Assembly: GCA_963716725.1 (NCBI GenBank)
Contig: CAVQUB010000021.1
Location: forward strand, 320,001 to 384,000
Direction: 5' to 3'
DNA length: 64,000 nt
Origin: an uncultured delta proteobacterium
Lineage (GTDB): Bacteria; Myxococcota_A; Polyangia; Polyangiales; Polyangiaceae
The translations under genes and the position numbers were made by a program. Below are positions 1 through 64,000 of this stretch, piece by piece; positions within the stretch are counted from its first letter, which is position 1, and every line of letters starts with the position of its first letter. The notes beneath the pieces were generated by a model that was not told the origin of the DNA, ran no database searches, and saw nothing but the letters and a program-made list of their open reading frames with translations.

Positions 1-1
1 C

Positions 2-331
2 AAATTCCAGCAGTTTCTCAAGGACAACCAGCTCGACTCGCGTCGCCTCCTGAACGCCTCCAAGCGCCTCGAGCGGCTCCGCCGCGAGGACCGCGCTGCC
101 CGCCTGGCAAAGCGCCAGGGAGCGAAGCGCGAGGGCGGCCCGAAACCCGAGGAGGGCGCTGAGAAGCCCGCGAAGCGGCGTTCGGGACGCCCGGTGAGCC
201 CCCGGCTCTTGGCCCAGGCCATGGCCGGCAAGGCCGTCAGCGGCGCCGCCAAGACCCGTTTGCTCCGCGCGGTGAACCAGCTCCTCACGCAAAAGAAGAA
301 AGATCCCGCAGACCTGCGCAAGCTGTTCTGA
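2..331 (+). CDS. 5'-partial small basic hypothetical protein (Lys/Arg-rich)
   Basis: Manual translation of frame 2 is open from the window edge to TGA at 329-331 (KFQQFLKDNQLDSRRLL...KTRLLRAVNQLLTQKKKDPADLRKLF); GC3-rich codons; not in the ORF track because the start lies outside the window. Confidence 0.75.
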   Translation, partial: KFQQFLKDNQLDSRRLLNASKRLERLRREDRAARLAKRQGAKREGGPKPEEGAEKPAKRRSGRPVSPRLLAQAMAGKAVSGAAKTRLLRAVNQLLTQKKKDPADLRKLF

Positions 332-395
332 TTCGGATGCGATCGGCGGGGGCCTCGATGAAAGTCCTGCGGCAGCGGCGCATCCAACTCCCTCG

Positions 396-1118
396 ATGCC
401 CGCTGCAGCCCTGCCGATGGCCCAATCATGGCCCGGCGTCGTCGTGCCGCCCTCCCTCCTCGTCCCAGCGGCGGGGGAGCGGCCAGTCCCGCTCGCCGTC
501 AGACTGACGCCACGCACCATGGAGCCGGACGAGTCAGAACAGCTCGTGGCGCGCTGCCAGGCCGGCGACCGGAGCGCGTTCAAGGAGCTCTTCGTCAAGC
601 ATCGCACCGACGTCGCGCGACTCGTGCAGCGCATGACGGGCCCCGGTGCCGACGTCGACGACCTGGTGCAGGAGGTCTTCTTCCAGGTCCACCGCAGCGT
701 GAAGGACTTCCGCCGCCAGGCACGCTTCTCCACCTGGCTGTATCGAGTCACCGTGAACGTCGTCCTCATGCAGCGCCGCTCGGCGAAGAGCCGCCCGGTG
801 CTGGTCGAGACGCCCGAGACCCTCTCCCCGGCTGCGCACGGACTGGCCCCGGACGAGGACGCGGCGCGGCGTGCTCGAGTTCACGCCTTCGGGCGCTTGC
901 TCGACCAGATCTCCGAGAAGAAGCGCAGCGTGTTCGTTCTGCACGAGCTTCAAGGGCTGTCCGCCGCCGAGATCTCGGAAATCGTGGATGCACCCGTGCT
1001 GACGGTTCGTACTCGCCTGTTTTATGCGAGGAAGGAGCTCGCCGAGCTCCTGCGCTCGGAGCCCAGCTTGGCATCACTCGCGGATGAACTCGGCCTCAGC
1101 CGGGACGGAGCACAATGA
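396..1118 (+). CDS. ECF RNA polymerase sigma-70 factor (true start may be ATG 519)
   Basis: Region 2 motifs (DDLVQEVF, FSTWLYRVTVN) and region 4 HTH (LHELQGLSAAEISEIV..TVRTRLFYAR); 4-nt overlap with the downstream FecR gene. Confidence 0.92.
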   Translation: MPAAALPMAQSWPGVVVPPSLLVPAAGERPVPLAVRLTPRTMEPDESEQLVARCQAGDRSAFKELFVKHRTDVARLVQRMTGPGADVDDLVQEVFFQVHRSVKDFRRQARFSTWLYRVTVNVVLMQRRSAKSRPVLVETPETLSPAAHGLAPDEDAARRARVHAFGRLLDQISEKKRSVFVLHELQGLSAAEISEIVDAPVLTVRTRLFYARKELAELLRSEPSLASLADELGLSRDGAQ

Positions 1119-2185
1119 CCGACCACAGCGGAGACGATCGAGCCCTGGATCAGGTCATCACGGAGCTGCGCGACGCGCCCGGCCCCGACCTCGACTGGGA
1201 TCGGATGGAGCGGCAGCTGATGTCACGGGTCGACGCAGATCAGCGCGCGGCATCGTCCAAGCTCTCGCCGCGAGTCGTTGCGATTCTCGCCGCCGCCGCC
1301 GCCGTACTGCTCGTGCTGGGCGTTGGCCTATTGCGCTCGGGGCGAGACCAACAGGCGAGGCTGCCTTCGTCCACCGCGCCCGCCGCGCGAGTATTCGGAC
1401 CCGGTGTCGCGAGTGTCGACGGTTCGCAGCTCGTCAGCGGCGATCGCGTGGTGGCGGCCCAGCGAGCGCTGGTGGTGGATCACCCGGGGCGCGCCCAGTG
1501 GACGCTCGAGACCGGCAGCCAGGCCACGGTCGAAGCGGTGGGCGCAGTGCTCCGCCTCCGGCTCACTGCCGGCGCAATTTCGGCGAAGGTCGTACCGAGC
1601 GAGCAGCCGGAGACCTTCGTGATCGAGGTCGATGAGGTCCGGGTCGCCGTCCACGGCACCGAGTTCCGTGTCGTGCGCACGACGGAGGGTGTGGACGTGT
1701 CGGTCTCCGAGGGCGTCGTCGCCGTTGGAGGCCAAAGCCAGAAGCCGAGCTTCTTCTTGCGCGCGCGGGACTCCGGCAGGTTCAGCAAGCTCGGATCCAG
1801 CGGACAGGTGGTGCGCGGAGCCGAGGCGGCCCTCGAACCCACGGCTGCGGACCCCAAGCCGGCGGCGAGCGCCGCGAGCAAGCCGTCGCTCCCCGCGGCC
1901 GCATCCAACGTGGCGGTGAACAAAGCGCTCGATCAAATCGGCGCCGCGGTCGCACGCTGCTTCTCCCGCGACGGCGCTCCGGGCGAGGTCGGAGTTCAGG
2001 TGCGCACGCAGGCCAGCATCGCGTTCGGCGCCAACGGCAAGCTCCACACGATGAGCTTCGAGCCGCCGCTCGCTCCAGGTGTGATGGAGTGCGTGCAGCA
2101 CGACACGGCCAAGATCAACGTCCCGGAGAGCGCGCACGGCGGCGCCGCGCAGCGTTCGCTCTTGCTCGTTCGCGACCCGGGGTGA
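1115..2185 (+). CDS. FecR-domain membrane anti-sigma factor
   Basis: N-terminal cytoplasmic segment, one TM helix, FecR motif (VAVHGTEFRV..VSVSEGVVAV); ATGA overlap with the ECF sigma gene. Confidence 0.85.
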   Translation: MTDHSGDDRALDQVITELRDAPGPDLDWDRMERQLMSRVDADQRAASSKLSPRVVAILAAAAAVLLVLGVGLLRSGRDQQARLPSSTAPAARVFGPGVASVDGSQLVSGDRVVAAQRALVVDHPGRAQWTLETGSQATVEAVGAVLRLRLTAGAISAKVVPSEQPETFVIEVDEVRVAVHGTEFRVVRTTEGVDVSVSEGVVAVGGQSQKPSFFLRARDSGRFSKLGSSGQVVRGAEAALEPTAADPKPAASAASKPSLPAAASNVAVNKALDQIGAAVARCFSRDGAPGEVGVQVRTQASIAFGANGKLHTMSFEPPLAPGVMECVQHDTAKINVPESAHGGAAQRSLLLVRDPG

Positions 2186-2188
2186 GCG

Positions 2189-2587
2189 TCACTCGCGCCG
2201 CAGTACGATGGCTCGCTCGTCGGAGAGCATCCAGCGGATGCTGTGCTCCGAGTCGAGCTTCAAACGCATCTTGTCCTTCGAACCGTCCTTGCGCATGACG
2301 GCCAGTTCGACGGCGTTCTCCCTCACGGTCGCGACCTTGTAGCTGGCCGTGCGCGGATCCTCGGCGGGGATCGCTACCGTGATTGTGGCGCCGGAGAACT
2401 CGAAGCTGGCCCCCTTGGCCCATCCCGTTGCGATCGCGACGTGGCCGTCGTCGAAGTTCTCGACGCTGTCGCCGACCCAGCGGCCTTCGAGCTTGTTCTG
2501 AACCGGGTGACCGCAGGCTGTCAGGCCCGCGATCGCCCCCACCCCCACCAAGAAGCCTCCAAGGGCACGAATCGACGGCAGCGGCAT
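2189..2587 (-). CDS. hypothetical lipoprotein
   Basis: Hydrophobic signal with lipobox LTAC; LEGRW lipocalin-like start; coding-like codon usage. Confidence 0.75.
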   Translation of the reverse strand: MPLPSIRALGGFLVGVGAIAGLTACGHPVQNKLEGRWVGDSVENFDDGHVAIATGWAKGASFEFSGATITVAIPAEDPRTASYKVATVRENAVELAVMRKDGSKDKMRLKLDSEHSIRWMLSDERAIVLRRE

Positions 2588-2678
2588 GACCGAAATGGTA
2601 CCGAACCCACCTACATTGGCCTACATTTTAGCAAACGCCGCTGCTGTTGCCTTGGGCAGGTGAGAAGGAGGCCGAATA

Positions 2679-3338
2679 ATGCCGCCCATGGCTGCTGAGC
2701 CCAGGATGACGGTGACCCAGGTCCGAAACCTGGTCGAGGGGACTTGGGACGAGGTCACCCGTTGGTTCTCCGCCAAACCGGGCATCTTCACCTTGCCCCA
2801 CCCAGAGCAGCAGTTGCTCTTCGAGTACGCCGACCGCCTGCGTCGAGCTGTGCGGCACGTGGTCGGGGATCACGCATGGGATCGCATGTACTTCGACGCC
2901 ACGACGGTCACCCACGAGCGCGCGCTGGTGCCGCTGGACGAGCGCCGGGCTCCAATCTTCATCGACACCCGGAAGATTTTCGGCATCCCCAGCCCCGCGC
3001 CACGGGACGACACGGCGCCGGATCTGGCGATCGCGATCCAGGTTCTGAGGACCGCGCCCGCGCAGCTCGATCTCGACGACGACGCTCGCCTGCGGCGACC
3101 CGGCTTCACGCCGACCGCGCTGCATCTCCAAGGCTGGCTCCTCGAACAACACGTTCTGCACCTGGAGCGGCTCTCGCAAAGCGCGTGCGACGGGTTCCTG
3201 TTCGTCGTCTACAGCAATGACGCGCGGCGCCGCTCTGCCGTGGATCTGCGGGAGGTCGCTTCGTGGGCTTCGTGGCAGCGACCGAGTGAGACGCTGTGGT
3301 GGGCGACGCGCCATTTCCGCGCGCGATCCCGGGTCTGA
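2679..3338 (+). CDS. hypothetical protein
   Basis: 219-aa ORF with normal composition; GAAGGAGG RBS upstream; fills the gap between neighbouring genes. Confidence 0.65.
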   Translation: MPPMAAEPRMTVTQVRNLVEGTWDEVTRWFSAKPGIFTLPHPEQQLLFEYADRLRRAVRHVVGDHAWDRMYFDATTVTHERALVPLDERRAPIFIDTRKIFGIPSPAPRDDTAPDLAIAIQVLRTAPAQLDLDDDARLRRPGFTPTALHLQGWLLEQHVLHLERLSQSACDGFLFVVYSNDARRRSAVDLREVASWASWQRPSETLWWATRHFRARSRV

Positions 3339-3342
3339 TGCG

Positions 3343-4323
3343 TCACTTGCAGCAGCGCACTCCCAGGCTGTAGTCGTAGTAAGCGCGCGGGTGAGCCGTG
3401 ACGCTGGCGTCACAACCCTCGCGAGTGCTGCGTGAGAAGAAGCCGCCCGAGAAACGACCCTTGGGCTCGTCGACCCACTCGTCCAAGTTGCCGACCATGT
3501 CGAAGATCGCGTCGCTACCCCACTCGCTCTTGCAGTCCGGGGTCTCTCCGGTCTTCATGAGCAAGGGCTTGCCCTTCGACTTCACCTTGAGCAGGCGCGG
3601 ATCGAGGTGGTTGATGCTGGGATTGCCGTGCAGGACCAGCGCCGGGTGCGACTCCCGAAAGACGTTGCAGCGCCCCTGCGCGTAGCGTTCACCGTAGGGG
3701 TACTTCCGATTCTTTTCGCCACGACAGGCGGTGACCCACTCCTCTTGGGTGCACAGTCGCTTGCCGGCGTTCTGACAGGACTTCGCGGCGGCGTCGCCGC
3801 TGACGAAGCCGTTGGGCACCACGCCGGGTTTCACCTCGGCACGCGGCTCGAACTCCTCCGCGAGCTGCCAGCTCGGCGGAGCGGGCACGGCCATCTCGCG
3901 AGACAGGGCGCTCTCGGACTCGAGACGCGCCCGCTGCCATTTGCCGTACTCGCGCCGCGACTGCATGCGCGCCGGATGATAGAAGGGTGATATCTCGCGA
4001 CCCCGTTCCCGATCCACCAACGTGGCTTCGAAGCGGTCGACGCAAAATCGGCCCTGAACATCCACCATCTCTTCGGGGCAACGCTTGGACGCAAAGCCCC
4101 AAGGCCCGGGCAAGACGCCCTGACCGGGGGAGCGCGGCGGGCCGAGATCGCCGCTGTCGGGAAGATAGAGCAGCTCGGGGGCGGGCTCGGGCGGCCTCGC
4201 CGAGGCGACTGAGACCGGGCCCGCGTCGTCGCGGGTCTCACGGCCCTCGGTGCGCGCGCAGGAAGCGAGCAGCAGCGCCCAGAGCGCGGTCTCGAGAACT
4301 CGTCGGGGTTGTGCGGGCGGCAT
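3343..4323 (-). CDS. SUMF1/formylglycine-generating-enzyme (FGE-sulfatase) domain lipoprotein
   Basis: FCVDRFEA, GKRLCTQEEW..AC, FDMVGNLDEW, GVRCC motifs; lipobox LASC. Confidence 0.88.
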   Translation of the reverse strand: MPPAQPRRVLETALWALLLASCARTEGRETRDDAGPVSVASARPPEPAPELLYLPDSGDLGPPRSPGQGVLPGPWGFASKRCPEEMVDVQGRFCVDRFEATLVDRERGREISPFYHPARMQSRREYGKWQRARLESESALSREMAVPAPPSWQLAEEFEPRAEVKPGVVPNGFVSGDAAAKSCQNAGKRLCTQEEWVTACRGEKNRKYPYGERYAQGRCNVFRESHPALVLHGNPSINHLDPRLLKVKSKGKPLLMKTGETPDCKSEWGSDAIFDMVGNLDEWVDEPKGRFSGGFFSRSTREGCDASVTAHPRAYYDYSLGVRCCK

Positions 4324-4333
4324 GCCGCCGCGC

Positions 4334-4555
4334 TCACTTCCCGCGGTAGACGATCAGGCCGTGGCTGAGATCGTAAGGGGACACGGCTACCCTCACGCGG
4401 TCGCCGGGCAACACGCGGATGTGGTGCCGGCGCATACGGCCCGAGAGCTGCGCCCGCACGACGGCGCCGCCTTGATCCACCCTGATGGTGTACTGGCCAC
4501 CGCCGAGAGCGTCTTGAATGACGCCCTCCATCTCCAACAGATCGCCTTTACTCAT
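4334..4555 (-). CDS. infA: translation initiation factor IF-1 (divergent paralog)
   Basis: 73 aa MSKGDLLEMEGVI...AQLSGRMRRHHIRVLPGDRVRVAVSPYDLSHGLIVYR; it is the C-terminal part of the 410-aa track ORF, with the real ATG at 4555. Confidence 0.92.
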   Translation of the reverse strand: MSKGDLLEMEGVIQDALGGGQYTIRVDQGGAVVRAQLSGRMRRHHIRVLPGDRVRVAVSPYDLSHGLIVYRGK

Positions 4556-4714
4556 GGATTCCGCGACACAAAAAGTGAGAAAGCGCGGGGAACCTGACAC
4601 AAGGAGTCGGCCGACGCAAGCACCGTTCCCGCATCTGGAGAAAAGCCGCACCAGCCGAGTCTCGAATGCGCGCAGGGGGAGGACTTCACCACGTTTTGAG
4701 CTAGTTTTCGGCCG

Positions 4715-5398
4715 GTGTTTGCCGCGACGCTGTTCGACTACAACGGGGTGCTCGTCGACGACGAAGCCGTCCACCTCGCGGCGTTTCGCGCGACGCTCGA
4801 TCCGCGTGGCATCGCGGTGGACGAGAGCACCTATTGGGAGCGCTACATCGGATTTGACGACGTCGGGGCGTTCCGAGCAATGCTGATCGATGCTGGGCGC
4901 GAGGCTCCCGACGCCCTTGTCGCCGAGCTGGTCGAGGCCAAGCGCCCCCTCTATATGCAGCGAGCGAGCGCCGGGTTGAAGCTCTTCGACGGTGCTGCGG
5001 AGAAGCTTCGCTCCTGCTCGCTTCGGGGTGCGGTGGGCGTCGTGAGTGGAGCGCTGCGCGACGAGATCGAGCTGGGGCTCGTTCTGCTCGGTGTGCGCGA
5101 CCTCGTGAGCTTCGTCGTCTCGGCGGAAGACACGAGCCGCTGCAAGCCCGACCCCGAGGGCTACGAGAAGGGCTTGGCGCTGCTCGGGGGTATCCCGCGC
5201 GATCAAGTGGTCGTGATCGAGGACTCCGTCGCGGGGGTCCGCGCGGCCAAGGCCGCGAACCTGGCGTGCGTCGGCGTTGCGCACAGCTACCCCGCGGCGG
5301 CTCTCAGCGAGGCCGGTGCCGATCTGGTCAGCTCGAATATCGCCGAGCTGAGCGACGAAGCTCTGGCGGCCCTCGCCGGGAGGCTGAGGCGTGCGTGA
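4715..5398 (+). CDS. HAD-family hydrolase/phosphatase (beta-PGM/CbbY-like)
   Basis: Motif I FDYNGVLVD, motif II VVSG, KPDPEGY, VIEDS..GVRAA. Confidence 0.88.
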   Translation: MFAATLFDYNGVLVDDEAVHLAAFRATLDPRGIAVDESTYWERYIGFDDVGAFRAMLIDAGREAPDALVAELVEAKRPLYMQRASAGLKLFDGAAEKLRSCSLRGAVGVVSGALRDEIELGLVLLGVRDLVSFVVSAEDTSRCKPDPEGYEKGLALLGGIPRDQVVVIEDSVAGVRAAKAANLACVGVAHSYPAAALSEAGADLVSSNIAELSDEALAALAGRLRRA

Positions 5399-6557
5399 AC
5401 TCTCGCTGCTGCTCGCGATGGTCTGCTCGGCGAGCATCGCTGGAGCCACGACGCCGGTCGACCGCGCGGAGCTCCCGCCGCGCGCCACCGGCTGGCAAGA
5501 GAGCGGGCTCGGCACGGTGCGCGGGGTGACCATTGGCCCCATCGAGAGCGCGCTGCATCCGGACAAGGGCTACGGCAGCCCCGCCTGCGCGGAGTCGCTG
5601 TCCGAGGCGCGCCGGATGGGCGCCAACTGGGTCAGCCTCACCCCCTTTGGGCGCGTTTGGGATCTGGCACCGAGCGGCGTTTCACCGGCCTTCGAGCGCG
5701 AGTACTCCGAGAATCGAGCCGCGGTTCGCCGCGCCATCGAGCAGGCCCAAGCCGAAGGCCTACGCGTGCTGTTGGTACCGCACCTGTGGGTGGAAACGGG
5801 CGGCTGGCGCGCGTTGATCGATCCCGGCGACGATGCGCGCTGGGCCATCTGGGCCGCGAGCTACCGCGAGTTCTTGCTGGGTTGGGCCAAGCTGGCGGCG
5901 GAGACCGGGGTCGACATGCTGTCCGTGGGCGTCGAGCTCCGGAGCTGGCTCACCACCTCGCGCGCGCCAAGCTTCTCCGCGATCATCCGGGACGTCCGCG
6001 CCGTCTACCCCGGCCTCCTGACCTACGCCGCCAATTGGGACGACGCGGACCGCACCGTGATCCTCGGTGAGCTCGACGTGATCGGTATCAATGCCTTCTT
6101 CCCACTGGCGCAGAAGGAAGGCGCGACGCGGGCGGAGTTGATGCAGGGCGGACGCGACGTCGCCACCCGGCTCAGCGCCCTGGCCAAGAGCTGGCAGAAG
6201 CCGGTGATGTTCACCGAGTTCGGCTACACCACCCGGCCGAACCCGGCCATCAAACCCTGGGAGTGGCCGGACGGGATGAGCAACGTCGTGGTGGATGAGC
6301 TGGCTCAGGCCGAGGCCTACTACGCGCTCCTGTCGGCCTTCGTCGATCAGCCGACCTTCGCCGGCTTCTTCGTCTGGCGTACGTACGCAGATCCCAACGA
6401 CATGTCGCAGGAGGCCGAGTGGGGCTTCTCGCCCCGCGGGAAGGTCGCGGAGTTGGTGCTCCGCGACGCCTTCGCCGCGCATTGGGCAGGTGACGGCCCG
6501 CGCGCCCTCGCGACCTCGACGGTTCGCCTGGGCGCCTTCGAAATCGGGCGCTACTGA
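5391..6557 (+). CDS. glycoside hydrolase family 113-like secreted protein
   Basis: Signal peptide; LVPHLW, SVGVEL, LTYAANWD, IGINAFFPL, VMFTEFGY motifs of the GH113 TIM barrel. Confidence 0.8.
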   Translation: MRELSLLLAMVCSASIAGATTPVDRAELPPRATGWQESGLGTVRGVTIGPIESALHPDKGYGSPACAESLSEARRMGANWVSLTPFGRVWDLAPSGVSPAFEREYSENRAAVRRAIEQAQAEGLRVLLVPHLWVETGGWRALIDPGDDARWAIWAASYREFLLGWAKLAAETGVDMLSVGVELRSWLTTSRAPSFSAIIRDVRAVYPGLLTYAANWDDADRTVILGELDVIGINAFFPLAQKEGATRAELMQGGRDVATRLSALAKSWQKPVMFTEFGYTTRPNPAIKPWEWPDGMSNVVVDELAQAEAYYALLSAFVDQPTFAGFFVWRTYADPNDMSQEAEWGFSPRGKVAELVLRDAFAAHWAGDGPRALATSTVRLGAFEIGRY

Positions 6558-6567
6558 AGCGAGCCGC

Positions 6568-7274
6568 TCAGGGCGCCGAGGTGAACTTGGCGCTGCGCCG
6601 CTGACCGGCCTTGATGGTGCTCTCGCTGTCGAGGGCTGTGTCGACGATCCCGATCGCTTGCGCCACATCACGATCTCGAGATCGCAGGGCTCGGGGTTCG
6701 AGCCGCCGGTGGACTCGAGCTTGCCCTTCTCGATGGTGAAGCTGCCGGAGTCGCCGGGGATGTCGAAGTCCTTGTCGAAGATGCACTTCCCGCTGACCTC
6801 CATCGTCATGTCGTCGCCGTTGGTGGCCGCGTCCCAGGTCACGACCACGTCTTCAGTGGCTCGCGAGGGGCTGTTGGTCGGCAGCGCACCGATGGTGAAG
6901 GGCGCGGGCATCTTGACGACGTTGCCGAGCGCGTCGTCGTCATCGGCGCGGTCGAGCATGACCTTGAACTCGGTGTCCGCGGCGTTGGTCGCGAAGTTCA
7001 CGGTGTAGACGCCCTCGGACTCGGCGTGCATGTCCTTCTTCTCGCCGCCGACCTCGGTCACGAGCTTGTCGCCGTTTTCGAGAATGATGTAGGTGTTGCT
7101 CTCGTCGCCGCCGACGCGGAGCTTCGCCTCGACCTCCGAGGCGGCGCCACCGGCGGTGACCATGACGGTCGCGGCGATGCCCTTGGTTCGGATGTTGGAG
7201 GACGAAACGGTTTCTTTTTGCTGGCAACCCGTGGCTGCCGCGAGTGCTGCTAGGGCAATCAAAGCGATCTTCAT
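6568..7274 (-). CDS. hypothetical lipoprotein, apparent 1-nt frameshift at ~6650
   Basis: MKIALIALAALAAATGC lipobox start at 7274; coding-like sequence switches frame at the CCC run 6649-6651 and ends IVDTALDSESTIKAGQRRSAKFTSAP at 6568. Confidence 0.75.
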
Positions 7275-7453
7275 CAGAGCCTCCCGATGGCGGACTCTAA
7301 CAGCAACAAGCAGACCAAGCGCCAATTTGGCACTCTTGCGCCGCCACCTTGCACTTGGGCAGGGCAGCGCGATCGCGGGGGTGTGGCCGCCGTGCAACAC
7401 TTTCCGCCGCGGGGAGATTTGCGACTTGGCGGCGTATCAGGCGCCTTGTCCGC

Positions 7454-9718
7454 TCAGTACGCGCCCTGGCTCGCCCGCAGTCCCTTGGGGATCTCGAGAG
7501 CTAGCGGAGGGATGGCGTCGTCGCCACCGGACAGATACGCGTAGCGCGCCATGTTGCCGATGACGCGGCTCACGTAGACGCGCGTCTCTTCGTAGGGGAT
7601 GCGTGCAACGAACACGTCGAGGGGCAGCTTCTCGCCCGTCTCGAGCCAGCGGCTGACGGCGCTGGGTCCGGCGTTGTAGGCGGCCGCACCCAGCGCGACG
7701 TTGCCGCCGAAGGTGCCGAGCACTTTGGAGAGGTAGAAGCTGCCGAGCCGGATGTTGTATGCGGGGCTCGCCAAGAGGAGGGGCTCGAAGGCGAGCTCGA
7801 GCTCCTTCGCCACGTTCTTCGCCGTCGGCGGAATGAGCTGCAGGAGGCCAACGGCTTTCGCGGGGGACACGACCGCCGGAGCAAACGCGCTCTCCTGGCG
7901 CATGACCGCGTAGATCAAATCGCTCGGCAGGCCCCACTTCTGCTCGGCGCTGCGGACCAAGCTGGGATAGGGCCTCGGATAGATGCAGTCCCAGAGCCAA
8001 CGTGTGTCAGGAGCCGGCGCGCGATTGAGATCCGCGGGGCGAGCGGCACGCTGACCGACTCGGTAGCGGCGAGCCGCCGGACCGAGCTCGCCGTACATGC
8101 GGCAGAGCGCTTCATCCCCACGCGGCGCGTGCTGCCGCCGAATCGCCTCTTCGTGACCGCTGAGCTCGCGCTCGGCGTCCAGGTCGAAGCCCAGCGAGTG
8201 CATCAGCCGCACCTTGGCCGGAAGTTCGATGGCGATGTCGGAGCGCACGGGCCCGAGCTTGGGCGGCTCGATGGGCGCGGGCTTGGGCTGGCCCAGCCCT
8301 TCGAGGCGCGTTGCTGCCGCGAGGGCAGCGAAGGACAGCGGGCGCTCTTCGACCACCTGGCGGTACACCTTGGCGGCTGCGGCCTTCTTGCCTGCGCCCT
8401 CGAGGGCGACACCGCTGAGTTCGCGCAAGCTGGCGGCCTCGTGCTCTTTGGTCTCGCCGTCCGCGAGCGCGCTCAGGGACTTGGCGGCCCTGTCGTGTTG
8501 ACCCGAGGCAAGGAGCGCCACGGCCTGCTCGTAGTGCACCTGACGTGAGAAGCGACCGTCCTTGGCGTGGCGCGAGGCGTACGCCGAGTACGCGCTGGCC
8601 GCTTCTTTCCAGCGCCCGCCGACGTAGAGCAGCCGCGCCGAGAGAAAACGGGACTGCTCGGCGAAAGCGCTGCGCTTGTAGCGGCGGGTGACCTCAGCGT
8701 AGACGGCGATGGCGCGGTCGTCCTGGTGCGCGCGAGACAGGGCCCGGGCCGAATGGAACAGGTCGTGCGCTGCGTGCTCGCCCCCCTGTCGCGATGCTTC
8801 GGCCAGCACCTCGGCGGCCCGGGAAAAGTCCCGAGCTTGGTACAGCGCCCAGCCACGAACGTGCAAGGTCTCCGCGCGGCTCACGCCAGGCCCGACCGCC
8901 TTGTCGATGGCCGCGATCTCGCGGTCGACGAGCTCGACCTTGCCCGCTCGCGCCATGGCCAAGGCGCGCTCGTATCGCTCGCGCTTGCCGAGCACACGCT
9001 GGGGGGCGAGCTTCTCGAGGCGCGCGTCCACGTCCGCGGCAAAGTCCGCAGCCGGAGCGAAGGTCGCGAGCCAACGCAGCTCGGTGGCCGCAACGTCTTT
9101 CGCTCCCTGCTTCTCCGCGATCCGGGACCGCGCGTGGCGCGCTTCGATCTCGTCGGGTGGAGGTCCGTTCTTCTTGCGCTTTGCCGCGCTCGCGAGCCCG
9201 ACGGCGCGATCGATGGCTTTCCGGGCGTCGTCGAGCTTGCCCGCGCTCTCCCACGCGACCGCCGCCCGGATCAACGACGCCGCCGTCTGCTTGCTCTCGA
9301 AGTGTCGAGCCGCCGCGTCGAAGGGACCGACCTTTGCTTCGGACTCCGCGCGCTCGTCGGCAATCTCGGTGGCCAGCACCGGGAGATCGCGTTCGAGTCC
9401 CTTCAGGAGTTTGGCCGCGGCCAAGTCGTCGCCCAGCTTACGTGCCACGCGGGCACGCGCGAACCGAACCTCCGGACGATCACGTTTGGGGCCGAGCGCA
9501 TCGATCAAGCGCGCCGCCGCTTCCCACTCGTGAGTCCGGATGGCTTCGGTCCATTCGCTGGCCTTCACCTCGGGCACCCCCACGCTCGAATCGAGCTCCG
9601 GGGGCGCCGCTTCGGGGACCGCCGGCGCCGCCTCCGAGGGAGTGGGCGGAGGCCCGGAACCCCGGGTGCACGCCGCGAGCAAGACCGCGAGCGCTGCGCT
9701 GAAACAGTGGCGCTCCAT
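7454..9718 (-). CDS. slt: soluble lytic murein transglycosylase (Slt70-like) with TPR region, lipoprotein
   Basis: Lipobox LAAC; helical TPR-like repeats; SLT motifs MRQESAF, AVGLLQL, AAYNAGP, IPYEETR. Confidence 0.92.
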   Translation of the reverse strand: MERHCFSAALAVLLAACTRGSGPPPTPSEAAPAVPEAAPPELDSSVGVPEVKASEWTEAIRTHEWEAAARLIDALGPKRDRPEVRFARARVARKLGDDLAAAKLLKGLERDLPVLATEIADERAESEAKVGPFDAAARHFESKQTAASLIRAAVAWESAGKLDDARKAIDRAVGLASAAKRKKNGPPPDEIEARHARSRIAEKQGAKDVAATELRWLATFAPAADFAADVDARLEKLAPQRVLGKRERYERALAMARAGKVELVDREIAAIDKAVGPGVSRAETLHVRGWALYQARDFSRAAEVLAEASRQGGEHAAHDLFHSARALSRAHQDDRAIAVYAEVTRRYKRSAFAEQSRFLSARLLYVGGRWKEAASAYSAYASRHAKDGRFSRQVHYEQAVALLASGQHDRAAKSLSALADGETKEHEAASLRELSGVALEGAGKKAAAAKVYRQVVEERPLSFAALAAATRLEGLGQPKPAPIEPPKLGPVRSDIAIELPAKVRLMHSLGFDLDAERELSGHEEAIRRQHAPRGDEALCRMYGELGPAARRYRVGQRAARPADLNRAPAPDTRWLWDCIYPRPYPSLVRSAEQKWGLPSDLIYAVMRQESAFAPAVVSPAKAVGLLQLIPPTAKNVAKELELAFEPLLLASPAYNIRLGSFYLSKVLGTFGGNVALGAAAYNAGPSAVSRWLETGEKLPLDVFVARIPYEETRVYVSRVIGNMARYAYLSGGDDAIPPLALEIPKGLRASQGAY

Positions 9719-9782
9719 GACCCGCTTTACCTAGCACGCTGGGCCCGATGGGCCGAAAAAGCGCCCACCACGGCGGGCTCGC

Positions 9783-10337
9783 TCACCAGCCGTAACGGTA
9801 CTCCGCCCGGAGGAGGGCGGTGAAATAGGGCGCGTCGCCGACTCCGCCGAGCGGGTCGCTTTGGAAGCCGTGGTAGGCGATCTGCGCACCGAGGCCGAAT
9901 CTGCGCGACAGCGTGTAGTCGAGTCCGAGGGGGATCGAGACCCCGAGCTCGCGCTGTTTCAGGTGGCTGGGCCATGGCCCTGACGTGAACGCGTAGTAGC
10001 CGCCGAGGATTCCGAAGTAGGGAACCCACTCCAAGACATCGAGCTTGTACACGACGCCCGCCGATGCCGAGTACAAGCGGGTCGACGTCTCGGCGGCCAA
10101 GGTGTGTTCGGCGGCGCCGAGTTCGAGTCGGAAGTCGAACATGTCGGAGACGTCGTACGCGACGTGCAGGCCCAGCATGGGGCCAGTGCCATGCTCCGTT
10201 CCCACGAACTTCGCGGCGCCGATGCCTCCGCCAAAGTGCCACTGCTCCTCGTAGGCCGCAGCCGTACCGGGTACCGTAGCCGCGACGAGCACAAGGCTCA
10301 GGGCGAAGCGCGGGGGCCGACACATGCGTGCACTCAT
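9783..10337 (-). CDS. outer-membrane beta-barrel protein (OmpA/OmpW-like)
   Basis: Signal peptide (AAA|YEEQW), alternating beta strands, terminal aromatic residues (YRYGW); start 10337 or 10325. Confidence 0.78.
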   Translation of the reverse strand: MSARMCRPPRFALSLVLVAATVPGTAAAYEEQWHFGGGIGAAKFVGTEHGTGPMLGLHVAYDVSDMFDFRLELGAAEHTLAAETSTRLYSASAGVVYKLDVLEWVPYFGILGGYYAFTSGPWPSHLKQRELGVSIPLGLDYTLSRRFGLGAQIAYHGFQSDPLGGVGDAPYFTALLRAEYRYGW

Positions 10338-10431
10338 AGAGCATTTCCGGGCTCGTCGTCTCGGCTTTCTCCCCCCCCTGGGGACGTCCAAGGGTCGCCC
10401 CCAGGCGGTCCCCCACTCGGCTCCGCGCACC

Positions 10432-12654
10432 TCACAGCATGTTGACCGGATCGATGTCGATCACGACCCGCACCGCGCGATCGACCGCGGTCCGGGCCAC
10501 GGCCAGCAGCACTGGCCGCATCAGGGCGCGATCCGCGCTCCGCACCATGAAGCGAAAGCGGTACCGGTTACGTAGCCGAGGCAGCGGGGCCGGCGCGGGT
10601 CCCAGCACGTCCACGCGAGGACCGGCGCTCTTCCGCGCGATCTGGGCGAGTCGCTCGGCGGCGTCTCTCGCGCGCGCTTCATCCGCCGAATCCACCCGCA
10701 CCAGCGCCATGCGCCGATACGGCGGGTAGCCGAGCTCGCGGCGATCCTCGAGCTCGCGCACCACGAAGCGCTCGACGTCGTGGTGCGCGGCCAGGGCCAC
10801 GGCGGGATGCTCCGGCTGCCAGGTCTGGATCAACACCTTGCCCGGAACATCCCCGCGCCCGGCCCGCCCCGCCACCTGGACCAGCAGGTGAAATGCCCGC
10901 TCGGCCGCCCGGAAGTCCGGCATCGCCAGCGCGGCGTCGGCGTTGAGCACTCCCACCAAGGTCACGTCTGGGAGGTCGTGTCCCTTGGTCACCATCTGCG
11001 TGCCGACCAGGATGTCTATCTCGCGCCGGCGCATGCGATCGAGGACCTTCTCGCTCTTTGCTCCCGCTGCCACGTCGCGGTCGAGCCGAGCGATGCGCCC
11101 GGCGGGAAAAGCTTCGGACAGCGCCTGCTCGATGCGCTCGGTGCCGGCGCCTTCTTCACTGAGTCGGCCACTGCCGCAGCCGGGACACCGCTCCATCAAC
11201 GGCACGGCGTGGTCGCAGTAGTGGCATGAGAGCCGCGCCCGACCATGTCGATGCAGAGTGAGCGCGACCGCGCAGCTTGGGCACTCGACAACCTTGCCGC
11301 AAGCCTCACACAGGAGGCTCGGCGCAAAGCCTCGCCGATTGAGGAACAGGATGATTTGGCCGCGCGCTTCCAGAGTCTGCTCGATGGCGCGGTGCAGCGG
11401 GAGGCTGAGCAGGCGGTGTCCCGTGGGGCCGGCACCGACACGTCTCAGGTCGATGAGCTCGACCCGCGGCAACACGGCGCTGGCGCGAGCGCGCTCAGGC
11501 AAGGTGAGGCGATCGATCCGCTGCTCGCGCACGGCAAGTTCGCTCGCAAGGGACGGCGTAGCCGACCCGAGGACCGTCACTGCGCCGGCGCGGTGGGCGC
11601 GCAACAGCGCCATGTCGCGAGCGTTGTACCGCACGCCCTCTTCTTGCTTGAACGACCCATCGTGCTCCTCGTCAACGCAGATCAAGCGGAGCCGCTCGAC
11701 GGGGGCGAAGAGCGCGGAGCGGGCTCCGACGGCGACCTTCACCTGACCCGAGCGTAGGGACTTCCACATTGCGTGGCGATCGGCGTCGCCGAGCCCGCTG
11801 TGCATCACGGCGATGCGCTCACCGAGCCGGGCCCGGAAACGGCCGACGAGTTGGGGCGTCAGCGCGATCTCCGGCACCAAGACGATTGCGCTGCCGCCGC
11901 CCTCGATGGCGCGCTGCACGGTGCGCAGGTAGACCTCGGTCTTCCCGGACCCAGTGACCCCATGGAGCAAGAACGCGCCGCGCTCGCCGCGGTCGAGCCG
12001 ATCCACGATGGCACGAACAGCTCGCTCTTGGGCCGCGGTCGGAGACGGCGGCGTGTCGGGGGTGACGGCGACGGCAAAGAAGGGATCGCGAACGCGCGCC
12101 ACCTCGTCGATCACCGCGAGCTCGGCCTCGACCAATCGTTTGACCGCGGCGCGGGCGTTGCCCCAACTCTTGGAGAGTTCGGCCACCGGCGTCGGACCGT
12201 TGGCCACGAGGTGTTCGTGAATCGCTCGTGCCTGCCCGCGCAGCTCCGTCGGCACGACCACCGCCAACGCCCGCGCCACCCGCTCCGTGCTCCCGACGGC
12301 CTGGAGCTTCGCCTGACCGGCCAGCGCCCGTGCGGCGGTGCGCTCGATGGCGGGCAGCGCGAGTCGCATCACGTCGCCAATGGGCGCGAGGTAGTAGCGA
12401 GCGAGCTCGAGCAAGAAGTCGAGCAGCTCCTCGGGCAGCACCGGCTCCGCATCGACCACCGCGACGATGGGCTTGAGCTTGTCCAGCGGAATGTCGGGCT
12501 CACGATCTGCGACATCGAGAACGACACCGATCACTCGGCGCCGCCCGAACTCGCAGAGCACGCGGGCCCCTCGGCGAAGGTCCATCCCAGCGGGCACCGA
12601 ATAGGTGAAGGCCTGCCCGAGCGGCACCGGCACGGAGAGTCGCGCGAGGAGCAC
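10432..12654 (-). CDS. priA: primosomal protein N' (PriA helicase)
   Basis: GVTGSGKTEVY Walker A, VPEIALTPQ, DEEHD, LNRRGF, two Cys4 zinc knuckles, GTQMVTKGHD, QVAGRAGR, DIDP. Confidence 0.97.
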   Translation of the reverse strand: MLLARLSVPVPLGQAFTYSVPAGMDLRRGARVLCEFGRRRVIGVVLDVADREPDIPLDKLKPIVAVVDAEPVLPEELLDFLLELARYYLAPIGDVMRLALPAIERTAARALAGQAKLQAVGSTERVARALAVVVPTELRGQARAIHEHLVANGPTPVAELSKSWGNARAAVKRLVEAELAVIDEVARVRDPFFAVAVTPDTPPSPTAAQERAVRAIVDRLDRGERGAFLLHGVTGSGKTEVYLRTVQRAIEGGGSAIVLVPEIALTPQLVGRFRARLGERIAVMHSGLGDADRHAMWKSLRSGQVKVAVGARSALFAPVERLRLICVDEEHDGSFKQEEGVRYNARDMALLRAHRAGAVTVLGSATPSLASELAVREQRIDRLTLPERARASAVLPRVELIDLRRVGAGPTGHRLLSLPLHRAIEQTLEARGQIILFLNRRGFAPSLLCEACGKVVECPSCAVALTLHRHGRARLSCHYCDHAVPLMERCPGCGSGRLSEEGAGTERIEQALSEAFPAGRIARLDRDVAAGAKSEKVLDRMRRREIDILVGTQMVTKGHDLPDVTLVGVLNADAALAMPDFRAAERAFHLLVQVAGRAGRGDVPGKVLIQTWQPEHPAVALAAHHDVERFVVRELEDRRELGYPPYRRMALVRVDSADEARARDAAERLAQIARKSAGPRVDVLGPAPAPLPRLRNRYRFRFMVRSADRALMRPVLLAVARTAVDRAVRVVIDIDPVNML

Positions 12655-12663
12655 CGCTAGGCT

Positions 12664-13959
12664 CTAGCGCATCACAGCCGCGATCACGATCACGGCGATC
12701 ACCACCCCGATCATCATCCACAAAACGAAGCTCGGCGTCCGCTTCTCCTCGTCGGCGACGGAGTCGGGCCGACGCGAATGCGCGATTCCGACTAGAGACG
12801 GCGCCGAAGGCTCTGCGATGGGCGACTCCTCCACCGCGAGCGAACCGGGTTCGGTCACGGTGACCGGGTCCGGGTGCTGGGGCGCAGCGACACCTGCGAG
12901 CGAGTCTAGCTCCGGGTTCGTTGTCCCCTCCGCGTGTCGCTTGGCCGCGCGTTCGCGGCTGCGACGGCGCTCGACGATCTCGGCGCCGAAGGTCTGCATC
13001 AACCACTCTCCGACCCGCAGCGGACTCGCGAGCAGGGCCGATTCGCCGGCGTAGTCCTCGAGCTCTCTGGACAGCTCACGCGCGCTCGGCCAGCGTTCAT
13101 CCGGGTTTCGAGCGAGGGCCCGGGACACGATGCCGTACAGTCGGGCTTCGTTAGGCAGACCGCGCGCAGGAAGTGTGGGGATCTCGGCCCTGCGCGCCTG
13201 CTCGAGAGAGGGCGGCCGTCCTCCGTCGCCACGGTAGAGCCGGCGCCCCGCCAGCAACTCCCACAGGATGACGCCCGCCGCGAAGACGTCGGAGCGTGCG
13301 TCCAGGTTTCCGCCCGCAGCGGCTTCGGGGCTCATGTACCCGGCCTTTCCCTGAATCGCCTCGGAGGGCAGCTCGGCGCCGACACCCATCGCGCGGGCGA
13401 TGCCAAAGTCGCAGAGCTTGACCTCGCCGTCGAAGCTCACGAGCACGTTGGACGGCGAGACGTCGCGATGCACGATGTTGAGCGGTCGGCCGTCGGCGTC
13501 TTTCTTGCGGTGGGCGAAGTCCAGTGCACGCAGGGTTTCGATGATGATCAGCAGCGAAAACTCCACGGGCAGCGGCGTCTTGGTGCGCGAGCAGCGTTTG
13601 AGCAGATCCGACAGGTCGAACCCCTCGACGTACTCCATCGCGATGTACAAGACATCGCCCTCGCGCCCGAGATCGAGCACCTGCACGACGTTGCCGTGAG
13701 CCAAGCCCGCCGCGAGCTTGGCCTCTTCAATCAGGAGATTCGAGAACTCCTGACTACTGGCCAAGATGGGCAAGATCTGTTTGACCACGACCAGCCGCTC
13801 GCCGCCGAGCGCCGTGCTCTGCCGGCCCAGGTAGATTCGGGCCATGCCGCCTTCGCCGATTTGGTCGAAGAGCACATAGCGCCCGAAACGTCGAGGCAGG
13901 GGCTCGCTGGGCGGGGGCGGCTCGGACACGTCGGCCGGATCGTACCCAGGCGCCCTCAC
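12664..13959 (-). CDS. membrane-anchored Hanks-type Ser/Thr protein kinase
   Basis: GEGGMA, VVK, HRDVSPSN, DFG, YMSPE, DVFAAG; C-terminal TM helix. Confidence 0.93.
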   Translation of the reverse strand: MRAPGYDPADVSEPPPPSEPLPRRFGRYVLFDQIGEGGMARIYLGRQSTALGGERLVVVKQILPILASSQEFSNLLIEEAKLAAGLAHGNVVQVLDLGREGDVLYIAMEYVEGFDLSDLLKRCSRTKTPLPVEFSLLIIIETLRALDFAHRKKDADGRPLNIVHRDVSPSNVLVSFDGEVKLCDFGIARAMGVGAELPSEAIQGKAGYMSPEAAAGGNLDARSDVFAAGVILWELLAGRRLYRGDGGRPPSLEQARRAEIPTLPARGLPNEARLYGIVSRALARNPDERWPSARELSRELEDYAGESALLASPLRVGEWLMQTFGAEIVERRRSRERAAKRHAEGTTNPELDSLAGVAAPQHPDPVTVTEPGSLAVEESPIAEPSAPSLVGIAHSRRPDSVADEEKRTPSFVLWMMIGVVIAVIVIAAVMR

Positions 13960-14094
13960 GAAGCGCCAGCAATTGTCGGAGCGAGGTGCAAAGCCCCGGC
14001 CTGGGCGCCCGGCGCGGCGGGGGTACCGGTGCGCGGGCGCTGTGTTACGCGTTGTCTCCCCGCGCCGCGATGGCTCGGGTCAGGAGGAGGAAGC

Positions 14095-14841
14095 ATGTCG
14101 CATCACAACATCGGTCGCGTCGTTTGGCGCGAGATCATGACGGACGACACCGATCGGGCCAAGGGCTTCTACGGCGAGCTCTTCGGCTGGAAATTCGAAG
14201 ACATGCCCATGGGGGACATGACCTACACGATCGTCAAGCTCGGCGATCGCGGGCTCGCTGGCCTGATGAAGAAGCCCATGCCCGAGGCCCCCGCGGCCTG
14301 GCTCAGCTACGTGTCGGTGAAAGACGCTGATCTCGTGGCAAAGACCGCCGCCGCCGAGGGCGGAACGGTGGTAGTGCCACCGACCGACATCCCCGAAGTC
14401 GGCCGCTTCACGGTGTTCGTGGACTTTGCTGGCGCTGCCGTCGCGGCCTTGAAGGGTGAGAGCCAAGGACCGCCGATGCCGGAGCGCCCCGGCGTTCACG
14501 ATTTTCGCTGGGAGGCGCTCTCGACCACCGACGTCGAGCGGGCCACGGCGTTCTACGCCAAGGTGTTCGGCTGGCAGAAGAAGGAGGCCCCGGCCCCCGG
14601 CATGACCGTGCTCGGAACCGAGGCGAACATGGTCTGCGACGTACAGAAGGCGCAGGGCATCCCGCCGAACTGGTCGACCTTCGTGGTGGTCGAGAAGATC
14701 GAAGCCGCGAACGAGCGGGCGACCAAGCTGGGCGGCAAGGTCCTCATGCCGCGCATCGAGGTACCGAACGTCGGGATCATCGCGATGATCCAGGATCCGA
14801 CCGGCGCCGTGCTCGGACTGTTTCAGCCCAACATGACCTGA
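14095..14841 (+). CDS. VOC/glyoxalase family protein (two domains)
   Basis: AGGAGGAGG RBS before ATG 14095; duplicated W-E..T-D...A..FY...FGW motif; DPTGAVLGL. Confidence 0.88.
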   Translation: MSHHNIGRVVWREIMTDDTDRAKGFYGELFGWKFEDMPMGDMTYTIVKLGDRGLAGLMKKPMPEAPAAWLSYVSVKDADLVAKTAAAEGGTVVVPPTDIPEVGRFTVFVDFAGAAVAALKGESQGPPMPERPGVHDFRWEALSTTDVERATAFYAKVFGWQKKEAPAPGMTVLGTEANMVCDVQKAQGIPPNWSTFVVVEKIEAANERATKLGGKVLMPRIEVPNVGIIAMIQDPTGAVLGLFQPNMT

Positions 14842-14986
14842 TCGCCGGCGGCACGACAAACAACACCGGCGCCGGGGAACACCTGGCGCCGTTTGGCCTA
14901 GTATCCGCTGGCTCCGGCGCGGTGTCCGGAAGCGCCGCGCACCCGGCGGCCGCGGCGCAACGTGGCGAGACGGACGCCCACCTACC

Positions 14987-16231
14987 TCACTGGCAAGCGA
15001 GGTTCTTGGTGCCCTTCGTCGGGTTGCAGGAGAAGTCTTCGCAGTCCGCGTGCCCGTTGGTGTCGTTGTCCTTGCCGTCGCTGCACTCCGCGTAGCTGTT
15101 CTCGGTTGGGCAGACCGTGACGAAGGCGTTTTCCGAGCACGAGAAGTCATCGCAGTCGGTCTTGCCGTTGCCGTCGTTGTCCTTGCCATCCTTGCAAGTC
15201 ACGTCGTTGGCTTCGGAGTTGCACACCGTCACGACGGGGTTCCTGGAGCAGCTGAAATCAGCGCAGTCGATCTTACCGTCGGTGTCGTTGTCCTTGCCGT
15301 CCTTGCACTCGGCATCGGCGAGGCCCGGCCACGCCGACTCGGCTGGCAGGGGGCTCACGGGCTGACCGGGCTTGGTCCTGTCGCACACGATGATGCCTTC
15401 CGCCTGGCACCCACCATCGGCGCAATCGGTCTTTCCGTCTTTGTCGTTGTCGAGCCCATCTGAACAGGTCTTGTTGTCGCCTTCGACTGGCTGATCCTTG
15501 CAATCGAGGGCCTCGACGCTGTCCGTGCAGCCAAAGTCAGCGCAATCGGTGTGAGTGTTGTTGTCGTTGTCCTTGCCGTCGCTGCACGCCGTCTTGACCA
15601 GCGCGGGCCAGTTGGCCTTGGGCGGCAGCGGGCTGACGGCCGTCGCCCCGTTGCAGACGACGATGGATTCATTCTGACAATCGGTGTCGGCGCAATCCGT
15701 CTTGCCGTCCGCGTCGTTGTCCTTGCCGTCGCTGCAGGCCGCGTTGGTCTTCTCGCCCTTGCACACCAGGCGGTCCTTGCAGTCGAAGTCGTCGCAGTCG
15801 ATCTTGTTGTCGCCGTCGTCGTCCGTGCCGTTCATGCAGAGGGAGTTCGAGTTCTCCGCCGGCCCGGCGGGGCAGACCGTGGGTTTGCCTTCGCAGTCGA
15901 AGTCGTCGCAGTCGGTGAAGCCATCGTTGTCGTTGTCGCAGCCGTCGGCACAGGCCGCGTCGGTGTCCTCTTTGGCCATGGTCGGGCAGTTGCCGCCACC
16001 GCCGCCAGTGTTGGTGCCACCGGTGTTGGTGCCACCGGTGTTGGTGCCACCGGTGTTGGTGCCGCCGGTGTTGACGCCGCCGCCGCCGGCCGCGCCCCCG
16101 ACGCCGCCGCCGACACCCGCGCCGCCGCCGACACCCGCGCCGCCGCCGTCGGTGCCCTCCGCGCGACACGCGCCCATCGCCGCGAGCCCGAACATACCGA
16201 TACCCATCAGCGCAACTGACAACGGCTTCAT
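14987..16231 (-). CDS. Cys/Asp-rich repeat lipoprotein (8 x CxDGxDNDxDGxxDCxDxxC)
   Basis: Lipobox MGAC, Gly-rich linker, eight counted repeats; GGAG RBS. Confidence 0.85.
   Translation of the reverse strand: MKPLSVALMGIGMFGLAAMGACRAEGTDGGGAGVGGGAGVGGGVGGAAGGGGVNTGGTNTGGTNTGGTNTGGTNTGGGGGNCPTMAKEDTDAACADGCDNDNDGFTDCDDFDCEGKPTVCPAGPAENSNSLCMNGTDDDGDNKIDCDDFDCKDRLVCKGEKTNAACSDGKDNDADGKTDCADTDCQNESIVVCNGATAVSPLPPKANWPALVKTACSDGKDNDNNTHTDCADFGCTDSVEALDCKDQPVEGDNKTCSDGLDNDKDGKTDCADGGCQAEGIIVCDRTKPGQPVSPLPAESAWPGLADAECKDGKDNDTDGKIDCADFSCSRNPVVTVCNSEANDVTCKDGKDNDGNGKTDCDDFSCSENAFVTVCPTENSYAECSDGKDNDTNGHADCEDFSCNPTKGTKNLACQ
16008..16072. repeat. 15-bp tandem repeat encoding (GGTNT)n linker
   Basis: gtgttggtgccaccg repeated about four times within the Cys-rich gene. 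Confidence 0.85.
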
Positions 16232-16381
16232 GTGTCGCTCCTGGAAAGCAAGTCGCGATCGGCGGACTGCCGATCGGAGGTGGCGCGAGAGAGCGCGTCA
16301 CCGAGGGCCTATCCTGCGATGCTTTCCCAGACTTGGCCAGACGTTCTCGCCGCGGCCCTGGATCGTGCGGGCTCCCGAGGC

Positions 16382-17164
16382 TCAGCGCACGTGCGTCGCC
16401 GGCCCTCGCGGCCGAAGCTCCGGCGTTCGGGCCAAGAGGTACTCGGTCCCGAGCGTGCCGTCCGCGAACAGGTTGACGCTGCGCGAGGTGGCGTCAGCGA
16501 AATCCCAACGGGTGACTTCCATCCCGCCGAGGTCGAACACGGGGTTGTTCCGGTGCCAGCGCACAGGACTGTGCCCCTTCAGGATGGGCCAACGCTTCGA
16601 GTCGCCGAACAGTCGCCGCACGACGAGGCGCCGCACTCCGAGCTCTCGGCACTCGGCGACAAACGCCTCGATGTCGCTGGCGTTGTGCTCGTTCACCACC
16701 GCTGACACCTTCACGGGGACGGTCGTCTTCGCCAGGATGGCGGCGAGGTCGGGCACTTTCCGCGAGCCCATCATGGCCTCGTAGATGTCGGAGCGAAGGG
16801 ACGGTATCGAGAGGCAGGCGCGGTCGTAGCGGTTGAATACGTCCAGTCGATCGAGCGTGCGCGCGCCATTGGTGTGTACCGAGAGCCGAGCGCGTGGGTG
16901 CAGGCGCCCTCGGAGCAACTCGAGGAGCTCTCCCTCGAAGCGGTAGAGCTGCGGATCACTCGTTGTCCCCGTGAAGACGACCTCCGGGATCGCGTGCTGG
17001 TTGACGACGCTGATCAACGCCTCGATGCCCAGCGGTGGAAATTGCTCCAGGTTCGATCGATTGACCCGCGCGGGCAGCTCCTTGCCGATGCAGAAGGGAC
17101 AAGCGCGGTTGCAGGGGCCCGCGAAGAGCAGGTTGGCGAAGTCAAACACCGTCAATGCCTCCAC
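16382..17164 (-). CDS. radical SAM protein (small, no auxiliary domain evident)
   Basis: CNRACPFC motif, VFTGTTSDP, SVHTNG. Confidence 0.88.
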   Translation of the reverse strand: MEALTVFDFANLLFAGPCNRACPFCIGKELPARVNRSNLEQFPPLGIEALISVVNQHAIPEVVFTGTTSDPQLYRFEGELLELLRGRLHPRARLSVHTNGARTLDRLDVFNRYDRACLSIPSLRSDIYEAMMGSRKVPDLAAILAKTTVPVKVSAVVNEHNASDIEAFVAECRELGVRRLVVRRLFGDSKRWPILKGHSPVRWHRNNPVFDLGGMEVTRWDFADATSRSVNLFADGTLGTEYLLARTPELRPRGPATHVR

Positions 17165-18587
17165 CGGCGACGCGGAGAGCGATCGGCCTTTCGCGGGAGA
17201 AATCCCCGGGGTCTCGACCGATCAGATGCGCTTGCACGCTGGGCGCGAAGAACAACGCGATCACGCCGCAGAGGTCGGCTGCGCCGGCCTCCGTCAGTCG
17301 CAGCGATCGCTCGCTGTACTGCATCAGGCCGCGCTTGGTGACGAAGTCGATCTCCCGCGGGAACGCTTGGGCGAGATCGACGCCGAACTTCCGAGTGAAT
17401 GCGCCGCAGTCGATTTCACCGAAGTAGAAGCTCACGGCGCACATCTTGGCCATCGCGTGCTCCAGCGGGAGGTCGTAGAGATCTTGCAGCGGCAGGCGCC
17501 CGGCGGCGACGCTCCTCGAGTACGGAGCCAGGTTCTTGCCCACCGCGCCGTCGTTGTACGACAGGGTCCGGTCCGAGCAGGTCTGCGCACCGAGGCCGAA
17601 GCCAAGGTAGGGCATGCCGTCGCGCACTCGACGGGTGAGGTAGCTGGAAGTGCCAGGGTCCCCCGGGATGCGGCTCAGCGTGGTCTTGCCCAGGGTCGCT
17701 TGGTAGCCCGCGCTCGTCAGCGTCGCTTTGGCGAGGGCCGCCAGCGCTGACACCTGGTCTCGCGTCACGCGCGACGCTTGGTGAGAGATGCGCGTGAGCT
17801 TGTAGCGCATCCGGTAGAGCGTGATGGCGTCGGGTCCGAGGGCGATGGCGTGTTCGAGTGTGGCGAGCCAACTGTCGAGGCTCTGATCTGCGAACCCGTA
17901 GATCAGATCGAGGTTGAAGCGCCCGAACCCCGCGGCATGAATATGCTCCGCGGCGCGCAGTTGCACCTCGGCGCCGTCGCGCTCGCGGCCGAGGGCGCCG
18001 AGCAGCGCGGTCTCGGCCACCTGGACTCCCATGCTGATGCGATCGACGCCGAGGCGCGGCAAACCTGCGATCTTCTCGGGCTCGCGCGCTGCAATGGCAG
18101 GCGTGGTCTCGATGCTCACGCTCGTGCCGGCGACAAGCCGAACCCTCGAGGTCACGGCCTCGACGATCCGCGCAATGTCGTCGAGCGGGAGCCAGGTGGG
18201 CGTCCCGCCGCCGATGTCGAAGCCGTGGGCCCGCCGCACGCCGAGACCGATGGCAGCGTCCCAGAGGCCGATCTCCGCCAGCAGCGCGTCCACGTACTCG
18301 GCTGCCCTCGCCGTCTCTTGGCGCCGGACCACCGTGTACTCGCAGAACGCACAGCGTGTGTCGCAGAACGGGACGTGCACGTACACGCAGAAATCCGCGG
18401 CGTCGGCGAAGGCTGTCTGGACCAGGCGGCGGTGGTCGCTTTCACGCGCGCGATAGGGCGCGACCGTGGTCTGGTGCGCGATGGGGTAGGCGGTGTTCGA
18501 GATGTGATGATTGGCGAGCCCCGCCGCGAACACGACTTCGGGGGAAAAGCGCTGCCGATCGTTGGGGGCCGCCGCGGCCCAGATCAC
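17142..18587 (-). CDS. HemN/coproporphyrinogen-III-oxidase-like radical SAM protein
   Basis: YVHVPFCDTRCAFC, IGGGTP, RISMGVQ, NLDLIYG, YLGFGLGA. Confidence 0.88.
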   Translation of the reverse strand: MIWAAAAPNDRQRFSPEVVFAAGLANHHISNTAYPIAHQTTVAPYRARESDHRRLVQTAFADAADFCVYVHVPFCDTRCAFCEYTVVRRQETARAAEYVDALLAEIGLWDAAIGLGVRRAHGFDIGGGTPTWLPLDDIARIVEAVTSRVRLVAGTSVSIETTPAIAAREPEKIAGLPRLGVDRISMGVQVAETALLGALGRERDGAEVQLRAAEHIHAAGFGRFNLDLIYGFADQSLDSWLATLEHAIALGPDAITLYRMRYKLTRISHQASRVTRDQVSALAALAKATLTSAGYQATLGKTTLSRIPGDPGTSSYLTRRVRDGMPYLGFGLGAQTCSDRTLSYNDGAVGKNLAPYSRSVAAGRLPLQDLYDLPLEHAMAKMCAVSFYFGEIDCGAFTRKFGVDLAQAFPREIDFVTKRGLMQYSERSLRLTEAGAADLCGVIALFFAPSVQAHLIGRDPGDFSRERPIALRVAGGGIDGV

Positions 18588-20209
18588 TCGACTCCTCGCT
18601 CCAGCGCCATCGAGCGAAGGCCACCGGACAGGTAGGCAGCGTCACGACCGTGTTGCTCGGCGATGCACGCCGCGAGGTAGCCTCCGCGCCCGGCATCGTC
18701 GACGAAGACGATGCCTTTGTCGACGGGCAGCTCGTGGAGTCGCGCACGCAGCGCAGCGAGCGGGATGGCGGTGGCGCCCGTGAGCGGTGGGCCCCCCCTG
18801 CGCCGAACGTCCACGACCACGACCTCGCCTCGAGCGCGAGCCAGCTCGCTCGGCGCAATCGACCTGATGCCACGCGCCCGGCCCGAAAAGGCCACCGTCG
18901 CGGCGACGTTCACCGGATCGCGGGCCGCAGAGAACGGCGGCGCGTAGGCCAGATCGATATCGGCGAGATCGAAGACCGACAGCCGGCCGAGCAGCGCCGT
19001 GGCCAGGACGTCCACGCGTTTGTCCACTCCTCGGGTGCCCGCGACGTCCGCTCCCAGAAGCCGACCGGTCTTGTCATCGTGCCGAAGCTCGATGCTGATG
19101 GGCGACGAGCCCGGAAACCAGTCGTCATGGCTCTGAGCGTGGACGCGAGTCATCGCGACGCTCTTGGTCACGGCATCGTGGGGCAGGCCGGTGCGGCCGC
19201 AGGCGATGTCACCCGCTCGCACGATGGCGGTCCCGAGCACTGGCGCCATCTTCAGCTTGTCCCCTGCAGCGTTGGCGCCGGCGATCTGCGCGGTCTTGTC
19301 GGCGATGGACGCCTGGGCGATGGCCGCGCGCTTGCCGGTCACGGCGTGCTCGATCCCCGCGCAAACGCCGCAGGCGTACACGCCCGCCAAGCTGGTCCGC
19401 ATGCGTGCATCGACCGCCACACTCCCGTCACTGAGCAGCTTGGCACCCGCGATCTTCAAGAGATCGGTGCGAGGCGTCACCCCCACCGCTACGATCACGA
19501 AATCGACGGCGATGCGCTCGCCGCTCCCGAGCACGAGGGCGCTGACCTCGTCTCCGCTGAACTGCGGCCGAGCGAGCTTCGCGCCCGTCACGATACGAGC
19601 GCCCATCGCGGAGAGTGACTCCGTCGCCAGGGTCGACACGAAGGGGGCAAAATCCCCGAGGATGCGCGAGCTGGACTCGACGACCACGACCTCGGCTTGC
19701 CGACGGAGCAGTCCATCTGCGGCCTCGACGCCGAAGAACCCACCACCGAGGATAGCCACCCGCTTCTTGCCGGCATCCAGGCGTTCGACGATGGCCGTGA
19801 TGTCGCTCAGGGTGCGGAAGCGAAAGACGTTGTTCGCCACGGCCAGCGGCTCGGGCACTCGGGATTCGGCGCCGAGGGCGAACACCAGCGAGTCGTATCC
19901 GAGGGGGGCGCCTCCAACCTCGAGCACGCGTCGCTTGGCGTCGATTGCCGTCACCTCGGTCCCGAGGCGCACGTCGATTCGGTAGACGTCACGAAACATC
20001 TCGGGAGTCTCGCGGCTCAGCGCCGAGAGCGCCGTCACCTCGCCTGACAGGTGGTAGGCCAGCCCCGCCGCAGCCGTGCTGATCTCGTCGGCGCGCTCGA
20101 GAAGCACGATGTTGGCGTGTTCGTCGGTTTCACGGGCACGCGCCGCGGCGGTCGGCCCCGACTGCGCTCCGCCCAAGATCACGATGGTGCGTTGCTTCTT
20201 GTTGGCCAA
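18584..20209 (-). CDS. CoA-disulfide reductase/NADH persulfide reductase-like flavoprotein with C-terminal rhodanese domain (catalytic Cys residues absent)
   Basis: TTG start 20209 with GAGGGAGG RBS; two Rossmann motifs (ILGG, ILGGGFFGVE), GVDKRVDV, LAYAPPFS..RDPVN, rhodanese VVDVR...IPL..LR..L..L. Confidence 0.85.
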   Translation of the reverse strand: MANKKQRTIVILGGAQSGPTAAARARETDEHANIVLLERADEISTAAAGLAYHLSGEVTALSALSRETPEMFRDVYRIDVRLGTEVTAIDAKRRVLEVGGAPLGYDSLVFALGAESRVPEPLAVANNVFRFRTLSDITAIVERLDAGKKRVAILGGGFFGVEAADGLLRRQAEVVVVESSSRILGDFAPFVSTLATESLSAMGARIVTGAKLARPQFSGDEVSALVLGSGERIAVDFVIVAVGVTPRTDLLKIAGAKLLSDGSVAVDARMRTSLAGVYACGVCAGIEHAVTGKRAAIAQASIADKTAQIAGANAAGDKLKMAPVLGTAIVRAGDIACGRTGLPHDAVTKSVAMTRVHAQSHDDWFPGSSPISIELRHDDKTGRLLGADVAGTRGVDKRVDVLATALLGRLSVFDLADIDLAYAPPFSAARDPVNVAATVAFSGRARGIRSIAPSELARARGEVVVVDVRRRGGPPLTGATAIPLAALRARLHELPVDKGIVFVDDAGRGGYLAACIAEQHGRDAAYLSGGLRSMALERGVE

Positions 20210-20349
20210 TGGCTCGCCTCCCTCTTCGAAGCTCGATAGACACCGCTTGCGCGCCGCCGGCAACCCACGCCCTGATCCGCAGGGGTTTCTGGCTCCGGGA
20301 GGGCAACCTCGGGGCTTTCCAGGGAGACCGGAACGTAGTTGGATGAGCC

Positions 20350-20652
20350 GTGCAGTCCGTCCCACTCTGCGTCTGCTTTTCCAAGCCGGGGTTCTTTCTG
20401 AACGACCCGCGGCTCACCGTGCGCTTCGACGGGCACGTCATCTACGAGGGCAGCTTCCTCTCGGGTTTCGAGACCACGTTCCCGGTGGCGCCGGGCACGC
20501 ACTCTCTGGCAGTCAAGCTGACGACCTCGCTCTTCAGCCGGGAAAAGCAGTATTCGATCGCCATCGAGGCCGTGAGCGGCTACCGCGCCCAGCTCGAGTA
20601 CAGTCGCCTCTGGGGCAATTTCAAGAGCGCGCCCCGGCTCACGCGCTGCTGA
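20350..20652 (+). CDS. small hypothetical protein
   Basis: 100-aa ORF with coding-like codons, beta-rich, fills the intergenic gap. Confidence 0.6.
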   Translation: MQSVPLCVCFSKPGFFLNDPRLTVRFDGHVIYEGSFLSGFETTFPVAPGTHSLAVKLTTSLFSREKQYSIAIEAVSGYRAQLEYSRLWGNFKSAPRLTRC

Positions 20653-20660
20653 GCCGCGGG

Positions 20661-21902
20661 TCAGCCTTGGCCGGCGGTTCCGGGTCCTTTGTCGAGCCCG
20701 AAGCCGTCGTGGAGAGCGCGCACCGCCAGCTCCGTGTACTTCGAGTGGATCAGGCAGCTGACCTTGATCTCACTGGTGCTGATGGCCTGGATGTTGATGC
20801 CTTCGGCGGCCAAGAGCCGGAACATCGCAGACGCGATGCCGGCGTGGGAGCGCATGCCGAGCCCGACGATGCTCACCTTGACGATGTCCGGATCGTACTC
20901 GACGGCGGCGCCTCCGAGCTGCCGCGCTTCGGCCTCGATCAAGTCCTTGCAGCGCGTCAGATCCGTCTTGGCGACCGTGAACGTCACGTCAGTCGTGGTC
21001 CCACCTTCGCGAGAGGGGCTCTGGATGATCATGTCGACGGACACGTTGCGGTCGGCGAGCGAGCCGAAAATCGCGGCCACGATGCCAGGGCGATCTGGCA
21101 CATTGATGAGCTGCACCTTGGCTTCGCCTTTGTCGTAAGCGACGCCGGCGACGACGACGGACTCGAGGCCTTCTTCGTTGGTGACCATGGTTCCCAGGTT
21201 GTCGTTGAAGGAGGACCGGACGTGGATCGGGACTCCGTACTTCATAGCCAGCTCGACGGAGCGGATCTGGAGCACCTTTGCACCCAGGGACGCCAGCTCG
21301 AGCATCTCTTCATAGCTGATGCGATCGATCTTGCGGGCTGAAGGGCAGACGTTGGGGTCGGTGGTGTAGACGCCGTCCACGTCCGTGAAGATCTCGCAGA
21401 CGTCCGCCTTGACCGCCGCCGCTACGGCCACCGCCGAGGTGTCCGAGCCACCGCGTCCGAGGGTGGTGATGTTGCCATCGGGATCCACGCCTTGAAAACC
21501 GGCCACCACCGCGATCTCGCCCCGGTCGAGGGTGCTCCGGACCTTGCTGCCTTCGATGGTGTTGATGCGCGCCTTGGTGAAGGCGGCGTCGGTCTGGATG
21601 TTGACCTGATGGCCGAGCAGGCTGCGGGCCTTGCCGCCGAGCGCCTGCACGGTCATCGCCACCAGCGCCGCGCTCACCTGCTCGCCGGTCGCCGCCAGCA
21701 CGTCCATCTCGCGCATCTCGGGCGTGGCGCTGATCTGATGCGCCATGCCGAGCAGGCGGTTGGTCTCTCCGCTCATGGCGCTGACGATCAGCACCACGTC
21801 GTTGCCGGCGCGCTGACAGCGCAGCGCGCGCTCGGCGACGACCTTCATTCGGTCCAGGCTACCCACGGAGGTGCCACCGTATTTCTGGACGACGAGGGCC
21901 AC
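20661..21902 (-). CDS. lysC: aspartate kinase
   Basis: VQKYGGTSV, VSAM, AGFQG, TLGRGGSDTSA, DVDGVYT.DP, two ACT domains, STSEIK. Confidence 0.97.
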   Translation of the reverse strand: MALVVQKYGGTSVGSLDRMKVVAERALRCQRAGNDVVLIVSAMSGETNRLLGMAHQISATPEMREMDVLAATGEQVSAALVAMTVQALGGKARSLLGHQVNIQTDAAFTKARINTIEGSKVRSTLDRGEIAVVAGFQGVDPDGNITTLGRGGSDTSAVAVAAAVKADVCEIFTDVDGVYTTDPNVCPSARKIDRISYEEMLELASLGAKVLQIRSVELAMKYGVPIHVRSSFNDNLGTMVTNEEGLESVVVAGVAYDKGEAKVQLINVPDRPGIVAAIFGSLADRNVSVDMIIQSPSREGGTTTDVTFTVAKTDLTRCKDLIEAEARQLGGAAVEYDPDIVKVSIVGLGMRSHAGIASAMFRLLAAEGINIQAISTSEIKVSCLIHSKYTELAVRALHDGFGLDKGPGTAGQG

Positions 21903-21948
21903 AGCGGCTCAGCGCATAGCCAATGCGCCGCGTCGCGTCAACGCGGGC

Positions 21949-22524
21949 TCAGCCCGGTTCGGAGCTACCCGATGCCTCCAGCTCGGCTTTGGTGTCGATG
22001 TCCTCGACCACGCCGGGATCGTCCACCGCGACGTCCCTGAGCCGACCTCGCAAGAGTTCGCGAATCGACGCCTCGACCGGCGCGGCGGCGAGCTCTCGTG
22101 CCAGCTCGGCGCTGAGCAGAACGGGGTGTCCGCCTCGGCCTTGGTAGACCGGGCGCAGCGCGTCTGTGTCGAGGGCTGCGATCAGGCGTTTCACGGTGTC
22201 GGGGCGGACTCTTGGGTGATCGACCAAAGAGAACAGCACCGCCTCGACGCGCGGCTGGCTCAGCGCGAAGGTCAGCCCGACCTGGAGCGAGCTCAGCATG
22301 CCGCGGTCGGGGTCGGGGTTGTGAACGACCGGCACGTTCCCGAGAGAGGCCGCGATTTCAGCGGCGTGCGGAGGACCGACCACCACGCACAAGGCCTGGC
22401 AGCCGCCCTCACGCAACGCCCGCGTGGCTCGCGCCGCGAAGGTCTCGCCGTCGAGCTGGGCCAGCGCCTTCGGAGGACCGAAGCGCGACGAGCGTCCGGC
22501 GGCGAGGACGATGCCGACGATCAC
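21949..22524 (-). CDS. molybdenum cofactor cytidylyltransferase-like nucleotidyltransferase (MocA/NTP_transf_3)
   Basis: LAAGRSSRFG..K, GMLSSL, LVDHP, GHPV, DIDT. Confidence 0.85.
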   Translation of the reverse strand: MIVGIVLAAGRSSRFGPPKALAQLDGETFAARATRALREGGCQALCVVVGPPHAAEIAASLGNVPVVHNPDPDRGMLSSLQVGLTFALSQPRVEAVLFSLVDHPRVRPDTVKRLIAALDTDALRPVYQGRGGHPVLLSAELARELAAAPVEASIRELLRGRLRDVAVDDPGVVEDIDTKAELEASGSSEPG

Positions 22525-22527
22525 CGC

Positions 22528-22935
22528 TCAGCTCGCGAGCCGAGCGAGATCGCTGAGGCGCCCGTAGCCGTGGCGATACGCCGGTGGGACGGGCGGCAGC
22601 CGTTTGGCGTAGGCCGAGAAGAGCAGCTTCGAGAACGGCGACATCGCGCCAAGCTCCAGCCCAAGGCCACGTCGCGTCTCGCCTGGGCGTCGGCCGTGGA
22701 CGATGCGCGCCACGGTGGCTTCGACGTCGATGTAGTCGCGAATGCCGGGCAGCTGGAAGGAGACGATGACGGGTTCCCCCGTCAACACGACGTCGGCGGG
22801 GCCGACCAAGAGCCCGTCCGGAGAGACGTTCTCGATCAGGTCGGCGACCAGGGTGAAGTCGCGCAGCCGCACGACCTGACAGGGGATCTTGGCGGTGCGC
22901 CGCACCGTCCGCGGTGAAAAGTCGAGGCTTTGCAT
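22528..22935 (-). CDS. PilZ-domain protein
   Basis: RxxxR (RTVRR) and D/NxSxxG (NVSPDG) c-di-GMP motifs; GLGLEL. Confidence 0.75.
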   Translation of the reverse strand: MQSLDFSPRTVRRTAKIPCQVVRLRDFTLVADLIENVSPDGLLVGPADVVLTGEPVIVSFQLPGIRDYIDVEATVARIVHGRRPGETRRGLGLELGAMSPFSKLLFSAYAKRLPPVPPAYRHGYGRLSDLARLAS

Positions 22936-23023
22936 GCGGTGGAGATCGTAGCGGCAGCCCTTGACCGAGGGCCAAGTCTCCGGGGCTCCGCGTGCGCTCG
23001 GCGCATGGCGCGAAGCGCCGCGC

Positions 23024-23215
23024 TCAGATCGGGCAGCTCATGTCGGCGCCGCAGCACAGCGGCGACTTGATCTTGCCGTGATCGTTGGGGCACTTCGAGA
23101 CAGCGACCTTGCCGCCGTCGGCCTTGATGATCGAGTCGTGGACCAGCTCGGCATTGCACTTGGCACAGGTCATGTTCACGCTCATGCCGCACTTTTCGCA
23201 GGTATAGGTCGCCAT
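23024..23215 (-). CDS. small Cys-rich putative metal-binding protein
   Basis: 63 aa, 8 Cys (CxxC, CxxC, CP, CC, C), strongly GC3-biased codons. Confidence 0.8.
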   Translation of the reverse strand: MATYTCEKCGMSVNMTCAKCNAELVHDSIIKADGGKVAVSKCPNDHGKIKSPLCCGADMSCPI

Positions 23216-23426
23216 GGCGCGCATCCTACACGGCTGCGCTGGGTATTCCAGCCCGACGAGATCGCGGCCGGATCATGGCCTGGCCTCGGCTGCGCACGAG
23301 CGACAGTCGGGTGTGTCTAGCTTACGTCGAAGACCCTGGTCAGCCAGCCCGGAGACTTCAGCGGGACGCATGCGCACGATGCGAGCCGCGCAGCACGCGT
23401 CAGGAAGCGATGCGGCGGACGGCCGC

Positions 23427-23891
23427 CTACTTCGCGTCGTAGACCCGGGTCCACCAGCCCTTTGATTCGACTTCGTAGCGGAGGAACACGATCTTTTGCC
23501 CGATGTCGGTGTCCACCAAGGCCACGCGATAGGGCAAGGGGTCGTCGCCCACCCGCACTTCGCGTTCGGTGGATACGCGATGGGTCGTCACGTGTCCGCG
23601 GGCGAAGCCCATCAGGGGGAACATCTTCGCGAGGACCTCGGCGGTCGACGCGGTGGACGGTAGGTCGATGTTGGGCGAGCGTCCGTTGGTCCACAGGTGT
23701 GGGTCGAGCGTCTTGACCTTGCGGCTGATGGCGTCGTCCTGCCCGGCGAGGTCGGCGTCCGCGGTGGCGGTCGCGCCCGGCGCCTCGCTCGGAGCGGCCG
23801 CGGGTGAACTGGCGTTCGCGGGCGGGGCCGGGCGGCTGGGCACCGAGTTGTTGCAGGCGACGAGTGCGAAAGACAGCCACCAAGCTCGCAT
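23427..23891 (-). CDS. hypothetical lipoprotein
   Basis: Lipobox LVAC, Pro/Ala linker, globular C-terminus. Confidence 0.72.
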   Translation of the reverse strand: MRAWWLSFALVACNNSVPSRPAPPANASSPAAAPSEAPGATATADADLAGQDDAISRKVKTLDPHLWTNGRSPNIDLPSTASTAEVLAKMFPLMGFARGHVTTHRVSTEREVRVGDDPLPYRVALVDTDIGQKIVFLRYEVESKGWWTRVYDAK

Positions 23892-23978
23892 GCGAGGGAT
23901 CTTGGCACGCGAGCAGCGCCGTTGGAAGACAGCAGGGCTGGCTGGCAGTCTCGAGTGGATTCGGCCGACGCCGAAGCG

Positions 23979-24810
23979 CTAGTCAGCGCAGCATCGGAAG
24001 CTCACCGCGTCCACCTTGTACGATCGGGGCCACTCGAGCTCACGACCCATGGCGCAACGCGTGCCGTGAGCGTGGTGCTGGAAGCTACCCCCGCGGATGC
24101 GACAAGCGTCGTCCGGGCCGTCGCCCTTGCAGCTGTTGTCCCACTCGGCGGCGTGGCCGCTGAGATCGAACACCTTCGCGTAGGCCGCCACCGGCGAATG
24201 ACACTCGGCAAAGCTGCCGACATCCGCCAGGCCCCAGGTGGTGTAGTCGTCGGCGTCGGCGTCGCGGCAGAGGTTCGTGTCGAAGGTATTGCCGTAGGTG
24301 TACTCGAACTGCCCGCCGGAACTGCAGGCGGCCTGCCACTCGCTGACCTTCGGATCGTCGTAGCTCTCGAAGGCATAGCTGCCGCCGCCTTGCGCGTTGC
24401 CGCACAGCCGCTTGCCCGCAGCCTTGCAGAAAGCCTGGGCGTCGCACCAATCGACGCAGACGACGGGTTGCTCCGAATTCGAACCCGGCTCCCAGGCGCA
24501 GGTCGGGGTGAAGTCGGCGTTGCTCGCGCAGCCGCCGGGCTGCCCCGCCGTCGCAGGGCTCGCTTTCAGCCAAGCCTCGTACTGTCCGCGAGTGACCTCG
24601 GTCTTGTCGATGCAGAAGCCCTCGGGCAATCGCACCATGTCAGGCCCGAGCCCCGAGGCTGCGGCGCCCGGTGGGCAAGCTGCCTTCCCCCGGCGTGGGC
24701 AGCGGGAGCGGGGTCTCTTGGCGGATCTCCGTCGGCGGATGCAGGCGCCTGGCGACCAGAATCGCAGCGAGCGCGCCCACGATGGCGACGGCAACGGTCA
24801 GGCGCTTCAC
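23979..24810 (-). CDS. FGE-sulfatase-domain protein, apparent frameshift at 24687-24691
   Basis: FCIDKTEVT, PVVCVDWCDA, GKRLC, DLSGHAAEW, FRCC; an N-terminal TM segment (GTG 24810, MKRLTVAVAIVGALAAILV) overlaps the upstream stop (GTGA) but is in a different frame, joined at a C5 run. Confidence 0.8.
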
Positions 24811-26396
24811 CAGAACACCGGGGAGGAGTTGCGATAGGGCGCGTCATCGGCCATCGGGAACTTCATCGGGATGTCCTCGGAGGGAATGGCGCCTTCGCTC
24901 TTGTTCAGGATGTTGCCGTGGGCCACGCCGGCGACGTTTCGGAGTTTGTAGTGCTCCTTCTTGGTGCGGTTGATGCGGTTGTTCTCCAACCGGGTACAGG
25001 CCAGCTGGTAGGCCAAGATCAAGCCGTTGTTCAGCGTGTTGTTCGACACGAAGTAACGCATGTTGTGGGCCATGTGAATGCCGGCGTCGTACAGCGTGTT
25101 GCCGGCGATGTAGTTGCCGACCTTGTTGGTGCGGGTGGGGCTTTGGTCCTTCGAGCTGACGTAGCCCAAGATGCCCCAGTACCCGTTCACGGTCGGCATC
25201 GACATGCGGATCTTGTTGTTGATGATGACGTTGTCGGTCTCTTTCCAGATGATGATCGGCCCGTCCACCTGCTTGGGCAGGAGACAGGGCAGCGCGGGGT
25301 CGAACTGCCCCTGGTCGTTCACGCCGCACTGGATCAGGGTGTTCTCCTCCAGCCACACGTTGCGACCAGATGAGGTCACGAAGTCCCCGCCTGCGTTGTC
25401 GTGGAAGTCGTTCTGGTAGATCCACACGTCTTTGTCGCTGCGCCCCGCGCCTTCGATGTCGATGCCGAACTCGGGCGACGTGCCCCCGATGTCGTGGATC
25501 TTGTTCTTCTCGATCACGATATTGTGCCCACCCACGATCGAGACGCCTTGCCGGCGGTTGTGGAAGATCTCGTTGTTACGGATGGTGACGTTGGTGGTGG
25601 CCTTCTCCGCCGTCGTGCCGTTGGCCTTGACTCCCAAGATCAGCACGCCGTCGCCGGTCACCTCGTGCAGCTTCATATTCTCGATCAACACGCGATCGAC
25701 CCCGGTCCACACGCAGATGGCGTGACCCTCGTCGTGGGCGTCGGGCGGGCTGCCGTAGTCGTGTTTGTCGCGATCGCCAATCACTTCTCCGCCGCGGATC
25801 GTGACGTTGCTGTGATCGTTCACGTTGATGACGCAGTAGTTCCAGCGGTCGGTCGGCGCCATCTTGATCACGGTGCCCTGGGAGAGCTCTAGCGTCATGT
25901 CCCCCTGCAGGTCGATGCCACCGGCGTAGGCGTCGTTGGTGGCCTCCCCCACCAGGTAGGTGCCCGGTGGGATCACGATCTTGTCGTAGCCCTTGTCCTT
26001 CGCCCACTTGATGGCGTCGTTCAGCTTCGTGCGCGTCTCGACCGGATCGGTGCCGGTGTTGGAGATTTGCCACTGCTTCAGATCGATCACGTGCTCTTTG
26101 GTGTGAACCGTCGGCAGCGCCGCGGTGGGGCGCTCGCCTGGAGTCCAGGCACACTCAGCGCTGCCCGGGACGGGCACCACCGTGCTGCCGTCGCTCTGGG
26201 CCGCATCGGTGGGTGTGGCGCTATCGCCGGTGATGCCACCGGACCCACTGGCGCCGCCGTCCTTGGGCTTGCTCTGGGCGTCCGAGGACTCGCTGCAGCC
26301 CGCGCCGCCCACCAAAGCTGCCAGCAGCAGACCTGCGAGGCCCAGAACCCACCCGCGCTTGGGGCTGACTCGGCGTATCGCTCTCACTGAACGCAT
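24807..26396 (-). CDS. right-handed parallel beta-helix (pectin-lyase-fold) lipoprotein
   Basis: Lipobox GAGC; IPPGTY, NVTIRGG, GDG, NRRQGVSI, GIDIE and Asn-ladder repeats. Confidence 0.85.
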   Translation of the reverse strand: MRSVRAIRRVSPKRGWVLGLAGLLLAALVGGAGCSESSDAQSKPKDGGASGSGGITGDSATPTDAAQSDGSTVVPVPGSAECAWTPGERPTAALPTVHTKEHVIDLKQWQISNTGTDPVETRTKLNDAIKWAKDKGYDKIVIPPGTYLVGEATNDAYAGGIDLQGDMTLELSQGTVIKMAPTDRWNYCVINVNDHSNVTIRGGEVIGDRDKHDYGSPPDAHDEGHAICVWTGVDRVLIENMKLHEVTGDGVLILGVKANGTTAEKATTNVTIRNNEIFHNRRQGVSIVGGHNIVIEKNKIHDIGGTSPEFGIDIEGAGRSDKDVWIYQNDFHDNAGGDFVTSSGRNVWLEENTLIQCGVNDQGQFDPALPCLLPKQVDGPIIIWKETDNVIINNKIRMSMPTVNGYWGILGYVSSKDQSPTRTNKVGNYIAGNTLYDAGIHMAHNMRYFVSNNTLNNGLILAYQLACTRLENNRINRTKKEHYKLRNVAGVAHGNILNKSEGAIPSEDIPMKFPMADDAPYRNSSPVFW

Positions 26397-26493
26397 CAGG
26401 CCAGCTTGGCAGGCCCCGTCGGCGCGCGTCAAATCCAGGGAGAAGGCGCACAGCTGAACGAAGGAAGGCCGCTCGCCCGGAGACCCCCGTGTT

Positions 26494-26976
26494 ATGAAGC
26501 CCTCAGTGACCGAACCGGGCTTCTGGATGCGCATCGCGACGGATGGCATCGCGGCCTCGAGCGAGGCGGTATTCCCGGAGAACGACCTCGGCGCCCCGGA
26601 TTGGAAATCCACCGAGATGGTGGCCCGCACCCTCGAGTACCTCGACGAGCTGCCGCCAAGACCGCGACGGCTGCTGGTGCTGTTGTTCGTCTTCGTCGAG
26701 CTCGCGGCCGTGGTTCTGCTGCTGCGATTCACCCGATTTTCACGCCTGCCGGTGGTGCGCCGCACGCGCGCTATCCGCGCTTGGCGCCGCTCGCCCTTGC
26801 TCGTGGTGCGCGTGCTCGGCGACTCGCTCAAGGCGACCACCACCATGATGTTCATGTCGCATCCGCTCGTGATCGAGCACCTAGGTGAGTACCGCGCGAA
26901 CGAACGCCCCCTCGACCGCGTGAAGATCACGGCGCGCCCCGAGGCGCTCTCATCTCCGAGAGACGAGGCACCGTGA
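26494..26976 (+). CDS. hypothetical protein, putative partner subunit of the GMC oxidoreductase
   Basis: RFSRLP...R..A...W..S pattern typical of proteins preceding GMC enzymes; GTGA overlap with the GMC gene. Confidence 0.7.
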   Translation: MKPSVTEPGFWMRIATDGIAASSEAVFPENDLGAPDWKSTEMVARTLEYLDELPPRPRRLLVLLFVFVELAAVVLLLRFTRFSRLPVVRRTRAIRAWRRSPLLVVRVLGDSLKATTTMMFMSHPLVIEHLGEYRANERPLDRVKITARPEALSSPRDEAP

Positions 26977-28493
26977 GGCACGGCTTCGACGACGTGCGAG
27001 GCGGCTTCGACGTCGAGGCCGACGTGGTCGTGGTGGGCTCGGGCCCCGGAGGCGCCGTGGCCGCGGACAACCTCGCGCGCGCGGGCATGAAGGTCGTGGT
27101 GGTCGAGGCCGGGTCCGAGGTGCGGCCCGAAGACATGGTGCGGGACAGCCCGCGCTTCATGGCCCGTCACTACTGGGAGGGCGGCCTGCGCGTGATCCTC
27201 GGCACGGTCCCCAGCCCGTCGATGCACGGGCGCTGCCTGGGCGGCGGCAGCGTGGTTAACTCCGCCATCATGCTGCCCCTGCCCGGTTGGGTGCGGCAAG
27301 AGTGGCGTGACGAGAGCGGCGTCGCTCACTTCGACGGGCCGGAGCTCGACGCGGCTTACGCTCGCGTGTTCGCCCGTTGTCGCGTCTCACCGACGCCGAT
27401 GACGGTGTTCGGCCGGCGCAACCGCCTGGTGCGCGACGCCATCGAGGGCGTCGTGGGCGAGAAGGGAGGCGGGCTGCCGCGCGCGGTGGTCGACTGTGAA
27501 GGCAGCTCCGACTGCCTGACCGGCTGCGCCGGCGGGCGAAAGCAGTCGGTCGATCGCGTGTACCTGCCCACGGCGGAGGCGGCTGGCGCGGAGGTCTACA
27601 CGCACAGCCAAGTCGACCGCGTTCTGATCGAGGGCAAGCGGGCGGTGGGCGTGGAAGGCGACGTGATCGAGGTCCCGGGTTGGCAGAAGCGCGGGCGCTT
27701 CCGGGTGCGCGCCAAGATGGTGGTGCTGGCGGCCGGCACCATGAACACGCCGGTGCTCTTGCAGAAGAGTGGCGTCAACCCACGCGGCCTGGTGGGCGCG
27801 ACGCTCTTCGCCCACGTGGGCGGCGGGATCGTCGGCATCATGGACGAGGTCGTCGATCCCTGGGTGGGTGCCACCCAGGGCTGGGGCGCCATCTCGAAGG
27901 AGATCCGCGGCCTCAAGTACGAAGCACTGTGGGCCTCGCCCGGCCTGTTGATGGTGCGCTGGGGCGACGTCGGTCGGCGCTTCGTCGAGCGACTCGACGA
28001 GGTGAAACACGCGGTCGTGGTCGCGCTGGTCTACCGCGGCGACGTGCACGGCACGGTCAAGGCGACACGAAGCGGAGAGCCCAGCAGTCGGCTTTGGATC
28101 CCGGAGAAGAACGTGGCGCCGGTGATGCGCGGCATGAAGAACGCCGCCGATGCACTGCTCTCCCTCGGCGCTCGCTACGTGCACACCGGACTGGTGAGCG
28201 TGGTCGACGAGATGAGGAACGCGCGGGACACCGAGAGCCTGCTGTCGCCGAGGGTCAAAGCCAAGCACATGGCGATGACGATGAACCACACCTTCGGATC
28301 CTGCCGCATGACCGCCGATGACCGCGGGCCGGTCGATCCGGACGGCAAGCTGCGCGGGCTCGAGGGGCTGTATGTCTGCGACGCGAGCGTCTTCCCGAGC
28401 CCGAGCGCCGTGAACCCGCAGGCCACCATCATGGCCTTGTCCGACATCACGTCCCGCAAGCTGGGCGAGCTTTCGCTGTCCGAAGCGCCCTAG
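26973..28493 (+). CDS. GMC family oxidoreductase
   Basis: VVVGSGPGG, GRCLGGGSVVN, CxxxxxCxxGC, LAAG...TP, H.FGSCRM, DASVFP...VNP. Confidence 0.92.
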   Translation: MRHGFDDVRGGFDVEADVVVVGSGPGGAVAADNLARAGMKVVVVEAGSEVRPEDMVRDSPRFMARHYWEGGLRVILGTVPSPSMHGRCLGGGSVVNSAIMLPLPGWVRQEWRDESGVAHFDGPELDAAYARVFARCRVSPTPMTVFGRRNRLVRDAIEGVVGEKGGGLPRAVVDCEGSSDCLTGCAGGRKQSVDRVYLPTAEAAGAEVYTHSQVDRVLIEGKRAVGVEGDVIEVPGWQKRGRFRVRAKMVVLAAGTMNTPVLLQKSGVNPRGLVGATLFAHVGGGIVGIMDEVVDPWVGATQGWGAISKEIRGLKYEALWASPGLLMVRWGDVGRRFVERLDEVKHAVVVALVYRGDVHGTVKATRSGEPSSRLWIPEKNVAPVMRGMKNAADALLSLGARYVHTGLVSVVDEMRNARDTESLLSPRVKAKHMAMTMNHTFGSCRMTADDRGPVDPDGKLRGLEGLYVCDASVFPSPSAVNPQATIMALSDITSRKLGELSLSEAP

Positions 28494-28558
28494 TGCCGCG
28501 CGGCAGAAGTTTCGCTGGTTTCTTTTCCGTGTGCGTGTCGTCGGTGTAGTGGGGTGAC

Positions 28559-29215
28559 ATGATCGACTACAGCGCGTTCGCGGGCCGAGCGCACGGTGGT
28601 CGTCCGACGGTTCCGCTCGCGCTGAGGGCTGAAGAGCGCGCGCGGATCGAGGAGGCGTTGCGACCCGCCAGGGCGGAGCAGCGGCTGGTTCGTCGGGCGC
28701 AGGCCGTGTTGATGATGGCGGACGGAGTGCCTGCGACGGACATCGCCCGGCTCCTCGGGGTGCACGTGCGCACGGTGGACGACTGGCGCAAGCGCTTCGA
28801 CTGCGCGGCACCTAGCGAGAGACTGGCGGACGCCCCGCGCTCGGGACGGCCGCCCTCTCTCTCTCGGACACCGTAGCGGCTCGAGTAGAAGCAGAAGCGT
28901 GTCGACCGCCGAGCGACGTCGGCGTGCCCGTCACGCACTGGTCAGCGTCGTTGCTTGGCGTGCACGTTCGCGCGCAAGGAATTCAGATCAGCGACCGGTC
29001 GGTGGGCCGCATACTCAAGGATGCTGACCTGCAACCGCATCGGCAACAAATGTACCTGACTTCGCACGACGACGAGTTCAGGGGGAAGCGCGACGACGTG
29101 CTGCGCGTCTACTACGAGACGCCAAAGAAGGAGCACATCGTGTGCGTCGACGAGAAGACCGGCATCCAGGCGCTCGAACGCCGCTACGCTGACATTCCGA
29201 TGGTGGCCGGACAGC
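28559..29215 (+). pseudogene. IS630 transposase, orfA (HTH) plus -1-frame orfB truncated after the first catalytic Asp
   Basis: orfA RAQAVL..ADG....IARLLG....TV..WRKRF...LADAPRSGRP; the frame change is at (CT)5 28855-28864; orfB THWS..LL, SVGRIL, VCVDEKTGIQALER; no second D or E region follows. Confidence 0.85.
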
Positions 29216-29248
29216 AACTGTTTCGGAGTGAGGCCCGACCACACGGGG

Positions 29249-29744
29249 ATGGCACAGGAAGGGCGAAAGCTCGGAAGATTTGGGGATGGGACGGACGAGG
29301 TGATCGGTGCGCTGATCGAGGTGCATCGGCATCTCGGTCCAGGGCTGATGGAATCCGCATATGAGGCCTGTCTATCTGCCGAGCTGTCCGAACGACGGCT
29401 CAAGTTCGAGCGGCAGCGACCGCTACCAATCCGCTACAAAGGCGTACACCTTGACTGCGCCTATCGCCTCGACCTGGTCGCTTTCAGATCGTATCCTCCT
29501 GGAGCTCAAGGCGGTCGAGCGGCTGCTCCCGATTTACGAAGCGCAGGTCATCACCTATCTGCGCCTTTCGCGGTTGCCCGTCGGCCTGCTCGTCAACTTC
29601 AACGTGACCGCGCTCAGAAATGGCCTGCGGAGGCTAACGCCTGACCACCCCAAATCCTTCCGCTCTTCCGCCCTTCCTGTGAGAGCCCAAATGAGCGCAG
29701 GTCCCAGAGGCGAATCCACTCGAACTTCGGCCGCGCGGCACTAG
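29249..29744 (+). CDS. GxxExxY family (PD-(D/E)XK-like) protein, apparent frameshift at TTT 29482-29484
   Basis: IGALIEVHRHLGPGLMESAYEACL, YRLDLV, ELKAVE, AQVITYLRL...GLLVNFN; removing one T joins the two track ORFs. Confidence 0.88.
29253..29681. repeat. ~33-bp imperfect inverted repeats bracketing the GxxExxY gene (29253-29285 and 29648-29681)
   Basis: CACAGGAAGGGCGAAAGCTCGGAAG-ATTTGGGG vs reverse complement CACAGGAAGGGCGGAAGAGCGGAAGGATTTGGGG. Confidence 0.85.
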
Positions 29745-29774
29745 CCACGGCCGAGCGCCGCGAAGGGCGACCGC

Positions 29775-30509
29775 TCACCAGCCGGAAGTGCCGCCGGCTC
29801 CAGCCTGCGGGACCCGCGAACCGGTCCCTCGAGCGCCGTCGGCAGGCCCATCTTTCTGCCGCGGCACAGCGGGCTCCACGCACATCGCAACGGACACGGA
29901 GGCATCGATGCTGACGCAGGTCTCCGGGACGCCGTCGCCGTCCGAATCGCGTACACCTGCGCTGAAGCCCGCGCTCACGCCGACGTCCACGCCGACCGAC
30001 ATCGAGTCGCTCCCTGACTGGTACTTCCACTCGATGCTGGCGACGCTGGCGCCCGCTCCGACGTTCAGGCCCTTGCTCCCGTCCGCGTTGTCGACCCCGC
30101 CGTACACCTTGGCGGCCAGCAGCTGAGCATTCACCGCCTGCGACTTGGAAAGGGGCACGGTGGCGTCGACCCCGGCGCCGCGCTCGTCCAGCTGGCGACC
30201 CGCTGCACCGCGCGAGCTGGTGGCTCCGAGCTGGAGCTGGGTGCCGTCCGGCGCGCGGCGGTCCACGATGGCGGTGCGAGCCTCTGGCCTAGCCTGCTTC
30301 TTCCCTGCGCCGTCCACCAGGGACTTCACGGCGCGTCCGTCGGGAGCAGGTTGCGCGGGGCCGGCAAGGGCGGGCTTCGACTCGGACTTCGCAACGGTCG
30401 GGCCGCTCGAGACCCGCACGGAACCGTCGCTTTCGGTGTAACCGCCTTGCAGAGACTCGTAGTCGCGGGGGTCTCGGGACTGGGGCGCGTACGCAATGCG
30501 GTCTGTCAT
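29775..30509 (-). CDS. hypothetical protein (Gly/Ser/Val beta-rich C-terminus, DxDGDG motif)
   Basis: ORF from ATG 30509 with coding-like codon usage. Confidence 0.6.
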   Translation of the reverse strand: MTDRIAYAPQSRDPRDYESLQGGYTESDGSVRVSSGPTVAKSESKPALAGPAQPAPDGRAVKSLVDGAGKKQARPEARTAIVDRRAPDGTQLQLGATSSRGAAGRQLDERGAGVDATVPLSKSQAVNAQLLAAKVYGGVDNADGSKGLNVGAGASVASIEWKYQSGSDSMSVGVDVGVSAGFSAGVRDSDGDGVPETCVSIDASVSVAMCVEPAVPRQKDGPADGARGTGSRVPQAGAGGTSGW

Positions 30510-30624
30510 GAGCCCTAGTCGTGACGCGCGTGGGACCGGTTGCGAACCAAATGCCGTAGCTCGAAGAATATCCGCGGTCGACGTCCGCTGGCGCGCCGCG
30601 CGCCCCTGCACTACCCATCGCGGC

Positions 30625-31137
30625 ATGAAGTCCCTGCTCTTGAACGGGATCACCCCCTATCACTGGGCCGTCGGCGGCCTGGGGATCGCGCTGGTGATGC
30701 TGAGCATGTTGTGGCTCACCAACCGGCGCTTGGGGGTCTCTACCGGCTTCGAGAGCCTCTGCTCGCTGGTGGTAAACGCTCCATATTTTCGGCGTTCGGA
30801 GCTGGTCGCGTCGAGGGGCTGGCGCTTGCCGATGCTGGTCGGTCTGGTGCTGGGTGGCGCGCTGTCTGCGGCGCTGGGCGGCGGTTGGGCGCCAACTTGG
30901 AACGCGGGCATGCTCGACGCCGTGTTCGGCCTAGGGCCTGCCGCGAAGGTGGCGCTGATGTTCGGCGGCGGACTGCTGATTGGCTTCGGCACGCGACTGG
31001 CGGGCGGCTGCACCAGCGGGCACGGCATGTTCGGCTTGTCGAACCTGGAGCCCGCGGGCTTGGTCAGCACGCTCAGCTTCATGGGCGCGGGCGTGGTGAC
31101 GACGACGATCGTGTATCGCGTGCTCGGGGGGCTCTAG
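30625..31137 (+). CDS. YeeE/YedE (thiosulfate/sulfur transport) family membrane protein
   Basis: GGLLIGFGTRLAGGCTSGHG signature; multiple TM helices. Confidence 0.92.
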   Translation: MKSLLLNGITPYHWAVGGLGIALVMLSMLWLTNRRLGVSTGFESLCSLVVNAPYFRRSELVASRGWRLPMLVGLVLGGALSAALGGGWAPTWNAGMLDAVFGLGPAAKVALMFGGGLLIGFGTRLAGGCTSGHGMFGLSNLEPAGLVSTLSFMGAGVVTTTIVYRVLGGL

Positions 31138-31584
31138 ATGGCGCCGCTCTACCTGCTCTTCGGGGTCGTGTTCGGTTGGACCCTCAGCCGCAGCGGCGCC
31201 GCGGACTACGACTTGATCCAGAGGATGTTCCTGTTCCAGGACTTCCAGCTCTACGGCATCATGGGCACCGCGGTGGCCATCGCGGCGCCAGGGTTCTGGC
31301 TGATCAAGCGGCGAGGACGCACCCTGACCGGCGCTGCGGTCGCGATGGGCGAGAAGCCACGGCACCGCGGCAACGTGGTGGGCGGGGTGTTGTTCGGCAT
31401 CGGCTGGTCGATCACGGGCATGTGCCCGGGACCTATCTTGGTGAACATCGGCGAAGGCAAGCTACTGGCGCTGGCGGCCCTCGCGGGCACGCTGGTGGGC
31501 GCCGCGCTCTTCGGAGTGTCGTATCCGAAGCTGGCGCCGCGACTCGGGTTGCCGCCGCTCGCCCAAGGCACCGGGGATGGCTGA
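31138..31584 (+). CDS. YeeE/YedE family partner membrane protein
   Basis: GG.LFGIGW.ITGMCPGP signature; immediately follows its partner. Confidence 0.9.
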   Translation: MAPLYLLFGVVFGWTLSRSGAADYDLIQRMFLFQDFQLYGIMGTAVAIAAPGFWLIKRRGRTLTGAAVAMGEKPRHRGNVVGGVLFGIGWSITGMCPGPILVNIGEGKLLALAALAGTLVGAALFGVSYPKLAPRLGLPPLAQGTGDG

Positions 31585-31619
31585 GCCCGCGCGCTCAAAC
31601 GGACGGTGCCCGAGCGAGT

Positions 31620-32228
<609 letters not shown>

Positions 32229-32485
32229 GGCCGGGAGCGTTACGGGACAGCGACCCGCGGAGCAATGGATTTCACCGCTCGCGGATCGGCTCACGGACGG
32301 GCCGCGAGCACGCGAAGCTCGCGGCGCGTGGCCCGCAGCGAGTGGCCCGCGGCCTTGAACCGCAGGCGAGCAACGCTGTGGGATAGGCGCCCACAGCGTT
32401 GCGACTCGTCCACGAGATTGCGCGGTGCGAAGAGGCGGAATGGGGATACACTCAAGAGGTTGGTTCAGGCACCGGAGGTCTTGTC

Positions 32486-34231
32486 ATGAAGAGATTCGTC
32501 GCGGGTGGGTTGCTGAGTGGAGTCGCCTTGTTGATGGCGAGCGCTTGCGGCTCCGACAGCACCGGCGGCCTCGCCGGCACCGGTGGGTTGGCGGGCTCCA
32601 CGTCCGGCGGAACAGGCAACGCAGCCGGCACCGGCGGTAGCGTCAACATCGGCGGCACCGGCGGCGGCATCAACCTGGGCGGCGCTGGCGGCGGCGCCGG
32701 CAGCGACGGAGGCACGCAGGACTGCACGATCGGCACCAAGCAGTGCTCCGGCACCACCCCTCAGATCTGCGGTCCGGGGAGCAAGTGGATCTCGAATCCA
32801 ACGTGCCCATTCGTGTGCGCCGCAGGCAACTGCGTCGGCAAGTGCGCGCCGGGCACGGCGCAGTGTCAGCTCGGCAAGACGCAGACTTGCGACAACACGG
32901 GTCAGTGGGGAGCCAAGACCGCCTGCGAGTTCGGCTGCGACACCACCGGTCAGTGCAAGTCCGCGTGCACGGCGGGCAGCTTCAACTGTTACGGGAACCA
33001 GGTGCAGCAGTGCGACCCCGGCCCTCCGGCCAAGTGGGTACCGAAGGCCCCGTCCACGGTCTGCAACGCACTGAGCGGCCAGAAGTGCGACGCCGCGACG
33101 GGCACGTGCAAGACCTCACCGGTGGTCGGCAGCGCAACCCCAACGGCGGAGTACTACCAGTACGCCGTCTTCAAGAGCGGCTCCTCCGCGTTCAAGGGCG
33201 GCTACGACGTCACGAGCTGGGGCGACTACATCTACGTCAACCGGAGCGCGGCCTACCTGGACGTCTACAAAGTCACTCTGCTCGACACCGACGGAGACGG
33301 CAAGCTCGAGCCGAACCAGCACCCGAGCAACCCCAAACAGACCGGGCCCATCGAGCAGCGCACGCTCACCTTCGTCCAGACTTACAACAAGGCTTCCCCG
33401 GACAACGCTCCGACCGGCGGCGCGTCACAGTCCGAGTTCCTGGCCATGTCGAACACCGAGATCTACTCGCTCGGACCCAGCAAGACCGGGGCGATTAAGC
33501 TCTACGATTTCGCGACCAAGACCGTCACGACGCCCTTCCAACCCACGTCCTCTTCGCTGACGATGTCGTTCTTGGGCTACGCCCACGACGAGAAGATGTT
33601 CTACGCTGGCAACGAGTCGGGTCGCCGGGTGTACTCGTTCCACGAGCCCACCAAGGCCTGGGTGCTCGAGTTCACGTACCCGGACCTGATCGGCAGCCAC
33701 ATGGACGGCATGGACTGCGTCGTCTCGCCCAAGACCGGCATTCAGTACATCTACGTGAGCGACATGACGAGCGACTTCATCGGTCAGTATCGCCGCGACG
33801 ACGCGCTGGGCTGGGTCCAGGAGGAGATGTTCAAATACACCGACTCCACCTCGTCGGTCGTCGAGGGCTTCGGCTTCGGCGCGCTCAACCACTTCTGGGC
33901 CACGAGCGGCAACTATGTCTACGAGCTCGGCGGCGGCGACATCCAGGAGGATCTCGAGCCGTGCCCCAACAACCTGCCGGCCTGCGGCACGGGCAACACC
34001 TGCGCGGGCACGGACATGTGCCTCGACGGTTGCTGCTATCCCAACAACTGTCCGGGTGGCGCTCAAGTCTGCGGCAGCGGCCAGCCCGACTGCCCGGCTG
34101 GGCAGCTGTGCCAAGGCGGCTGCTGCGCCGATCAGTGCCCACCGGGCAAGCAAGCCTGCGGCACCGGACTGCCCGCCTGTTCCGGCGCCAAGTACTGCGT
34201 GGCCGGCTGCTGCTCCACCTCTCCGCAGTGA
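32486..34231 (+). CDS. Cys-rich secreted lipoprotein with central beta-propeller-like domain
   Basis: GGAGG RBS, lipobox ASAC, Gly linker, N- and C-terminal Cys-rich repeats, DTDGDG loop. Confidence 0.82.
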   Translation: MKRFVAGGLLSGVALLMASACGSDSTGGLAGTGGLAGSTSGGTGNAAGTGGSVNIGGTGGGINLGGAGGGAGSDGGTQDCTIGTKQCSGTTPQICGPGSKWISNPTCPFVCAAGNCVGKCAPGTAQCQLGKTQTCDNTGQWGAKTACEFGCDTTGQCKSACTAGSFNCYGNQVQQCDPGPPAKWVPKAPSTVCNALSGQKCDAATGTCKTSPVVGSATPTAEYYQYAVFKSGSSAFKGGYDVTSWGDYIYVNRSAAYLDVYKVTLLDTDGDGKLEPNQHPSNPKQTGPIEQRTLTFVQTYNKASPDNAPTGGASQSEFLAMSNTEIYSLGPSKTGAIKLYDFATKTVTTPFQPTSSSLTMSFLGYAHDEKMFYAGNESGRRVYSFHEPTKAWVLEFTYPDLIGSHMDGMDCVVSPKTGIQYIYVSDMTSDFIGQYRRDDALGWVQEEMFKYTDSTSSVVEGFGFGALNHFWATSGNYVYELGGGDIQEDLEPCPNNLPACGTGNTCAGTDMCLDGCCYPNNCPGGAQVCGSGQPDCPAGQLCQGGCCADQCPPGKQACGTGLPACSGAKYCVAGCCSTSPQ

Positions 34232-34237
34232 CCTCGT

Positions 34238-35488
34238 TCAGCTTGGCTCGAGCAGCAGATAGTGAAACACGCCGCGGCCGATCAGGCGACCGTCGGCTGC
34301 GACCACGAAATCGTAGATGTAGTTCAGCGCCGGCGGCGGGGTGATGTCCTGCCAATTCTTGCCGCCGTCGCTCGAACGGAACAGGTGGGAAACCAAGAGC
34401 GCGTACGCGGTGTGCTTGCCCGCACGCGGATCCCAGGCAACCCGCCACGACGGGCTGACGTTGTCTTTGAAGGTCAGGTTGGCAGAAAACTTCTTGCCTC
34501 CGTCCTCGGACACTAGGGCCGTGAAGCTGCCGTCGTCGGAGCGGCCGATGGCGGCGACGTGCTGAGGATCCGTACCGAAACGCACGTCGACGAGAGCGTA
34601 CGCGACCGGCGATGGGGTACAGCCCGCTTTGCTGCAGAACTGAAGTGCCTTGCCACACGGGATGACGACCTGTTTACCGTCCGTCGGATTGAGGTCGAAG
34701 GCACTGACTCCGGGCTGGGTCGAGCATCCGGGCGTCGCGACGGTGTCGGTGGTGGTAGCGCCGTCAGCCGAATACACGACCGATGACCCAGTGCGGATGG
34801 CCATCAGCCCGTCGCTGGTGAACCTGAGCGCGCTGAACGCGAGCGCGTTGACCGGCAAGCTCTTGCCGAGCGGCGCGTCCGAAAACGTCTTGCCGCCATC
34901 GGTGGAGCGAAATAGATGTCCCCCGCTCTCGGGATCGCTCTGCTGCCCCTGGATCCAGACCACGGCCGCGAGTTCTTGAGGATTCTTCGGGTTGTAGGCG
35001 ATGCCCTTCGGCTCAGCCTGAGCCGTCTGCGAAAGAGCGGAGAGGTTGCCCAAGGTCGGAAACGTCGAGCCCAGATCGGTGGTCGTCGCGGCGACGACGG
35101 TCGCTCCCGTCACCGAGTACGTCTCGGCGAGCACGCTGAACTGACCGGCCACCGTCGGATGCGCCGCGAGGGCCGGACCGAACTGCAACGGGAGGGGCAA
35201 CGAGGTCCAGTCGGGGGTCGCGCTCCAGCCGTCGGCCGAGCCGCTGCCTCCACCACCGAGCGCGCCGCTCCCGCCGTCACCGGCAAATCCCGCGGCCCCG
35301 CCCGAGGCAGCTCCCCCCGCGAGGCCGCCCGCGCCGCCGGTGGCAGCACCGCCGAGGCCGGCGCCGCCACCCTGACCGGCGCTGCCGCCAGCACCACCAC
35401 CCGCACCTCCGGAAGAGCCGGACCCGCCACAAGCGAAGACGCACGCAGCCGCCATCACCCCGAGAGCACGCGATGAAAGTCGAAGCAC
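34238..35488 (-). CDS. BNR/Asp-box repeat (sialidase-like) lipoprotein
   Basis: Lipobox VFAC; Asp boxes STDGGKTF, SEDGGKKF, SSDGGKNW. Confidence 0.8.
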   Translation of the reverse strand: MLRLSSRALGVMAAACVFACGGSGSSGGAGGGAGGSAGQGGGAGLGGAATGGAGGLAGGAASGGAAGFAGDGGSGALGGGGSGSADGWSATPDWTSLPLPLQFGPALAAHPTVAGQFSVLAETYSVTGATVVAATTTDLGSTFPTLGNLSALSQTAQAEPKGIAYNPKNPQELAAVVWIQGQQSDPESGGHLFRSTDGGKTFSDAPLGKSLPVNALAFSALRFTSDGLMAIRTGSSVVYSADGATTTDTVATPGCSTQPGVSAFDLNPTDGKQVVIPCGKALQFCSKAGCTPSPVAYALVDVRFGTDPQHVAAIGRSDDGSFTALVSEDGGKKFSANLTFKDNVSPSWRVAWDPRAGKHTAYALLVSHLFRSSDGGKNWQDITPPPALNYIYDFVVAADGRLIGRGVFHYLLLEPS

Positions 35489-35565
35489 GAGCCCTTCGTT
35501 GCGCGGACCGAGTGCATGTTCAAGACCGCCGATGACGAGCGGAAAGTGCCCGTGAGCAGCGCGCG

Positions 35566-36915
35566 TCAGCGCAACACCGGCTCGAACAATATGTCCCGGC
35601 CCAGGTAGCGCACCGTGAACGGCTTGCCTGCCCGGAGTTCGGCGAAGCGCTCGGGGCTCGAGCCGATGGTCGTCTCAACCTCGAAGGGTGGCGCACGATC
35701 GGGGCAAATCCAGAGCCGGGCGGCGAACGCCACGCCGGCGGGCGACTCGGTAACGACGCTCGCGCTCTGCACGCGGCCCGGCGCGATCTCTCCCCGCGCC
35801 AGAAGCGCTCGCTCTCCCTGGGTACGGCGAAGCGCCTTCCAGAACGGAGACAGTAAGATGGCGGCAGCAAAGAACATGATGAACGAAAACGAGATCGAGA
35901 GCCCGAAGCTCACACCATCCGACGAATACAGGGACCAGAGGCCCTCGGCGATCAGCAAGACTCCGCCCAACGCCAAGTGAACGGAGATCGCGAGGATCAC
36001 CAGCATGCCCTTGGTCCAGGGAATGCGGCGGCGACCGAGAGCGCGCTGGCGCCGGCGTTCGGCCTCGGGCTCGGCCCGAGGGCACAGGTCGAGGCGCGAA
36101 CTCGCGCTCATGAAGCTTCGGGCGAGCTGCTGCCCGAACGCATCGGACTCGAACTTGTAGTGCGACAGCAGATCGACGGCAGCACCCAGGCGCCCGAGGC
36201 GCTCCCAGGCGTTGGCGCGCAGAAGCGCGCAAGCACCGCCGAGCTCGTCCACGACGGGCACCTCGACGTCGTTACCACCGAGCACGGTGAGCACCGCCCC
36301 GAGTTCGCCCTTGGCGGTGTCCACCAGCGCGCGTGCGTAGCGGTAGTAAGAATCCGTGCGCAAGTCGGCGGAGCGCGGCTCGCAGAGCCCCAGCCAAGCC
36401 TCTCCGCCCGCCGGATCGCCCATCCGCGCGGCCAGCGCCCCGAGCCCCGCGCGCAAGATCTGGGTTGCGCGCGGCGTCCTCACCAAAGTGAGCGAGCTTT
36501 CGAGCAAGCCTCGCTCGCGATACGGGTCGCCGTCGTCGGCGGCGCGCTGGGCCAACAGCCAAGCGAGCTCGGTGAGGAGCCGTTCGGCAGCGACGTCTCC
36601 GGGAGAGACCCGCGATCGGAGCGCTTGCCACTGGGCAAAGGCCTCGGTCCCGGCGTGAAGGCCGAGGCGCATGCCGGCCATGAACGGCGCCAGCGCCGGA
36701 TCGGGCGCGTAGGCCGAGCTCTGGGTGCGGAGGTGGTCGAGCCGCGCGAACTCGTCCGCGGACCACCCCTCGGAGACTGCGTCGTCGATGCGCGCGACGA
36801 CCTGGTTCTGTTCGCCGCACTTGCCGCAGCGAACCGACTCACCCCCCGCGCCGATGTCGAGGGGCGCACCGCAGCTCGAGCACAAGGTGACGCGGTCGAA
36901 GAAGCCGGTCTTCAT
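35566..36915 (-). CDS. zinc-ribbon + helical repeat + 2-TM membrane protein (paralog 2)
   Basis: ATG 36915 overlaps the upstream TGA (TGATG); CSSCGAPL..CGKC; LLRANAWER; two TM helices. Confidence 0.8.
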   Translation of the reverse strand: MKTGFFDRVTLCSSCGAPLDIGAGGESVRCGKCGEQNQVVARIDDAVSEGWSADEFARLDHLRTQSSAYAPDPALAPFMAGMRLGLHAGTEAFAQWQALRSRVSPGDVAAERLLTELAWLLAQRAADDGDPYRERGLLESSLTLVRTPRATQILRAGLGALAARMGDPAGGEAWLGLCEPRSADLRTDSYYRYARALVDTAKGELGAVLTVLGGNDVEVPVVDELGGACALLRANAWERLGRLGAAVDLLSHYKFESDAFGQQLARSFMSASSRLDLCPRAEPEAERRRQRALGRRRIPWTKGMLVILAISVHLALGGVLLIAEGLWSLYSSDGVSFGLSISFSFIMFFAAAILLSPFWKALRRTQGERALLARGEIAPGRVQSASVVTESPAGVAFAARLWICPDRAPPFEVETTIGSSPERFAELRAGKPFTVRYLGRDILFEPVLR

Positions 36916-38276
36916 CACAGCACCAAGACGAGCTGGTGAGGATCCGACGGATCGATCCGAAGCGCCACGGCGGCGCCGCGAACCAGAGCGCGGGGGTCTC
37001 GGTGGTAGAGCTCGGTGGTCGCGAGGTAGCCGGAACCAGCGTCGAGCACCAGCACGCGCACGGAGATCTCCGCCACACCCATGGTGGCGTTTCCCGTCTC
37101 CACACGATGCACGATCACGCCGAGCGCCGAACGCCCCGTCGCACAGAGCTCGACCGCACGCCGCGCATCCCGCCGGTCGGCGAGGCTGAGCAAGATGAAG
37201 GGCGGCCCGATCAACGAAAAGAGCATCACGACCAGAAGCGTGATCGGATGCAGGCCGAACCCGAGGTCGAGAACCTCGCCCACGAGTGAGCCGACGATGA
37301 CCGCAGCAGAGACCAGCACGATGAGAAAGCCGACCGCTGCGAGTGCCACCAGCACCGGCGCTCCGACTTTGGAGGCGCGCCCCGCGTAGATCCGCTGGAT
37401 TGGTACCCGGGCGGCCGGCCAGCTCTGCCGACACAGATCGAGCTCGGGGTGTCGCTCCCGGAGTTCATGAGCCCGGAGTTCGAAGAGCGGCCCCCCGTGA
37501 TCGGCGAGGTGCACCAGGAGCTCGCTGGCGCGCGCGAGGTCTCCGGAGCGCTCCCAGGCGTTGGCGCGCAGGAGCGCGGCAGCGGGATCCAAATCGTTGG
37601 GCATCGGGACGTCGGTGGGGCTGTGGCCGAGGACCAAAAGCACAGCGCCAAAGTCGCCGCGCGCGGTGTCGATGCAGGCGCGGGCCATCCGATGAGCACC
37701 GTCGGCGTCGAGCTCGGCGGCGCGCGGATCGCAGCCGTCCAGCCACGCCTGCGCCGCGGCGACGTCACCGGTGAGGGCGGCTGCGCGCGCCAGGCCCGAC
37801 CGAAGAATTTGCCGGTGCCGGGCCTCCAAGAGCCCGTCGAGCGCTCCCTCCACCAACGCTCGAAGCTCGAGCATGGCGCCCGAGGCCTCGTAGTGAACGG
37901 ACAAGACGCGAGTCAGGGCGAATAGCTCTTCGGCGGCGGCGGGGTCCTTGGCCTGGGCGAGCCGGCGGCGCGCCAGCCGCCAGCGAGCGAGCGCCTCGGG
38001 GACGTTCCACGGGATCAGCCGATCGCCCGCGCAGATCTGTGCGATCGCGCTCGGCACCCGCGGTGGCACCGCGTCCTGTCGGCGAAGCAGCGCGAGCCGC
38101 TCGGCCTCGGGCAGCCTCGGACCGATGACGAGCGGCTGGTCCTCCCGCGTTGCCAGCGTTTGTTCGTCTCGGCAATAGCGACAGATCACCGTCCCGCCGC
38201 CAGAGCGGCCTTCCAGGGGCGCTCCGCAGGTCTCGCAGGGCACGACCCTGAGGTCAAACTGGAAGAACGTCGCCAC
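36915..38276 (-). CDS. zinc-ribbon + helical repeat + 2-TM membrane protein (paralog 1)
   Basis: CETCGAPL..CRYC; LLRANAWER; two TM helices; C-terminal domain ending IDPSDP. Confidence 0.8.
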   Translation of the reverse strand: MATFFQFDLRVVPCETCGAPLEGRSGGGTVICRYCRDEQTLATREDQPLVIGPRLPEAERLALLRRQDAVPPRVPSAIAQICAGDRLIPWNVPEALARWRLARRRLAQAKDPAAAEELFALTRVLSVHYEASGAMLELRALVEGALDGLLEARHRQILRSGLARAAALTGDVAAAQAWLDGCDPRAAELDADGAHRMARACIDTARGDFGAVLLVLGHSPTDVPMPNDLDPAAALLRANAWERSGDLARASELLVHLADHGGPLFELRAHELRERHPELDLCRQSWPAARVPIQRIYAGRASKVGAPVLVALAAVGFLIVLVSAAVIVGSLVGEVLDLGFGLHPITLLVVMLFSLIGPPFILLSLADRRDARRAVELCATGRSALGVIVHRVETGNATMGVAEISVRVLVLDAGSGYLATTELYHRDPRALVRGAAVALRIDPSDPHQLVLVL

Positions 38277-38537
38277 CGCTGGGCGAATCTAGCGCGAAGC
38301 GACGCGAACCAACCCGAGAATCGCCCGCGTGGGACGGGACTCACGATCCTGGTGAGCGGGTTGCAGCCGAGGGACCCGCCGCCGTCGAGCAGAGGCAATT
38401 GCCGGTGGCCTGCACGCTCTCTTCTGGCAACCCGCCCCCGCCGCCACAGCATCCTCGCCGCGCGCCCACGTTCACGCAATCGACCACCGCCGCGAGCGCG
38501 TACCGCTGCGGCGTGCTGGGCGGACCGGCGCCACCCT

Positions 38538-38630
38538 TGGGCGGGCACCGAAGCGATCGTCTGGGGCGGCTTGCAGGACCAAAACACCTACGCAGCCGAC
38601 GGCAAGATCTACCGACCCGCGCCGCTGTGA
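38538..38630 (+). pseudogene. orphan 3' tail of a Kelch-repeat gene
   Basis: WAGTEAIVWGG...DGKIYRP then stop; the upstream sequence in frame is not Kelch-like. Confidence 0.55.
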
Positions 38631-38694
38631 GCCGTCCAGGCGGCGAAGGTGACGCTGCTCGCCCCAGACGCGGGGGCATGGTCGCGCCGCACGC

Positions 38695-38943
38695 TCAGCT
38701 TTGCGAACGCGCTGCCCGGGCTCTCTCCCGCAGCATGAACAGATAGAGGCTCTCGACCTTCTCGCGGGCCCAGGGGGTGCGCCGGAGAAACTTGAGGCTC
38801 GAGGCAACGCTCGGATCCGCTTGGAAGCAGCGGATGTTCACCCGCGTACCGAGATCGGGAAAGCCGTAGTGCTCGACCAGATCGGTGACGATCTGCTCCA
38901 ACGTGACGCCGTGGAGCGGGTTCTTGGGTTGCTCGTCGCTCAT
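38695..38943 (-). CDS. VF530/DUF2132 family protein
   Basis: [13 protein letters not shown]-like [26 protein letters not shown] signature. Confidence 0.92.
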
Positions 38944-38956
38944 GCGCGGGCCGGGC

Positions 38957-39976
38957 TCACATCACCGGCCGCTCGCCGAGCCCCACCGCGGCCATCAGCG
39001 TGCGGCGCACGTAGACAGGCACCATCTCGCGTCGGTAGTCCGGATCACCAGGGATGTTCGAGAGCGGGTGGCACTGCTGGTGGGCACGCTCGGCGACTTG
39101 CGCCACTGCGGCTACGAAGTCGGCCTGGCCCGGCCTGGTGCCGCGCAGCGTCTCCGCGACGTCCTTCACGTGGAGCGGGCGTGTTTGCAACGCCACGACC
39201 GCGACGTCCGCGTCGGCGACCACGGCGCCGTCGAGATCGACCCGCACCGCGATGCCCAGCTGCGGAAAATCGAAGGAGCCGCGCTCCCGCAGCTTGCCGT
39301 AGGCGCCGCGGTGTCCGGGGTGCTGCGCCGGAACACGCACGCTCACCACCAGCTCGTCGAGCCGGGTCTTCTTGTTGAAGATGCCGTCGGCCTTCCAGAG
39401 ATCGTCGACCTTCATGCGACGCTCACCGCCGTCCCGGCTGCGGAGCACGAGCTCGCCGCCGAGGCTCATCAGCGCGGGCGCGGTGTCGTTGCTCGCAGCC
39501 GCGACGCATTTCTTCCCGCCGGCGACCACATGGCAGAGCGTGCCGTCCTTCTTGAGGCAGTAGCCCAACGCCTTGCGCCAGAAATGCGTCTGGTTGATGT
39601 AACGGCAGCGGGTGTCGAGCATCACGTTGCCGCCGAGGGTGCCCATGCGGCGGATCTGCGGGCTCGCGACGATGCTGGCCGCTTGGGCCAGCGCCGGCGC
39701 GCGCGTGATCACCTCCGAGTGGTTCGCCAGCTCGTCCAGGGGCGTCATCGCGCCGATCACCAGCGCCCCGTCGGCGTCCACCGCGATGCCGCGGAGCTCC
39801 GCGACCTTTGCCAGCGACACCAGCACCTCGGGCGCCAGCAGCTGGTGCTTGAGGTTCGGCAACAGATCGGTGCCGCCAGCGATGGGCAGCGCGCGGCCAG
39901 CGTGATCCGCGAGCAGCGCCAGGGCGCCGTCCAGCGTAGTCGGGTTCTCGACGGTGAACTCGGGCAGTCGCAGCAT
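38957..39976 (-). CDS. hcrB: xanthine-dehydrogenase-family FAD subunit with [4Fe-4S] insert (4-hydroxybenzoyl-CoA reductase beta-like)
   Basis: [16 protein letters not shown], four-Cys insert TRC..NQ..FWR....C.K..G..CHV.....C, R.SFDF. Confidence 0.82.
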
Positions 39977-39980
39977 GGCT

Positions 39981-42341
39981 CTACTCCGCCGCCTCGACCG
40001 GGCGATCGCGCCGACGTTCGACCCGGTCGCTCTGCTCGCGCAGCGCCGCCAGGACCTTGGCCGGCCGGAACGGCAGCTCGCGCAGGCGCACGCCGACGGC
40101 GTCGAAGACCGCGTTGGCGATGGCGGGGATGGCCGAGTGCAGCGGGCCTTCGCCGGCTTCCTTCGCGCCGTAGGGCCCCTCGGGATCGATGCTCTCGACG
40201 ATCCACGACTCGATCTCGGGGGTGTCGAGGCTGGTCGGGATCGGGTAGTCGAGCAGCGACGGCCCCGCGTGCAGCCCGCGCGCGTCGACGGCGTGGTTCT
40301 CCATGACCACTTCGGCTGCGCCCATGTACACCGATCCGTCCATCTGACCCGCGACCAGCGTGGGGTTGATCGCGCGCCCGCAGTCGTGGGCGACCCAGAT
40401 CTTGTTCACGACGATGCGGCCGGTCTCGACGTCCACCCGCACGTCGGCAATGTGCGCTGTGAAGGAGTACGCGGGCGACGCGCCGATGGTGCCCCCGCGG
40501 TACTTCCCGCCCAGCTCCGGCGTGTTGTAGGAGCCCGTCGAACCGAGAGTGTCGTGCTTGGCCTCGGTGAGCTGAAACGCCTCGCGCACGCTCATCCTGT
40601 GAGTCACGTCGGCCAGATCCACCACCTCGCCCAGCGCCATCTGGATGCGCTCGGGGGCGACCTGCCACTTCTCGGCGACGGTCTCGACGATCTTGCCGCG
40701 GAGCTTGCGACAGGCGTCGATGGTGGCGTTGCCCACCATGAAGGTCACGCGACTGGAGTACGCTCCGAGATCCACCGGACACAGATCGGTGTCGGCCGCG
40801 ACGACCCGCACGTGATCCGGCGACAGCCCGAGCTCTTCGGCGACGATGCTGCGCACGACGGCGTTGCTGCCCTGCCCGATGTCGTTGCCGCCGGTGAAGA
40901 CCGTGACGATGCCCGATCGATCGAGCTTGAGCTGCACGCCCGCCTGCGGCATCTCGTTGGGATAGACCGGGTAGTTGGTGCCCGAGATGTACATGCTGCC
41001 CGCCACGCCGAGCCCACGGCCGTAGGGCAGCTTGCCCCGACGATGCTTCCACTCGCTGGCCTGCTCGACCGCCGCCAAGCACTCGAGGAAGCCGTTCGAC
41101 GTGATGCGCTGACCGTTGACAGTCTGGGTGTGCGAGCCCTGGGAGTTCTTGCGACGGACCTCGATCGGGTCGAGGCCGAGGGCGTCGGCGACCTCGTCGA
41201 GCTGCACCTCGAAGGCGAAGCGCGGCTGCACCGAGCCGTGGCCGCGCTTGGGCCCGCAGGGCGGCTTGTTGGTGAAGACCCGCGTCGAGTCGAAGCGGTA
41301 GGTCGGAAAATCGTAGGGACCGGTCAGGAGCTGCCCGGAGTAGTAGGTCGTGACCAGACCGAAGGAGCTGTAGGCGCCGCCGTCGATCAAGATTCTGGCG
41401 TCCACCCCGGTCAACCGGCCGTCTTTTTTGGCGCCGGTCTTGTAGCGCAGCTTCATCGCGTGCCGGCCGCGGTGCGCGTAGAAGACCTCTTCGCGGGTGT
41501 AGAGCATCTTCACCGGGCGTCCGGTGACCATGGCCAGCTTCGCCGCGCAGAATTCGAGGCTGAAGGGATCGCTCTTGCCGCCGAAGGCGCCGCCGAGGCA
41601 GGGCTGGATCACCCGGATCTGCTGCTCGGGGAGGCCGAGCACCTTGGCCAGCGCGCGGTGCACGTAGTGGGTGATCTGCGTCGCGCTCCAGACCGTCAGC
41701 ACGCCGTCGGGAGACAGGCGCGCGACCGCACAGTGGGGCTCGATGGCCGCGTGCGTCGTGCTGTGAAATCCGAACTCACCCTCGAGCACGACGTCGGCAC
41801 CGGCCATGGCGCCATCGACGTCGCCGAAGTCGAGCAGCACGTGCTTGCTGACGTTGTTCTTCTTGTCCTCGTGGATCTTCGGCTCTGCGTTGGCGAGGGA
41901 GTCTTCCGGCGTGAGGAAGGCGTGGAGCGGTTCGTACTCGACGACGATGGCGTCGAGCGCGCGGGTCGCCGTGTCTTCGTCCACTGCCGCTACTGCGGCC
42001 ACGGGATCGCCGACGAAGCGCACTTTGTCCACCGCCAACGCCGTCTCGTCCTCCGTCCACGGGATGACGCCGTAGCGCGCCGGCAGATCGCGGCCGGTGA
42101 TCGCCGCGTGGACGCCCGGCATCGCCAGCGCCTTCGAGACGTCGATGCTCTTGATGCGTGCGTGGGGGTGCGGGCTCCGGAGCGTCTTGGCGTGCAGCAT
42201 GCCCGGCAACTGAATGTCGTCGGTGTAGACCGCCTCACCGGTCGCCTTGGACAGACCGTCGGGCTTGCGCTGCGGCTTGCCGACGACGGAGAACCCTCCC
42301 TCCCACGGCGGGTTCGGGCCGTGGATGTCACGCGCAGCCAT
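39981..42341 (-). CDS. hcrA: xanthine-dehydrogenase-family molybdopterin subunit (4-hydroxybenzoyl-CoA reductase alpha-like)
   Basis: KATGEAVYTDD, LRSPHPHARI, GGAFGGK, RGHG, GQGS, SSRVT, AHDCGRAINP, GAKEAGEG. Confidence 0.82.
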   Translation of the reverse strand: MAARDIHGPNPPWEGGFSVVGKPQRKPDGLSKATGEAVYTDDIQLPGMLHAKTLRSPHPHARIKSIDVSKALAMPGVHAAITGRDLPARYGVIPWTEDETALAVDKVRFVGDPVAAVAAVDEDTATRALDAIVVEYEPLHAFLTPEDSLANAEPKIHEDKKNNVSKHVLLDFGDVDGAMAGADVVLEGEFGFHSTTHAAIEPHCAVARLSPDGVLTVWSATQITHYVHRALAKVLGLPEQQIRVIQPCLGGAFGGKSDPFSLEFCAAKLAMVTGRPVKMLYTREEVFYAHRGRHAMKLRYKTGAKKDGRLTGVDARILIDGGAYSSFGLVTTYYSGQLLTGPYDFPTYRFDSTRVFTNKPPCGPKRGHGSVQPRFAFEVQLDEVADALGLDPIEVRRKNSQGSHTQTVNGQRITSNGFLECLAAVEQASEWKHRRGKLPYGRGLGVAGSMYISGTNYPVYPNEMPQAGVQLKLDRSGIVTVFTGGNDIGQGSNAVVRSIVAEELGLSPDHVRVVAADTDLCPVDLGAYSSRVTFMVGNATIDACRKLRGKIVETVAEKWQVAPERIQMALGEVVDLADVTHRMSVREAFQLTEAKHDTLGSTGSYNTPELGGKYRGGTIGASPAYSFTAHIADVRVDVETGRIVVNKIWVAHDCGRAINPTLVAGQMDGSVYMGAAEVVMENHAVDARGLHAGPSLLDYPIPTSLDTPEIESWIVESIDPEGPYGAKEAGEGPLHSAIPAIANAVFDAVGVRLRELPFRPAKVLAALREQSDRVERRRDRPVEAAE

Positions 42342-42431
42342 GCCGGTTTCCTAACGCGGAGCACCTCGACGGGCAAGAGCAGGTCTCGGCCTCGACCAGC
42401 GCCCGCGAGAAGAAAGACTTGGACGCTGGCC

Positions 42432-42650
42432 AAGGCCAACATGCCCGGCAAGCGCGACGGGCGCATCGCCTTCCGGCTGGACGGCAAGCTGAGCGCGGAT
42501 TTCCAGAACCTGCGCTTGCGCGAGATCGACAGCCTGAAGATCGACCGCTTCCAGCTCGCGCTCCAGATCGGGAGCAACAAGACCGGCGAGGCAACGAAGT
42601 GGTACGATGACGTCGTCGCCGCCAGCTCGTACATCGGCCCGATGAAGTGA
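42432..42650 (+). pseudogene. orphan 3' end of a polysaccharide-lyase/concanavalin-like gene
   Basis: KAN.PGKRDGRIAF.LDGKL.ADF.NLRLR...KWYDDVVAASSYIGP-stop; no start or 5' part, since hcrA begins 90 bp away on the other strand. Confidence 0.6.
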
Positions 42651-42796
42651 GCGTTTCGCTCGGCGTGGCAGCGCCGGCGCGTTCTGGGTGCGGCTCGCGG
42701 CGCCGTCCGCCGCCTCCGGCCGGCGGCGCAGATGGGCATGCCGCCCGCGCTAAATGACTCGCACAGCTCCTGGGCTCCATTCGATATGCTGTTCTG

Positions 42797-43765
42797 GTGC
42801 GCGTCCGGATCACCAAGTGTCATGCCTGCGGCGGAATGAAGCAGCTGCCGTCGGCGACCGCCTACGTGTACTGCGACTTCTGCGGCGCGCTCGCAGACTG
42901 GGACTTCAACACCGCCTGCAGCGCGGGCAACGCGCTGCCGGGACCGGCCTACGAGGCCCTCGCGCGCCAGCTCGCGCCGGCGATGAACCACGCAAAGCTC
43001 CAGCGTGACACGGCGACGCTGAAGGCGCTGTACACTCAGCTCTTCGCGCGACACGTCGAGCTCTGCCCGTCGTCGTACTCGCCGCGCATCCGAAGCCCCG
43101 GGTTTCGCGGGCGCTTCCTGGACTACTACTCGGACATGATGATCGTGCGCGACCTCGACCCGCGCGTCGCGCAGCTCTCTGGACTGCTCAACCAGCGCAT
43201 CGCCGAGCTGCGCCAAGCGCGCTCCCTAGGCTCCGGCGGGATGGCCGTGAGCTTCTTCGGCCTGGTGGTCGCCTCGCAGCCCATGAGCACGCAGTTCCCC
43301 GATGCGCAGTTCTGGGCGGTTTATCAGGCGTTCCGCCAGCAGTATCGCGCCCACATGGACGGGATGTCGCAGGTCGGAGTGATCGCCAAATACCCCGACC
43401 CGGTCAGGCCCGAGCTGCTCGAGCGCATCGGCGTGTCGGCCTTCGTGCAGGGCTGGCTGTCTTGGATTTCGCCGGCCATGCAGGGCTACCTGCTCGATGA
43501 CGCGAAGCTCCGCGACGCGTACGTCGACATCACGCCGCCGGCGCTCTTGCTCCGGCGCTGCGGGCGCTGCGGCACCCGCGTGGACACGATCACCGGCGCT
43601 TGGTGCGTGGTCTGCTTCACCTGCGGCGAGAAACTCGACGTCAAACAAGCCGAGGTCACCTGCCCCGGCTGTGGCGGACCGTCGTCGGTCGTCGACGGCA
43701 GCGAGGGCTTCGCCTGCCCGTTCTGCGGGGTGCGGGCGGAGCGGGTGCGCGGGGCCCTCGGCTGA
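42797..43765 (+). CDS. hypothetical protein with N- and C-terminal zinc ribbons
   Basis: CHAC..CDFC at the N-terminus; CGRC, CFTC, CPGC, CPFC at the C-terminus. Confidence 0.78.
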   Translation: MRVRITKCHACGGMKQLPSATAYVYCDFCGALADWDFNTACSAGNALPGPAYEALARQLAPAMNHAKLQRDTATLKALYTQLFARHVELCPSSYSPRIRSPGFRGRFLDYYSDMMIVRDLDPRVAQLSGLLNQRIAELRQARSLGSGGMAVSFFGLVVASQPMSTQFPDAQFWAVYQAFRQQYRAHMDGMSQVGVIAKYPDPVRPELLERIGVSAFVQGWLSWISPAMQGYLLDDAKLRDAYVDITPPALLLRRCGRCGTRVDTITGAWCVVCFTCGEKLDVKQAEVTCPGCGGPSSVVDGSEGFACPFCGVRAERVRGALG

Positions 43766-43808
43766 CGCACGGCGTCGCTCGCTGCTCGGGTTCCGCGTTC
43801 TTCGCGCG

Positions 43809-43889
43809 GGCATCAACCACACCGGCGAAGCCGAGAGATGATACGATGACCTCGTCGCCTCCAGCTCGCACATCGGACCGATGGCGTGA
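43809..43889 (+). repeat. diverged direct repeat of 42570-42650 (second copy of the gene tail)
   Basis: Ungapped 81-nt alignment, 64/81 identical by manual count; carries an internal TGG>TGA stop. Confidence 0.85.
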
Positions 43890-45286
43890 GCGGGGCGAGG
43901 CTCGGTCAGATGCTTCATCGATTCGTCTGTCTATTCGCCCTCGGGCTGGTCTTCGCGGCGTGCAGCTCCGACGATGGCGCAGAGCCCAGGCCCCAGGACG
44001 CCGGCGCCGACGTCGGGAGCGACTCGGCGGTCGAGGCGAGCACCGACGGCGGCAGCGACGCAGCCCCCGATGCGAGCAGCGACGGAGCAGCCCCCAAGCT
44101 GCTCTTGCCCAAGTCGGGGCTCGCTCCCGGCGAGCTCGGTGTGCTGGTCAACCAGTCCGATCCGCAGTCGCAAGCGGTCGCCGCCCACTACGTGGCTGCC
44201 CGGAAGATCCCCGCCGCGAACGTGGTCACGCTCTCATTTCCGGTGACCGAGGTGATGACCGAGGCGGACTTCGCCATCGCCAAGGCTGCGGCCGACGCGG
44301 CGCTCGGCCCGAAGATCCAGGCGCTCGCCATCACCTGGACGACTCCGTATCGCGTGTCGTGCATGAGCGTGACGAGCGCGTTTGCGCTGGGCTTCGACAA
44401 GAAGCACTGCAACACGACCGGGGGCGCCTGTGGACCCACGGCCACCGTGCCGACCTTCGATAAAGACACGGTGGCGCCCTTCACCGATCACGGCGTCCGC
44501 CCCGCCATGATGCTGGTGGGCAAAGACGTCGCCACCGCCAAGTCCTTGATCGATCGCGGCGTGGCCTCCGACGACACCTTTCCGGCCGGCGACGGCTGGC
44601 TCGTCCGCACCACGGACACCGCGCGGAGCGTGCGCTGGCCGGCCTTCGTGGCGCTGACCGGCGAGTGGAACGATCCGAAGGTGATGAAGCTGAGCTACGT
44701 CGACAACTCGGCGGGCACGGGCAAAAACTCGATCGAGAACCAGAAGGACGTCTTCATCTATTTCACGGGGCTCGCCACCGTACCGGGCATCGATACCAAT
44801 ACCTATCGGCCCGGGGCTATCGCGGATCACCTCACCAGCTACGGCGGCAAGGTCCCTACCAGCGGACAGATGAGCGTCGCGAAGTGGATTGAAGCGGGCG
44901 TGACCGGCAGCTTCGGCACGGTGGTAGAGCCTTGCAACTACACCAGCAAGTTCCCGGACCCTCGGGTGGTGGTCCCGCGGTACTACCGCGGCGAGACGCT
45001 GATCGAGGCGTACTTCAAGAGCGTGCTCACGCCCGGCGAGGGGCTCTTCGTGGGCGAGCCGCTGGCGCGACCCTTCGGCGCCGAGCCCGTCACCTTTGCG
45101 GGCGGAGTGCTGAGCGTGCAGACGACGCACCTCGATCCGAAGCACAGCTACGCCATCGAGGCGGCAGACAGCGAGAACGGGCCCTTTTCGCCGGTCCAAA
45201 CCGGGATCACTGTGCCCAGTCATCAGCGTGTGACCTTGAGCGTCTCGCCGGCAGACAAGGCCGTGTATCGCCTCGTTCGCGAGTGA
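43886..45286 (+). CDS. TIGR03790-family lipoprotein (start GTG 43886 or ATG 43910)
   Basis: Lipobox FAAC; VLVN..DP.S..VA.HY..AR.IP, GAIADHLTSYGG, W..AG.TGSFGTV.EP, KFP, GEPLA.PF. Confidence 0.85.
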   Translation: MSGARLGQMLHRFVCLFALGLVFAACSSDDGAEPRPQDAGADVGSDSAVEASTDGGSDAAPDASSDGAAPKLLLPKSGLAPGELGVLVNQSDPQSQAVAAHYVAARKIPAANVVTLSFPVTEVMTEADFAIAKAAADAALGPKIQALAITWTTPYRVSCMSVTSAFALGFDKKHCNTTGGACGPTATVPTFDKDTVAPFTDHGVRPAMMLVGKDVATAKSLIDRGVASDDTFPAGDGWLVRTTDTARSVRWPAFVALTGEWNDPKVMKLSYVDNSAGTGKNSIENQKDVFIYFTGLATVPGIDTNTYRPGAIADHLTSYGGKVPTSGQMSVAKWIEAGVTGSFGTVVEPCNYTSKFPDPRVVVPRYYRGETLIEAYFKSVLTPGEGLFVGEPLARPFGAEPVTFAGGVLSVQTTHLDPKHSYAIEAADSENGPFSPVQTGITVPSHQRVTLSVSPADKAVYRLVRE

Positions 45287-45296
45287 GCACCTCCGC

Positions 45297-45420
45297 TCAG
45301 CACACCAGCGCGAGTCGAAGGTCGGAAACGCGCAGGCGTGCGCAGACTCCCCAGGGCAGCTCGATTCGGTCGCTCTCGATCCCGTCGCCGAAGACCACGC
45401 CGCCCGACGGGTGCTCGAGT
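45297..45420 (-). pseudogene. orphan 3' tail resembling the C-terminus of an NAD-kinase-like protein
   Basis: Manual translation GGVVFGDGIESDRIELPWG...RLALV-stop; no start codon or 5' domain. Confidence 0.45.
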
Positions 45421-45570
45421 TCGCTCGCGTCGGCGCGGCTCAGGAAGGCCGCCTCGCCGTCGGGGTCGGGCTTCTCAGGGGCTTTCTTGCTGGACTTGCC
45501 CGGGGCAACGGCGCGCGCCCCGGTGCGCGGCCGCCACCTGCTCGCCGCCTCGGAGGCCGAGTGAATCGCC

Positions 45571-46626
45571 TCACTCGTCGTCGGCGGGGCCCACGTCGCC
45601 GACCACGGCCGCGCCCCAGCGTTTGGCCGTCGGCCGCTCGATGGTGCGGGCGAGTTTGTCGCGCTGGTCCGCCTTCACTATCGCCAGCAGCGTGGAGATG
45701 TACGCCACCCGGTGGGCCATGCGCGCTCGCGGCCCGCGACCCAGATCGAGACCGGCCGCGCTGAACGTGGGCTTGTTGAACGCGGCGAGCAGGCCCCGCA
45801 TCCGCCCGGCGCGCGCTTCGCGTTGGGCTCGGTTTCTGAGCTCGACGTCGAAGCGGATCAGGATGGCCTTGACCCGCTGTTGCTGCTTTTCGTCGAGATC
45901 GAGCAGCTTGGTCACGCGGGCGAGGCGCCGCTGCGCGCGGTCGGCGCGTCGGGTTTCTTCCGCCTCCGCGTTGGCCTTGGAGGGCTTGCCCGCCTTGGAC
46001 GACTTGCCCGCCTTGGCGGCCTTGGCCTCGGCGGCGGCCTTCTCCGCGGTGCTCGGGTACTTCTTGCGAAGACCGTCCACGAGCTCCTTCCGCTGCTCGT
46101 CGTCGAGCAAGGCATGCAGATCGACCAACGCGGCGGCCTCCGCGGCGTTCCGCGTTCGCGCGATTCGATCGAGCGTGGCGTAGTGCGGTTGCAGCTTCTG
46201 CTCGGCGATCTGACCCGCCTTTACGCCCTCGAGCACGGCCGCGACGAACAGCTTCAGAGCGGCTTTCGTCTCTTCAGCCTCCTTGGGATCGGCGGCCAGG
46301 CGTTCTTCAATGGCCTCGAGTTTGCTCTTCTGCTCGTCGGAGAGCTCCACGGCGCGCGCGCGGATCATCAGCTCGCCGGCGACGTCGCGGCGCAGCACCA
46401 CCCGGGGCTTCTCGGGCGGAGCTTCGGCCGAGGCCGAAGGCCCGGGCGCGGCGGAAGGTGCGACGCTCGCCGACGACGGCGGCTCCTCGAGGTCGGGCAG
46501 CTGGGGCGCGCTCGGAGCTGCGCTCGCGCTCGCGGCGGCCGACTCCGAGGTCGTCTTCTTCCCGCAGCCGAGGGGCAGCGCGACGAGGGTCAGCACCAGC
46601 AGTGCTTGGCGTTGCAGCGACGTCAC
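45571..46626 (-). CDS. helical lipoprotein, Spy/CpxP-like repeats
   Basis: Lipobox PLGC, Ala/Pro linker, repeated L(S/D)xEQ(K/R) helices. Confidence 0.68.
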   Translation of the reverse strand: MTSLQRQALLVLTLVALPLGCGKKTTSESAAASASAAPSAPQLPDLEEPPSSASVAPSAAPGPSASAEAPPEKPRVVLRRDVAGELMIRARAVELSDEQKSKLEAIEERLAADPKEAEETKAALKLFVAAVLEGVKAGQIAEQKLQPHYATLDRIARTRNAAEAAALVDLHALLDDEQRKELVDGLRKKYPSTAEKAAAEAKAAKAGKSSKAGKPSKANAEAEETRRADRAQRRLARVTKLLDLDEKQQQRVKAILIRFDVELRNRAQREARAGRMRGLLAAFNKPTFSAAGLDLGRGPRARMAHRVAYISTLLAIVKADQRDKLARTIERPTAKRWGAAVVGDVGPADDE

Positions 46627-46687
46627 GCAGAGACGAGAGCACACACGTCGCGCCGTCGCAACGAGATGACCTATAGTTGCGACCCCG

Positions 46688-47887
46688 ATGCGCTTCGGAC
46701 GTTCAGCCACGTTGTTCCTGGCGGTGACGTGCGTTGCCGTCGGATCTGCGGCCGAACCGCGGCCCACCCTCGACGACTTCTACGACCGCACCCGCGGGCG
46801 AACGGAGGGCTTCGAAGCGTGCTTGGGCTATTGCGATGGCGAGACGCTCGCAGCGTTCCTGATCGGAGCGCAGCTGGCCGATCCGACGACCGACGCCGTA
46901 CAGCGCGCGACGGCCTATGGCGGGCGACTCGGCGTCGACCTCGGGGCGTTCTTCGGACGCTACGACGTGGCTCGCACCAAGCTGTGGGCGGACGTCCTGC
47001 GCGTGCCGGATCAAAACGAAACCGTCACGGACTTGGCCTGGAAGAACACCTGGTTCTGGTCGGCGGCGGATCCCGACCACGAAGGGCTCCACGTCTCCTT
47101 CGACTCGGTGCTCGCCAAGCGATCGGAGCTCGAGCCCTCGGATCTCGCGGAGCTTCAGCTCGTGCCGTATCAGAGCGCTGATCTCGAGCTGGAAGCGACG
47201 CCGGTCGGACCCAAGGTCGACAAGGACGCCTCACTGGCGCTGCCGATCGGCGTCGCTTCGCGCCTACGCTGGTCCGAGCAGGGACAGACCCTCGAACGCC
47301 GCCAGAGCGTCTCGGCCGCGCTGGCGTTCCGGGGCTTCTTGAAGCGCCTGCGCCACCACTACCAACTCGACGCGCTGAGGGTGAAGCGCACGGCGTGGGA
47401 AGTGGTCGGTGGCGACGCGACGTCGTGGAATGTCTCAGCGGGCTACCAGCGCCTGTCGCCGGACGTGGACTGGCTGCAGATCTGGCTGCTCGCCGGCTAC
47501 GCCTGGAACGACGGGCGGAACGCCAGCCACGGCTTCCTCGCGCAGCTCGGCGCCGAGACGCGCCTCCCCCTCGACTCGGGCGAGCTCGAGCTGGGCCCGA
47601 CCTACGAGGCGCATTTCGTGATCGACCAACGTACCGCGCGCTTCGAGCGGGTGCACGAGCTGCGCCTCTACTATCGGCAGCGGTGGGGCGTGCTGCGCTG
47701 GGGCCTCGCGTATCAGGCCGTCGCGCTCGAGGATCTCGCGAAGCTGCACGCGCTCACTCCGGAGCTCGGGGCGCGCCTCTTGGGCCTCGATCTCGGCCTG
47801 CGTTATCGCTTCGCGGTGGTGCGCGACAAGCGCTTCCCCGGTATGCCGGAGAACCGCTTCAACGCCATGGTCGACTTCGTGTTCTGA
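46688..47887 (+). CDS. putative outer-membrane beta-barrel protein
   Basis: Signal peptide, amphipathic beta strands, C-terminal Phe. Confidence 0.7.
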   Translation: MRFGRSATLFLAVTCVAVGSAAEPRPTLDDFYDRTRGRTEGFEACLGYCDGETLAAFLIGAQLADPTTDAVQRATAYGGRLGVDLGAFFGRYDVARTKLWADVLRVPDQNETVTDLAWKNTWFWSAADPDHEGLHVSFDSVLAKRSELEPSDLAELQLVPYQSADLELEATPVGPKVDKDASLALPIGVASRLRWSEQGQTLERRQSVSAALAFRGFLKRLRHHYQLDALRVKRTAWEVVGGDATSWNVSAGYQRLSPDVDWLQIWLLAGYAWNDGRNASHGFLAQLGAETRLPLDSGELELGPTYEAHFVIDQRTARFERVHELRLYYRQRWGVLRWGLAYQAVALEDLAKLHALTPELGARLLGLDLGLRYRFAVVRDKRFPGMPENRFNAMVDFVF

Positions 47888-47901
47888 TATTCTGTCGCGC
47901 G

Positions 47902-48534
47902 ATGAGCCCTCCGGACGACCGCGCAACCATCCTCAGGCGTCGAGCGCTGTTCTTGGGGTCGGCCCTCGCGACCCTCGGCAGCTGCCAGAAGACCGGCGCG
48001 CCGGCCGAGACCGCTAGCGGTCCCGTGATCTTGGTGCCAACGGGCGAAGCCGAGGACGCGGGCGCGAACAATCCGGAACCTCCCGCGGGCGACGCCGGAC
48101 CGCGACCGCGCGGCGGCATGCCGTCGCTCGAGATCCCGAGCGGCGTCAGCGAAGCGGCGCGCTCGAACTACGAGAGTCTGGTCACGCGCATGGGCCGCGT
48201 GCACGGCTTGCTCGACGAGATCGAGCGCGTTGCTCCCAAGTGCAGCATGAGCGCCTGCGAGGACCAATGGGAGCTCGTGGCCAAGAAACTCTTCGAGTTG
48301 GACGAGTCGTTCGGGTTCTCGTACGTGTGCCCGGGCAGCAGCGCAGACGCGAAGGCTTACTTTGCGCGCCAACAAGAGCATATGGATTTCTACGAAGCGC
48401 GCCGCAAAGACCAGACCGCTTGGCTCAGCGGACGACTCGGTGAGCCCGGGTGGGCGCGCCTGCAAGAGCTGGTCGAGAAGGAGCGCTACGCGAACCCGCG
48501 ACCCTGCCTGAGCTACGGCTGCGGCGACTGGTGA
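47902..48534 (+). CDS. hypothetical lipoprotein with Tat-like signal
   Basis: RRRALFL twin-arginine-like motif, LGSC lipobox, C-terminal RPCLS. Confidence 0.7.
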   Translation: MSPPDDRATILRRRALFLGSALATLGSCQKTGAPAETASGPVILVPTGEAEDAGANNPEPPAGDAGPRPRGGMPSLEIPSGVSEAARSNYESLVTRMGRVHGLLDEIERVAPKCSMSACEDQWELVAKKLFELDESFGFSYVCPGSSADAKAYFARQQEHMDFYEARRKDQTAWLSGRLGEPGWARLQELVEKERYANPRPCLSYGCGDW

Positions 48535-48543
48535 CGCCTGCGC

Positions 48544-49077
48544 TCAGCCGCCGAATCGGCGCCAGGTCGGTCCTGGATGCGCTTCGCCGCAGGCCTCGGC
48601 GGCGGCGAGCTCCACGGCTTCGAGAATTTGCGTATAGCCGGTGCAGCGGCACAGGTTTCCCGACAGCGCTTGTTTGATCTCGTCGCGGGTCGGGCGCGCG
48701 TTCTTGGCCAGCAACGCCTTGGCGGACAGGATCATGCCCGGCTGGCAGAAGCCACATTGCAGCGCACCCGAGCGATCGAAGGCATCTTGCAGCGGGTCCA
48801 CGCCGCTGCCCCCGGCGCGCTTGTGCAGGGGGGTGAGCCCCTCGATGGTCACTATTTCTTTGCCCTCGGCGGTCGCCGCCAGGGTGAGGCAGGCCAGCAC
48901 CGGCTCGCCGTCCATCAGCACCGTGCACGCCCCGCAGTCGCCCTTGTCGCAGCCTTGCTTGCTGCCGGTGAGACCGAGCGAGTAGCGCAGGACCTCGAGC
49001 AAGGTCCAGTGCTCGGGCGCGGCGACGTCGACGCTGTCGCCGTTGAGTTTGAGCTTGAGGCTGCGGTGGCTCGGCAC
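48544..49077 (-). CDS. hcrC: [2Fe-2S] subunit of xanthine-dehydrogenase family (HcrC/CoxS-like)
   Basis: GC..GDCGAC, LAC, QCGFC, GNLCRCTGY; AAGGA RBS before GTG 49077. Confidence 0.85.
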   Translation of the reverse strand: MPSHRSLKLKLNGDSVDVAAPEHWTLLEVLRYSLGLTGSKQGCDKGDCGACTVLMDGEPVLACLTLAATAEGKEIVTIEGLTPLHKRAGGSGVDPLQDAFDRSGALQCGFCQPGMILSAKALLAKNARPTRDEIKQALSGNLCRCTGYTQILEAVELAAAEACGEAHPGPTWRRFGG

Positions 49078-49119
49078 GAGTCCTTGTCTGATGCGGCGCG
49101 ACGGAGGCGTCAACTCGAC

Positions 49120-49146
49120 TTGAGATCGGTCAACCCCGGACCGATC
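49120..49146. promoter_or_regulatory. FNR/CRP-like box TTGA-N6-TCAA overlapped by an 8-bp palindrome
   Basis: TTGAGATCGGTCAA at 49120-49133; GATCGGTC-N7-GACCGATC at 49124-49146; lies in a 119-bp divergent intergenic region. Confidence 0.45.
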
Positions 49147-49196
49147 CGTGACACAGCGTGACCCGATGCTGGCATCGCGCCCGATAGCGTGCCGCC

Positions 49197-51056
49197 ATGG
49201 CAAACAAGCTGCTTTTGACCAGCGTCGTGCGCCCCTTCGGCGGCCCCGGAGAGGGCGACAGCGTGGGGGCCGAGCTGTTCCACGCGCAGGTCACCCGGGC
49301 GCAGGGGCCCTTCAGCTTGCGGCAGGTGGTCCGCGTCTGGGCCATCGACTACCTGGCAGAGAACGTCGAGGCGCCGACGGTCACCCTCCACTACCCATCG
49401 AAGCGGGAGCTGATCCGCGAGCTCAGGACCGGCGAGTACACTCACGTGGGCATCAACTTCGTGGTCGCCACCTTCCACAAGGTCCGCGAGATGGTGCCGC
49501 TCATCCGGCGCTACGCGCCCAAGGCCAAGATCATCCTCGGGGGCTACGGCACGGTGCTGCCCGACGAGGTGCTCGCCCCCTGGGCCGACGCCATCTGCCG
49601 CGAAGAAGGTGTCGGTTTCTTGCGCCGGAGTTTGGGCGAAGAAGTCTCGGCGCCCCTGCGACATCCGCACGCGCCCATCCCCAGCGTGCAGGTCCTGGGC
49701 TTTCAGCTCCGCGCCGTGGTTGGCCACGTGACTGCTGGGCTCGGCTGCTCCAACGGCTGTGACTTCTGCTGCACGTCGCATTTCTTCAAGCAGAAGTACG
49801 TGCCCTTCAGCAAGAGTGGTCGCGACATCTACGAATCGCTGATCGAAACCCGGCGCCGCTCGGAGGCCGAGGGCACTCCGATGAACGGCTTCATCGTCAT
49901 TGACGAGGACTTCTTCTTGCACCGTCGGCGCGCAAAGGAGTTCCTCGACTCGGTGCGCGAGGGCGGCGAGTCCCTGAGCCTGATGGGCTTTGGCAGCGTG
50001 CGCGGCCTCGCGCAGTTCAGCGCGCGTGAGATCGCCGAGATGGGCTTCGATTTGGTGTGGAACGCCTTCGAGGGCGCCAACGCAGGCTACCGAAAGCAGC
50101 AGGGCAAGAGCTTCGCGGAGCTCTACGCCGACTTGAAGAGCGTCGGTTGTGGCCAGCTCACCAGCATGATCGTCGGGTTTCCCTACCAGACCGAGGCCAC
50201 CATCTGGAGCGAGTTCGAAGAGCTGATGGCGCTCGAGCCGGGCCTCACCCAGTGTCTGATCTACTTTGCCTTCCCGGGCACTCCCTTCCACGAGCAAGTG
50301 ATCGCGGAGGGGCGCTATCGATCGAGCTTCAAGCAGGCGCCAGATCTTCGTCGCTGGGACGGCTTCGCGATGCACTTCGATCACCCACACTTCGAAAAGC
50401 CCGAGGCGGTGGAGGCCATCCAGCGCGCCATCTACGAGGAAGACTTCAAGCGCCTCGGACCGAGCCCGCTCCGCCTCGCGCGGGTCTGGCTCACCGGTTA
50501 CGAAAACCTTCGCCACGACGAGAACCCGCTGTTGAGGAAGCGCGCGGAGCGCCTGCGCCAGGACGTGCGCGGCGCGCTGCCGGTGACCACTGCGGCCATC
50601 GCCTTCGCACCCAGCGCCGAGGCGCGCGAGCGCGCGCGCCGGCTTCGATCCGACATCATCCGTCTGACGGGTGAACTCAGCGCCGAGGATCACGCCCGAA
50701 GCGCTGGAGCTCCGGTGCTCTACCTCGCCTCGCGCGCCGCCCGGGCGCTGGGCATCGGCCAGCAGCCGGGCTTGCTGCGCGCCGAACACCGGCAGGGCGG
50801 CCGCGACGGAGCCCGCGCCGACGAGGTCTTCCGGTTGCAGGGTGGCGCGTCAGGGGGACTCGGTCGAATGCTGGTGGAAGACGTGGCGGAGAACCTGCGG
50901 CGTTTCGTCGAGCGTCGGCGCGCGCAGCTGGGTCGCAAGGAGCTGATGGCGGTCACCACCCGGCCCCAGCCCATGCAGCGTTCGCTGCCGCTGGTTCCCA
51001 CCCCCCAGCCCGTGCCCTCGTGCGGCTCTGAGTGCGAAGCAGCAGCTGCAGAATAG
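49197..51056 (+). CDS. B12-binding-domain-type radical SAM protein
   Basis: N-terminal Rossmann-like domain (KIILGGYG..EEG), GCSNGCDFC, IDEDF, SMIVGF, FPGTPF. Confidence 0.85.
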   Translation: MANKLLLTSVVRPFGGPGEGDSVGAELFHAQVTRAQGPFSLRQVVRVWAIDYLAENVEAPTVTLHYPSKRELIRELRTGEYTHVGINFVVATFHKVREMVPLIRRYAPKAKIILGGYGTVLPDEVLAPWADAICREEGVGFLRRSLGEEVSAPLRHPHAPIPSVQVLGFQLRAVVGHVTAGLGCSNGCDFCCTSHFFKQKYVPFSKSGRDIYESLIETRRRSEAEGTPMNGFIVIDEDFFLHRRRAKEFLDSVREGGESLSLMGFGSVRGLAQFSAREIAEMGFDLVWNAFEGANAGYRKQQGKSFAELYADLKSVGCGQLTSMIVGFPYQTEATIWSEFEELMALEPGLTQCLIYFAFPGTPFHEQVIAEGRYRSSFKQAPDLRRWDGFAMHFDHPHFEKPEAVEAIQRAIYEEDFKRLGPSPLRLARVWLTGYENLRHDENPLLRKRAERLRQDVRGALPVTTAAIAFAPSAEARERARRLRSDIIRLTGELSAEDHARSAGAPVLYLASRAARALGIGQQPGLLRAEHRQGGRDGARADEVFRLQGGASGGLGRMLVEDVAENLRRFVERRRAQLGRKELMAVTTRPQPMQRSLPLVPTPQPVPSCGSECEAAAAE

Positions 51057-51096
51057 CTCGGAGACCCACCGGGCGGACGCATGCTCTACTGAGGGC

Positions 51097-51765
51097 ATGT
51101 CCCGCGCGCTTTGCCTGGCTGGATTCGTCGTCGCCTGTGCTGCAGCTCCGCCGCCCGCGGCCGAGCCCATCGCTCCGGCGACGGAATCGCCGACCGCGGA
51201 CTCGAAGCCGGCTCCCGATCCTGGGGCCAGCGACGTCGCGGCCCCCGAGCTTCCCGGCGCGCCGCCACCAACGGATGTCGGTTGGGACTTTCACGCTTGG
51301 TCCTACGCGCGCGAGCTCACGGTCACGCTGACGTCGGACGGTTGCGAACCCGCGAAGTTGGGGGACAAACCCGACGACACGGTCTGGTGTGCCCACCACG
51401 CCGAGAGCAAAGAGGGCGCGGTGCTGTTCAGTCGCGCGCTCTACGTCGCGCGCAACAAGCGCCTGGTGAAGCTGGCGGAGCTGCCCATCGCCGCCGGGGT
51501 GGTCGACAACCCCGAGCAGCCGAAGGACGAAAAGGACCGTCACGTCGTCCGGCTCGATCTGGTCGCGAGCAGCGACGGCAAGAAGGTCGAGGCGCGTGAG
51601 GCGCCGGGGTTCGACTGCACCAAGGCGCTCAGAGAGAACGCCGACAATCGCGACGTTGCGCGGGAATTGACCGGCGCCCTCGACGAGCGCATTCGCAAAG
51701 TATGCGCTACGCGCGGCGACTGGCGCTGGACCGCTGGCACGCTCCGGCGCGGGCCCGTGAAGTAG
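51097..51765 (+). CDS. hypothetical lipoprotein
   Basis: Lipobox VVAC, Pro-rich linker, GAGGG RBS. Confidence 0.72.
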   Translation: MSRALCLAGFVVACAAAPPPAAEPIAPATESPTADSKPAPDPGASDVAAPELPGAPPPTDVGWDFHAWSYARELTVTLTSDGCEPAKLGDKPDDTVWCAHHAESKEGAVLFSRALYVARNKRLVKLAELPIAAGVVDNPEQPKDEKDRHVVRLDLVASSDGKKVEAREAPGFDCTKALRENADNRDVARELTGALDERIRKVCATRGDWRWTAGTLRRGPVK

Positions 51766-51774
51766 CGTCCAGGC

Positions 51775-52260
51775 TCAGTCGAACCACTTGCCGCGGTTCT
51801 GCTTGCAGTGCTTCTGCGCGCTCTCGGGCGTGTGGTGCGGCCCGGTGTAGTTGACGAGCATGCCCATCATTTTGCAGGTGCCCTGAACCAACTGAGTGGG
51901 GCACTTCGGCACCACCTTCGCTTTCATCATCTTGGCGACCTCTTCCAGCTTCTTGGCGTCGAACTTGTCCTTCTCGGCCTCCTTGGCTGGAAGAACAGCG
52001 CACTGGCCTTCGTCCTTGAGGTCTTGCAGGTAGCCGACGACGACCTCGCCCGACTCGAGGCCCTCCTGGTCGTACTCCTCCTCGGCTTCGGCGCTCGCCA
52101 CTGCGCTCGGAGCCGCGCTCGGCGCTGCCGCAGCGCTGGCCACGGCGGGCGCAGCCGAAGCCGCGGGCGCTGCCGCCGACGACGCCGCGGCGGGCGCCGC
52201 GTCCTTCTTGTCGCAGCCGACGAGCATCATCAATACGACCAATGCAAAGGCTTTCTTCAT
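51775..52260 (-). CDS. hypothetical lipoprotein
   Basis: MKK..LVGC lipobox, Ala linker, 4-Cys C-terminal domain; GAGGAG RBS. Confidence 0.8.
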   Translation of the reverse strand: MKKAFALVVLMMLVGCDKKDAAPAAASSAAAPAASAAPAVASAAAAPSAAPSAVASAEAEEEYDQEGLESGEVVVGYLQDLKDEGQCAVLPAKEAEKDKFDAKKLEEVAKMMKAKVVPKCPTQLVQGTCKMMGMLVNYTGPHHTPESAQKHCKQNRGKWFD

Positions 52261-52342
52261 CGTCGCTCTCCTCGGAACAGGCGGCCGAAGCCTAGCCGGA
52301 GAAGCTCTCGCAGGGGCAGGAGTTTCGCGCTACAAACCCGCC

Positions 52343-53338
52343 GTGGCTGGGTCGAAGCAGAAAAACGGCGAGCCGTACGACTGGAACCGTGCCCAGAGCG
52401 TCGCCCGGCTGATGCACGCGGGCGTCACGTTCCAAGACGAGACGCTTCGAGACGGCATCCAGAACCCGTCGGTCGTCGACCCGAAAATCGAGGACAAGCT
52501 GGAGCTGATCCGGCTCATGGCCCGCCTGGGCATCCACCTGGTGAATGTAGGGCTGCCAGCGGCCTCGCCCCGCAATTTTCAGGACTCCGAGCTCGGGTGC
52601 CGGATGATCGTGGACGAGCGGCTCGCCATTCGTCCGGTGATGGCCGCCCGCACCGTGGTCAGCGACATCGTGCCGATCGCGGAGATCCAGCAGCGGGTCG
52701 GCATTCCCTGCGTGGCCTACGCCTTCATCGGCACGAGTGAAATCCGGAAGCTGGCCGAGAGCTGGGACATCGGGCTGATCGTCGAGCGAAGCACGGAGGC
52801 CATCGCCTTCGCCGTGAAAGAAGGCGTCGAAGTCGCCTACGTGACCGAAGACACGACCCGGGCGCACCCGGAGACGCTGCGCGAGATCTGGAAGAGCGCC
52901 CTCGAGACCGGGGCCAAGCGCCTGTGCCTGGCCGACACCGTCGGACACGCGACGCGCGATGGCGTGCGCAACCTGGTCGTGTTCACCCGGGCTCTGATCG
53001 ACGAGACGGGCATCGACGACGTTGGACTCGACTGGCACGGTCACAACGATCGCGGGCTCGCCCTCGACAACGCGCTCTGGGCCCTCGAGTACGGCATCGA
53101 TCGCATTCATGGCTGCGCGCTCGGCATCGGAGAACGGACCGGCAACACGCCGATGGAGCTCTTGCTGCTGAATCTGTGGCTTCAGGGCGAACTCGAGCTC
53201 GGCGATCCGTCGGCGCTCGACCGCTACTGCGAAGTCGCGGCGCGAGGCTGCAAGTGGGCAGGCCGAAGGCTCTCGTCGGATCGCAGCGCGAGCGAGTGGC
53301 GGGGGCTGCTCGCGACGCCCGAGCCGACCCGGGGGTAG
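52343..53338 (+). CDS. LeuA/homocitrate-synthase-family DRE-TIM enzyme, C-terminally truncated
   Basis: DETLRDG.Q, EDTTR, LADTVG, HGHNDRG, GIGERTGN; similarity ends near 53255. Confidence 0.82.
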   Translation: MAGSKQKNGEPYDWNRAQSVARLMHAGVTFQDETLRDGIQNPSVVDPKIEDKLELIRLMARLGIHLVNVGLPAASPRNFQDSELGCRMIVDERLAIRPVMAARTVVSDIVPIAEIQQRVGIPCVAYAFIGTSEIRKLAESWDIGLIVERSTEAIAFAVKEGVEVAYVTEDTTRAHPETLREIWKSALETGAKRLCLADTVGHATRDGVRNLVVFTRALIDETGIDDVGLDWHGHNDRGLALDNALWALEYGIDRIHGCALGIGERTGNTPMELLLLNLWLQGELELGDPSALDRYCEVAARGCKWAGRRLSSDRSASEWRGLLATPEPTRG

Positions 53339-53365
53339 TTGCCTTGGGCAGTGTTGGTAGCGCGG

Positions 53366-54628
53366 CTATCGCTGGGCGATTACGTGGAATTCGACGAGTT
53401 CCTTCTTCGAGTTCCGCTTGCGGATCGCGCGCGCCTCGGCGCTCTTGAAACCAGCCTTCTTCAACTGGTCGCAATAGAGCCGCTCGGCGGGGACCAGGTG
53501 GCCGTAGAACGTCGCGTTGCCGACGATGTAGTGCGCGGTTCCGCCGAGCTTCACGCGCTTCGCAGCAGCTTCGAAGTGGTGGAACATGTCGTCGAAGTAC
53601 TTGTGAACGTACTGGGCCATCAGCGGCCCATTCTTGGGGTGACCCAGACGAATGCGCTCGATGGTGGGCAGAAGGCTGCGGGGAACGAAGGCGCCCGAAG
53701 GCGCCCAGGACAGCAGCCGACTCGTCGCGATGCCCCAAGTTCCGCCAATGGCCTCCCAATCGAGTTCGCCGGCCTCCTTTGCTTCGCCGAGAAAGCCCAG
53801 CCAGTACATGTAGGGCCGCAGCTCGCGGATGTACGACATGCGGTTGGGATAGGGCGGTGACGTGATGAGCAGGTCGAATTGCCCGTCTTGGCTCCCCACC
53901 AAGCCCAGACTCCGCGCATCCGATTTCTCGATGCGTATGCTGCCCTTCGGGTTGTCGAGCATCGCATCCGCCACGACCCTGCCGTCCGAGAGAAACTGGG
54001 AGACGAACGCATTCTCCGCGACCTCCATGGGGAGTCGAATCTGATTGGTGGCTTCGGGAGCCTTGAACGACATCGATTGGTGATTGAAGGCGGCGTTCGA
54101 CAGCGCGATCATCGTGCGGCAGAAGGCGACCTTCAGGAGATCGCGCACCGGGCCTGTGGCAGCGAGCTCGACCTCGCCGCGCAGTCTCGTCACGAAATCC
54201 AACTCCGCCCGGTGCCACCATCGCTCGATGTTGGCGAGGGGAGGCAGCGGCGCAGCGGTCGCCTTCCCCTCTCTGAGAAGCTCCGCGATGGCCTCCACCG
54301 CAGCCAGAAGCTCGATCTGCTGAGAAACTCGGTAGCGCGCAGCTTTCACCCGGCCGAGCCAGATGAGGAAGGGGTTGATGTCCGTCGCGAAGGCATCGAG
54401 CCCTCGGTAGCCCGCACACAGCGGCGTGGTGCCGGTGCCAGAGAAGGGCTCGAAGACCGTCTTCGCCCCGGTCCCAAACTCGGCGAGCACTTGGTCCACG
54501 ACACGCACGGAGTAAGCAGGGGTCAACCTGAGCCAACCGTGCCGACCGTGTTCGAGGTTGTGTCTGTAGGTGAGGTCTGCCCGTTGCCGCGTCGGGCGTG
54601 AGGGGCTCGCAGTGGTCGAGTCCCTCAA
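53366..54628 (-). CDS. amino-DNA methyltransferase (SPPY type, probable m4C), orphan
   Basis: Motif I EPFSGTGTT precedes motif IV LITSPPY; HGWLRLTPAYS near the N-terminus. Confidence 0.88.
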   Translation of the reverse strand: MRDSTTASPSRPTRQRADLTYRHNLEHGRHGWLRLTPAYSVRVVDQVLAEFGTGAKTVFEPFSGTGTTPLCAGYRGLDAFATDINPFLIWLGRVKAARYRVSQQIELLAAVEAIAELLREGKATAAPLPPLANIERWWHRAELDFVTRLRGEVELAATGPVRDLLKVAFCRTMIALSNAAFNHQSMSFKAPEATNQIRLPMEVAENAFVSQFLSDGRVVADAMLDNPKGSIRIEKSDARSLGLVGSQDGQFDLLITSPPYPNRMSYIRELRPYMYWLGFLGEAKEAGELDWEAIGGTWGIATSRLLSWAPSGAFVPRSLLPTIERIRLGHPKNGPLMAQYVHKYFDDMFHHFEAAAKRVKLGGTAHYIVGNATFYGHLVPAERLYCDQLKKAGFKSAEARAIRKRNSKKELVEFHVIAQR

Positions 54629-54728
54629 TGGACCCCTTCCGACCTTGCGCCCGAGCTCATGAGGGAAGCGAGGCTAACAAGATCCCTGCTCCTTGTCGCC
54701 CGCGCGACTCGCGTCCTGAGCCGCCGCT

Positions 54729-57428
54729 TCACGCCGCCGCCCGGCGCGCACGCAAGACGCCGAGGGCGGCCTTTCGGAGCTCCTCGATCACGAGGATGGT
54801 CGAGGCAATTGCGGCGGCGAGCAGCCAGTCGCTGGCGGTCAACGCCACGGTGCCAAACACCGCCCGAGCCGGCGCCCACGACACGGCCACGATCTGCAGC
54901 ACCGCGACCAGCGCCAGGGAGACCCACAGCCGCCAGTTTCGGAGGCTGGCCACCGTGAGCACCGAGTCTCGTTCCGTCCGCGCGTTGAAGACATTGAAGA
55001 TCTGGAACAAGACGAAGGTCGTGAACGCCAGCGTGAGCCCCCGCTCCGCACCGCCCACCGCGAGCCCCTGCCTGAACGCGAAGAGGGTCCCAATGGCCAT
55101 GATCACCCCGTAGAAGAACAGGGCGCGGAAGCGCCGCCACGGCAAGATGACGTCGGCTCGTTTGCGGGGAGGCAGCTCCATGTTGCCGGGTCGCGGCGGA
55201 TCCACGCCCAAGGTCATGGCCGGCGGTCCGTCCATGATGATGTTGATCCAGAGCAATTGAATGGCGGTGAAGGGAGCAGGCAGATCGAGGACGGAAGCGC
55301 CCGTGACGGTGAGGACGGCGCCGATGTTCGTCGAGAGCTGGAAGCGAACGAACTTCACGATGTTGTCGTAGATGTTCCGTCCCTCTTCCACCGCGCCGAC
55401 GATGGTCGCAAAGTTGTCGTCAGCCAAGACCACAGCCGCGGCCTCTTTGGTCACCTCGGTGCCGCTGAGTCCCATGGCGATGCCGATGTCGGCCTGCTTG
55501 ACCGCGGGGGCGTCGTTTACCCCGTCGCCGGTCATTGCCACGACGTGCTGCTTGGCCTGCAGAGCCCGCACGATGCGCAGCTTGTGCTCGGGCGACACCC
55601 TCGCAAAGACGCCAACGCCCTCGGCCTTGGCAGCGAGGTCTTCGTCGCTGATCGCCTCGATCTCGGCTCCCACCATTGATTCGCCCGAGATGCCCACATC
55701 CGCTGCGATGGCCAAGGCGGTCGCCTTCTGGTCGCCGGTGATCATCTTCACGCGAATTCCGGCCCGGATGCAGCGAGTCACCGCTGCGCGGGCTTCGGGT
55801 CGCGCCGGGTCGACAATGCCTATCAACCCAATGAAGGTGAGGTCCGCCGCGTACTCGGTCGATGGCTCGTCGACCAGATCCGTGGGCGCGATGCTGCGCT
55901 CCGCAACGGCTATCACTCTCATTGCCTGCCGGGCCAAGTGATCCGACTCGGCGACAATCGCAGCGTGAGATGCTTCGTCGATCCGAGCCACACCGGTGGC
56001 CGTGAGCACGCACGAGCTTCGAGCCAAGAGCACGTCGGGGGCGCCCTTCACGAGCACGCGTACCTGCCCACCTTCCCGGTGGAAGGTCGCCATGAGCTTC
56101 GTCGCCGAGTCGAAGGGAAGCTCGTCGATCCTCGGCAACCGTTTCGAGACGGCGTCGAGGTCCATGCCCGCCTTGAGCGCGAGGCCGAGCAAGGCTCCCT
56201 CGGTTGGGTCGCCGATCAGCTTGCCGTCTCGGATCTGCGCCTCGTTGCACAGCACCGCCGGGAGCAGGAGCGCTTCCAGATCGACGGCTTCGTCGCGCTC
56301 ACCGCGGATCTCACCCCGCGCACCGTAGCTGTCCCCCGACACCATGAATCGACGACCGCGGACCCAAACGGCGCGCGCGGTCATCTGATTCATGGTCAAG
56401 GTCCCCGTCTTGTCCGAGCAGATCACCGTCGTGCACCCCAACGTCTCGACGGCGGCCAGCTTCTTGACGATGGCCCGGCTGCGCGCCATTCGCTGCATGC
56501 CCAACGCCAGCGTGATGGTCACCACGGCGGGCAGCCCCTCGGGGATGGCAGCCACCGCCAGCGCGATGGCGTCCATCACCTCTTTCACCAGCGGCTCGCC
56601 GCGCAGGAGATCGACGACCAAGACCAACACGACCACCGCCAAGGCGATCAACGCCAGACGCCTTCCCAATCGGTCGAGCTCGACTTGCAGAGGTGTTTGG
56701 CTGGTGTCGGCGGCGTCGAGCATGCCGGCGAGCCTGCCCATTTGTGTGCTCATGCCCGTGTCCGTCACCATGAGTTCGAGGCGACCGCGGGTCACGACAG
56801 TGTTCATGAACGCGAGATTCGACCGCTCGGCAAGCACCGTCTCGGGTGGCAGCACGTCGCTCGCCCGTTTCTCGACCGCATGCGATTCGCCGGTCAGAGC
56901 CGACTCGTCGATCTCCACGTGATGGCTCTCGACGACGCGCCCGTCAGCGGGGATCCGGTCGCCGCCCTCCATCAGCACGACGTCCCCCGGCACGAGCTGC
57001 TCGACGTCGATCAGCTCCACGGCCCCCGCTCGGCGGACGCGCGCCGTTCCGACGAGCATGCGTTTGAGCGCAGCGACCGCAGCTTCTGCGCGATGCTCTT
57101 GGCCGTAGCCCAGAGCGGCGTTGAGCAGAACGACGGAGAGGATTACAGCGGCGTCCTTCAGATCGCCGATGGCGGCAGCGAGCGCTGAGGCCACCAGCAG
57201 CATGACGATGAGCAGGCTCTTGAACTGTTCCAGGAACAGCACCCATCCCGACTTGGGGGGGCGCCGGGCCAGGCGGTTTGGACCCTGCTCCGACAGGCGC
57301 TTCGCCGCTTCGCCGAGGCTCAGCCCCATGGAGCGCTCGGACCCCAAGCGCTCCGCCACCCGCGCCGCGGACTCGCAATGCCAGCTCGGCGAGCTGCCTC
57401 CGGAAACCTGCATGTCTCCCCCGGGCAA
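54729..57428 (-). CDS. cation-transporting P-type ATPase (type IIA, Ca2+-like)
   Basis: TGES, AIPEGL, DKTGT, KGAPD, MITGD, TGDGVNDAP, QLLWIN. Confidence 0.95.
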   Translation of the reverse strand: MPGGDMQVSGGSSPSWHCESAARVAERLGSERSMGLSLGEAAKRLSEQGPNRLARRPPKSGWVLFLEQFKSLLIVMLLVASALAAAIGDLKDAAVILSVVLLNAALGYGQEHRAEAAVAALKRMLVGTARVRRAGAVELIDVEQLVPGDVVLMEGGDRIPADGRVVESHHVEIDESALTGESHAVEKRASDVLPPETVLAERSNLAFMNTVVTRGRLELMVTDTGMSTQMGRLAGMLDAADTSQTPLQVELDRLGRRLALIALAVVVLVLVVDLLRGEPLVKEVMDAIALAVAAIPEGLPAVVTITLALGMQRMARSRAIVKKLAAVETLGCTTVICSDKTGTLTMNQMTARAVWVRGRRFMVSGDSYGARGEIRGERDEAVDLEALLLPAVLCNEAQIRDGKLIGDPTEGALLGLALKAGMDLDAVSKRLPRIDELPFDSATKLMATFHREGGQVRVLVKGAPDVLLARSSCVLTATGVARIDEASHAAIVAESDHLARQAMRVIAVAERSIAPTDLVDEPSTEYAADLTFIGLIGIVDPARPEARAAVTRCIRAGIRVKMITGDQKATALAIAADVGISGESMVGAEIEAISDEDLAAKAEGVGVFARVSPEHKLRIVRALQAKQHVVAMTGDGVNDAPAVKQADIGIAMGLSGTEVTKEAAAVVLADDNFATIVGAVEEGRNIYDNIVKFVRFQLSTNIGAVLTVTGASVLDLPAPFTAIQLLWINIIMDGPPAMTLGVDPPRPGNMELPPRKRADVILPWRRFRALFFYGVIMAIGTLFAFRQGLAVGGAERGLTLAFTTFVLFQIFNVFNARTERDSVLTVASLRNWRLWVSLALVAVLQIVAVSWAPARAVFGTVALTASDWLLAAAIASTILVIEELRKAALGVLRARRAAA

Positions 57429-57593
57429 AGCAACCCGCGAGCCAGGCGGCCATTTTCGAGGGACGGACCCGGGGACTGCGCAACGGATGCGTGCGCTCGC
57501 TTCGGCCGGTGCACCGGCTTCGCCACGCGGCTCTCGTCGTCCCTGTCGTTGCAGCGATTCGACGCCAATACTAGACGCTTGATCGGGGTGTGA

Positions 57594-58511
57594 ATGACCA
57601 ACGACGAGAAGCGAAGATCCCTCGGCAATGTTTGTGTCGCGACGGATCTGTCAGAAGGGGCGCACAACGCCATCGAACGCGCCGCAACGTTGCCGCTCGG
57701 GGTCGGCTCGAGCGTCGCCCTGCTCCACGTGATGCCGGAGGTGAGCGACGCGAGCGAGACCGAGCAACTCGAGACCCTCACCCGCCAATGCATGGAGGAC
57801 ATTCGTCAGACGGTGGCTCGCCGCCTCGAGACTTCCGGAACCGGAGCACGCGACGTGCTGCTCTCGCTGCATCCGGGCAAGCCCTTCGTCGAGATCGTCC
57901 GGAACGCGCGCCACGGCAAGGCCGAGCTCATCGTGGTCGGTCGTCACGGCGAGCGGACCTTTCTGGACTTGTTGATCGGCTCGACGGCCGAGCGCGTGAT
58001 CCGAAAGGGAGACGTCTCCGTCCTCGTGGTCGCCGCAGAGCCCGCGTCGGCGTACCGAAAGCCGTTGGTCGCCATCGACATGTCGGACAGCTCGGGCCGA
58101 GCACTGGAGCTCACGCTCGCGATGCTCGACTCCACCGTCGAGGCCCTCGACGTGGTGCATGTCATTTCGCTACCGAGTGCGGCGCATGTCTCCAACGCGG
58201 CGCTGGTGATGGAGCTCGAGCAGCGCCGCGCCGAGAGCGTGGAACGGGCACGCGGCGAGCTCTCCGAGTTCCTCGTGAGCCGCGGCGGCGCCGCGATGAA
58301 GTGGAACGTCGTGATTCGGACCGGCGATCCGCGACAGATCATCTTGGAAGAAGCGAAGCAGCGAGGCTCGGATCTGGTTGCCCTCGGCACGCAGGGGCGC
58401 ACCGGCCTGGCTCACATCCTCGTGGGCAGCGTGGCCGAGGCCGTGCTGCGCTCCGCCAGCTGCGACGTGCTCGTCGCGCGGCTCCCCCGCGTCGACTTCA
58501 GCTTGCCTTGA
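57594..58511 (+). CDS. universal stress protein (tandem USP domains)
   Basis: VATDLS, LIVVG..G..LIGSTAERV; second domain VAIDMS..LVGSVAEAV. Confidence 0.92.
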   Translation: MTNDEKRRSLGNVCVATDLSEGAHNAIERAATLPLGVGSSVALLHVMPEVSDASETEQLETLTRQCMEDIRQTVARRLETSGTGARDVLLSLHPGKPFVEIVRNARHGKAELIVVGRHGERTFLDLLIGSTAERVIRKGDVSVLVVAAEPASAYRKPLVAIDMSDSSGRALELTLAMLDSTVEALDVVHVISLPSAAHVSNAALVMELEQRRAESVERARGELSEFLVSRGGAAMKWNVVIRTGDPRQIILEEAKQRGSDLVALGTQGRTGLAHILVGSVAEAVLRSASCDVLVARLPRVDFSLP

Positions 58512-58667
58512 CCGGACGATGTGACTGGCCGCCGGGTCGCGCAGCGGCGATGATGGCCGAGATGCCCACCCGCGACACGGTCTGGAAAGCTGGCTTCTTC
58601 GCGGCCCGCAACCCCGGCGCGCCATCCACGCCCGGGGTGTATCGCTACGTATCTCGCGACTGAGCTC

Positions 58668-59588
58668 ATGCTCGCCCCTTGCCACCACGCGGGCTTCTTG
58701 GCCCAACCGATGCCAGCGCTCGGCGACGCAGAAGGCGCTCGCGTCCCGACCTCGCTGCCTCCGGTGGTGGACGCCCACGTACACGTGTTCTCCGACGGGA
58801 TGTTCGAGGCGATTTGGCGTTGGTTCGACGCCCACGGCTGGCCAGTCCGCTACCGCCTCTTCGCTCGCGACGTCATCGACTTCTTGTTGTCGCGCGGGGT
58901 CGAGCACGCGGTGCTGCTCCACTACGCCCACAAACCCGGCATCGCGCGCGGCATGAACGAGCTGGTGGCGGAGCTTGCCCGCGACGAGCCGAGAGTCACG
59001 GGACTGGCCACGGTATTTCCGGGCGAGCCCGGCGCCCGCCAGATCCTCGAGGACGCCATTGCGCTCGGCCTCGCCGGCGTGAAGCTCCACTGTCACGTCC
59101 AGTGCTTCTCGGCGGACGCGCCCGAGGTCGAAGACGTGGCTCGCACTCTGGAGGAGCACGACTTGCCTCTGGTGATCCACGCCGGGCGCGAGCCGAAGAG
59201 CCCCGCGTATCGCTGCGATCCGCACCAGATCTGCTCGGCGGATCGGACCGAAGCGCTGCTGCGTTCCTACCCGAAGTTGCGGGTCTGCGTTCCTCATCTG
59301 GGAGCCGACGAGTTTGCGGCCTACGCCCGCCTGCTCGAGCGGTACGACAACCTTTGGCTCGACACGACCATGGCGCTGGCCGGTTACTTCCCCGTGCTCG
59401 ATCCCTGGGACCTGGTGGAAATGCGCCCCGAGCGCGTGCTCTACGGCACCGACTTCCCCAACCTTCCCTTCGCCTGGGACCGAGAGCTCGCGCGCATCAC
59501 TGCGCGTGGCCTGAAAGAACCAGCGCTCGCGGCCCTGCTCGGTGAAACCGCTCGCGCCCTCTACACGAAGTCGCCGTCAGCACGCTAA
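58668..59588 (+). CDS. amidohydrolase family (Amidohydro_2) protein
   Basis: DAHVH, GVKLH, VIHAG, VPHLG, LYGTDFP. Confidence 0.9.
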   Translation: MLAPCHHAGFLAQPMPALGDAEGARVPTSLPPVVDAHVHVFSDGMFEAIWRWFDAHGWPVRYRLFARDVIDFLLSRGVEHAVLLHYAHKPGIARGMNELVAELARDEPRVTGLATVFPGEPGARQILEDAIALGLAGVKLHCHVQCFSADAPEVEDVARTLEEHDLPLVIHAGREPKSPAYRCDPHQICSADRTEALLRSYPKLRVCVPHLGADEFAAYARLLERYDNLWLDTTMALAGYFPVLDPWDLVEMRPERVLYGTDFPNLPFAWDRELARITARGLKEPALAALLGETARALYTKSPSAR

Positions 59589-59671
59589 CGCAGCCTTGGC
59601 CTCGCGCCCCGAAGTCCCGCGGGATCCGAAGCCCCGGGCGCGGGCACGCGGGTTGCTTGGCGCGCCATGCC

Positions 59672-60835
59672 ATGCGAACCCCTGTTCCCTCTCGCCTGCT
59701 CGTCCTGACGCTGCTGTGCTTCGCGACGGGCTGCGGCGACGACGCCTCGTCCAGCAGCGGAAACAACGCCGCGGGAGGTAGCGGTGGCGGAGCTAGCGGT
59801 GGCGGAGGAGGAAGCGGAAGCGGCAGCACGGGAGGCGTCGCCGGAAATCCCCAAGGCCCGTGGGCCGCCCAAGCGATCGAGCTCAGCTCTCTCACGGCGG
59901 TGTGGGGCGGCTTGGTCGCCCAAGAGTCCGCCACGCGCGCCTACTTGGCGGGTGGCCTCGCGTCGACCGGCGGAGGGGCCTCGAAGAAGGTCGTCCGGGT
60001 CGAGCAGAGCGGCTCGAGTGTCACCATCACCACCGTGAGCGAAGCGATCGCGGAGCGCTACTGCGGATGTGCGATGGTCGATCCGAAGCGCGGCGAGCTG
60101 ATCGTGCTCGGGGGTCGAGACGGCAGCTTCATGGACACTGCCACCGCGGAACTCATCGATCTCGCGAGCGGCGGCGTCTCCGTGCTCGACGCAGGCAGTG
60201 CGGCAGCGCACCCGGTGGGTTGCCACGCCGTCTTTCTCGCGGACCGCGACGAGGGTTATGTGTTCGGCGGAGCGTCGCAGTCGGCGGGCTTCGACAACAC
60301 GCTGTTCCGCTACTCACCAGGCGACCGCAGCTTCACCAAGCTCGAAATCTCGGGCGCCCTGCCCCCGGCGCGCTACGACGGCGCGTTTCGCTACCCGGCA
60401 GCCGGCGGCCCGCTCTACCTCGTGAGCGGCATGGGCTCCGGCGGCAGCGGCCCCGCGTTCTTCGGCGACGTGTGGACCTTCGATGCCGCCAGCCAACAGT
60501 GGAGCGAGATCGTACCCGCCGGCGCGACGCCGCCTGGCCGACGCTTGCCGTGGGTGACGTTCGCTGGAGACGCCAGCGCGCTCGTGATGGGCTTCGGATC
60601 CGACTCGCCCATGGGTCAGTCGATGTTGGGCGACCTGTGGCGCTTCGACCTCGCGACGAAGAGCTGGTCCGAGCCGGGGTTCTCGGGCACTGCCCCGCCC
60701 CTGCGGGGGTTCGCGCAGTGGCTTCCTGGCCCCGAGGGCACGGCGGGGCTGCTGAGCGGTGGCCTCGGAGAGATGGGCATGGTCACGCAGCAGCAGGTGT
60801 TGGCGCCGCCGACCGCCAGCGGGGGATGGCGCTGA
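59672..60835 (+). CDS. Kelch-repeat lipoprotein
   Basis: Lipobox ATGC, Gly linker, repeated (V/F)GG...D.W.FD....W blades. Confidence 0.82.
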   Translation: MRTPVPSRLLVLTLLCFATGCGDDASSSSGNNAAGGSGGGASGGGGGSGSGSTGGVAGNPQGPWAAQAIELSSLTAVWGGLVAQESATRAYLAGGLASTGGGASKKVVRVEQSGSSVTITTVSEAIAERYCGCAMVDPKRGELIVLGGRDGSFMDTATAELIDLASGGVSVLDAGSAAAHPVGCHAVFLADRDEGYVFGGASQSAGFDNTLFRYSPGDRSFTKLEISGALPPARYDGAFRYPAAGGPLYLVSGMGSGGSGPAFFGDVWTFDAASQQWSEIVPAGATPPGRRLPWVTFAGDASALVMGFGSDSPMGQSMLGDLWRFDLATKSWSEPGFSGTAPPLRGFAQWLPGPEGTAGLLSGGLGEMGMVTQQQVLAPPTASGGWR

Positions 60836-60870
60836 GCAGCCGTCCCACGATCGCGTGATAGCCTGACGGA

Positions 60871-61263
60871 ATGCGAGCTCGATACCTCCTGGTGTGTCTG
60901 CTGCTGACGACCGCGTGCAAACGGGAAGACCCTGGAGCGGGAACTGCTGCGAGCGCTTCTGCGCCGCAAGAGAAGTCGAAGCTCGGCGCCCAGCTGCTCG
61001 GCAAGTGGAACGATCAAGAGGACGGCACCCTCGCCTGGGAGTTCATGGCAGGGGGCAAGTGCAAGGCCTTCGGCAACCTGGACTGCGATTACGAGCTCGG
61101 GGCGGAGTCCGGCGCGGTGCTCCGGTTGCGCTACAAGACGACGGACAGCTGGGAGGACATCGAGCTCACCTTCGACGGCGCCGAGAAGGCGATCTGGAAG
61201 AACCTCACGGAGACCAAGTCCGATCCCGACGCGACGCCGACCAAGCTCGTGCGGACAAAATAG
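60871..61263 (+). CDS. hypothetical lipoprotein
   Basis: Lipobox TTAC; LLGKW lipocalin-like start. Confidence 0.75.
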   Translation: MRARYLLVCLLLTTACKREDPGAGTAASASAPQEKSKLGAQLLGKWNDQEDGTLAWEFMAGGKCKAFGNLDCDYELGAESGAVLRLRYKTTDSWEDIELTFDGAEKAIWKNLTETKSDPDATPTKLVRTK

Positions 61264-61287
61264 GGGAGCGGGCTTGCGCCTCGTCGT

Positions 61288-61310
61288 GTCACGATGTATC
61301 ACAACGTGAC
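61288..61310. promoter_or_regulatory. 23-bp imperfect palindrome, candidate operator
   Basis: GTCACGATGT-ATC-ACAACGTGAC (9/10 arm match) directly before the GGAGG RBS of the hydrolase. Confidence 0.5.
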
Positions 61311-61321
61311 TCGGAGGTCCC

Positions 61322-62287
61322 ATGGCGCTGGAAATGCTCGATTCCCCCCGATCGACTCGGATCGGCGACACGACGCTGGCTTGGACCGAGGTCGGCACCG
61401 GCCCTCCCCTGGTGCTCTTGCACGGCCTCGGCGACTGCCACCGGACCTGGCGCCGGGTGCTGCCGCTGCTTGCGCCGCACCACCGCCTGTTGATGGTGGA
61501 CCTTCCGGGACACGGTCTTTCGGGACGCCCGGACGCTCCCTACAGCTTGGCTTGGTACTCCGCGACGCTGGGCGGGTTCCTAGACTCGCTGGGCCTCGAA
61601 CGCGTGGGCATCGTCGGGCACTCCTTCGGCGGCGGCGTCGCTCAGTGGATGTTGCTCGATCACCCGGAGCGCATCGAACGCATGGTGCTCGTCGCACCCG
61701 GTGGCCTCGGGCGTGAGGTCGGCATCGGCATGCGCCTCGCCGCGTTTCCGGTGCTGGGCCCGCTGGTGACGCCCGTGGCGATGCGCCTGGGCACCCGCAT
61801 GATGATGCGCATCGCGTCGAGCGATCTCGGTAGGCCCGAGCCCGACGAGATCGATCGCCTGGCCTGGATGAACGCCGCGCCAGGAACGGGTCGCGCTTTC
61901 AACCGGACGGTGTCTGGCGCCATCGACTTGTTCGGTCAGTACATGCACACCTGGGATCGGATCCACGAGGTCTCGAGGCTGCCCCCCCTCATGCTGCATT
62001 GGGGCACGCATGATCGCGTGATCCCGTTCTCCCACGGGCTTCGAGCACGCGAGCGCCTCGAAGGCGCGGAGCTCCGGGTCTATCCCGGGGTCGGACACTT
62101 TCCGCACCTCGATCAACCCGCTCAATTCTCCGAAGCGGTCAGTCACTTCTTCGACGCGCGGGTCGAGCGCGGCCGGCCAGTGCTCCGCCAAGTCCCTGCG
62201 ACCCTCGAACGGAGGGGCGTGATAGTGCGCATGCTCGCTCGCATGGGCGGAGCGATGCGCAAGGCCCTGCGTCGCGCCGCTGCTTGA
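61322..62287 (+). CDS. alpha/beta fold hydrolase
   Basis: LLHG, DLPGHG, GHSFGG nucleophile elbow, WG..D, GHFPH. Confidence 0.92.
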   Translation: MALEMLDSPRSTRIGDTTLAWTEVGTGPPLVLLHGLGDCHRTWRRVLPLLAPHHRLLMVDLPGHGLSGRPDAPYSLAWYSATLGGFLDSLGLERVGIVGHSFGGGVAQWMLLDHPERIERMVLVAPGGLGREVGIGMRLAAFPVLGPLVTPVAMRLGTRMMMRIASSDLGRPEPDEIDRLAWMNAAPGTGRAFNRTVSGAIDLFGQYMHTWDRIHEVSRLPPLMLHWGTHDRVIPFSHGLRARERLEGAELRVYPGVGHFPHLDQPAQFSEAVSHFFDARVERGRPVLRQVPATLERRGVIVRMLARMGGAMRKALRRAAA

Positions 62288-62327
62288 CCGCACCCGACGC
62301 GCTGGCGAGGTGGCCTGACCGCCGTCG

Positions 62328-63300
62328 TCAGATGAGATCTACGCCCAGCCGCAGGGTCAGGGTCGGCAAGAAGCCGTACTTCTCGAGGCCTTCGTCGACG
62401 AAGGCGGTGGCGTCGTCGATCAGCGGTTCTTCGGCAGTGCCGCCGGTCGGTGTGGCCCGCGTCTCGGCGCTCATCACCTTGGTGGCGCCGATGGCCAACG
62501 CCAACACCACGCGCTCCGCGATTTTCCGCCTGGTAGCCCAGCTCGACGAAGCCGAAGCCCAGGGAGCTCTCGATGGCGTAGGTCCCGCCGAAACCCGGCA
62601 CGCCCCCGAGATCCGCCGTGGCGAGCTCGCCGTGCAAGTCGACTCGCGCGTAGCCCGCGTCCAAGTAGACGCCGACGTTTCGGAATGGACGCGATCCGGC
62701 GCCCACACGCCACGCTCGCCCGCCCTGAAAACCGCTCGCTAGGATCGTCGTGACGACCGGATCCGAGCTCACGGCGGCCCAGGCCCCGAGGATGCTGTCC
62801 CGATACATGCCGGGAACCCAGCCGTAGCCGCCAAAGAGGCGGAGCCCCGGCGGGGTCTCGAAGGTGACTTGCAGACCCGCGTCGATGGGCGCTCGCGTGG
62901 CGCCTTCAATCGAGAGCATCCAGCGATCGCGGTCGCGGCTCAAAGGTTCGCTCGGTGCGGTCGCGACATCGTCGGGAACTCGGGCCCACGAGCGACGCCG
63001 CGGAAACGCCACGACCTCCCAGCTGGGCTCGGCCGGTGACGTCGACTCGACGCGCGGCTGGGGCACGGCCCTGGGCTGCGCCGGGCCGCGTGCCACCGCT
63101 GCCGGCGGAGTTGCGGGCGGTGGAAGGGGGAGCGCGGCGACCGCTGTCGGACGTCTGTCCAAGCTCGACACGCGCACGGGCAATGCCGCCTCGGACTCGG
63201 TGGGCAGGGGAAAACTCGCCTTTCCCGTGGGTGGCTCGGCCGCAAGCGTCGCGCTGCTGACGGTCAGCAGGAACAGCGCGGTTTGAAGGGCTAGTCGCAT
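62328..63300 (-). CDS. putative outer-membrane protein, apparent frameshift at 62522-62525
   Basis: Signal peptide, Pro-rich linker, beta strands; removing one base from the T4 run joins YQAE to IAERVVLAL...LRLGVDLI. Confidence 0.7.
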
Positions 63301-63479
63301 GAGCGGTGAACACCCAGATCGATGCGGGCGCTCCGTCTGGGATTCACGGCTCGTCGCGCGGGACCTTTAGGTCGAAACCGCAAATACTCGCGCGCCGGGC
63401 CCGTGCGCCGGCCGGAGCCGCGCCAACCGCCCAGCGCCGCCATGGCGCGCATGAGCGCCCGGTGCTCTTCCGTGGTGCG

Positions 63480-64000
63480 CTACTTTGCGCAGGCGCTCTT
63501 GTCGCCCAACTTACAGGCCTTGGCGGAGAACTCGGCGGCTTTCTCTGCGTCGCGACCCACCCCGGAGCCCTTGCGGTAGGCCATGGCAGCATTGGTGCAA
63601 CCGTCTGCGTGCTCAGCCGCGCAGGCCGTCTCGAATAGTCCGGCCCCCCGCGCTGCGTCCTTCTTCATGCCAAGGCCATCGAAACAGATGGCCCCGGCCA
63701 GGTTGCAGGCCATGCCGCGCTTGCTGAACGCGGCGTCGTCGCAGCTCGCTGCTAGATGACCCAGGGCGGCGGCGTAGTCCTTCTTCGCTCGGAAGAGCGC
63801 CACCCCGAGCACGAAGCAACCGTCATCGAATTTCGCGGTGCAGGCCTTCTGTGCGAGCGGCACGGCTGCTGCGGGGTCGCCCGGCTCCTTGTCGAGCAGC
63901 ACTCCCGCAGCAGCACGACAACCGCGCATGGACAACTTCTCGCAGGCCTTCTTGGCCAGTTCGAGGGCCGCTTCCGGGTTCTTCTCGGTGCCCAGACCGT
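63480..64000 (-). CDS. Sel1-like repeat protein (5'-partial)
   Basis: Repeated KAC......GC..(L/A)G and G.G...D...A...F..AC motifs; the frame is open to the window edge. Confidence 0.85.
   Translation of the reverse strand, partial: GLGTEKNPEAALELAKKACEKLSMRGCRAAAGVLLDKEPGDPAAAVPLAQKACTAKFDDGCFVLGVALFRAKKDYAAALGHLAASCDDAAFSKRGMACNLAGAICFDGLGMKKDAARGAGLFETACAAEHADGCTNAAMAYRKGSGVGRDAEKAAEFSAKACKLGDKSACAK

What the first reader, a model, noticed from the sequence alone, without database searches (positions are those of the whole stretch)
28490..29744. IS630 shell with both ends intact but catalytic half replaced by a GxxExxY nuclease-family gene
Seen: matching terminal IRs with CTAG at both ends; the left CTAG is also the stop codon of the GMC gene. 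The transposase stops about 20 codons after its first catalytic Asp (VDEKTG) at ~29215. The remaining ~500 bp up to the right IR are a GxxExxY gene whose frame reads into the IR and stops at the right-hand CTAG. Known: IS630 elements duplicate TA and need a D-D-E triad, so this copy cannot move on its own. Inference: either a non-autonomous IS630 derivative that carries GxxExxY as cargo and is mobilised in trans, or a GxxExxY cassette that invaded the IS and deleted part of it.
Basis: partly seen in the sequence, partly recalled or inferred. Interest (0 to 1): 0.75.

Follow-up and report, generated by a model that had tools for sequence, protein, structure and literature searches.

The report
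Multi-copy IS630 shell carrying dead GxxExxY gene
This is a crippled jumping gene of the IS630 family whose cutting domain was replaced by a small, now broken, nuclease gene cassette; it still occurs in many copies, so another element's enzyme probably moves it.

Summary
The structure is real. A 1,249-bp IS630-family element (28493-29741) lies in a CTAG site with a TA duplication, and its terminal inverted repeats are intact. It keeps the DNA-binding part of the transposase and the first catalytic Asp. Similarity to transposases stops at 29214. A ~450-bp GxxExxY (PD-(D/E)XK) cassette follows at 29249-29694, then ~33 bp of the original transposase 3' end and the right repeat.

It has a 1-nt insertion at 29480 and a second near 29682-29685, which puts the native TGA (29692-94) out of frame. 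That is the only reason the frame runs into the right repeat.

The chimera is not single-copy. The same junction ORFs and the same frameshifts recur on many contigs from independent assemblies. These include a second copy on a contig of the window's own length and copies with a different right flank. No near-identical intact parent was found (best 83-89% amino-acid identity). Best reading: a non-autonomous, MIC-like IS630 derivative moved in trans.

Side finding: GxxExxY genes elsewhere also sit inside inverted-repeat-bounded ~440-470-bp cassettes, and the arms are dispersed hairpin repeats.

The parts
28490..28493 (.). Left CTAG. C = original target base, TA (28491-92) = target duplication, G (28493) = first base of the element. 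TAG 28491-93 is also the GMC oxidoreductase stop codon.
28493..28522 (+). Left terminal inverted repeat of the IS630-family element
   Evidence: I2: 33 nt, 82%
28559..28876 (+). orfA, 105 aa: helix-turn-helix DNA-binding part of the IS630 transposase (HTH_23/HTH_29; NF033545 positions 1-57). The identical protein is seen on 15 contigs.
28856..28865 (+). (TC)5 run where the reading frame switches from orfA to orfB. A sister copy (P0246) with (TC)4 gives one fused 267-aa ORF.
28864..29214 (+). Retained part of orfB (NF033545 positions 60-169 of 299), 81-86% identical to intact relatives. The first catalytic Asp is at 29149-29151. The second Asp and the Glu are absent.
29215..29248 (+). Left junction interval. 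It shows no clear similarity to transposase or to GxxExxY.
29246..29289 (+). 5' arm of the cassette's own inverted repeat. It is purine-rich and also encodes the N-terminal tail MAQEGRKLGRFGDG.
   Evidence: (I1)
29249..29694 (+). GxxExxY / PD-(D/E)XK pseudogene. It has a 1-nt insertion at 29480 and a second near 29682-29685. The native stop TGA 29692-94 is now out of frame.
29645..29688 (+). 3' arm of the cassette's inverted repeat. It is pyrimidine-rich and encodes the C-terminal tail HPKSFRSSALPV.
   Evidence: (I1)
29695..29708 (+). Right junction interval
29709..29741 (+). Surviving 3' end of the transposase gene (GESTRTSAARH), overlapping the right terminal inverted repeat (29712-29741)
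29741..29744 (.). Right CTAG. C = last base of the element, TA (29742-43) = target duplication, G = original target base.

Best explanation
The window holds one copy of a non-autonomous IS630-family element of 1,249 bp. It resembles a mobile insertion cassette (MIC).

Shown:
- Both terminal inverted repeats are intact, with a TA duplication in a CTAG target.
- Only the DNA-binding part of the transposase and the first catalytic Asp remain.
- About 440 bp of the catalytic domain is replaced by a ~450-490-bp segment: one GxxExxY nuclease gene with its own 44-nt inverted-repeat arms.
- That gene is broken by two frameshifts. The first is shared by all 15 sister copies examined and the second by 12 of them.
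- The same chimera is present on many contigs.

Inferred:
- The chimera arose once and the cargo gene then died. The finished chimera spread by cut-and-paste into TA sites, using a complete IS630 transposase supplied in trans that recognises the same ends.
- The retained orfA (or the 267-aa fused product in some copies) can still bind the ends. It may act as a regulator or competitor.

The origin of the chimera is unresolved between two routes. One is insertion of a hairpin-bounded GxxExxY cassette into the IS followed by a deletion. The other is abortive gap repair after excision, with template switching into a cassette.
For: Ends and target.

Truncated transposase:
- NF033545 positions 1-57 and 60-169 of 299 only.
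- No DDE_3 (PF13358) hit on the 146-aa ORF, whereas intact relatives carry PF13358.
- The alignment with six intact relatives diverges after ...PMVAGQ.

Cargo:
- TIGR04256 scores 77.6 and 51.6 bits in two frames, against a cutoff of 35.
- The intact homologue P0013 aligns as residues 1-77 = 29249-29479 and 78-147 = 29481-29690.

Multi-copy:
- Junction ORF P0121 (99% identity, 100% coverage), P0244 (identical, on 3 contigs), P0247, and fused P0246 on a 448,439-bp contig.
- orfA is identical on 15 contigs, with variants on contigs of 798,724, 301,977 and 247,026 bp.
- The right-junction ORF cluster has 31 members. Of the 15 listed, all 15 share the 29480 frameshift. Twelve read through the IS end, and 3 of those 12 continue into a different flank (YGRIAFLK...).
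- The window's flanking proteins (GMC, YedE, beta-helix, 244-aa protein) are each on exactly one contig, of 448,439 bp.

[quoted passage not shown] Insertions are into TA, which is duplicated, and the N-terminal HTH domain binds the repeats (PMC2170065, passages read). MICs and MITEs are defined as IS derivatives activated by a cognate transposase (PMC3129680, passages read).
Against: - No transposition was observed.
- No DNA of the sister copies could be read. The source genome is not in the genome collection (one search found only 3 loci, none of them the window). Copy number, flanks and TA duplications of the other copies are therefore inferred from protein clusters and contig lengths.
- The large contigs carrying sister copies could belong to several related genomes rather than one. 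That the second copy lies on the window's own contig rests only on equal contig length (448,439 bp).
- No intact partner was found. The closest intact orfB relatives are 83-89% identical over the retained part.
- Ten NCBI/ENA relatives and their cluster members sit on contigs of other lengths than the seven element-bearing ones.
- An empty-site allele could not be shown.
Confidence: 0.75

Rival explanations
1. A single-copy, decaying IS630 relic that happened to be hit by a GxxExxY insertion and deletion, and has had no mobility since.
For: There is no second copy in the 64-kb window. No chimeric copy was found in the genome-collection scan.
Against: Identical or near-identical junction ORFs occur on many other contigs and in independent assemblies. 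Variant copies P0246 and P0308 are on a contig of the window's own length but differ from the window's sequence. Three of the 15 listed copies have a different right flank.
Confidence: 0.05
2. The many database copies are the same GMC-adjacent locus sampled in many related strains, or were spread by duplication or recombination rather than by transposition.
For: Related strains exist. The GMC 90% cluster has 6 members, one of them on 10 contigs. Only protein-level evidence is available.
Against: The window's exact flank proteins are on 1 contig each, whereas the exact orfA is on 15. Contig lengths that carry element ORFs (529,270; 798,724; 301,977; 482,600; 144,117; 247,026) never appear among the flank-gene clusters (133,028; 134,232; 61,170; 49,521; 19,134; 2,951). 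The tail ...AARHYGRIAFLK shows another flank. Many copies lie on 0.9-1.6-kb contigs, as collapsed repeats do.
Confidence: 0.12
3. The GxxExxY nuclease itself moves the unit, either as a cassette-driven element or by homing, and the IS630 ends are irrelevant.
For: GxxExxY genes elsewhere are inverted-repeat-bounded inserts. One has an empty site in a related species.
Against: All 15 of the 15 listed sister copies carry the same frameshift through the PD-(D/E)XK core. Twelve of the 15 also carry the same second frameshift and the same IS630 right end. The unit that multiplied therefore includes the IS ends and a dead nuclease gene.
Confidence: 0.04
4. An assembly chimera at 29215 or 29700.
For: None was found.
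Against: Both junctions are spanned by ORFs recovered from separate sources (ENA, NCBI, JGI/IMG, MGnify).
Confidence: 0.02

Closest known systems
Mobile insertion cassettes (MICs) and other non-autonomous IS derivatives (MITEs, internally deleted copies)
   Same: The element has IS-type terminal repeats, no working transposase and a passenger gene. It is multi-copy and is expected to depend on a cognate transposase (definition read in PMC3129680).
   Different: It keeps the whole DNA-binding half of the transposase gene, which is often intact. The passenger is a pseudogene that is itself a selfish-looking cassette. That MIC231 of Bacillus is the type example is recalled, not checked here.
ISY100 / IS630 / Tc1-mariner cut-and-paste elements and their mini-transposons
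   Same: It has an N-terminal HTH transposase domain, short terminal repeats and TA target duplication. In that family the ends alone suffice in cis (PMC2170065). That IS630 itself prefers CTAG is recalled.
   Different: No DDE triad is present here. The family here is organised as two ORFs (orfA 105 aa, orfB 250-305 aa). In several relatives orfB reads through the right repeat to the TAG of the target (P0125, P0128, P0195).
Internally deleted Tc1/mariner, P and Ac/Ds elements with filler DNA from abortive gap repair (recalled; no paper read here)
   Same: An internal segment is replaced by foreign DNA of similar size while both ends are kept (~440 bp lost, ~450-490 bp gained).
   Different: This mechanism is not demonstrated for bacterial IS630. 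Microhomology at the junctions could not be tested without a close parent sequence.
ORF-bearing intervening sequence of 23S rRNA (Coxiella IVS, 428 nt, with the S23p ORF)
   Same: It is a small selfish element of about the same size, with one short ORF (PMC4990558; only the start of the abstract was seen, in the search listing). That the IVS forms a stem cut by RNase III is recalled.
   Different: The ORF family is different (four-helix bundle versus PD-(D/E)XK). Here the host is an IS or an intergenic spacer, not rRNA. RNA processing was not tested.
REP/REPIN repeats with their RAYT gene (recalled)
   Same: In other genomes the GxxExxY arms are members of dispersed hairpin repeat families that mostly lack an ORF.
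   Different: The enzyme is a PD-(D/E)XK fold rather than a HUH/tyrosine transposase. GxxExxY genes are themselves multi-copy. No activity on the repeats is known.

Membership tests
IS630 family insertion sequence | Terminal inverted repeats at both ends | tested here: met
   A 22-nt repeat at both ends against 0 expected by chance. It extends to 33 nt at 82%. The same tip lies at the 3' ends of IS630 copies in L001 and L003.
IS630 family insertion sequence | TA target duplication (CTAG site) | tested here: met
   C-TA-[element]-TA-G is read directly from the sequence. The family rule is taken from PMC2170065.
IS630 family insertion sequence | Transposase with an N-terminal HTH domain that matches the family model | tested here: met
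   NF033545 is the best hit for both pieces (E 1.5e-10 and 7.8e-16). Each piece scores below the 100-bit full-length cutoff because it is a fragment. The retained part is 81-86% identical to relatives carrying PF13358.
IS630 family insertion sequence | Complete DDE catalytic triad (autonomous element) | tested here: not met
   Only profile positions 1-169 of 299 are present. There is no PF13358 hit, and the alignment with six intact relatives ends 21 codons after the first Asp.
Non-autonomous IS derivative / mobile insertion cassette | IS ends without a working transposase, plus a passenger gene | tested here: met
Non-autonomous IS derivative / mobile insertion cassette | Several copies with the same internal structure at different sites | tested here: met
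   Tested at the protein level only. Junction ORFs occur on many contigs. All 15 of 15 listed copies share the first frameshift, 3 of 15 show a different right flank, and the window's flank genes are on one contig.
Non-autonomous IS derivative / mobile insertion cassette | A cognate autonomous element in the same genome that moves it | tested here: inconclusive
   The best intact relatives are 83-89% identical and come from other records. None is on a contig of matching length.
GxxExxY protein (TIGR04256 / Pfam PF13366 PDDEXK_3) | Match to the family model above its cutoff | tested here: met
   TIGR04256: 77.6 bits (positions 3-65) and 51.6 bits (positions 67-114), cutoff 35. PF13366: 72.8 and 50.1 bits, cutoff 22.
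GxxExxY protein (TIGR04256 / Pfam PF13366 PDDEXK_3) | One intact open reading frame | tested here: not met
   The two halves are in different frames and the native stop is in a third frame.
Hairpin-bounded GxxExxY cassette (proposed here, not an established family) | Inverted repeats bracketing the gene beyond chance | tested here: met
   In the window, 30 of 37 nt pair and 0 of 200 shuffles reach that score. The same holds in 3 of 8 plasmid loci (L004, L006, L007). One locus is marginal (L008) and four have none within 110 nt (L005, L009, L010, L011).
Hairpin-bounded GxxExxY cassette (proposed here, not an established family) | Presence/absence polymorphism with ends at the repeats | tested here: inconclusive
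   There is one case, between species. fabD-fabG is contiguous in S. paeninsulae and carries a ~437-bp arm-bounded insert in S. parapaucimobilis. This was not testable for the window's cassette.

The most novel reading that the evidence does not exclude
GxxExxY genes form a very large family of unknown function: 33,457 representative clusters at E<=1e-3. They may be the coding form of a widespread, cross-phylum class of hairpin-bounded selfish cassettes of ~440-470 bp. The ORF-less hairpins litter intergenic spacers, which makes the system a PD-(D/E)XK counterpart of RAYT/REPIN or of ORF-bearing rRNA intervening sequences. On this reading the window shows nested parasitism. One such cassette entered an IS630, destroyed its transposase, died, and was then multiplied as passive cargo by the IS630 machinery.
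Probability: 0.3. Interest if true: 0.7.

Novelty: new member of a known kind. Interest (0 to 1): 0.42.

Why it matters
The element itself is a clear bacterial example of a transposon shell that lost its enzyme, picked up foreign DNA and kept spreading. Such elements break short-read assemblies and are routinely mis-annotated as several small 'hypothetical' or 'sigma-24-like' proteins; the names given by sources show this.

The shared frameshifts date the death of the cargo gene to before the expansion. That rules out any selective 'cargo function' for GxxExxY here.

The wider value is the lead on GxxExxY. This huge, uncharacterised nuclease family turns out, in several phyla, to sit in discrete inverted-repeat-bounded inserts whose arms are dispersed repeats. 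That gives a concrete, testable hypothesis for what the family does.

Tried and rejected
It returned 3 loci, all in Polyangiaceae MAGs. L001 and L003 are contig ends with the 3' end of a distant IS630 (41% identity to P0125 over 34 aa). L002 is a solo repeat with no transposase or GxxExxY remnant. The source genome is not in that collection, so no DNA of sister copies, parents or empty sites could be read.

2. Other copies in the window: none, by blastn or tblastn.

3. Near-identical intact parent: none. Matching contig lengths for ten NCBI/ENA relatives found no shared length.

4. Empty-site allele. Two JGI contigs (2,951 and 19,134 bp) carry flank genes, and no JGI-sourced element ORF is listed on contigs of those lengths. 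This is only suggestive and is not used as evidence.

5. Rfam: nothing for the element (one isrG hit at 14 bits against a 100-bit cutoff). The plasmid cassettes gave only sub-threshold miRNA-hairpin hits.

6. PADLOC: no hit. PDB by sequence: no hit.

7. Foldseek search of an AlphaFold model (pLDDT 81). There were 0 matches at E<=0.001. The best were Cas4 SSO0001 (E 0.018) and archaeal Hjc. This fits a PD-(D/E)XK fold but says nothing more specific.

8. RNA stem versus DNA repeat. Of 16 mismatches in four arm pairs, 4 would be G-U on the sense strand, 3 on the antisense strand and 9 neither, so the test is inconclusive. The RNA fold does pair the arms (z = -3.5), but any inverted repeat would do so.

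9. Literature. 'GxxExxY' is held by 3 papers, 2 of them listed. I read the one passage in PMC8934634 and it is unrelated; for the other listed paper I saw only the title and the start of the abstract. 'PDDEXK_3' appears in 1 paper, as a table row giving the function as unknown (PMC3424549). The arm motifs gave 1 unrelated paper.
Full report
**What is there.**

The window is GC-rich (67.8%). At 28490-29744 it carries an element whose ends are a matching pair. The 22-nt pattern CTAGTGCCGCGCGGCMGAAGTT occurs once on each strand, at 28490-28511 and 29723-29744, and nowhere else. None of 100 shuffles gave a match. The repeat extends to 33 nt at 82%.

Read as IS630 chemistry, the left end is C-TA-G... 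and the right end is ...C-TA-G. The element proper is therefore 28493-29741 (1,249 bp), the TA is duplicated, and the original target was CTAG. The TAG at 28491-28493 ends the GMC oxidoreductase ORF 26973-28493. An empty site would give the same stop codon, so the insertion did not alter that gene. The element lies between convergent genes.

**The transposase half.**

ORF 28559-28876 (105 aa) carries HTH_23, HTH_29 and HTH_28 domains and matches positions 1-57 of the IS630 model NF033545. The stretch 28864-29215, in another frame, matches positions 60-169 of 299.

The frame switch lies in a (TC)5 run at 28856-28865. A sister copy (P0246, 267 aa) reads ...RSGRPPSLSDTVAARVE... in one frame, which corresponds to (TC)4. 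Among intact relatives, separate orfB proteins of 250-305 aa dominate both searches. The 105-aa orfA is the common state among copies. The two-ORF layout is therefore probably native to this IS clade and not decay. This is an inference.

Aligned with six intact relatives, the protein agrees up to ...VCVDEKTGIQALERRYADIPMVAGQ (Gln at 29212-29214) and then diverges completely. The first Asp is at 29149-29151. The second Asp and the Glu are gone, and no DDE_3 domain is detected. At the far end, 29709-29741 still reads GESTRTSAARH, homologous to the C-terminal GESGGTSAERN of P0125. In several relatives (P0125, P0128, P0195) orfB normally reads through the right repeat to the TAG of the target. Reading into the repeat is thus a family trait that the cargo frame imitates here by accident.

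**The cargo.**

Between the two junction intervals (29215-29248 and 29695-29708) lies one GxxExxY gene, 29249-29694. It is broken.
- The N-terminal half (TIGR04256 positions 3-65, 77.6 bits) and the C-terminal half (positions 67-114, 51.6 bits) are in different frames.
- The intact homologue P0013 aligns as residues 1-77 = 29249-29479 and 78-147 = 29481-29690. This is a 1-nt insertion at 29480, between the catalytic Asp strand (RLDLV) and the ELK motif.
- Intact relatives end ...LPV(R/K/Q)SK-stop, and sister copies P0306 and P0315 end ...LPVQPK-stop. The window reads ...LPVRAQMSAG..., with the native TGA (29692-94) one base out of frame. This second 1-nt insertion near 29682-29685 is the only reason the frame runs on to the right-hand CTAG.

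About 146 codons (~440 bp) of orfB are missing and 446-494 bp were gained, so the chimera is about as long as its inferred parent.

**The cargo has its own inverted repeat.**

Arms 29246-29289 and 29645-29688 (44 nt, 77%, I1) bracket the gene. None of 200 shuffles of the flanks reached the observed score. They pair in the predicted fold of the segment (z = -3.5).

The arms encode the N-terminal tail (MAQEGRKLGRFGDG) and the C-terminal tail (HPKSFRSSALPV). These tails are conserved among the closest homologues. In an AlphaFold model of P0013 (mean pLDDT 81) they are the low-confidence parts, with residues 1-9 and 139-143 below 50. This suggests that conservation acts on the nucleic acid rather than on the protein.

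**Is the chimera single-copy? No.**

The window has no second copy. The protein collections, however, do contain the source's gene calls. The exact GMC, YedE, beta-helix and 244-aa flank proteins are each on one contig of 448,439 bp. Against that background:
- The ORF that crosses the left junction (146 aa) has a 99%-identical, full-length match (P0121), an identical one on 3 short contigs (P0244), a shorter call (P0247), and the fused form P0246 on a 448,439-bp contig.
- The exact orfA is on 15 contigs. Point variants are on contigs of 798,724, 301,977 and 247,026 bp.
- The 127-aa ORF that crosses the right junction belongs to a 31-member cluster, of which 15 members were listed and read. All 15 contain the out-of-frame stretch that marks the 29480 insertion. 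Twelve read through to ...STRTSA(A/G)RH. Three of those twelve continue into a different flank (YGRIAFLKRLASANMSTFVNT). Two end at the native stop. One is divergent.
- The 127-aa variants sit on contigs of 144,117, 301,977 (5 contigs), 448,439 (P0308, which differs from the window's copy), 482,600, 529,270 and 798,724 bp. None of these lengths except 448,439 appears among the flank-gene clusters, whose other members lie on contigs of 133,028, 134,232, 61,170, 49,521, 19,134 and 2,951 bp.
- Other copies come from 0.9-2.5-kb contigs in ENA, JGI and MGnify, as expected of a repeat that collapses in short-read assemblies.

Two conclusions follow. The chimera spread after it had formed and after its cargo gene had died. 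The junctions are not an assembly artefact.

One limit applies. All of this is protein-level evidence.

**Parent and partner.**

No near-identical intact element exists in the collections searched. The best intact orfB relatives are 83-89% identical over the retained part (P0122, P0317, P0395 and others). Ten NCBI/ENA relatives and their cluster members lie on contigs of other lengths. The same terminal 22 nt occur at the ends of a much more distant IS630 in another Polyangiaceae MAG (L001 and L003; the transposase C-terminus is only 41% identical over 34 aa). The end sequence is therefore shared beyond close relatives, which makes a compatible helper plausible.

**Mechanism.**

In ISY100, an IS630-family element studied in vitro, the N-terminal HTH domain binds the repeats and the transposase alone excises and integrates. 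TA is the target and is duplicated. Mini-transposons with 30 bp of each end work as well as the full element (PMC2170065, passages read). IS derivatives without a transposase that are activated by a cognate one are the defined classes MITE and MIC (PMC3129680, passages read).

The element here meets the cis requirements and lacks the catalytic ones, so trans-mobilisation is the best-supported explanation of its copy number. This is inferred. Its orfA, identical on 15 contigs, could still occupy the ends and modulate transposition. That is speculation.

**How the chimera arose.**

Two routes remain open. (a) A GxxExxY cassette inserted into orfB and a deletion followed. (b) Gap repair after an excision aborted and switched template into a cassette. 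Route (b) is how filler-containing internal-deletion derivatives are thought to arise in eukaryotic cut-and-paste elements; this is recalled, not read here. Without the DNA of a close parent the junctions cannot be tested for microhomology.

**Side finding on GxxExxY.**

tblastn against 72,556 plasmid records found the family in 8 records.

In the three annotated cases that have clear arms, the gene is wedged co-directionally between housekeeping genes:
- fabD-[GxxExxY]-fabG in Sphingomonas.
- radA-[GxxExxY]-FAD protein in Bacteroides.
- ade-[GxxExxY]-guanylyltransferase in Bernardetia.

Inverted repeats bracket the gene far beyond chance in those 3 of the 8 loci (0 of 200 shuffles each). They are marginal in 1 (L008, 2 of 200) and absent within 110 nt in 4. 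In one of those four (Gemmatirosa), the gene, which is frameshifted, is instead flanked on each side by a complete ORF-less hairpin.

The arms are purine-rich at the 5' end and pyrimidine-rich at the 3' end, and are built of ~9-mers such as CACAGAGGA. They are dispersed repeats:
- The Gemmatirosa hairpin has at least 40 places per record.
- The Bacteroides arm has 97 places in 22 records, including 94% matches in Gemmatirosa, a different phylum.
- The Sphingomonas arm has 21 places in 10 records.
- The Bernardetia arm matched only itself at full identity, plus one weak hit (85%, E 0.5) in a Yersinia record.

In two fully read Bacteroides records the motif pairs form four ORF-less hairpins, one solo arm and one GxxExxY cassette.

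fabD-fabG is contiguous in S. paeninsulae and in at least four other genera (835-921 bp against 1,291 bp). The S. parapaucimobilis copy is therefore a ~437-bp insert bounded by the arms.

The family is very large: 33,457 representative clusters at E<=1e-3 and 15,407 at E<=1e-10. I found no paper describing these features. Papers outside the searchable library may exist. The curated family descriptions were not available to me.

**Verdict.**

The element is a new member of a known kind: a non-autonomous, MIC-like IS derivative. The more unusual lead is that its dead cargo belongs to what looks like a separate, widespread class of hairpin-bounded cassettes.

Noticed in passing
L004 1489-1925; L006 1422-1893; L007 1445-1895; L005 1287-1369 and 1872-1955; L012 5405-5580, 8749-8889, 12841-12859; L014 25910-26040, 39760-39842: In several phyla, GxxExxY genes sit inside ~440-470-bp units bounded by inverted repeats. 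The repeats have purine-rich 5' arms built of 9-mers such as CACAGAGGA. The same arms form many ORF-less intergenic hairpins. The Bacteroides and Gemmatirosa arms are ~94% alike even though they come from different phyla.
   Followed up: partly
L004 1483-1946 versus L013 ~440-520: fabD and fabG are contiguous in Sphingomonas paeninsulae and in other genera. In S. parapaucimobilis they are separated by an arm-bounded GxxExxY insert of ~437 bp, which amounts to an empty-site comparison between species.
   Followed up: yes
L002 2001-2022: A solitary copy of the IS630 terminal repeat (25 of 25 nt identical to the window's left end, including 3 flanking bases) in another Polyangiaceae MAG. No transposase or GxxExxY remnant lies beside it.
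   Followed up: partly
L001 1-141 and L003 1-137: Two contigs of one Polyangiaceae MAG begin inside the 3' end of an IS630 whose last 22 nt match the window's repeat. Its transposase C-terminus is only 41% identical to that of the closer relative P0125, so the end sequence is conserved across divergent IS630s.
   Followed up: partly
window 28856-28865: A (TC)5 run lies exactly at the orfA/orfB frame switch. A sister copy with (TC)4 has one fused ORF. This is a slippage-prone tract that could serve frameshift-dependent transposase expression.
   Followed up: partly
proteins P0125, P0128, P0195 (relatives); window 29709-29744: In several intact relatives orfB reads through the right terminal repeat and ends ...SAERN or ...SGGRN. 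This implies that its stop codon is the TAG formed by the duplicated TA plus the target's G.
   Followed up: no
proteins P0424-P0437: The best-scoring representatives of the GxxExxY profile are 263-295-aa proteins with two matched stretches. They are either tandem-fused double GxxExxY proteins or read-through of adjacent cassettes.
   Followed up: no
window 31620-32294 (-): This ORF has runs of eight or more consecutive Asp residues, and the opposite strand reads as a Ser run. It was not examined.
   Followed up: no

Follow-up and report, generated by a model that had tools for sequence, protein, structure and literature searches.

A stretch of 64,000 nucleotides from an uncultured delta proteobacterium of the Polyangiaceae, here called the window, contains a gene of the GxxExxY family that lies within an IS630-family element and is bracketed by a long, imperfect inverted repeat. 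This arrangement raises the question of what the repeat is for. The initial annotation offered two answers, namely that the repeats pair into a stem from which the open reading frame (ORF) is looped out, as in intervening sequences (IVS), or that a mobile unit of ~430 bp uses them as recognition ends for the nuclease that it encodes. The locus was compared with the remainder of its draft genome (G000, 35 contigs, 84% complete), with a genome of the same genus (G006, 73% complete) and with homologous loci in other genomes. Positions within the element (el) refer to a full copy of 1737 bp (G000:C20:66876-68612), which served as reference and was compared with the genome by BLAST.

The inverted repeat and its fold

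A repeat search of the window delimits two arms of 44 nt each, which are 77% complementary and separated by 355 nt (Table 1). The purine-rich repeat first noted at 29253-29285 and 29648-29681 is real, and this 33-nt core represents the best-paired stretch inside the longer arms. The local-alignment score of 47 compares with a maximum of 28 in 1000 shuffled sequences and a maximum of 31 among 1956 random window positions of the same geometry, so that a score of 47 or above is reached by 0/1956 controls. Sequence comparison also confirmed that the arms lie at the two ends of the GxxExxY domain, with the likely ATG (29249) inside the left arm, and that they are unrelated to the terminal repeats of the IS630 element. 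Folding of the single strand closes the arm stem on the + strand (z -4.5) as well as on the - strand (z -3.0), and for either strand 0/100 shuffled sequences folded as well. Searched at gathering thresholds over its whole length, the window gave no Rfam match, either to rRNA or to any other family.

Table 1. Features of the IS630-borne cassette in the window and related breakpoints in the genome
Feature	Position	Strand	Basis and remarks
Left TA target duplication	28491..28492	.	Within CTAG 28490-28493
IS630-family element, non-autonomous, internally deleted	28493..29741	+	Positions 727-1205 of the full form (1737 bp) missing (BLAST)
IS630 left terminal inverted repeat	28493..28522	+	Sequence comparison
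Transposase orfA, helix-turn-helix part	28559..28876	+	HTH_23, HTH_29 and HTH_28 matches; ends after C(CT)5 tract
orfB, 5' part of transposase	28880..29215	+	Cut by 479-bp internal deletion, junction 29214/29215
Left spacer of nested 528-bp unit	29216..29245	+	Transposase ORF of full copies ends here (TGA 29229-29231)
Left hairpin arm	29246..29289	+	Inverted-repeat search, positional controls, pairing analysis; contains ATG 29249
GxxExxY (PF13366) pseudogene	29249..29633	+	N part 29249-29482; +1 shift near 29483; C part 29484-29633 onward, other frame
Right hairpin arm	29645..29688	+	Inverted-repeat search, positional controls, pairing analysis
Decayed right terminal repeat, nested IS4-family-type unit	29687..29707	+	Alignment with same-genus units L061 and L069
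9-bp target duplication relic from entry of the 528-bp unit into IS630	29708..29716	+	8/9 identity between its two copies in the full element
IS630 right terminal inverted repeat	29712..29741	+	Also holds original last transposase codons ..ESTRTSAARH, stop from CTAG target
Right TA target duplication	29742..29743	.	Within CTAG 29741-29744
Stem-base rearrangements	MITE-like class; G000:C2:111950; G000:C11:120644; G000:C14:36286-36500; one RNA-library contig		Breakpoint comparison

The enclosed gene and its protein

The sequence between the arms matches PF13366 (PDDEXK_3; 72.8 and 50.1 bits in two frames, cut-off 22) and TIGR04256 (GxxExxY; 76.5 and 50.9 bits in two frames, cut-off 35), and PF13366 is the only Pfam family matched by the cassette ORF. 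Profile positions 4-67 are found in the ORF at 29228-29644 and positions 68-116 in an overlapping ORF of another frame at 29361-29744. Since the family match is split over two frames, the window copy carries a +1 frameshift near 29483, which the initial annotation does not mention. It falls between the D and the E-x-K of the nuclease motif and leaves no intact frame. The initial description of a GxxExxY gene between the repeats thus holds for the family assignment, but the copy in the window is a frameshifted one.

Among the 32 copies of the cassette in the genome, three carry an intact nuclease gene with the canonical RLDLVVEDRILLELK sequence and 29 are disrupted, the same +1 change splitting the gene in 21 of the 32. 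The intact alleles, one of them at G000:C20:94480-94821, score 133.7-141.9 bits against the family profile, and the D ... E-x-K motif is present in all three as well as in relatives. An additional insertion of 11 nt in six MITE-like copies and of 2 nt in two further copies re-opens the downstream frame, which, together with the canonical VVED allele of the three intact copies, amounts to three independent ways of restoring it. Restoration of the frame was considered as a signal of selection and rejected: the catalytic aspartate stays out of frame with either insertion, and these alleles are therefore not counted as evidence of function. The copies that multiplied are those with a dead gene, five full-length elements included.

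Between lineages the nuclease protein shows dN/dS values of 0.06-0.21. Such purifying selection argues that the GxxExxY protein is functional in its lineage and not mere cargo there. The AF2 model of the nuclease (pLDDT 90.1, pTM 0.83) predicts a PD-(D/E)XK, restriction-endonuclease-like fold. Its best VIA-align matches are 3ijm (Z 7.7), Cas4 SSO0001 (7.4), BpuSI (7.4) and Hjc (6.2), and, going by entry titles, nucleases of PD-(D/E)XK type make up the majority of the top 50 structural matches; since every Z is below 8, only the superfamily and no subfamily can be named. A PDB sequence search with the intact protein gave 0 matches at E values up to 1. Foldseek against the PDB gave none at E <= 0.001, the weaker entries being PD-(D/E)XK nucleases.

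The IS630-family carrier and its copies

In full copies of the carrier, orfB matches the IS630-family model NF033545 with 177.7 bits (cut-off 100). The genome contains 32 cassette copies, matched at 94-100% identity. They comprise five full elements of ~1737 bp, four without el 727-1205 (the type of the window copy), nine without el 405-1070, one without el 311-806, one without el 61-1191, six MITE-like copies without el 132-1233 and six truncated or rearranged copies. The cassette is kept in 32/32, no IS630 left end in the genome stands without a cassette joined to it, and every cassette copy stops at the IS630 right end or at its truncation. By a plain string test TA is found on both sides in 22 of the 27 two-ended copies, the other five failing since their end words vary. 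IS630 derivatives without the cassette were not detected in the genome, in which the 12 stray 14-mer end matches were all mismatched and unpaired.

The arms gave 34 left and 33 right matches in the genome, all of them within IS630-borne copies. Outside these 32 copies, neither solo arms nor arm pairs nor gene-less hairpins were found in the genome at up to six mismatches in 33-34 nt; the solo repeat pairs for which the initial annotation had proposed to search are thus not present there. Because all 32 cassette copies lie within IS630 derivatives, the arms are not ends of transposition in this genome, and because 29 of the 32 nuclease genes are disrupted, the nuclease is dispensable for the spread and is not the agent that moves the DNA.

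The element also occurs in public sequence data. Deletion joints identical to those of the genome are found in DNA contigs from two other public studies. Of 24 public runs listed, 20 contain words of the element and 16 at least half of the words, the holders coming from 10 studies. None of the assembled public contigs is joined across the cassette. Two assembled contigs of the RNA library X17 are >=99% identical to the element and silent on transcription, strand and ends. A single contig of the RNA library X19, 90-95% alike, covers the cassette, and the resemblance of its loose ends to IS4-type ends is a hint that closer stand-alone units may exist.

A nested 528-bp unit with IS4-family-type ends

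The arms do not mark the outer limits of what entered the IS630 element. In the full copies of the genome, a unit of 528 bp (el 1172-1699) can be recognised by decayed copies of both its ends, by a flanking direct repeat matching at 8/9 positions and by the transposase stop in its left part. The relic of its left end belongs to the part deleted from the window copy, in which only the decayed right end remains. In G006, the cassette region (el 1179-1700) is ~80% identical and situated outside IS630. There, stand-alone units of 528 bp with an intact ORF are bounded by perfect 21-bp terminal repeats, and the unit ends with their 9-bp duplications lie 58 nt and 20 nt outside the arms. About 15 further copies in G006 are internally deleted or one-ended. 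Forms that share an internal deletion, with the ORF removed, are found at several different sites and were therefore moved in trans. Among 24 end matches in this 73% complete genome, there was no full-length insertion sequence with the exact 21-bp unit ends.

Among the G006 units, the duplications are perfect 9-mers at L061 and L069, match at 8/9 positions at L132 and measure 9-10 bp at L139; at L131 the duplication is only 7 bp. Perfect 9-mers are also present at L168, L169 and L170-L173, and none is seen at L166 and L167. The end motif is present in 58 of 121 genomes of the family, compared with at most one match per genome for a reversed-pattern control. Four elements of 1249-1309 bp are bounded by the same motif, two of them with perfect 9-bp duplications, and the four short cassette units all have perfect 9-bp duplications. 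The ORFs of L166 and L167, the two that were scanned, match the IS4-family model NF033591 with 229 and 192 bits (cut-off 152).

How the unit is positioned in its carrier becomes apparent from the closest IS630 relatives elsewhere (68% identity of the transposase), which are without the unit and with which the alignment stops at ..SWAES. In these unit-free relatives, the transposase ORF runs through the right terminal repeat and the CTAG target supplies the stop. The same ..ESTRTSAARH-stop reading survives at the right end of the element studied here. The way in which the ORF of the empty relatives ends, combined with the reading kept at the right end, shows that the unit entered the last transposase codons by an IS4-type insertion. 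Against such an empty relative, the boundary of presence and absence is formed by the outer ends of the 528-bp unit and not by the arms, and empty alleles bounded at the repeats, proposed initially as a further check, were accordingly not what the comparison revealed. The order of events that emerges is that the composite IS630 element spread after the 528-bp unit had entered the last codons of its transposase gene.

Conservation and pairing of the arms at homologous loci

A search with the intact protein yielded 51 loci, of which 20 with a near-full-length match were tested; the loci are related, so the counts are not independent. A bracket, defined as an inverted repeat beating 200/200 shuffles, is present at 15/20 of these GxxExxY loci, in other genomes and several phyla; the initial annotation had proposed to look for such flanking repeats at GxxExxY loci of Myxococcota. 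Seven of the 15 bracketed loci belong to the clade of the window copy, and in two of these an outer IS4-type end scores highest, with the inner arms also present. The other eight (in Acidobacteria, Chloroflexota, Anaerolineae, Dongiaceae, a deltaproteobacterial MAG, an unclassified MAG and Neolewinella) each have an arm sequence of their own. In the other phyla the inserts measure 437-588 bp, and no recognisable feature lies further out than the arms. The full bracket is missing at 5/20 loci: L087 and L098 are truncated and keep one arm, and L099, L102 and L117 have none. An intact paralog in the genome of the window (G000:C14:2120-2464) is likewise without a bracket, with a score of 18 vs a shuffle maximum of 28.

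The arms of the tested loci measure 27-78 nt, and their duplex energies range from -42 to -109 kcal/mol. They consist largely of purine-rich units that repeat every 8-9 nt, a periodicity that is clear in 7 of the 16 arms tested. In the arm of the window itself the periodicity is degenerate, 309/500 shuffled sequences doing as well.

Within the clade of the window copy (11 sequences, 33 pairs), 89.5% of the cells pair, compared with at most 57% when the partner arm is slid. In four stem pairs, spread over two lineages, both partners have changed, and 12/33 pairs are invariant. The covariation score was reached by 3/500 shuffles. The number of double-change pairs was reached by 115/500, and covariation within the clade is modest. 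Measured as p-distance, the arms diverge by 0.12-0.18 vs a pS of 0.41-0.64 for the gene, and thus evolve 3-5 times more slowly than synonymous sites. Third codon positions are variable in 13/23 columns of the arms vs 40/46 columns of the domain (87%), and the left arm shows no coding pattern. The slow divergence of the arms, the invariant pairs and the missing coding pattern therefore indicate a constraint on the nucleotide sequence as well as on pairing. A strand bias is absent: G-U pairs number 32 on the sense and 39 on the antisense strand, the summed duplex energies are -1076 vs -1079 kcal/mol, and seven loci favour the sense and ten the antisense strand. Taken as a whole, the comparison supports the view that the arms pair, are under selection and go with the GxxExxY gene. 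In this respect, the initial proposal of a stem looping out the ORF is supported as far as pairing is concerned, by the brackets at homologous loci, the paired cells and the double changes, and the layout is that of an ORF-bearing IVS; a stem at the RNA level is a candidate only.

Rearrangements at the base of the stem

Five rearrangements that arose independently have an end point within el 1231-1234, 4-7 nt ahead of where the arm begins (Table 1). In the window this corresponds to about 29239-29242 in the left spacer, where several independent rearrangements end. One of them (G000:C14:36286-36500) is a triple tandem left arm, and the right part is partially tandem-duplicated in G000:C4 and L069. 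Rough arithmetic with breakpoints spread uniformly over the el coordinates gives a chance of ~0.01-0.1 that no deletion derivative lost the cassette. This hot spot at the stem base is taken to mean that, in vivo, the hairpin is relevant at the level of DNA, with slippage as an alternative cause: replication slippage alone can yield breakpoints at the base of a stem.

Possible role of the arms

The explanation that accommodates these observations best is that the inverted repeat represents the hairpin arms of a GxxExxY cassette, which is contained in a non-autonomous 528-bp unit with IS4-family-type ends that are now decayed. This unit inserted into the last codons of an IS630-family transposase gene, and the composite IS630 element subsequently multiplied, the window containing one of its internally deleted copies. 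The arms would be kept in sequence and pairing as a cis site of the cassette's own biology. As a whole, this account of a nested, hitch-hiking cassette with arms kept as a cis site is regarded as somewhat more probable than its alternatives combined. Counted against it are the lack of any sign in the genome that the cassette moves by itself, the homologous loci and the intact paralog without a full bracket, the modest covariation, the possible origin of the breakpoints by slippage and the missing clear periodicity in the arm of the window. At this locus, the cassette is best read as a decaying passenger that is built like the ORF-bearing IVS of 23S rRNA.

A sequence-specific cis site is suggested because conservation exceeds the needs of pairing, because the units are lineage-specific and repeated, because both strands are equally stable and because DNA breaks at the stem base. 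Their most likely role, which comes close to an even chance without reaching it, would be that of a DNA substrate, in folded or duplex form, that the encoded nuclease recognises or cleaves in a sequence-specific manner. More tentatively, and by analogy with IVS, they might form an RNA stem cut by RNase III, alongside the function as nuclease substrate or instead of it; the two are mutually compatible.

The alternative that survives best is that of a purely RNA-level element of IVS type, in which the arms of the transcript pair, RNase III cuts the stem and the ORF is looped out, which would spare the carrier transcript any damage from the insertion. This transcript would be the IS630 transposase mRNA, and the nuclease gene would be cargo, with a product that leaves the arms untouched. 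The architecture indeed matches that of the Coxiella burnetii IVS, as far as the parts of PMC4990558 describing it go. Moreover, the ATG lies within the stem, the + strand folds with the z of -4.5 given above, and the unit is placed exactly where the transposase ORF stays usable, with the transposase stop 14 nt before the stem. However, neither G-U pairs nor duplex energies favour one strand, the primary sequence of the arms is kept far beyond what pairing needs, as judged by the invariant pairs and by the variable third positions of the domain, and purifying selection acts on the protein. Nor does the site lie in rRNA, and Rfam yielded no match. A mechanism confined to RNA is therefore considered possible, but rather doubtful.

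Two further alternatives are very improbable. The first is the self-mobility proposed in the initial annotation, with the arms as recognition ends of a ~430-bp unit that is excised and inserted by the encoded nuclease and operates in this genome. It would fit the outermost position of the arms in the inserts of other phyla, the three intact gene copies in the genome and the clustering of rearrangement end points at the stem base. The boundaries of movement, however, are the IS630 ends with their TA/CTAG duplication, every left and right arm match belongs to an IS630-borne copy, and the IS630 right end, complete or truncated, is where these copies stop. In G006, the boundaries are IS4-family-type 21-bp ends with 9-bp duplications outside the arms, and copies in which the nuclease gene is frameshifted, broken or deleted altogether have multiplied. 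For this genome, self-mobility of the cassette is thus already contradicted by the pattern of the copies.

The second of these would make the arms cis elements of the carriers, either sub-terminal repeats bound by an IS4-type transposase or an enhancer of IS630 transposition, with no relation to the GxxExxY gene. All six IS630 deletion classes keep the cassette region and the right arm abuts the IS4-type right end, as would be expected for such elements. On the other hand, arm words occur in 0/4 autonomous IS4-family elements with the same end motif, in other phyla GxxExxY genes are flanked by arms of different sequence and lack IS4 or IS630 ends, and IS630 relatives without the unit exist. 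This assignment is accordingly held with hardly any confidence. Finally, a chance or neutral palindrome, in favour of which the high G+C content of the genome is the sole point, has practically no probability left, being ruled out by the positional controls, by the brackets at homologous loci and by the pairing statistics, with the arms kept across lineages whose synonymous sites are near saturation.

Comparison with known elements

Members of the IS630 family have a DDE transposase, terminal inverted repeats and a TA duplication, and both multi-copy, internally deleted (MITE-like) forms and carriers of passenger genes are known. The element described here shares the IS630-type DDE transposase, the terminal repeats, the TA duplication at CTAG and the multi-copy deleted forms. 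It differs in that its passenger is a nested non-autonomous IS4-type unit enclosing a hairpin cassette, that this passenger replaced the last transposase codons and that it is retained in every derivative. The mobile insertion cassettes, of which MIC231 is an example, are non-autonomous derivatives of IS4-family elements that carry a non-transposase gene. The 528-bp unit resembles them in its IS4-family-type ends, its 9-bp duplication, the lack of a transposase, the small unrelated gene and the evident mobilisation in trans, whereas its cargo is a GxxExxY hairpin cassette and no autonomous partner was found in G006.

The body plan of the cassette itself is that of ORF-bearing IVS in 23S rRNA. 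In the relevant parts of PMC4990558, the helix-45 IVS of Coxiella burnetii is described as 428 nt long, with a 28-bp terminal stem containing one mismatch and one bulge, with tandem purine-rich heptamers in variable number just upstream of the ORF start and with a decaying ORF (S23p); its excision by RNase III was shown in vitro. By architecture it is the closest experimentally studied relative of the cassette, and its action at the RNA level is counted against the explanation preferred here. As far as these descriptions extend, both kinds of element are units of ~430-450 nt with a stem of 28-44 bp that contains few mismatches or a bulge, and both hold a small ORF of ~115-130 codons in the loop. 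In both, the 5' arm is made of short tandem purine-rich repeats in variable number before or over the ORF start, and the ORF is often decaying, the element being regarded as selfish. In contrast to the four-helix-bundle S23p protein (PF05635), the cassette ORF encodes a GxxExxY protein (PF13366) of PD-(D/E)XK fold, and the cassette lies inside a transposon rather than in helix 25 or 45 of 23S rRNA and has no sense-strand G-U bias. IVS with transposase ORFs were also considered and, judging from the part of PMC2672173 devoted to them, are not relevant to the cassette.

A further parallel is provided by REP/REPIN-RAYT systems, in which, according to PMC3116915, a small enzyme gene is flanked by inverted short repeats that can fold in single-stranded DNA or mRNA, a lineage-specific repeat going with the enzyme. 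The enzyme of the cassette, however, is of PD-(D/E)XK type and not an HUH tyrosine (Y1) transposase, dispersed gene-less repeats are absent from its own genome, and where REP is a single palindrome, each arm is an array of 8-9-nt units. In the main texts of the literature on GxxExxY, PF13366/TIGR04256 and IVS, no description of a cassette consisting of gene and arms was found. The locus is new as an IVS-type hairpin cassette with a nuclease ORF that is situated outside rRNA and doubly nested in conventional transposons.

Implications

For the annotation of this genome, the 32 "GxxExxY" calls are parts of one IS family and mostly pseudogenes. The locus separates movement from the arms, the cassette, which an IS4-type unit had carried earlier, having spread 32-fold with IS630 as its only vehicle; the copy number of the cassette can therefore not be read as evidence of self-mobility. 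With intact, frameshifted and internally re-framed alleles together in one genome, it also represents a natural experiment.

Boxed in conserved hairpin arms that follow the layout of rRNA intervening sequences, GxxExxY genes link two poorly understood kinds of element. It is conceivable, if still speculative, that GxxExxY genes with inverted arrays of short repeats constitute a distinct class of selfish cassettes, whose nuclease would recognise its own lineage-specific hairpin arms and for which transposons would serve as vehicles. By analogy, such a class might be a functional counterpart of REP/RAYT on the body plan of an rRNA intervening sequence. If so, the retention of the cassette in all IS630 deletion derivatives and the breakpoints at the stem base would be traces of this interplay of nuclease and hairpin or of an advantage in cis for the carrier. 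In the passages of PMC3424549 that deal with it, PF13366/GxxExxY appears as a large family of many phyla with many transfers, and its function is listed as "Unknown"; for this family, the arms give a concrete DNA or RNA substrate to test.

Reading frame of the IS630 transposase

At the boundary between orfA, the helix-turn-helix (HTH) part of the IS630 transposase, and orfB, its remainder, lies a C(CT)n tract (see table). Among the 16 copies of the window's genome matched by pattern, 14 carry C(CT)5, which divides the transposase into two frames, and the two-frame form is found in all five full-length copies of this genome. In the other two of the 16, (CT)4 joins the orfA and orfB frames, as seen in an ORF of L016, a copy on contig C20 (G000:C20:93866). 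The occurrence of split and fused frames at this tract suggests that frameshifting is programmed here, or that slippage switches the transposase on and off.

L016 belongs to a class of nine copies in this genome with a deletion of positions 405-1070 (coordinates of the 1737-bp full element). In L016 the deletion joins the N-terminal HTH part of the transposase in frame to about 50 of its C-terminal residues. The remaining pattern-matched copies of the class have frames that differ from L016, because they carry (CT)5. The HTH fusion of L016 could act as a DNA-binding competitor of the IS630 transposase.

In the CTAG target of the window's IS630 copy (28490-28493), the final TAG (28491-28493) doubles as the stop codon of the ORF that lies upstream.

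Features associated with IS630 copies
Feature	Location	Remark
506-aa ORF	window 26973-28493	upstream of the IS630 copy; stop codon retained
C(CT)n tract	window 28846-28860	orfA/orfB boundary of the transposase
161-aa fusion ORF	L016:1017-1502	product of the 405-1070 deletion plus (CT)4

Arm repeats and cassette homologues

Upstream of an otherwise normal cassette, the left hairpin arm occurs three times in tandem with a 74-nt period (G000:C14:36286-36500), each copy followed by an identical, unrelated 35-nt spacer. Partial tandem duplications that cover the cassette's 3' part and its right arm are present at G000:C4:85110-85330 and at L069:1986-2144 from a same-genus genome, which represent independent events in two genomes. 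L070:1500-1660, from another genome of the genus (G003), contains three 60-nt direct tandem repeats, each with a 35-nt word that resembles an arm and is about 91% similar to the right arm's complement; neither a GxxExxY ORF nor an inverted partner is found close to them.

In two Verrucomicrobiaceae MAGs the GxxExxY homologues (L102, L117) lack the bracket, and protein alignment places LLVR at the E-x-K motif position of the other aligned proteins; this pairing represents a single lineage only. L080, in a record titled Phycisphaerales MAG and assigned to another phylum, encodes a cassette protein 89% identical to the window genome's own. Its cassette bears IS4-type ends, and it is there either because it was transferred horizontally or because the contig was wrongly binned.
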